The notes under the pieces: generated by a model
Seen by the model: the letters and a program-made list of their open reading frames with translations, nothing else
What the model was told of the DNA's origin: nothing
Databases searched by the model: none
Part shown: piece after piece, positions 1-31,058 of the stretch
Position numbering within the stretch: the stretch's first letter is position 1
Layout: every line of letters starts with the position of its first letter
Assembly: GCA_000165425.1 (NCBI GenBank)
Contig: CT867995.1
Location: forward strand, 271,173-302,230
Length of the DNA stretch: 31,058 nucleotides
Origin: Paramecium tetraurelia
Lineage: Eukaryota
Direction: 5' to 3'
Program-made: the position numbers and the translations under genes

Positions 1-82
1 TGAATATCCTAGGATTTATATGAATTTTTATAAACCAATTTATATATGATATATTTGATTTAAAAATTAACCAATTTTATTT

Positions 83-1106
83 ATGTTGTTTAAATTTAGT
101 TAGCTTGTAAAGCAACCAGAGATTTATGATGCTTAGCTATTATCTAAAATGTAAGCTATTTCTAACTATATTAGATGCCCATTATAATTAAAACACAAAT
201 ATTTAATATTAGAATAGAAAATAAAGTAGGCAAAAGAATTGGAGCATGAAATCTATAAGATGAAAGATGAAGACCAAGGTTGGAAAAAATTAAAGATCAG
301 TTTAGAATTCACTCCCTAGAACACTCTGAATAGTAAATTCATAATCAGTATGAAATTAGAATGAAATTTTAGTAAGGCATGCTTTGGCATGGCATAATTA
401 TTTTAAAAGAGTAACAGAATTTAAGGATTCAAATATCTATCATTATGATTTGATTGATCCTCCTTTGCAATATTTAGGCACTAAACAATGTGATAAATTA
501 AAGTTAGAAATTAATAAATTGGAATTTGATAAAGTCTATGTGTCACCATTGTTAAGGCATATTATTTGAAAGTAATTATAGAGCAATACAAACAACTCAA
601 CTATTGTTTTGTAACCATCCATAGAAGGAGAAGATTTAATTTATCCTATGTCCAGATATTTGCGAGAAAATAAGCACCATAAATTCAGTTTATAAATGGG
701 GCACCCTTACATAACTATTAAAAGATGTATCCTTTATATAAATTATTATTAGAATGGAAATCCAATTCAATTTGATTTTAGTTAGATGCCAGATAATCTT
801 GAGTTTTGGCAATTCAATTTATTACAAAAAAGTTACGACTTAAGAGATTGCTAAGCAAATAAGGAAGATTTCGAAAGATTCATAGTTGATGAGTTTGTCA
901 GAAAAGGATCAAGCTTTTAATTAGAACACGGCAGGGGTGTAATCAGTAGAGTGTAAGGATTTGTAAACAAAATAAAAGAAGATCAAACTTAAAGTAAAAT
1001 TGGTATCGTGACACATTTTCAAATTATAAAATCAATATTACAATGTAGCAGATAAAGAATAGATTTTAAATTTGGAAATGGAGCTGTGTTTGGACTTAAT
1101 TTGTGA
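83..1106 (+). CDS. Histidine phosphatase (phosphoglycerate mutase-like) family protein, 3 micro-introns
   Basis: Ciliate code, ATG 83 to TGA 1104-1106. Removing introns 348-372 (25 nt), 557-581 (25 nt, GC-AG) and 727-752 (26 nt) restores the family motifs FIIIRHALAWHN, DPPL..LG.KQ, VYVSPLLRAIQT and IGIVTHF. Confidence 0.88.
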
Positions 1107-1146
1107 TTTTTGTGATTAATTGATATTATTTATAAATATTGAATTA

Positions 1147-2502
1147 ATGGATCTGTTTAGGAAGCCTGTGAAAACCTAAGCTGAAATCGAAGTATTTTGT
1201 TATGTTTAAATAGATTCTATATAAAGAGCAATTCAACAAGTTAGAACCATTTATAAAAGTGCTTACTCTACAAAGTCATTCTGAATATTTAGAAGTAACT
1301 TCACTTTTTTATGTTCTTTAGCTTATTAGAAGAATTAAAGTGTATGAATTGATGGCATTTAATTTAGTGCCATAAAATGAATTGGACAATTTATATATGT
1401 TTTATTAAGGAAGGATGAGATAAGATTTATCAGATTTAGAGGATTTGGATGAATTTGCCTCAAAGTCCAAATTTATCAAGAAAAAAAAATAATAGTACTA
1501 GGAAGACTTACCTGAAGGTTATTTAATAGACAGACAAAATATGAATAAAATCGTAAGAAATATTTTAAATTAGTTCGCAGTTGAAAATTGTACTTTGCTT
1601 ATGCTGACACCTACAGACATTACATCGTTGCTTCTTAAACATGAGTAATTAATCAGACAGAAAAGACACTTTTTCTTAAATACTTTCAAACCTACCAATG
1701 TGGATGATAAATAATTGTTATGTCAAATTGCTGATTCACTATAAGTATTTCATAAATACATTAGCTTTTCTATTATGAAGAACTCGCTTGTATAATGTAA
1801 TTATATGAAAAATTGGATAACTTGTTTATCATTTTTACCGGAAGAGTGCAAATCTATACTAAAAGAAACATTATTATGGAGTGCAACCCCATGGATTTTA
1901 TCAACGAAGAATGTGCCATGGCTAATTATTCAGCATAAGTTCTATCCAAAGATGCATAACTATTTAAAATAGATAAAGTATTGCTATAATTGTTTCCAGA
2001 ATCAGCAAAATTACTGATTGAGCATTCAAAAAAGCAGAAAAGTTTACTTAGAAGAAAATTAATAGAAAATCACATTGTTGATTTATAAATACCAGAAAAC
2101 TAAGCTTACAAATTTCAAAGATAGCATAAATTTAGAAGCATGATCTCCTTAGATAAACTATTTAAGCCAGCCTAACCTCTTCAATAAAAATCTGAACAAA
2201 CTACAATGACTGGATTCAACAGAAAAGAAACATAACATAGAAAAAAACTATCAACAGGAAGTATTGAAGTATCCGATAAAGAAGTTGTGCAGGTTCTTTT
2301 CAACAAAAATTAATTTACCTCCAATCGAACACTTCAATCTTAAACATCCGATAAATTCAGCCGATCATCCTCAAATATCTCTAAATTACTCAATTTTAAT
2401 TTCTAATCTGTGTAACTGACCAAATCCTCGAAAAAAGTTTAAAGCTTGTGCCTATTACCTGAGATGTCTCAAAAATAAAATAAATAATCCTCATTATTAT
2501 GA
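1147..2502 (+). CDS. Uncharacterised protein with probable degenerate cyclic-nucleotide-binding-like domains and a Ser/Lys-rich tail
   Basis: ATG 1147 to TGA 2500-2502, with frame-restoring introns 1192-1213 and 1745-1764; possible in-frame introns at 1295-1321 and 1553-1573. LDNLFIIFTGRVQIY...DFINEE...YSAQVLSKDAQLFKID and LDNLYMFYQG...FAVENCTLLML resemble CNB beta-roll motifs. Confidence 0.7.
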
Positions 2503-2975
2503 ATAATTATAAAAAGCTTGTAATCAAATCTAATTCTTTATTATTACTATAACTCTATTGAGAATCAATATATAATTTATAGTAATGTTATTATTAAGAA
2601 GTTTTAAATTATATTATAAAATATATTATTGGATATTAATTATTTCTGATATCACTTGATAATTGTATTATCCTTTAAGAACAGCCTTACTTAAAAAAAT
2701 TGAGCGCTCAATATTTTCTTGCTGCAAACAAAAAGAGCTATTCTTTTACTACTTCATCTTTTTCTTGAAAACTTTAGTCTTTTTCTTCATTTAAATGATA
2801 CTCTCATTTCATTGAGCTTATTATAAAACTTATTAAACTATATAACTCAGAATAGTTAATGAAATTTTCAGACTCAATATTTATATTAGATTACGGTCTT
2901 CTACATCTCAAATTAATTTTGTAAAGTGTAAATACTAACAATTTGAATAATAATTTGTAATTATAGGTAATCAAT

Positions 2976-3191
2976 TCATTTCTTAGAATTTTTCTTATTC
3001 TATTCTAGTAATTTATTTGAGTATTCTTCTGGAAAAGCAGCTTCATCTAATTTTTACCAAAATTTTTTTTTCATGAATTCTGTTTTGTGTACAAACTTAT
3101 TGAATGACTAATTTTAAACTAAATATTGCGTAAGATGAGGGTTTTCTTTAGCATTTAAGAAAATGTTCAATTTATTTAATAAATTCCTCAT
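2976..3191 (-). CDS. Small 71-aa hypothetical protein (intronless)
   Basis: ATG 3191 to TGA 2978-2976 in ciliate code: MRNLLNKLNIFLNAKENPHLTQYLVQNQSFNKFVHKTEFMKKKFWQKLDEAAFPEEYSNKLLEQNKKNSKK. Protein-like composition with AT-rich flanks. Confidence 0.6.
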
Positions 3192-3743
3192 AAAATTATT
3201 AATAATAATATAATCTCTATAAATTATGAAGAATTTTATTCTTAAATACCGATTAATATCTACAAACTCTTGCCTTCTGTTAGAACCGAATAGTCTTTTC
3301 TGATTTCATTCAATAATGAAAGCCTAAATCAAAATTATTTTTTTCGTTTTCTTTACTAAATTGATCAACAAAAGTATTCGAAATCAAGTGCTTAAATGGT
3401 GATATATATTAGATTAACAATTATTAAAAATAATATGCTTCAGTATGTTATTGAATAGCTATAACTAAGTTCAAGCATATATTAATTTGGATAATTCTAG
3501 AAATTTTATATAATAAATTTGGCAAGTGTAATGAAAACAGTTATAAAATTAGTGAATTAAACACTATTTAAGATTTGGTGTCACTTTTATTTGTATAACT
3601 CAATATAAATTATTGATGAACAATTCATTTTGTGATTAGAATTATTTTAATTTATTTAAATATAAATGCAATTGAATATTTAGTCCAATTATGAGGAATT
3701 CATAAATAAATAATGGTTGATTATTAATAATGACAATTATAAT

Positions 3744-4274
3744 TCATTCATTCTTTGGAACTTCCTCTTACAAGGCCTTATTGCTTTCATAGGCTTTTTC
3801 AAATTCAGTTTTAAATCTTTCGACTTCTTCTGGTGAAATAAATCGAACACACAATTGCCAAACTTTTGGTTATTCATCAGAAGCGTCATAGCATGTCCAT
3901 ATCCATGACTTGTCGGCTGTCTTCAATTAGGATAATTTGCAAAAGCCCTCTTATGCTGTGATGAAATGATTAGCAATTAATTTTCCAGTCTTATCTTATC
4001 TCATAAGTAATCTGATTTTATTTGTTTATTTATTTTTAAGGAATTTCATGTCTCCAACACCTCTTTCCTAAGAGTAAATCATATATATTACCTTCCATTA
4101 AGCATCTGCAAATCTATAAATTTTAGCTCGGAATTTAGCTACTTCTTCATCATTTTCTTCTCCGGTTTAAACAGGTAGTTAAGGAAGAGTTGCCTATCCT
4201 TCTCCTACAAACACTTCTTATTCTGGATTGTAGTCTTCTCCTACTTATTCATCATCATCACCGTGAGGGTCCAT
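3744..4274 (-). CDS. RANBP1: Ran-binding protein 1 (RanBD), 168 aa
   Basis: MDPHGDDDEQ...[59 protein letters not shown]...DKSWIWTCYDASDE...CVRF...FKTEFEKA. One 24-nt GT-AG intron (4068-4091) splits the WKERG motif. Confidence 0.96.
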
Positions 4275-4524
4275 TGATTAAATTAAAAAATTATTTAAAT
4301 ATTTAAATTTATATTGGTGGGTGATGTCCTTTAATTATGATTTCTATACAATGGAATCTTTCGGAATTTAAGAATCCGTATTAATCAAATTTCTATAATA
4401 CATATTTATTCATGAATCACATAGTCTATGTAAATTTGACTATTTTTATTTTTATGTGCTACATTAATTATAAAAACAACAAAGAATTAAAAATCAATAT
4501 AATAAAAAGAAAAACAAAATTCCA

Positions 4525-5185
4525 TCAAGTACAACAATTCTGTCGAGGTCTTTATTACAGGACATCTTGTGAGACTTTTCTGGCTTATAAATTCTGAGCA
4601 AGTTAATCAATCAACTCATTTATTCCCTCTCCTGTTTTCGTTGATATTTCACAATACAACAGGTTTTTAGCCTTACAAAATTATTGAACCTTTTCTTATG
4701 CAATACATCTGAGTTCTACTCCATCGTGAATCAGGTCTAATTTATTTCCTACTATTATAATCACAATTCTATCGTCAGCATTATTGTAAATATCTTCATT
4801 TATTATTTATGACTACCTTTCAACCAGAATTGTAAATTTTCATAAGAATATAAATCAGTCAGATCATAAAACAATAATGCCCCTTGTGATTAATGAAAAT
4901 GGCTAAATAGTGTAATTAATACTTTGAAGTTAAAGACTTATATTTCTCAGAACCAGCTAAATCAAAAATATAATACCTGTGTCCCAAATTTTTAGATTGA
5001 TTATTAATTCCTTAAAAACAACCTACTTTGTTGCATACTCAACTCCAATTGTTGATTAGGGTTATCTTGGAGCAACATTCTTAGTTATTCGAATAAAAAA
5101 GCTTGTCTTCCCAACCTTGTTATCTCCTACTAAAATAACTTCGTTTGATATCTGAGTTACCTTTATACGATTAAATTTAATTCAT
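4525..5185 (-). CDS. Rab-family small GTPase (divergent), 191 aa
   Basis: Four introns (5139-5160, 4957-4976, 4903-4922, 4794-4816). Motifs YKVILVGDNKVGKT, STIGVEY, IWDTAGSEKY, GNKLD, EISTK, and a C-terminal CCT* prenylation signal. Confidence 0.93.
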
Positions 5186-5706
5186 AATAAAAATATCAAT
5201 ATAAAAATTCAATAATTTTATTTTCAAATCATCATTGGCAATCACAAAGTAATAATGTTTGATCGATCTTGTTTAATAACTCTAGTATCATTTTATCAAT
5301 GAAATTTAAATCTATCATTAATTTTAACATAAAATTTATAATTATTACTTAAATATTATTTATGTATCTTTAAGGCATTTTATACTTGGCTAAACTTAGG
5401 CTTTGAAGACTTAGTTTTCGGTTTCGTTTACTGATTGCAAATTTCAAAATTAGTGCTTTCAATTTTCAAGATTACTTCCTTATTATACTTACATTTGATA
5501 TAAGAAAGTTATTATAGTCTCTATTTAATGACAACAAACATGTTTCTGTATATATATGAGTGCTATTTTTATTTAGAAGTTCTCCTAAAATGAAGAAGGA
5601 TTTATCCTTGAAGTTTATACACTCAATTCTGATTGTAAGGCTAGTATAAAACAATATTATTTAATTAAGAAAATAATAATTTATAATATTAAATAAAAAA
5701 TGTAAA

Positions 5707-8700
5707 ATGGCTTAAACAACAAGATAAGTATAAAATAAACAATACTAAGCTTCGATTAGTAATTTTTGTGAGCTTATAAGATTAAATAATAATTAAATAT
5801 TAATTGGCCGAAAATAGGCTAAAGAAATGATATCATGTGTAAGCATATTATAAAGAGAGATATCAAGTAAACCTTAATATTTAAATGAAGAGTAAAATGC
5901 TACAATAACAATATGGTAGCTAAAATAATACATCAAAGAAACTAGAACAAGGAAGATAAGATAAGTCTAAGAATACCAGATAAAATAAAGGAAAAATATT
6001 AATATAGAAAAAGCAGTGTGGCAATATAATCCAACAATTTAAAAAAGCCAAGACAATACTGGCTATTAAAATTGCATTGGTATAATTCTTATCTTTTAAA
6101 GTTATTAAACAATTTAGAATTGAACATACAAGAAAAAGTTGTGAAAAATTATGATGCAAAAATTTAAAAGAACTCGGAAGATTCTAGTTATTACCACAAC
6201 AAAGGTATAAGAAATTATGTAGAATTGTTAGCTGTTAATTTAGAAAAAATGAATAGATTAGAAGAAGCTTTGGAAAATTATGATTTAGCAATTTTAAAAA
6301 ACCCAAAACATTCTGAATTTTATAATTGTAAAGGTAAAATTAATATTCAAAATTTCTAAGCTAATATTTTAGAAAAAATGAACAGATTAGAAGAAGTTTT
6401 ATAAAATTTTGATTTTGCAATATAGAATAACCCAGAAGAATCGAAGTACTACTTCAACAAAGGTTTAAATAAAATGTTACATTTCTAAAGGCTTTATGTT
6501 AGATAAAATGAACAAATTAAGAAGAGGGCTTTGTTATATTTATGATTTTTGCAATATAGAAAAACCCCAGAAAGATTATAGGTAATTACCTCCTAAAAAT
6601 GTATAATTATATATGATGAATATATTAGCTTATACTTTATATAAAATGAATAGATTTGAAGAATCTTTAAAAAATAGTGATTTAGCAATATTAAAAAACC
6701 CAGAAGATTCTAGGAATTACAATAATAAAGGTACATTTTAAGTTGTAGAATTAATAAGCTACTGCTTTATTATAAATGAACAGATTAGAAGAAGCTTTGG
6801 AAAACTTTGATTCAGCAATTTAGAAAAAAAACCCAGAAGATTCAAGATATTACTTTAATAAAGGTAAATCTAAAGTTGTAGAATTAATAAGCTACTGCTT
6901 TATTATAAATGAACAGATTAGAAGATGCTTTGGAAAACTTTGATTCAGCAATTTAGAAAAAAAACCCAGAAGATTCAGGATATTACTTTAATAAAGGTAT
7001 ATTTAAAGTTGTAGAATTAATAAGCTGCTACTTTATTATAAATGAACAGACTAGAAGAAGCTTTAGAAAATTATGATTTAGCAATATAGACAAACCCAGA
7101 AGTATCGAAGTACTACTTCAGCAAAGGTATAAATAAATCTAATATTTCTCAGCCTTGACTTTAGATTAAATGAACAAATTAGAAGAAGCTTTGTACAATT
7201 ATGATTCAGCAATTTAGAAAAACCCAGAAAATTCTAGGTATTACCACAACAAAGGTTTAATTTAATATATAGAATTATTAGCTGTTATTTTAGGAAAAAT
7301 GAACAGATTAATAGAGGCTTTGGAAAATTATGATTTAGCAATTTTGAAGAACCCACAAGAATTTAGGCATTATAATAATAAAGGTATAATTAACATTGTA
7401 TAATATTTTAGCTATTATTTTAGATAAGATGAGCAGATTAGATGAAGCTTTGTAAATTTATAATTATGCAATAAAGAAAAATCCACAAGATTGGATGCAT
7501 TACCATAACAAAGGTTTATCTAGATATCTATAATAAATTAGCGATTACTTTAACAAAATTGAACAGATTAGTAGAAGCATTAGAAAATTTTGATTTAGCA
7601 ACTTAGCTGAATCTATCAAATTCTAGCTATAGTAATGGGAAGGGTATAATTAAATATTTATAATTTGTTAGCCGATATTTTATATAAAATGAACTAATTA
7701 GAAAAAGCTTTAGAATAATATGATTCCGAAATTTTGAAAAACCCAGAAAATGCTTTATATTTTAATGGCAAAGGTATAAAAAAATATAAATAATTTAGCT
7801 ACTATTTTAATTTAAATGAATAGATTAGAAGAAGCTTTGGAAAATTTTGATTTAGCTATTTAGAAAAATCCAGAAGATTAAAGGTATTACCACAATAAAG
7901 GTATATTTAAATTTGTAGAATTTATAAGCTGGCGCTTTATTAAAAATGAACAGATTAGAAGAAGCTTTGGTAAATTATGATTCTGCTATTCAGAAAAACC
8001 CAGAAGGTTCAATTCATTACTCCAATAAAGGTATATTATTTATGTATAATATGTTAGCTTATACTTTACTTATGATGAATAGATTAGAAGAAGCTTTAAA
8101 TAATTTTGATTTAGCAATATAAAAAAACCCAGAAGATTCAATTAATTACTTTAATAAAGGTATATTTAAAATTGTAGTAATTAATAAGCTTTCACTTTAT
8201 TAAAAATGAACAGATTAGAAGAAGCTTTGGAAAATTATGATTTAGCAATATAGAAAAACCCAGAATTTGCTGAATATTATAATGGGAAAGGTATATAAAA
8301 TATATATTATTTAGCTAACTCTTTACAAAACTTAAACAGATTGGAGGAAGCTTTGGAATATTATGATTCAGCAATTTAGAAAAATCCAGAAGATTATAGG
8401 TATTACCATAACAAAGGTATACTTATAAATGTAGAATTTATTAGCTTTTAATTTAGAAAAAATGAATAGAGTAGAAGAAGCTTTGGAAAATTATGATTTA
8501 GCAATTTTTAAAAACCCACAACATTCTGAATCTTATAATTGTAAAGGTAAAATTAATATTTAGGAATTCTAAGCTAATATTTTATAAACAATGAACAGAT
8601 TAGAAGATGCTATATAAAATTATGATTTTGCAATATAGAATAGCCCAGAAGAATCGAAACACTACTACAACAAAGGTATAAAAAATGTAATATTCCTCAG

Positions 8701-9293
8701 CCATGACTTTAGATAAAATGAACAAATTCGAAGAAGCTTTGTAATATTATAATACAGCAATTCAGAAAGACCCTGCAAATTCTGAGTATTATAATGGAAA
8801 AGGTAAAGTTTAATATGAATAATTTTTTAAGCTAATACTTTAACAAATATGAAGAACTTCGAAGAAAGTTTGAAAAATTTTGATATAGCAATATAGAATA
8901 ACCCAGAAGATTCAAAGGTCTTCTTCAACAAAGGTTTAAGTTAATTCATATAATTTCTAAGCTTTTGCACTACACAAAATAAAAAGATTTGAAGAAGCTT
9001 TGTTAAATTATGATACAGCAATTTACAAAAACTCTGAAAATTCTGAATACTTTTATGGAAAAGGTATGCTTAAAATGTATACTTTAAGCGATTGCTTTAG
9101 CTGAAATGAACAAATTAGAAGAGGCTTTTGCATATATTGATTAAGCGATTTAGAAAAACCCTGAAATTTCTCACTATTACGATGCCAAAAGTATATTTAA
9201 GTTTTTATATTTTTAGCATAAATTTTACTTTAAATGAATAGAATTTAAGAGGTCTTTGAAACATAACGGATTGATTTTTTGAGATTTTTATGA
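5707..9293 (+). CDS. TPR-array protein (~24 TPRs), one TPR-length exon per unit; possibly damaged or containing sequence errors
   Basis: ATG 5707 and an N-terminal non-repeat region, then exons with consensus AxxLxKMNRLEEALENYDxAIQKNPEDSxYYxNK (34 aa), TGA 9291-9293. The exon at 6102-6204 is 103 nt and the unit at 6491-6600 is frameshifted. Confidence 0.85.
6205..9216 (+). repeat. Tandem array of ~130-nt intron+exon units (24 introns, 23 internal exons)
   Basis: Counted directly: 20 exons of exactly 102 nt, 2 of 105 nt (6759-6863, 6892-6996) and 1 garbled (110 nt). Introns are 24-29 nt GT-AG, nearly all in AAAG|GT...AG|C context (phase 1). Confidence 0.95.
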
Positions 9294-9699
9294 ATTTCAA
9301 ATATTATCATTTTTAACATTATTTTTTATTTCTAATGTAAAATGTCTTGTATATTAAATAAATAGGATGAAGTTTGGAAATATTATCATTTATATATTCA
9401 GCAATATTACCTCTAAACTTAATTTATCTATTGCGCTTAAGAATGGTGTCAACAACATTATCGTGTAATTTGTCAATCAAAATGGTATAATTACAAAACA
9501 AGTTAAGGTTATGCTAACATATAGTTGCTGCTTATTAGCTTTTGAACAAAAACCATTATTATAAGAGATTGTATTGTTTTTAAATATGTCTTTAGTAATA
9601 ATACATTGTCTAAAATAGAATAAATCATTAAAGCCATTATTTACTTATAATGGTTTATTTAGTAAGATAGCCATTATTTTGATAACCAGATAAAATTTT

Positions 9700-10010
9700 C
9701 TTAATGTATATTTATCGTAGAATCATTAAATTTGAGCTGCGTCATTAATCTTCAAGGACCAAATATTCAATACTATCTAATTTTACTTTATTATTCTATT
9801 CTAAATTTTAGATGGAAATAAAATAATCTCTAATGACTTTGATGAAATTAGACCCTACTATAGAAAATTAAATTGATTTGTTCAACATAAAAATATATTG
9901 ATAGACCTTAAAGTTAACACCTCTAAATAGCATATCAATATTTTAGTGAATTAGATAAACTTAATATAATCTTGGAAAAGTCTCAATTATGTTTTAATAA
10001 TAATGGAGTA
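9700..10010 (+). pseudogene. Degenerate fragment resembling the Walker B region of a NACHT/STAND NTPase
   Basis: ASLIFKDQIFNTI...NKIISNDFDEIRPYYRKLN*FVQHKNILIDLKVNTS resembles the DxxDE...KVIITxR pattern of ciliate NACHT proteins. Contains an in-frame TGA and has no start codon. Confidence 0.35.
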
Positions 10011-10609
10011 ATCTAAAAAGGGTACTAATCAAATATTATTTACAATAGATTTATTTTTCTAAATAATCATTTGAAATGAAATTTTATTTAGTAAATAAAA
10101 CTTTCTGCACACAATTTTATCATTCAATATATATATATGTTGGATACAAATCTTAAGATATAATAATTGAGTGATCCAAATCCTTATAATTTATATTTAG
10201 AAATATTGATTTTATTATGCCTATTTTTAAGTTACAGAAAGTATTCAATAAAATATTCGAAATTACTTCATTAAAATTTACAAATTATGTTTGCCATAAG
10301 TAGAGTGAATTTTTGATAACCTAATATTATCTTTTACAATAATATGATTGAATAAATATTAGAAATAAAGTTTTCATTGCAAAATAGAATAGTGTTGAAG
10401 ATCTAAAATACGAATTTCATGTAATTTCCCAATCATATATATAGAAATTTAAGTTGAAAAAAATGTGTATAGAAAAAATTTGTTTCAAAATTTAGAAAGT
10501 TTTATGAAGTTCCATTCTCAAAAAGTATTAAAGTCCATTTGAAGAATAATACGCAAGTTAATCTCCTCAACCAATTTTTGTTTCCTAGAGTTTAACTTAA
10601 ATTCAAATT

Positions 10610-13600
10610 TAATAATACTATATTGTTTCTTGGTTTGAAAATTAGACGAGCTTAAGGGGAGGTGGATGTGGAAATACAAAGATTCCTAAAGTTTAAATAG
10701 GAAAATTCAATAATTCACTACAACTTTATCAGAATTCACAACGACAACCTCAGAAAAATCTTTCACTTTTTAAGATAAACTCCAACAGGTTGAAATCCTC
10801 TCTGCATTTTCTTGGTTTTACAACAATAAGGAATATTCTCTTAGATAATATGTAATGATGTTTGAATAAATTCAAAATTTTATCACCTAGTTGAAGTATT
10901 GTTAAAATCTCTGATAATATAAATTAAATTATCAGGATTCTTATTCCATTAACTGCTTGACATTTGTGATGATCTCTTTAGAGTAATCCTTTGAAATCAA
11001 TTACAAAATGAGGAGGGATAGATATACGTAGGAAGTTCTCAAATATCATTCATTTGAAATTATTACAGAAATTAAATTCAAAACTAGCATTGAATCAATC
11101 AACATTCATAAAACTAGAGTTGAATTTGAATTCTAGCTTATTAAATTAGGTTAATTTATCATAGAAACTAATTCAGAATGAGAAAAAGAATTATTAATTT
11201 CAATACTATATAGTGCTGCAAGTTCAATATCTCTGAATTAAACCTAGCAGTGAATTAATCGATTCCCCACTAAACACCAGAAAATAATCACCTTTCAATT
11301 TCTATGAAAATAAATTTAGCATCCATTACAAAAATATGAAGTTTATTATTTTTTTGAGAAACTAAAATGTTCAATTATCAATTAATAGAAACTAGGATAT
11401 TCAGTTCAAAACTATTAACCCATTGCCGCAAGGTTATAATTAATATATTAAATTATCTTAAGATTGGATGATACATTTTGTTGAATTAAATTCATAACTG
11501 AGTTAATGTTGTATCGACTAATAATCAAGAAAGAAGAACTAAAACCAACACGGTCAAAAATTTATGCAATTTGGAATCACTTAATAACTACTAATTAAAT
11601 GATTTAACTGCCTCATGAAAAAACCTCTGGCAAACTCTAAATTTTGCAAAAAAGAATTCTTAGCATTTGTAATTTAAATAATTAACAATTTAAAGAGTAT
11701 AGATGAATTTTATTAGTTCTCAAAATCTGTTATCATTATAAAGAATAATACTAATAAGTTTAAGAACTCATATAAATTTTAATCAAATTTAAGTGGTTAT
11801 TAAAATAAAAGAAGTCGAATTTTTCATTAACAATAAAATATAAATAAACAATAAATGAGATAATAGTACATACATTTAATAAAGATATTATAGAAATATC
11901 ATCGGATAGGAAAATTGACTTAACAAAATGTTTCAAGAATATTTTTGAATCAAAATAACTCTTCTTAATTATGCAATTTAGGTCAATTGTTAGATGACCA
12001 AAATCTAGCATCAATACAAACATTACAAGTAGTTTCTTAAAAGGCCTAGCTATTCTAATAATAGGATCTTGCGTTAAATCGAGAAATTATTACTGATACA
12101 ACTTATTCATACTTTTTAGAAGAAGTTGTATAAAGAAATTGGTTTAGTGAAGGAAATAAACTCTTAGATATTTTTTCAGACTCCTCTTATAAAGTTTGAG
12201 AAGCAGCTGCATTTAATTTAATTAAAATACAATCTATAGTGTAAGAGGTTGCCATTAAGGATTTTTTGCAAACTTTATTGCTATGAATATGAATGATTGA
12301 AAGATATCTNNNNNNNNNNNNNNNNNNNNNNNNNNNNNNNNNNNNNNNNNNNNNNNNNNNNNNNNNNNNNNNNNNNNNNNNNNNNNNNNNNNNNNNNNNN
12401 NNNNNNNNNNNNNNNNNNNNNNNNNNNNNNNNNNNNNNNNNNNNNNNNNNNNNNNNNNNAGTGGATCAAGGGTACCACGAAACATAGTCAATAAGTATTT
12501 TGAATTTCTTAAATAATTAAAAGGTCAAAATTTCCCCCTTAATGAGTTTAAATTAATTTGAACAAATTTAGAAGATTGCATTAATACAATCATCATTCAA
12601 AATATAGCCAAGATATATTATTTTAGATGTTGAAAAGATAATTTAGAAGTTCCAAACTAAGAAAAGAGGTTCTTCTTTTATGGAGCTTATAAAAGTTTTC
12701 TTTAGTCATTAACAATGAGAATATTAATCATTTAATGGGCGCTCAATTTACCAAAATTGTCATCTACTTTTTCAGAATCGAATTTTTTGAGACATACTCT
12801 CAAATAAAATGCCTTTAATTAAGATACAAAGCTCATAAGCAGAATTAATTAATGAACAATATCAAAATTAATCAAAACTTAATATAGGTTTCAGATTTAT
12901 AATCAGATTAGACTTAATTAAATTAGAAGTCGGTTGAAACAAAAACCTATTAAGTCAAAGGTTCTAGAAAACTTTCTTTCATTAATTGAAGAATTAGGTA
13001 GCTAAAGTTTCTTTAAAAATTATTCGAATTTTCACCCAATTGACTTTTGGATGAGAATAGAATACTCTCAAGGAAAGTCTTTACTATTTAGAGTGAGGTA
13101 AATTTTATAGTATCAGCGTTCAAACAAAATTAATTTACGGCTTACGATCTTTATGAGACTTTTTCACAATTTTACCATATGAAGCAACTTTAAAATGGAA
13201 AGAATTAAGAAAAACTTTTTATTATGGAACTTCTTTAAATGATTTACATGATTAACCACTATATTTGGCTCAAGATATGACTACATATTAACTTGCCTAA
13301 GTTGATTACTGTTCTAACTTACACAAGCAACATAAGAAGGGGAAAATAAATATTTTTGGGAAGATTAATATTTTGATGAGAATTAAACTAAATGTATTTT
13401 GAATCTATTTATAAAAGTGTTTTAAGATAATTATTTTGGGTTATTAACAAACAGCAGATTCAAATTTGGATCAATTTAATATTTCACTTGAGCATTATTA
13501 AGGTTAAATATAATTATTAAAGCCGAAATTGAAGTAAATTTTGGATATGAAGCAGAAATTAATTTTAATTGTTTAATAATCGAAGCAATAAATTGAGTTT

Positions 13601-14900
13601 GTGCGCTCAGCCTCTAACACTATCTATTTATTAAGATCTCTTAGAGAAAAATTTTAATGACACTGATCTTTCTCATATTTGTTTGTCTACACTAAATTAA
13701 ATGGTTTAAATTTCTGTTAAATTAACTTCGATAAATATAATTTTAATAGGATTTCAATTGATTCATGCAATTTTAACCGTGCTAAAATTACAAATGCAAA
13801 ATGGAAGAACTTGAGTTTAAAGAGAAACCAACATTAATTGAACATAAAGATAGTATAACAAGCCTATAATTCACAAAAGATGAAGGAATTTAATTTCTTT
13901 AAGTAATGATGGAATGATTACAACTTTGTAGGTTCTGGGAAATAGAACCAAAAATTTTTTCGTTTTCAAATCATTAAAAAGTGATTTCAACATTCATTTT
14001 CAGAACAAACAAATCTTTTGCCATGTTTGAAAGGCTAGTCCATTCAGATTTTGAACTGCTCAGGTTTGATTTTGGAATTATTTACCTCTTATTAATTATG
14101 ATTATAATAGAGTAATGTTGTCTTAGGACGGAAATTACATTGCAGCACTCACATAGTCCATTAAGATTTTTTCAGGTAAATTAAATCCTTGAAAATTTAA
14201 ATTTAACCGTAGAGAAATATTTTAACAGTGAAATTTATAATTGAATGCACTGCAATCTCTTCAAGTTCTAAACTGTTAGTTGCACGTGGAGCTGAAGTAA
14301 TGCTATTTTATATAATTAATTTTTCAGATCAACAATAAATTGCAGTTCTCCAAAACAGTGCTCAATCATTAAATACCTCATCGGATGAATAAATACTGGC
14401 TATGGCAGGTATGGGTAATAAGATAAATTTTTGGAATGTAAGGAATAGAGGGAAAGTTGAACTACTTTTCTCTCTCTAAAATAAAAAATATCCTCTAAAG
14501 CATTTCTATAACACAATTCTATATAGGTTATAAATGTTCTAAGATAAGACAAATAAACATATGACTTCTAAATAGAGAATTTTTTGGGGGGTTTGTAGAA
14601 TAAATACGGGAGAAGTTATGTCAAACTCTGTATAAGCTAATTATGAATTATCAGATATTTTGAATATTAGATAAAAATTGATGGTCGTTAGATAGTAGTA
14701 ATTGATAAAAAACAAATGAAGTAAAATATACTTTGGATAAATTTTCTTCAGAAATTAATTCTGCTATATTTTCTATAGAAGGAAAATAATGTTTATTGGG
14801 AATCAAGGATGGGTCAATTTTGATCTATGACATTTTATAATATGTTATCAATCAGATCTTGTTATGCATATTTTTCACATTTTAATACCATAGATGTGTG
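10610..14900 (+). pseudogene. Decayed Paramecium-type NACHT/STAND - pentapeptide - WD40 gene
   Basis: Frameshifted and TGA-interrupted pieces in the expected order: LRGGGCG (10652-10672), EILSAFSWFYNNKE, KYEVYYFFEKLK, DWMIHF, YFEFLKQLKGQNF, TAYDLYETF, SASNTIYLL, pentapeptide-like ISIDSCNFNRAKITNAKWKNL (~13750-13812), and WD40s (HKDSITSLQFTKD; SSDEQILAMAGMGNKINFWNV; INSAIFSIEGKQCLLGIKDGSILIYDI). No Walker A is visible (probably in or near the gap), so NACHT is inferred from family architecture. Confidence 0.75.
12310..12459. other. Assembly gap (150 N)
   Basis: Run of N; the true size is unknown. Confidence 0.99.
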
Positions 14901-15979
14901 AATAAATCTTTTGAGGTGCTGCTCCTTTATACAGCAAAATAGTAATTTAGAGAATTTCAATAGATATAAAATATGACCATTTATACAATTAACATTAAAT
15001 TAAGTTTTAAATTTAAATTTAAGAAGCCAATCTAAAAGATTTCAATAATAATAATCATCCTATTTATACTTTATCATTAAGGCTAAGGATAATTCTTTAC
15101 AATTGAGTGTAATAAAATACCTTATTAATATTTTTTTTAGATATTTAGTAAAATCTCTCAGTCAATTCCCATATTTCAATGAATTTTGTATTTTTACTCC
15201 TGCAAAGAACTTATATTTATAATTAAAGGAATATTAACAATACACAATTTTTTTGATTTTTTTTGCATTGCTTTTGTTTATTGAATGTCCTACTTCTTTC
15301 AAGAGTATAATATATCCTTATATTCCTGAAAATTGGTAAGAGTAAAATCTAGTTTACTTTAAGTCAATAATATAGATAAATACGACAAATCAGCTCTTTA
15401 GTAATAACAGAAAGACCATAATATTAATCCATGATTTAAAACAAAAACATAAATAATTAATAGGTATTCTGAATCGTGTTTAAGAAGGTAGAAAAATTGC
15501 GAAATAGGTAAATTCAAGAAACAAAACTACACATTAATATTCATTAATTTAATATTAAGTGAGGTATAAGGATTTTAATGCAATTTTTTCAATCAATTGT
15601 TCGAACAAAAATTATAACTGTAGTTTCAACTTAGCATTTACACTATATTTTTTTGGCAAATTTAAAATTTGAATCTTCACATACAACATATGAGGCATCT
15701 AAAAATAGAGTAATCCCTCATTTTGTTTTTCAAGAAAAAATTGTTGCAATTGCAAATATTAAAACTACAAATAGAAATTTTGAAAAAAAATAATTTATTG
15801 ATTATGCTTAGTTTCAGGCATGGTTTGCCTAATATTATCATAAGCTATCTTTATTCAATCTTTTACTAATCGTTTTATATTCCTAATTTAACGAAAATTT
15901 TTCTTATTTTTTCTTTTTTTTTCATATATTTTACATTTTATTTAATTTTAGAACTTCAAAAAATTACAAAACCAATTCA

Positions 15980-16780
15980 ATAATGAAATAAAAAATAACT
16001 TAATTGTTTGGAGAGAATAAAAAATTAAAACAATCATAAACAAACCTTTCAAACCAATAAGAGAAAGAATAAGATTTGCATAATTTTATCAACTAAAGAA
16101 TATATGATTAGGTTTAATTAATTTAAGCTTAACTGCTTCTAATAATAATGTAATAAACTCCACTTTTCTCAATTCAAAGATGATGCTACTTTGAACCACT
16201 TTTTTAAGAAATACACAATTTACAATACCCATTAAATTAACTATTATAATGCTCTGTTTTAAACCTCCTTAAGCTATTAAAATGTAAATAAAATGGAGCT
16301 ATTATAACTAAAAAGATACTAAAACTCAATACATCAAAATATTGGTAGAAACAGTTTAATTGAATCTAAGATTGAAATAAAGAGAGAGGAATTAGGCCTG
16401 ATAAAGGAATCCCTCTATAATATTATATAATCTCTGAAAAGAAAAATAAATAACACTCTTTAAATCAGACTTAATCGATAGACCAATACCTTTAAGTTTC
16501 AGAACATTATTAATCTCTTAGAATTAGAAAATGACTAAAAATAGCTATTGTTGAATCTGTTATTCAATAATAAAATTAGAAAGAGGATAATTGTCTGTAA
16601 TTCTATCAATTTTCCATAATATTTAGAGCTAATCAAAAATCGTAGAGTTCAAAGCATTTATTAAATATATGAGTCCATGAAATTTGGTTATTATTAAATA
16701 TTCGGACAATTTATTGACGACTCATGAATATTACAAAATCCTTAATTCAATTCAATATGATAACAAAACTTAATGCCTTA
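15980..16780 (+). pseudogene. Degenerate coding relic (coiled-coil/helical), family uncertain
   Basis: Protein-like segments (MKQKITQLFGENKKLKQSQTNLSNQQEKEQ; HQINYYNALFQTSLSY) broken by frame changes and TGAs. Confidence 0.3.
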
Positions 16781-17180
16781 ATATCCCTAAATCCATAATA
16801 ATACTTTAGTATATTTATCAAAATAAATTTTTTTTTTACATTCTACTTGAAAGCAAGAGATAGAGCATAAACAGAAATGAGACATAGGAATAATTTATGA
16901 AAGTCAAATTAAAATTAATTATTGAATTTCCGCATATAAAAAGAATAAGAATAAGAAGATGAAGATATTTTATTTTGTATTTATTAGATATTTCACAAAT
17001 CAATTTCGATAATTTGATTTGAATATTGTTTCGATGAAAATAATGCCTCATCATTTTATAAATTATAAAATGGTGATATACAGCTCAATCTCTTTAAACT
17101 GAATTATTTAAAATAAGTATTTCAATTAATAGTTAATCAATATAAACATTTATTATTCAAATCATCAAATTTTTCATTTT

Positions 17181-17729
17181 TCAGATGGCATTAAAAAAAT
17201 AGGCTTGAATTTTTATGATTGACATATGCCCATTCACTAAATTGCTACTCTATGAATTCCCCAATGATTATATTCTTATTTTTGAAACAAATCTGGCAGG
17301 AAAATTTATTGTTACTAATCCTATGGCGTTTCCCTCATGTATTTGTTCTTCATCACTATCATCCTTGAAAGTTGCGAAAATTTTAAAATAATGTATTCGC
17401 AAGTCATTATCCCAAAATCGAATCCGTATAGTGTTAATCTCGTATATTTATCGAAATTTAACATACATTGATTAATAACGTTCACATCTTCCATGGCCCA
17501 AAAGATCTGTATCATGTAGTTTTGGATAAACTTTATCTCTTAAAGGGCTTTTGAACTCTCCATAATTAAAAAAGAAAATTTCACGAGCATTTGCCATGAA
17601 GCCACCATTTGAGTCTGAAGCTACATCCCTGTAATGACCTCTTTAAATCGATTTTTCATGAAGTTTCAATATATCGCATGAATCCTATATCGAAAAATCA
17701 AGTAGTATGAATAGGAAATATATTTTCAT
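17181..17729 (-). CDS. Secreted 182-aa protein with a discoidin (F5/8 type C)/galactose-binding-like domain
   Basis: Intact intronless ORF, ATG 17729 to TGA 17183-17181. Signal-like MKIYFLFILLDFSIQ, then DVASDSNGG...VKFRQIYEINTIRIRFWDNDLR...TINFPARFVSKIRI...HMSIIKIQAY, resembling the BTBD9-type discoidin pattern. Confidence 0.82.
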
Positions 17730-18499
17730 ATAAAGAAAAGTATTGTGATTATGGAAATATTAACATTAAATAACTAATTTTTTTTTTCTATATAAAATAT
17801 ACTTCAACTTAAAGATGAAATAAATTTGAATATATTCATTATCCTTTTACATTGGTGATAAAAGAAAAATCTGTAATCCTCTTCTGTATATTACAATTTC
17901 TATTATTGCAACTCTTAGTGATGCATATTTACAATCGTCACATCTCTCCATTTAGGGTCTAAGATTTCCCATCCGCTCCTTGAATATCTCATGTATTTTT
18001 ATTGGGCATTGGAGAAAGTTATTATAGTATCGTAAAAAGGGCAAAATAAAAATTCTAAGACAATCATAGATTTTTCATGTTTCTATAATTCTTAAACTTA
18101 TTTTTCATAAATAAATAGAAAATGGCTTTCTAAAAATTTTAAATTTGCATTTAATTATAATTAAGGGAACCATAGAAAAAGCATTCTTTTCAAATATTCT
18201 TCAGTAATTAAATGAATAACTTAATTAAGAAATCATTTTCATGTATTTGAGAATTTAATGTGTTTTTAAAAAAGGATTTATTTGATGATACATCTATAGA
18301 ATTGATTCCAGCTAAAAGAGGTATTAAGTTATACTAATGGATCCTCATAATTAATAATTTCTTTTGTTAAACTTTCATATTCATCAAGATTTAAAAATTT
18401 AATAAAAATTCTTAATCAATTTGTTTCTCTTTAGTAATTTTATGCAAATTCAATTGACTGATTCTTTATTTAATAAACAATATAGATGCTATTACTTAT

Positions 18500-20300
18500 T
18501 TCCTATCTTTTGTTGTTGTTGGCATTAATTTTCAATGATAAATTTGTTCTTTCTAGATTCTTATTGTCTTGATTCAAACTCTGAAAAAGGCAGTTCATAA
18601 CCATCTATTTAATTTCAAAAGGTTTCATTATAACGATGACTTTAAGCTGTACCTATTACTTTATTTAGAAGGTAAGTGAAATTGGGAAAATGTAGTTTTC
18701 GAGACTTGTTCATTATTTTTGATTTAAATTAAATGTGAAAGATGAATCATAACGTCTAACATAGAAAATTAATTCACTCTACTAGTTTTCAGTATTCATT
18801 TTTTTGATTGACTTTTTAATTTTGTCTATCCTTTCAGTTTATTGTCAATTTTATATAACTTTAATAATCATGCGCACTATTTGTATCTGCAGTTGCATAA
18901 ACTGCAGTTTTGAAAACTGTACTCCTGACCAACAACAACAAAATAGTTTACTAGGCCGACCAAAATGCTACACTTGTTGCAGCGTACTTAATGCCCTTCA
19001 TATATATAATGTGCCAATCCATACTGAATTTATATATCTCTAGAGCTGCTCATCTTGTGCATTGGCTTTGAATTCTTATTCTTGTAAGTAAATTTTGATA
19101 CATGAATTAATTTAAGACTGAGTTGTAAAATTATACCTAAGTTTAAAGTGTTAAAATTTTGAAGTTTTCTTTGAGGCTTCTCATTAATCTCTGTTCTCGA
19201 TTGTTGATCATGTTGCCTAACAGTGTATTATTTTACTGCTCACTATCACACTATTGAATGTGGTGATCTTTGTAAAGCTAATGTTTATACTGGCTATTTG
19301 TTTCGAATCTGTTTTTAATAAAAGCTCATATTTTGTAAATTTATATTATATATGTTAGACAAGATTTGATATTGTGCTACTTTGTAAAATTCAATTATTT
19401 TTCAAATTAAACACTTGAAGTAAATATGCATCTCCTTGTTAAGTCGATTATTCAACTTGTCATGCTATAAAATACACTCAAAGTCGCTTTGTATGATATC
19501 ATCTACTACTAGTGAAAGTTATTGAATATCTGTTTGAAATTTAGACCAGCATACATTTGTTAGAAGTTATTGCTTTACTACCTTACAACCGTGTTAAATC
19601 CATAAACTCAATGCCTACTTCAGAGTTGTATCTTTAAGGCGATTAACTCTGATGCTAATTTCAATTCATCTCCATTTACCTACCTTTGAACTTTTGAATA
19701 TAAATTGTGCAAACCCTCTTGCTACATGCTAGATGATTTGCATATTCTATTTCTTTTAAGGATATTTATCAGAACCAGTTGTAAATTTAAATGCTCTATG
19801 CTTTATTATTCATTTTGTGTAGAAGTAATAACTACTTAAATGAAAAGACTTGTTGTAGAATTATATTTGGCTTTGTTGCCTGATAATTAATTTAAGCATG
19901 TTTAGGTACCCATCATTTCCTTAATTTTAATCCTGAAACTTTTTTATTAGTGGGTGTGCTTTAGGTGTAGGTTCTACTTATGGCTTAGATTATCTGACTT
20001 TAATGGAGTTCTAAAAGATAATTGCTATCAAATCTAGGTTTATGATAAAAGGCCTTAAGTTTAAAAAGGTAATTAAATGCAAACTTCAAAACAACCTATT
20101 TATGCTGTTAATCTAGTGAATCAAAATAGTGCTACTCCTTAAGATTTTCCCTAATTGAGCACAGTTAAACAAGATATTTTGAAATTCCTTCCCTGAGAAT
20201 TCTCATAAATAATTCATAAATTGTAAAAAGTTTGATTACTCACTCTATCGACTTTTCTTATGAAGATTCCTGAAATTTATAAGGAATATGGCATTCTAAG
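18500..20300 (-). pseudogene. Degenerate gene relic with a Cys cluster (possible Zn-binding domain)
   Basis: Minus-strand protein-like stretches with TGAs and frameshifts; RCNKCSILV and QNCSLCNCRYKQCA around 18870-18985. Confidence 0.35.
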
Positions 20301-20399
20301 GAGTAGCAGAATCTCAAGCAGCTAAAGTATCTATCCAAAAAGGCACATATATTTCTGTTGATAGCATAAGGTAAGCTGATTTAAATCTTTTTCTTTAGA

Positions 20400-23300
20400 A
20401 AGAATATCATCCAATTGTTAGTTTTTATCTGAAGGTCATAATACTAAATGGAATAAAAGGATAGATATTATGATGATGGAAATAATGCTTTTGGTAAAAC
20501 TAGTGGAAATACTCTGATGGGGAAGGTATACAAAAATTTTACACCTTAATATATTTATATACTTTACTGGCTAGATGTTTAGTAATATCCACAATAGATG
20601 ATGAATAGGGAAAAGATCTTTAAGAAAGAAAGCTAATCAAACTAAATAAATACTGGAATAGCTGAGTTCATTTTATAAAATTTAGAATGAGAGGATTTCA
20701 TCAGGATATGTGAGCTTACAACTTTAAATGATATGTTCTAGGCATTTCTTAATCAGCACTTAAAGAAGCCAAAATGGGTTACAAGGATGTCAAGAATATT
20801 GCGTAATTTTTAGAATTAGAATTCTATTTCAGTTTATTTAAAGATGTAATACACATACAATTCCTCAGTATTCTTGGAATTTGGGCTTTATAAAACATGT
20901 GGAGGTGTTTATTATTGGAGTATAATAGTACATCTTTCCATCTTATTATATATGCGCTACCCATCTAAATCTTTGCTGAAATGAAAAACCAAAGCAAACG
21001 CATGATTCTGTTTTAGGGTGGATGCTACATTTGATCAATTATGCATTATAATTGAACTAAATGGATTTCGTATAATTTTGGATTAGTGAAATGTAAACTG
21101 TTAGAGCATGCATAAAAAAATGCCTCTGTTATTATTATACTTCTGTAATAATTTGCTGCTCTATGTAATGATGTATTTTATCTTTAACTAAATGTAACAT
21201 ATTTAGCCGTTCAGGTTTAGGATGCAAAAGCATTATCCCTAAAATAATGCATACTTTTTTAGAATTCTATATACAACGACGATTATACATCATATTTTGA
21301 TACTGCTGCGTCACTGTTTATGTTACATTGATTGAAACTTTGATACATCACAAAAAATTTATGCTAAATAAGTTAATTATAGAAATTTTTATGATAGCCT
21401 GACCATTCTCACTAACAATATTGCCCCTTGTGCTGTTTTTGAGTGAAAAATTAAATAACTCTCTATGTATTTAGATTTGGGTGATCAATGTGAATCAGCT
21501 TCTGCTTTTCTAACTTCCTTTACGAAATATGTAAATGCTGTTGTTACTGTGATAAATGTAATAATACTTAGATAAACAATTTTTATCACTTATAAAACTT
21601 GATGCTAAAGCATATATTCATAGTGTATCAGAAGAACTATCACTTCATTGGCTATGTGCTCTTTTTATCGGCCTGGATTGCATCAAAATAAAGCACCGAC
21701 TTCTAATGTTGTAACTATCTCTGAATATATTATTACATCCTCTTGTATTTCTGTTTACATCCAGATTTCTATTTATCTAATCCATCATCCACAAAATTGA
21801 CATATACTTAAATTGCTCTTGTTAGTGCTAGTTGTGTATATGTTCTAGTATTACAAATACAATAAGCACTAAATGAAGTTTAGAACATAGTTATCAACTT
21901 AGGATGTTAAAAGCTAAATTCATGCCTTCCAGATTGTTAGTTCTGATCCTTTTACTTTTAATGTAATTTTTTTTAAGTATGATTGTCCAAACAAAGTCGT
22001 ATGCTAATCTGAGATTGAAGCAACTGTAAATAAGGTCTCCCTTAATATTAATGATTATAATGAAAAGTTAAATTATTCAAAACTCTTTGCTATATCTTGT
22101 TATTGCATTATATTCCCTTAATACTTCTTGAAATGTTTCACTTATTATCTTAGTCAATCTTTTGAGAAGATGTTAAATGTACTAAAGTCCTTTACAATTT
22201 GCACAACATATAAGATTTCAATTAGAAATAAAATTTTTACCGAATTAGATGATCTGCAAGATTAAAGATATATATTGTTATGTTAAATTAATTTTCTCTA
22301 TCACTCTAGCAAAGATGGTTTCCCAATGAAAATAGTGATAAAATACTATATTTAATTGCATATTTAGCAGTGTAATTCTGAAATATGAATCAGCTTCTAA
22401 ATGTATAGCTTGCAAAATCAGAAAACAAATTACTTTGTTGAGGATTATAATGGTGTCAAGAGTTCAAATTTAAATTATTACCCTTGATTACACTAATAAT
22501 CCTTGTTCAAATATTCTCATTAATGATAATTTAGAATGAGGGTGCCAGATTTCAAATACTATGAACCAAAAATATTGTGGAACATCTTCAAAATTAAGTG
22601 ATAGGGAGCTTTAAGGCAATTTTGTGCACTTCCAGATTATTTGATATAATTTTAGTGGTATTTGCCAACCATATAGCAGACAAAAGGCATGATAACCATC
22701 GAATCTAAAATGCTTACCTAAAAACAAGTATTTATGACTCCACTCCATGCCCCTCTAATAATAAAATCTACTTGTAAAATAATACTGGAAACAGAATCAT
22801 TCGTTTATTAGGTGTTGATGGTTAGATTGGAGGATTTTGCTCATCAACAAGCGATAATTTTGTATGAGACATGCTTATTCTGCATATAATAAATGTCTTC
22901 CTGTTTTAGTGGATTACATTGACATGGAGAATTCCTGCTTATTGAATTTTACACTCATTCAAATGTTTTGATACTTTATCAGTTTACTCTAACAATAAAC
23001 ATGAGGTTTCAAAGGCTATTATACTGCATGAAAATAGTATTTGCCCAGAATGGAGTCAGTTCAAAATATCCTCACAATACGTAAAATATTGAAACAAATT
23101 TCCTTGCTCAGCACTGACCGCAAATCCATCTTAAATTGCTCTTGCATCCAATAAAAATAGATAAAGTGCATAAATAAGATTGTGATAAATTTGATTGGAG
23201 GAAACATTTGAAAATTACTATATGCTATAATAGAATTTGCAAATGGTTTATTTTACAGAAACCTATAATTAATTGAAACATTGTAAAATGTCACAAGCAT

Positions 23301-25650
23301 AACAATAACTAGTAGCCACCATGTTATTGATGCAAAGGAATTCAATACCAATGATGTTTGAAGAACGTAGAAGAATCCTTTCATATTTAGATAATCTTTG
23401 GGTATATTATTAAAGCTATCAATATCCTTGTTGATTAATTTTTTGACTTGATGAGAGCCTTCAGTTATCAGTGCTGTGTTAGGTGTTCAGTTGCTACTTC
23501 TAGCAATTAAAAGAAAATCATGCCAAAAGGTTACTTAACTTGCAATTTTGAAATGTTGTCTCTAAATGTAGTCGTTGGGCATTTAATATTTTAGAAGATA
23601 ATGTGCAGTTTATGTTTTGTATTTGAAATTTCGCTCACCTTAATCACAGAATTGTATCATTGGATTTATATAAATCTTCCTGACTAAAACTCTTTGAAAG
23701 AAGCCATTTGAATAATATATTTTGATAACTAGACTGAAGATTATGCAATCTATTCTATTTGTGATTTAACAATAATGGATCTGATAAATCCTCTTTCTCT
23801 TTTCCTGAATTTGATACTCATAATACTGATCGCTGCTTCGTGTTTTGTATCTAAGGACAAATGCATATCAACTACTTCATGCAAATCGAAGGAGATTCAA
23901 TTGACAACAATGCCTTATCAAAAAAAGCATAGGCTCTTGAGAATGTTCTTAACAATCTCTAAATTTTTAATCTAACCCTTTAAAAGTCATTTTGAAATGG
24001 TGGAAGTTCTGCTTTATACAGAATTCTCAAACTTGTGATATCAGCTTTCCATCAAATTTCTAAATTTCTAATCTGCATCCACCTTTTTAACAATTCTACA
24101 TGTATCCTTCGCATTCCTTATTAGACAAAGCAAATTTAGGGCCATTCTCACATGTCTTCTCTACAGAGTTAGTTGCTTTCTAAACTTAGATCATCGTTAC
24201 TAATTAAATTAAATATGTCTAAAATAATATTCTTTGCCTTTCATTTATGATTACCTCCATCCTTTACAACTTTAACAATTTTGATCACGCTGTATTCAAT
24301 GATAGTATTTTGAATATGTGAATAAGGTTTTCAAATTGGTAAATTTGAAAACTTGTCAACTGTGTAGCAATATTTGCAATATAATTCGATTAAATTGCCC
24401 AACTAAATTAGTCTTATTTTACAGTTAATTGGTATGTAAAAACCTTTGGAGTAATTCAGAAATTCATTAAGATCAAATACTGTTACACTAGAACTGCATA
24501 ATATTATTATGATAAAAAGCATCAAATTTATAAAGCTTCGTGAACTCAAAATATTTTTAATAATGTTACAGCTTATTAGATAACGATTCATAACAACCTA
24601 AATTAATTAGTGCATACATCCTATAGCATGATTTGCATTCTTTGTTAAAGCTAATATTGAAATTTGAGAATATTTTTGAATAAGTTTTCTTCAATGGCTT
24701 TAATCTCTCGTCATTAATTGTGCACCCTAAATCAATGTGTACCCTGATAAATACAGATTAACTTCTCAAGATCCTATTTTATTTTTTGAAAGTATTCAGT
24801 AACTTCAAAGCATCTAGAAATAGCTTGGCTAGCTTCTGTCTCTATGGCAATTTATACATATCCAGTTTGCCTTCGTGTTGTATTCCTTGTAGCTTTAGAG
24901 AAAAAATTCTTAATGTGGTTGCTCTACTCTTACTAGTCAGATAAACAATAAATCCTGATAAGAAAACAATATATATATGCACTTACTGTCTACATATCTG
25001 CAGGGTCTAGCGATTAGCATTTCTTTATATATTTCTAAAAATTTTATCTGTAGATATTCCAAATTTGTATACTCCATATCGGAAATAAACCATAGACAAT
25101 AATAGAGCCCAAAAAAGGAAATAGTTTCAAGAGTTCTGATATCATATGTACTGTTGATAGATATAGTACTGATTGGGTCAAAAATTAACCACTATTTGTT
25201 AAATCACGAATGATTTTATCATAGAGCTATTATAATTCTTTCTTCTAAGAATGATATTAATAGTTAGCACCCTTACATTATGTGCTGATAGTTACACTTG
25301 ATTAGACTATATATAGGCTTATGATCCCCCAGGTTCGTGTAGTTATGTGCTAATCGAATAAATACTAATCTCCCGCTTCTAGATAACTAATTAATTAGGG
25401 ATTCTGTTGATATACTTTAATCAATGGCATAAATACATTTTGGTATGATTTAATGGCAAGGCCATTATTCATAACAGTTGAGCCATAAAACCCATTAAAG
25501 AAATACATTGATAAAGCACACTACACTAAACTGTTCATATGTAGTTAAGTAGTAAATGTATCAGAAACTTGGGAATATTAGGAAGCATCTTCAATTATTT
25601 TTTCATATATTTTGATTATAATTATTAAACCACTCAATATTCTGTTTTCC
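20400..25650 (+). pseudogene. Decayed large Cys-rich cell-surface protein gene(s)
   Basis: Scattered Cys-periodic fragments (RYYDDGNNAF ~20463, LSLKQCILF ~21235, GGFCSSTSDN 22829, AASCFVSKDKCISTTSCKS ~23830) in shifting frames with many TGAs, ending in hydrophobic SSIIFSYILIIII (~25590-25630). May be more than one gene. Confidence 0.55.
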
Positions 25651-25899
25651 TTCATGTTAGACTTTTAGAGCATCTTAAGCCAATTTATAAAGTGTAATAA
25701 TCATTTTGCTTATTCCTTTTTGACAAGGAGAACTTGCTTGCCCACTTGTTAATTGTACCATTTAGTAGGAAATTAACGAGCTTGAAAATATTGTAACAGG
25801 CTATATAATACATTAATTTCAAAAAACTTTTTTTTCTCGTTGTATAATTCTAAATAATGAGAAGTTTGAAGCTAATAATGCTGACTACTTAAGCCTGTC

Positions 25900-28800
25900 A
25901 ATTTATATTGAATCATTCTGATGTTAACTTTTCGTGGTGGTTTATTTCTCTTATTCTATAAAAATACATTTATTATATTGGCATACAGGATTTGATTTGT
26001 AGATACAACTAGAAATAAAATCAATTTGATTGATAATTCTCTGATCGTCCTATGCAATTTAGTCAAGCGACTTCCCTAAGTTTTTGAGCATCTACAAATT
26101 AGCGACATGCCCTTTTTTCAGTGATATCTAAATAATTTAGTCGCTTAGGATAAATTAAAAAATACAAAACTTCGCCTATTTTGTTGAATGATCTTGAATA
26201 GAATTGAAGATCAAAATCTAAAGGCCATCCTTATCTTATCCATCTGTCTATTTGGCATGGATTTAGCAGTTCCATATTTATTGCCAATTCTGCAATTCTT
26301 ATTTTTCAAAAGAGAGACCACTTATTCACGATTAGGTCAAATATGTTGATGGTAAAAGCAGATAAACATTTCTTAAGATTATATAAAAAATTCATTTTCA
26401 CTTTGCCATGCTTTCTATTTTAAGTACTATTGCCTCTATGAAAGATATCGTTTAAATTAGTTTTCTATTTGTTATTTAGTTTAGTAAAATAATTTAGCTG
26501 ATGGAGGGGTATTAAAACACATAAGAGATGCTTCATCTGAATTACTATTAGATGGATCAATTCTGAACCTAAAACCGAGTTGCTTGTACAAGCCATGATT
26601 TCAAGATTATTAAATAATCCTTATTCTCTTTCTTATCTAACAAATAGAGAATATCCCCAAATCAGTAAAAGTGGAGATTATTAAATGGAGAAAGACTATA
26701 AATTTGTAATATTTTTGGGTAATCATCTTTTGTTCTAATTAAAAATCGTTGTTTAACTTTAAGTCTACTTGTCTGGTGAGAGAATAACTCTTCATTCTCT
26801 CTATTAAAGTACTTTATTACTTATGAAATTTATGTAAAGACTTGAGCTATTTGGTTTCGATACCATGTACTACTAGTGAGGCTTGAGGATAATGTTACCA
26901 GTATCTATCAAATAAAACTGCAATAAAGTAGAGCATTCATAAATTTTAATAGAGCTAACCAATAATCTTATGATGTATCATAAAATTTAATTGAATGGAC
27001 AACTCAAATTTGATGACTAAATAATTTATTTTGTTAAATAAGAATATTGAATAAGTAGGAAAATGATAATAATATAATGAATGGCTAATATGTAAGCTAG
27101 AAGATAAATGTTTTTCATTTTCCTTATGCAATTCAGGCAGTTAACGTTCTAAATTCTGATTCTATTTAATATGTATCAACTTTATACTTACTTCCTTGTA
27201 TAACTACTTAATTCTTGAAAGTGGATGATAGTTTCGAATTTACATTTGCATGTGCTGTTCAACATTTACTGTATGTATTATGAAGAAACTGTTGTGATAA
27301 ATATAATACAGAATTAATACCATCTCTTCTTTTCAGAAAATAACTCATGATTAACTTTTACTTATTGTACAGCAGATGGCTTGTGAAAGCTTTAAATTAT
27401 GAGCATAATTGTGCTACTTGACTCAAAAGCTAAATGTTCTGTTAATGTACAACATGTACTGCTAATTATATTTGCATATGATCAAGATCGATATTGAGGC
27501 TCTTGTAAACGCACATCATTATTTTGCCCTTGCATATTTTAGTTTAATTGATTTAAATCTGCCAAACTTGCACACCCTAAATTTATTATCGTTATCATGA
27601 TGTGCTAATTTATACCGCATTTACATTATTGCTTATAAAAATAGTTATTTTTTATATCATGGCAGATACTAAATACGCTATTTCTCAATCTGATTATTAT
27701 TTGAAAACCTAAATTTATTAAAAAATTAGATCTTTTGTAAATTTATTTTACTTTCCTTAACAAATCTGAATCTACATATGGAGGTTTATTCAGACTTTCT
27801 TCCTTTTAAATAGTGCATCTCAGCTATCCTGACTGTATCACTCCTTATGTACAATGGATGTTGTGAAACATGCTCTCAAGCTATTTCTTTCATACAAACC
27901 CCTGTAACTTTATAATATAAGTTACATAGTCAGCTGCTCTCCAAATATTTGAGTAGTGATCTTATTCAATATATGTAATATTTTGTAAGCACTATTTATT
28001 TACTATATTAAATAAATAACCAGGATTTGGTGTACATGCATCTCCATATAAACTAGATGTTCTGTCCAATAAGCATTAGATATTACACAGTGCTTTATTA
28101 CTAACAATATTTAAAGTTACTATAGATATTGTCTATCCTCTTGGAAGCGATTACACTATTCTAAAACCTTTGTCTGATATATTTGGTTTCTGCAATATAT
28201 CTCATAATTGTATTGTTGGCTATTCCTAAGATTGCCTGGTTTATTGGAATATCCTTCGATCATAATCAATTTTCACGATTCTTTTGCAATAATATTAATA
28301 ACCCCTAAAAGTTTAGAGAAGTATCTTTTGTGGATAATTATTCATATACTACACATCCACTTGGACATTATTTGGTGGCCGTCACTATTTTTAATCATAT
28401 TGTCAAACCTTATATTTTTTTTAAATCAGCAGGCGTTTTGGTTGAATAATATGGCGCTTTTTTGTTAATACAAATTACTTATTTTAAAGCATTTTCAAAT
28501 CCTCTTTGCATCCGCTTTCCTTCTAGAGCCTTTTAAAGTTAATTTAATGTTGACAACTTGTATTTATCAGAGTCATTATGTTATTCTAATTTTTTCTTTG
28601 TTGTGCTTATTTATAATTATACTGTATTTGCTTCAACCAATTGTTGTAAATATCACCATTAATAATTCTTAATTGAGGTCCAAACTCCTCGAATCTTGTA
28701 GTCTTACTTAGTAGTATTCAAACCTGCCAACTTTACAACCTAAATACAGGAGTAGCTAAATCATGTATGGAGTATCTGGAGATGTATACAGTACAATATT

Positions 28801-29879
28801 GTCCGACTGCAACAGTATCTAATAAGAACTGAGTCTTCTATTATTTTGACTTTCTAGATGAACTTGCTCTCTAATGAGTTGAATAGCTCCAATCTACTTG
28901 ATGTACTTATGGATTCTATATTTTAGCTGCATAACACTGCTCATCGGGTTCAATATATGCTGATTTTTCCCTTGATTACTGTCAATATTACAAATAAGCA
29001 TATTTTCTATTCTTGTAATGATGCACAATTGGAGTGATATTGTACATCCTTATTCAAAATGTTTGAAATGCGTTTTACTGTTGATATTTGTCCTAAAGTT
29101 ATTCTAAAATCTCACCTTATGGATGTAGTAAGGTTTTGCATCGTAAAATATTCACGACATGTAATTGCGGTTAATATAAATCATATGCTCCATTTATTGC
29201 ATTACTCTGGTTTCATAGCATTTTAATCTTGTTCTCCAATATTCTTCCTTAATAATAGTGTTTAATTCATTTTTAAGAACCTTGCAAAATATGTTGATAT
29301 GCTCAGAAAGCTGAAATTAATATTAAAATGCATTTCACAAGCACCACATCAATTCTAATCTATAATTCTTGTGTTATGAGTTTATCAATGAAGATCATTT
29401 GATACTTACCATTTATACATAATTCATTTCTTCAATTCCGACACCTTCTAAATGTTTTCAATTCAAAATTTCATTACATCTGTCTTAGCTACCGAATCAT
29501 TTAGTTTTGTCATAGATGTGTGATCTTACTTAGAATTGGCAGTTACAGAAATAGCTTACGAGGCATGAAAATTACCATAAATGGTTAAATGCACTGTGTC
29601 TGAAATATTAATAAAGAATATAAATTCATTCTATTAATGAATAATCATTATTTATCAAAGAAAAGGGATCTTGGAGGTAGGATTCATTATTTGTTAAATA
29701 CTTTAATGTTGCCTCTCTTCTGTGTTGTGATGATACTATACATTTTGAGTCTGTCTAGATATTACATTTAGATGTAAAATTACTCTGGTTTCAAATGGTA
29801 CTCTCAAATGTATAATGTATTGAGATTTGACAGTACATAAGCCTAAACAGAATATTATTAAATTGCCTAAGCCCTACAT
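25900..29879 (-). pseudogene. Decayed Cys-rich (furin-like repeat) surface protein gene
   Basis: Signal-like MQGLGNLIIFCLGLCTVKSQ from 29879; VQYHSNCAS (~29045-29019); CLLDRTSSLYGDACTPNPGYLFNIVNKQCLQ (~28076-27985); QQCKCG. Numerous frameshifts and TGAs; the 3' limit is approximate. Confidence 0.6.
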
Positions 29880-30127
29880 CAATACTACCATTGTGGAGTC
29901 CCTTCCCATATCTGACCATCATAGTTTATTCCTTTATACTCTTTATTTCACTTTAATTCCTTTTAGGAGTATACTATACTATAATGTTTATTAATCCAGA
30001 TGTATTTCATTCCTTTTAATCGTCCTTTCTTTCTCTTTCTTGAGCATTAAGTGATAAAAGATGTTCCTAATTTGTCTAAAAAAAAATCATATCTAAAATT
30101 GTCTGATTATTATTTCCTCGTATGAAT

Positions 30128-30478
30128 TCAAATTTTAAAATCCTTAAAAAGGAAGATTTGCTTTTTAAAATTTTTCTATAAGTATTATCTAAAGCCTCCA
30201 GTTCGTTCAGCTAAGTATTAGATTTATTCTATTATGTTCTTTTGATCTTTAAAGTTATTATAATGTGGGATTTACAAAGGTCTAATATCAATTTATCTTA
30301 ATCCTAAATTAGTCAAACTAATTTCTTCTCCAAAGGTGGAGAGCATTGCTGATATCATATCTAGTCTTGCATCATTTGGATTCATTCTTGCCGAATTATT
30401 CTGAGCTACCTTGTCCCAATTTTCTTTATTGGCATCATCCAACCCGAAATTGTTCTAGAACATTTTAATTCCAGTCAT
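30128..30478 (-). pseudogene. Fragment of a disrupted ORF of unknown family (116-aa open segment)
   Basis: MTGIKMFQNNFGLDDANKENWDKVAQNNSARMNPNDARLDMISAMLSTFGEEISL...DFKI*. The same frame continues upstream through a single TGA (30499-30497, HPQ*IGLRGL) into the 47-bp array, and downstream sequence stays protein-like in another frame. Confidence 0.5.
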
Positions 30479-30622
30479 TAGACCTCTTAAACCTATTCAT
30501 TAAGGATGGAAAATCAAGCCCTAATTTTACTCAAGGCCAGATGAATATTAGCTTGAATTTATGGAACAAGATATGCAGGAGTTAATACTAGAATTTGGAT
30601 TGGAGGAATAACTTTTGGGGTT

Positions 30623-30810
30623 GGTCAAGACTGCCTAGAACTGTCTCTATAGGAAGCAGTAATATGGTCGGTCAAGACTGCCTAGAACTGTCTCTATAGG
30701 AAGCAGTAATATGGTCGGTCAAGACTGCCTAGAACTGTCTCTATAGGAAGCAGTAATATGGTCGGTCAAGACTGCCTAGAACTGTCTCTATAGGAAGCAG
30801 TAATATGGTC
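30623..30810. repeat. Perfect tandem minisatellite, 4 x 47 bp
   Basis: Unit GGTCAAGACTGCCTAGAACTGTCTCTATAGGAAGCAGTAATATGGTC starts at 30623, 30670, 30717 and 30764. Copies are identical, with no spacers; 21/47 bases are G+C. Confidence 0.98.
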
Positions 30811-31058
30811 GGCCCTGAGGAAGACTAACCTGATACGTACTAGTGTGGGTAGGGCTGAGTCAATGAGGTGTTAAAAACGCGAAGTTTTGAAAGATAGATT
30901 AGAGGGGGTGTCAGTTTTAGAATTTTTAAGTTAATTATTTACTTATATATATAAGTATAAATTTGATAATCACTCAATGAGAAATTTTAATTCCTTTTGT
31001 CACTTTTTTATTTGATTAACTTAAACCTTAAATTTACCCTATAATTTTGAGAGTTCAC

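What the first reader, a model, noticed from the sequence alone, without database searches (positions are those of the whole stretch)
6205..9216. Modular one-exon-per-repeat TPR gene whose splice junctions cut through the variable binding helix: candidate diversifying recognition system
Seen: 23 symmetric (phase 1-1) exons, 20 of exactly 102 nt (34 codons), each separated by a 24-29-nt intron at the same position between TPR residues 7 (K) and 8 (A). Helix B is well conserved (MNRLEEALENYD.AI..NP), while variation concentrates on both sides of the junction: AVNLE, ANILE, AYTLY, ATALL, ALTLD, ADILY, AGALL, ANSLQ, AFALH after it and SEFYNCK, SKYYFNK, WMHYHNK, ALYFNGK, SIHYSNK before it. Established: helix A positions 2, 5, 6, 9, 12 and 13 line the TPR ligand groove, and repeat-per-exon architectures are known for Tetrahymena 90-bp-exon LRR genes and Ectocarpus ROCO-LRR/NB-ARC-TPR genes, proposed as immune-like receptors. 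Inference: any exon skip, duplication or unequal crossover keeps the frame and joins half-helices from different units, creating chimeric binding helices.
Basis: partly seen in the sequence, partly recalled or inferred. Interest (0 to 1): 0.88.

Follow-up and report, generated by a model that had tools for sequence, protein, structure and literature searches.

The report
Paramecium one-exon-per-repeat TPR gene array
A Paramecium tetraurelia gene encodes a long TPR protein in which every repeat is its own 102-base exon split from the next by a tiny intron; this looks like the product of repeated DNA duplication, not a system for generating receptor diversity.

Summary
Window 6205-9216 (+) has 24 GT..AG introns of 24-29 nt, all in phase 1. 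They bound 23 exons: 20 of 102 nt, 2 of 105, 1 of 110. Each exon encodes TPR residues 8-34 plus residues 1-7 of the next repeat.

Only the spliced reading is open. At the window's TGA density, 684 stop-free codons have P about 7e-7, while the unspliced frames carry 19-22 stops.

The DNA is Paramecium tetraurelia macronuclear. The public model (GSPATT00029132001, 212 aa) retains two 27-nt introns and stops in the third unit, so the roughly 870-930-aa gene is not modelled.

Exons and introns were duplicated together (E5/E6 98%; E1-E2 vs E18-E19 90-95%), so the array grew at the DNA level.

The diversifying-receptor reading is not supported:
- Variability follows the generic TPR pattern.
- Overall dN/dS is about 0.5.
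- No effector domain was found.
- No canonical non-adjacent join was seen in RNA reads.
- Exon skipping is unreported in this species.

One hint remains: pN/pS is 2.5 in the four youngest unit pairs (P=0.06). The closest analogue is the Tetrahymena LRR 90-bp exon arrays.

The parts
5827..6079 (+). Candidate first exon. ATG at 5827 in the frame that reads a degenerate TPR-like unit ending in phase 1 at 6079. The public model instead starts at ATG 5885 in another frame.
   Evidence: Frame translation. nhmmer weak unit hit at 6005-6073, E=0.1. RNA depth rises from 0.2-0.3 at 5700-5823 to about 2.4 at 5824-5947. P0001 sequence.
6080..6117 (+). Candidate 38-nt phase-1 intron. The public model uses a 22-nt phase-0 intron at 6080-6101. 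Which one is used is not resolved.
   Evidence: Read directly from the sequence. Both alternatives keep an open frame. P0001.
6118..6204 (+). 87-nt exon: a TPR unit lacking its first 5 codons.
   Evidence: nhmmer hit at 6117-6204, E=9e-10, profile positions 43-130. Translation.
6205..9216 (+). Core array: 24 phase-1 GT..AG introns (24-29 nt) bounding 23 exons (20 of 102 nt, 2 of 105, 1 of 110). Each exon encodes TPR residues 8-34 plus 1-7 of the next repeat.
   Evidence: Pfam TPR_1/TPR_2 above cut-off on the read-through stretch.
6491..6600 (+). Decayed third unit (110 nt; about 9 inserted and 1 deleted base relative to E8). It breaks the frame if both flanking introns are removed.
   Evidence: Best identity to any other unit is 78%.
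6601..6628 (+). 28-nt GTATAA..TTAG interval. Retaining it restores the frame (240-nt exon; ORF of 920-934 aa). Removing it gives a stop after 210-224 aa.
6731..6996 (+). Youngest tandem duplicate: two 133-nt modules (28-nt intron plus 105-nt exon). Exons are 98% identical and the flanking introns 89-93%.
6185..6465 (+). Copy A of a block of about 2.2 units, shared with 8397-8678. Overall identity is 252 of 282 columns. E1/E18 are 95%, intron 2 is 85%, E2/E19 are 90%. Identity falls to about 55% beyond 6465.
8397..8678 (+). Copy B of the duplicated or converted block (E18, the intron, E19).
9217..9293 (+). Last exon: a partial unit, with stop TGA at 9291-9293. RNA depth is 0 from 9296 on.

Best explanation
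This is a macronuclear Paramecium tetraurelia gene that encodes almost nothing but a solenoid of about 25 TPR_1-type repeats. The public model covers only its 5' fragment (GSPATT00029132001).

How the array arose:
- It was built, and is still being remodelled, in the germline DNA by tandem duplication, unequal recombination or gene conversion of a module of about 130 bp. Each module is one tiny intron plus one 102-nt exon.
- The intron sits between TPR residues 7 and 8 in every unit because the founder unit carried it there.
- Phase 1-1 symmetry is the condition under which duplicated modules survive. It is not a device for shuffling.

What the product probably does: it is most likely a static protein-binding scaffold whose exposed helix positions (9, 12, 2, 34, 22, 26, 5) differ from unit to unit, as in any TPR array.

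The third unit has decayed. The locus is therefore one of the following:
- Read through unit 3 as a 46-residue linker (inferred, about 35%).
- Truncated or split there, with the 20 downstream units translated separately or only recently disabled (about 40%).
- Spliced with unit 3 skipped, by removing 166 nt (unlikely in this species).

Shown: the anatomy, the open frame only when spliced, co-duplication of introns and exons, TPR identity, the species, and low-level RNA consistent with the + strand.

Inferred: the duplication mechanism, the scaffold function, and how unit 3 is handled.
For: Anatomy and open frame.

TPR identity:
- Pfam TPR_1 31.8 bits (cut-off 27.8) and TPR_2 27.1 bits (cut-off 27) on window 6132-6464.
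- Consensus columns among 22 units: A8 22/22, L11 22/22, A20 19/22, Y or F at position 24 20/22, A27 21/22, P32 20/22.
- The paralogue P0002, whose units are spliced K|A, gives TPR_1 at 6.4e-28 with stretches spanning profile positions 3-33. Its best natural solved relatives are the OGT TPR domain (7e-30) and SPINDLY.

Species: P0001 is 100% identical over all 111 residues of the read-through and is named Paramecium tetraurelia macronuclear.

DNA-level growth:
- For each unit's best partner, the flanking introns are 57-93% identical, against 64 +/- 5% for shuffled introns. E5/E6 are 98%, E1/E18 95%, E2/E19 90%, E4/E15 85%.
- The shared block extends beyond exon limits: it starts about 20 nt before the intron 1 donor at 6205.

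Constraint: mean pS 0.416 exceeds mean pN 0.250 over 190 unit pairs, and pN exceeds pS in only 14 pairs. Overall dN/dS is about 0.5.

Generic variability pattern: Spearman 0.73 with control TPR units.

RNA:
- Nearly all reads laid from two poly(A) runs share one orientation. The exception is one bin at depth 0.25.
- Depth is about 1-6 from 5824 to 9295 and 0 after 9296.
- Loose-end consensuses show K|A junctions without an intron in at least 7 different paralogue contexts.

Family: P. octaurelia relatives carry the same unit. Model P0030 runs from '...KKG' into what I read (not tested) as the shifted frame of a TPR exon, which would put an unspliced intron at the same site.

Literature:
- P. 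tetraurelia TPR-motif genes are described with 'TPR coding exons' and very high IES density (PMC6771405 passages).
- IES copies are multiplied by expansion or recombination of TPR repeats (PMC3464196 passage).
Against: - No read-level joint was listed for any of the 24 short introns of this locus. Reads are 58 nt, locus-specific depth is about 1-5, and half the reads were only partly laid. Splicing here therefore rests on the open frame, the splice signals and the paralogues.
- Canonical splicing of all 24 introns gives a premature stop, so the gene may not make the long protein at all.
- RNA depth nearly vanishes over 6320-6567 in both raw runs (0 and 0.15; 0 and 1.27). This is unexplained.
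- The four youngest unit pairs show 29.5 non-synonymous against 2.5 synonymous differences (pN/pS 2.5, binomial P=0.061).
- Position 9 is more variable here than in the controls (entropy 3.27 vs 2.13 bits).
- The control set was selected with a profile built from these units and is biased towards them.
- The function of the protein is untested.
Confidence: 0.72

Rival explanations
1. One reading: a programmed diversifying recognition system. Exon skipping or alternative joining at the RNA level, or somatic unequal crossover, recombines half helices to generate many binding surfaces from one locus.
For: - 22 of 23 exons are phase 1-1 and a multiple of 3 in length, so any such event keeps the frame.
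- Variable residues flank the junction at positions 9, 12, 2 and 34.
- There is an unexplained RNA dip over E2-E3.
- Precedents proposed as receptors: Ectocarpus NB-ARC-TPR and ROCO-LRR (PMC3341825) and Tetrahymena LRR 90-bp exon arrays (PMC6564038).
Against: - No canonical non-adjacent join was listed in 4 runs. The only listed joint (7350 to 8218) has AC..TA ends, comes from one contig at depth 3.66, and lies between repeat units.
- Exon skipping is stated to be unreported in P. tetraurelia, where 18-33-nt introns are read by intron definition (PMC8997360 passage). A skip would need a 'intron' of at least 155 nt.
- No effector domain was found.
- The variability pattern is generic for TPR.
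- dN/dS at the proposed groove positions is 0.53.
Confidence: 0.04
2. An evolutionary arms race with no programmed mechanism. The family is a fast-evolving recognition repertoire, like the Tetrahymena LRR or Ectocarpus TPR genes. Germline unit turnover plus positive selection on exposed helix A residues creates new specificities.
For: - The youngest pairs show pN/pS 2.5, with 29.5 of 32 differences non-synonymous.
- Recent unit duplication or conversion is evident.
- Many expressed paralogues have different helix A sequences (loose ends).
- Relatives with differing unit counts exist in P. octaurelia.
- Position 9 is hypervariable.
Against: - The excess is not significant (P=0.061) and equally fits relaxed constraint after duplication.
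- Only 5 of the 16 amino-acid differences in E1/E18, E2/E19 and E5/E6 fall on the six 'groove' positions (my count from the translations).
- Older pairs show pN below pS.
- There is no link to any signalling domain.
Confidence: 0.13
3. A decaying locus. The third unit's frameshifts have already inactivated the gene, the transcripts are NMD-targeted noise, and the regular architecture is a fossil.
For: - Canonical splicing gives a stop after 210-224 aa.
- The public model ends in unit 3.
- RNA depth is low, with a hole over E2-E3.
- Young duplicates show an excess of non-synonymous change.
Against: - The 20 exons and 20 introns downstream of unit 3 are all intact: no stop in 684 codons (P about 7e-7 at the window's TGA density), and all have GT..AG.
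- Unit 3 itself is far more diverged than any other unit, so the break is old. A downstream array that was dead for as long should have decayed too.
- RNA reads cover the array to 9295.
Confidence: 0.2

Closest known systems
[quoted passage not shown] 2019, PMC6564038; passages read)
   Same: - Also a ciliate.
- One solenoid repeat per exon of fixed length, with one intron phase throughout, so each junction codon is shared between neighbours.
- Nucleotide-level similarity between units, and evidence of ectopic recombination or unit turnover.
   Different: - LRR rather than TPR; 90 vs 102 nt; phase 2 vs phase 1.
- Introns of about 50-250 nt vs 24-29 nt.
- Documented there in thousands of genes. 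Here it is one gene plus hints from a few paralogues.
- That paper reports that P. tetraurelia LRR genes lack a 90-bp exon peak and have few introns. In the passages read, it does not discuss Paramecium TPR exon structure.
Ectocarpus NB-ARC-TPR genes with repetitive TPR exons (Zambounis et al. 2012, PMC3341825; passages read)
   Same: [quoted passage not shown]
- Inactivated exons lie inside the arrays.
- Exon-wise tests give only weak positive selection for TPR exons (5 of 245 lineages).
   Different: - Exons of 126 nt (a 34-aa TPR plus an 8-aa linker), described there as 'phase 0' exons.
- Fused to an NB-ARC signalling domain.
- Long introns.
- Here the exon boundary lies inside helix A and no NB-ARC or other domain was found.
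The IES-dense TPR-motif gene family of P. tetraurelia (Vitali et al. 2019, PMC6771405, passages; Arnaiz et al. 2012, PMC3464196, passage)
   Same: - Same species.
- Genes made of 'TPR coding exons'.
- Repeat expansion or recombination is noted.
- Function is stated to be unknown.
   Different: - Those papers concern germline IESs, which sit at the 5' end of TPR exons at up to 10 IES/kb.
- The passages I read do not describe the 102-nt exon length, the phase-1 introns or the position between residues 7 and 8.
- Whether this gene carries such IESs cannot be seen in macronuclear DNA.
TPR superhelix of O-GlcNAc transferase / SPINDLY
   Same: Closest natural solved relatives by sequence of the spliced paralogue P0002 (OGT 7e-30, SPINDLY 2e-15). 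The same TPR_1 class, with Asn frequent at position 6 (13 of 22 units here).
   Different: No glycosyltransferase or any other catalytic domain here. The comparison was made with the paralogue, not with this gene's spliced product.

Membership tests
TPR repeat (Pfam TPR_1 / TPR_2) | A 34-residue helix-turn-helix unit scoring above the curated Pfam cut-off. | tested here: met
   On window 6132-6464 read through its introns: TPR_1 31.8 bits (cut-off 27.8) and TPR_2 27.1 bits (cut-off 27). The spliced product could not be handed to the tool because joined sequence is not accepted.
TPR repeat (Pfam TPR_1 / TPR_2) | Consensus small or hydrophobic residues at positions 4, 7, 8, 11, 20, 24, 27 and 32. 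| tested here: met
   Among 22 units: Y4 18/22 (plus F 3), K7 22/22 (canonical TPR has L), A8 22/22, L11 22/22, A20 19/22, Y/F24 20/22, A27 21/22, P32 20/22.
Exon-per-repeat solenoid array (Tetrahymena LRR / Ectocarpus TPR type) | One repeat per exon of constant length. | tested here: met
   20 of 23 exons are 102 nt, 2 are 105 and 1 is 110.
Exon-per-repeat solenoid array (Tetrahymena LRR / Ectocarpus TPR type) | A single intron phase throughout, so that units are interchangeable in frame. | tested here: met
   24 of 24 introns are in phase 1, and 22 of 23 exons are symmetric and a multiple of 3 in length. The decayed 110-nt exon is the exception.
Exon-per-repeat solenoid array (Tetrahymena LRR / Ectocarpus TPR type) | Nucleotide-level evidence that exon plus intron modules were duplicated or recombined. 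| tested here: met
   E5/E6 are 98% identical with flanking introns at 89-93%. The block 6185-6465 matches 8397-8678 in 252 of 282 columns.
Exon-per-repeat solenoid array (Tetrahymena LRR / Ectocarpus TPR type) | A genome-wide family with an exon-length peak. | not testable with these tools
   No genome is held for this window. There are only hints: P0002, P. octaurelia relatives, and paralogue junctions in RNA.
Diversifying or immune-like repeat receptor | The repeat domain is coupled to a signalling or effector domain (NB-ARC, ROC-COR, kinase). | tested here: not met
   Pfam gave no family for the 84-aa N-terminal candidate exon, the 79-aa unit-3 read-through or the 24-aa C-terminal piece. 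The neighbouring Ras-like gene is on the opposite strand and is separate.
Diversifying or immune-like repeat receptor | Positive selection on ligand-facing residues. | tested here: inconclusive
   dN/dS is 0.53 at positions 2, 5, 6, 9, 12 and 13, and about 0.5 overall. The four youngest pairs give pN/pS 2.5, P=0.061. No likelihood site model was available.
Diversifying or immune-like repeat receptor | Non-colinear transcripts or somatic rearrangement of units. | tested here: inconclusive
   No canonical non-adjacent join was listed in 2 raw RNA runs and 2 contig runs. However, reads are 58 nt and depth is about 1-6, and the adjacent-exon joints were not listed either.
IES-dense TPR-motif genes of P. 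tetraurelia | A germline IES near the 5' end of most TPR exons. | not testable with these tools
   This needs micronuclear DNA or DNA from PGM-depleted cells. The gene id was not found in the one supplementary file searched.

The most novel reading that the evidence does not exclude
The Paramecium TPR family could be a substrate for somatic or transcript-level diversification of a binding surface. Each helix A would be interrupted twice within a few codons: by a tiny intron between residues 7 and 8 and, in the germline, by an IES at the exon 5' end (as reported for the family). Variable removal of these elements would yield many scaffold variants from one locus without triggering NMD. Six of the 24 introns here are stop-free multiples of 3, and retaining one would insert 8-9 residues into helix A. 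Unit turnover would add to the variation.
Probability: 0.07. Interest if true: 0.8.

Novelty: new member of a known kind. Interest (0 to 1): 0.36.

Why it matters
If the 102-nt exon / phase-1 intron module is family-wide in Paramecium, two ciliate lineages would have independently built exon-per-repeat arrays for two different solenoid folds: LRR in Tetrahymena and TPR in Paramecium. Here the introns are at the lower size limit of eukaryotic splicing.

That would give a clean system for studying three things:
- How tandem duplication multiplies introns, and in the germline IESs.
- How intron definition copes with 24 near-identical splice sites spaced 130 nt apart.
- How gene predictors fail on such loci. 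The public model of this gene keeps two introns and ends after 212 of roughly 900 residues.

It does not at present bear on immunity-like recognition in ciliates.

Tried and rejected
1. Genome-wide scan for 102-nt exon arrays: no genome is held, so this was dropped.
2. One search spent one capped protein search on window 8210-8782, whose first half is out of frame. It returned nothing and means nothing.
3. RNA holders: no RNA holder was listed on record by the index. The raw RNA runs were added by species label only.
4. Read evidence for the 24 short introns: none was listed as a joint or as letters left out. Because about half of the reads were only partly laid (95 of 178; 170 of 327), this is uninformative. 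It is what 58-nt reads from an mRNA with 102-nt exons would do, but it is also what paralogue reads do.
5. Contigs of run X6 end exactly at the exon ends 6730 and 6863 (depths 8.2 and 7.9), while thinner contigs (depths 2.6 and 3.3) run through the introns. This suggests a spliced/unspliced branch, but X6 is only guessed to be RNA, so I do not count it.
6. Looking up this gene in the supplement of PMC6771405 by its GSPATT id gave 0 occurrences in file 3, which was cut when stored. The other files were not searched.
7. Earlier findings of this scan: nothing by place, words or sequence.
8. Considered and rejected:
   - A 43-residue repeat without introns. Only 6 of 24 intervals are multiples of 3, and the frames carry 19-22 stops.
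   - A gene on the minus strand. The 492-511-aa antisense ORFs are by-products of a repeat under a one-stop code, and nearly all laid RNA reads share one orientation, which I take to be + strand RNA.
   - Assembly error as the cause of the unit-3 indels. This is not excluded, but a few RNA reads at 95% or better lie on 6444-6567 in X22 and no indel was listed there.
9. Pfam was run on 121 of the 295 stop-to-stop ORFs of 70 aa or more (those up to about 15.6 kb, leaving out the ones inside the array), plus 8 long ORFs. Most of the second half of the window was not scanned.
Full report
WHAT IS THERE

The window has the features of ciliate DNA. G+C is 0.22-0.33, and frames stay open only if TAA and TAG are read as sense and TGA as the sole stop. 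Tandem Repeats Finder reports one array at 6131-9165 with period 130, 23.4 copies and 70% matches.

Reading the array unit by unit gives the following:
- There are 24 GT..AG intervals between 6205 and 9216. Their lengths are 24 (1), 25 (3), 26 (2), 27 (5), 28 (11) and 29 nt (2).
- Donors are GTA in 20 and GTT in 4. Acceptors are TAG in 11, AAG in 11 and CAG in 2.
- All 24 sit after the first base of a codon. The exon ends in AAAG in 21 of 24, and the next exon starts with CT in 17 of 24.
- The 23 exons between them measure 102 nt (20), 105 nt (2) and 110 nt (1).
- Mean G+C is 0.16 in the intervals and 0.27 in the exons.

IS IT REAL AND NON-RANDOM?

TGA occurs once per 49 codons over the six frames of the window. 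The three unspliced frames of 6205-9216 carry 19, 22 and 22 stops. With the intervals removed, the frame is open. The 684 codons downstream of the third unit alone have P about 7e-7 of being stop-free by chance.

A DNA profile of the unit finds 27 hits in the window, all on the + strand between 5985 and 9426, and none elsewhere.

TPR IDENTITY AND REGISTER

Pfam TPR_1 (31.8 bits, cut-off 27.8) and TPR_2 (27.1 bits, cut-off 27) match a stretch read through two 27-nt introns. Profile positions 7-34 start one residue before the exon-first alanine.

The consensus columns are kept among 22 units: A8 22/22, L11 22/22, A20 19/22, Y/F24 20/22, A27 21/22, P32 20/22.

The spliced product could not be given to Pfam or a fold tool, because joined sequence is not accepted. 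The paralogue P0002, whose public model is spliced K|A, gives TPR_1 at 6.4e-28 with stretches spanning profile positions 3-33. The read-through model P0001 matches only positions 7-34. Splicing is therefore what restores whole repeats.

ORGANISM AND PUBLIC ANNOTATION

The read-through of 6132-6464 is 100% identical over all 111 residues to a 212-aa NCBI/UniProt protein of Paramecium tetraurelia (macronuclear). Its identifiers are CAK58096.1, A0BHS9 and GSPATT00029132001, and it lies on a 302,230-bp contig.

That model starts at ATG 5885, removes a 22-nt intron (6080-6101), keeps the two 27-nt introns, and stops at TGA 6543-6545 inside the third unit. The long gene is therefore not represented by it.

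An alternative start at ATG 5827, in the frame that reads a degenerate TPR-like unit, followed by a 38-nt phase-1 intron (6080-6117), fits the unit register and the onset of RNA coverage. It is not proven.

The gene ends at TGA 9291-9293 after a partial unit.

Neighbouring genes are a histidine-phosphatase-like gene (about 354-566, +), RanBP1 (3747-4409, -) and a Ras/Rab-like GTPase (4528-5181, -).

The third exon (6491-6600) is 110 nt. Relative to E8 it has about 9 inserted bases and 1 deleted base, and it is the most diverged unit. The outcomes under different splicing choices are as follows:
- If all 24 intervals are removed, the frame breaks and a stop follows after 210-224 aa.
- If the 28-nt interval 6601-6628 is kept, the frame is restored. 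The result is a 240-nt exon and an ORF of 920-934 aa.
- If unit 3 is skipped by removing 6463-6628 (166 nt), the ORF is 874-888 aa.

A 166-nt intron would be far outside the 18-33-nt range quoted for this species (PMC8997360 passage).

The 20 downstream exons and their introns are all intact. This argues that they have been under selection despite an old lesion upstream. I cannot tell whether unit 3 is read through as a linker, whether the locus is now two genes, or whether the product is truncated.

HOW THE ARRAY AROSE

Unit-against-unit identities average 73% for exons and 70% for introns, against 64 +/- 5% for shuffled introns. Some units are much closer:
- E5/E6 are 98% identical, with flanking introns at 89-93%.
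- E1/E18 are 95% and E2/E19 90% identical, with the intron between them at 85%.
- E4/E15 are 85% identical, with flanking introns at 83-86%.

The E1-E2 / E18-E19 similarity is one tract of about 280 nt (6185-6465 vs 8397-8678, 252 of 282 columns). It starts about 20 nt before the intron 1 donor at 6205 and ends at the start of intron 3.

Introns thus travel with exons, and the tract borders do not respect exon limits. This is what DNA-level tandem duplication, unequal crossing-over or gene conversion produces. The constant intron position is inherited from the founder unit. Phase 1-1 symmetry is a survivorship condition.

TEST OF THE DIVERSIFYING READING

(a) Where variation lies. Column entropies among 22 units are highest at positions 9 (3.27 bits), 12 (3.05), 2 (2.77) and 34 (2.53). 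Next come 22 and 26 in helix B (2.28 each), then 5 (2.21) and 10 (2.04). K7, A8 and L11, next to the junction, never vary.

As a control, a profile of these units pulled 322 TPR units from 110 stored proteins. The pool was all stored proteins except the six Paramecium ones, and most were from bacteria or metagenomes. Of these units, 48 were nearly full-length. Their column entropies correlate with those here (Spearman 0.73, P=8e-7). This control is biased towards units resembling the query. Position 9 stands out as more variable here (3.27 vs 2.13 bits).

(b) Selection. Nei-Gojobori counts give dN/dS of about 0.5 overall and 0.53 for positions 2, 5, 6, 9, 12 and 13. Synonymous change is near saturation. 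Over 190 unit pairs, mean pS is 0.416 and mean pN 0.250, and pN exceeds pS in 14 pairs.

The four youngest pairs together show 29.5 non-synonymous and 2.5 synonymous differences (pN/pS 2.5, binomial P=0.061). This is suggestive but not significant, and it is equally expected from relaxed constraint after duplication.

(c) Domains. No Pfam family was found in the N-terminal 84 aa, the unit-3 read-through or the C-terminal 24 aa.

(d) Transcripts. Two raw poly(A) RNA-seq runs of the same species label (58-nt reads) and two contig runs were laid on 5700-9400.
- 178 and 327 reads were laid from the two raw runs. All but one bin at depth 0.25 have the first mate on the minus strand. By the tool's note on stranded libraries, this implies + strand RNA. 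That is an inference, because no control gene was laid.
- Depth is 0.2-0.3 before 5824, about 1-6 across 5824-9295, and 0 from 9296. This matches the proposed gene limits.
- Bins with depth of about 8-20 (6196-6319 and 8180-8427) are dominated by paralogue reads. For example, 9 of 10 reads differ at 6286, and 32 of 33 differ at 8217.
- No joint or deletion was listed for any of the 24 short introns, so splicing at this locus is not shown by reads. No canonical non-adjacent join was listed either. The single joint (7350 to 8218, AC..TA ends, one contig at depth 3.66) looks like a repeat chimera.
- Loose-end consensuses show K|A junctions without an intron in at least 7 distinct paralogue contexts, so relatives are expressed and spliced at this site.
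- Depth nearly vanishes over 6320-6567 (E2-E3) in both raw runs. I cannot explain this.

(e) Literature.
- For P. bursaria, I saw only the method and overview passages of PMC12862383. [quoted passage not shown]

COMPARISON WITH WHAT IS KNOWN

- Tetrahymena LRR genes carry arrays of exactly 90-bp exons, with more than 98% phase-2 introns and unit shuffling by ectopic recombination. The same paper reports that P. tetraurelia LRR genes lack a 90-bp exon peak and have few introns (PMC6564038 passages).
- Ectocarpus NB-ARC-TPR genes have 126-nt TPR exons, inactivated exons inside the arrays, and weak positive selection (PMC3341825 passages).
- IESs present in 3-6 copies are ascribed to expansion or recombination of TPR or WD40 repeats (PMC3464196 passage).

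The exon-per-TPR layout has therefore been drawn before in the IES context. The 102-nt / phase-1 / residue 7|8 regularity was not mentioned in the passages I read. A search for 'Paramecium' with '102-bp exon' found 0 papers, and the searches found no description of it. Papers outside the held library could still describe it.

By sequence, the spliced paralogue is closest to the OGT and SPINDLY TPR domains among natural solved proteins. P. octaurelia relatives carry the same unit. Model P0030 runs from '...KKG' into what I read (not tested) as the shifted frame of a TPR exon, which would betray an intron at the same site.

VERDICT

The best explanation (about 0.72) is an ordinary, if unusually regular, exon-per-repeat TPR scaffold gene. 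It was built by DNA-level duplication of a 130-bp intron-plus-exon module, is poorly annotated, and may be crippled at unit 3.

The diversifying-recognition reading has no positive support beyond the formal frame symmetry and a non-significant excess of replacement changes in young duplicates.

I class it as a new member of a known kind, of moderate interest.

Noticed in passing
window 5885-6545: The public protein model for this locus (212 aa, GSPATT00029132001) retains two stop-free 27-nt introns and ends at a TGA inside the decayed third unit. Roughly 700 residues of open, spliceable TPR array downstream are not part of it.
   Followed up: yes
window 6320-6567: RNA depth drops to 0 and 0.15 (6320-6443) and to 0 and 1.27 (6444-6567) in the two raw RNA runs. 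Flanking locus-specific bins have about 1-6. It could mark two transcription units, NMD, or skipping of E2-E3. This is unexplained.
   Followed up: partly
window 6205-6465 vs 8417-8678: In the young duplicated block, synonymous sites differ much less than the introns. E1 and E2 together show 1 synonymous difference in about 35 sites, while intron 2 differs at 4 of 27 positions and intron 1 at 8 of 28. Tiny introns here seem to diverge faster than silent exon sites, or conversion favours exons.
   Followed up: partly
window 6205-6231, 6334-6360, 7255-7281, 8031-8057, 8291-8314, 8547-8573: Six of the 24 introns are multiples of 3 (five of 27 nt, one of 24 nt) and have no in-frame TGA. Retaining one would insert 8-9 residues into helix A without a premature stop. 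From my recollection of Jaillon et al. 2008 (not read here), such introns are the class counter-selected genome-wide in Paramecium.
   Followed up: partly
window 5469-6944, 6457-7989, 7209-8696 (minus strand): Antisense ORFs of 492-511 aa run through the array under the one-stop code. They are probably by-products of the repeat. Nearly all laid RNA reads share the orientation taken to be + strand RNA.
   Followed up: partly
P0030 and P0088 (P. octaurelia proteins): The public models of relatives contain stretches that look like the shifted reading frame of TPR exons after '...KG'. That would mean unspliced short introns in the annotation, so mis-modelling of this family may be general.
   Followed up: partly
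window 30619-30812: A 47-nt tandem repeat with 4.1 copies and 99% matches, in the G+C-richest part of the window. The unit is not a multiple of 3.
   Followed up: no
window 12310-12459: A run of 150 N (a scaffold gap).
   Followed up: no
window 354-566 (+), 3747-4409 (-), 4528-5181 (-): Neighbouring genes by Pfam are a histidine phosphatase fragment (E=3.8e-5), RanBP1 (1e-33) and a Ras/Rab-like GTPase in two exon pieces (7e-11 and 2e-11). None is linked to the TPR gene by strand or frame.
   Followed up: no
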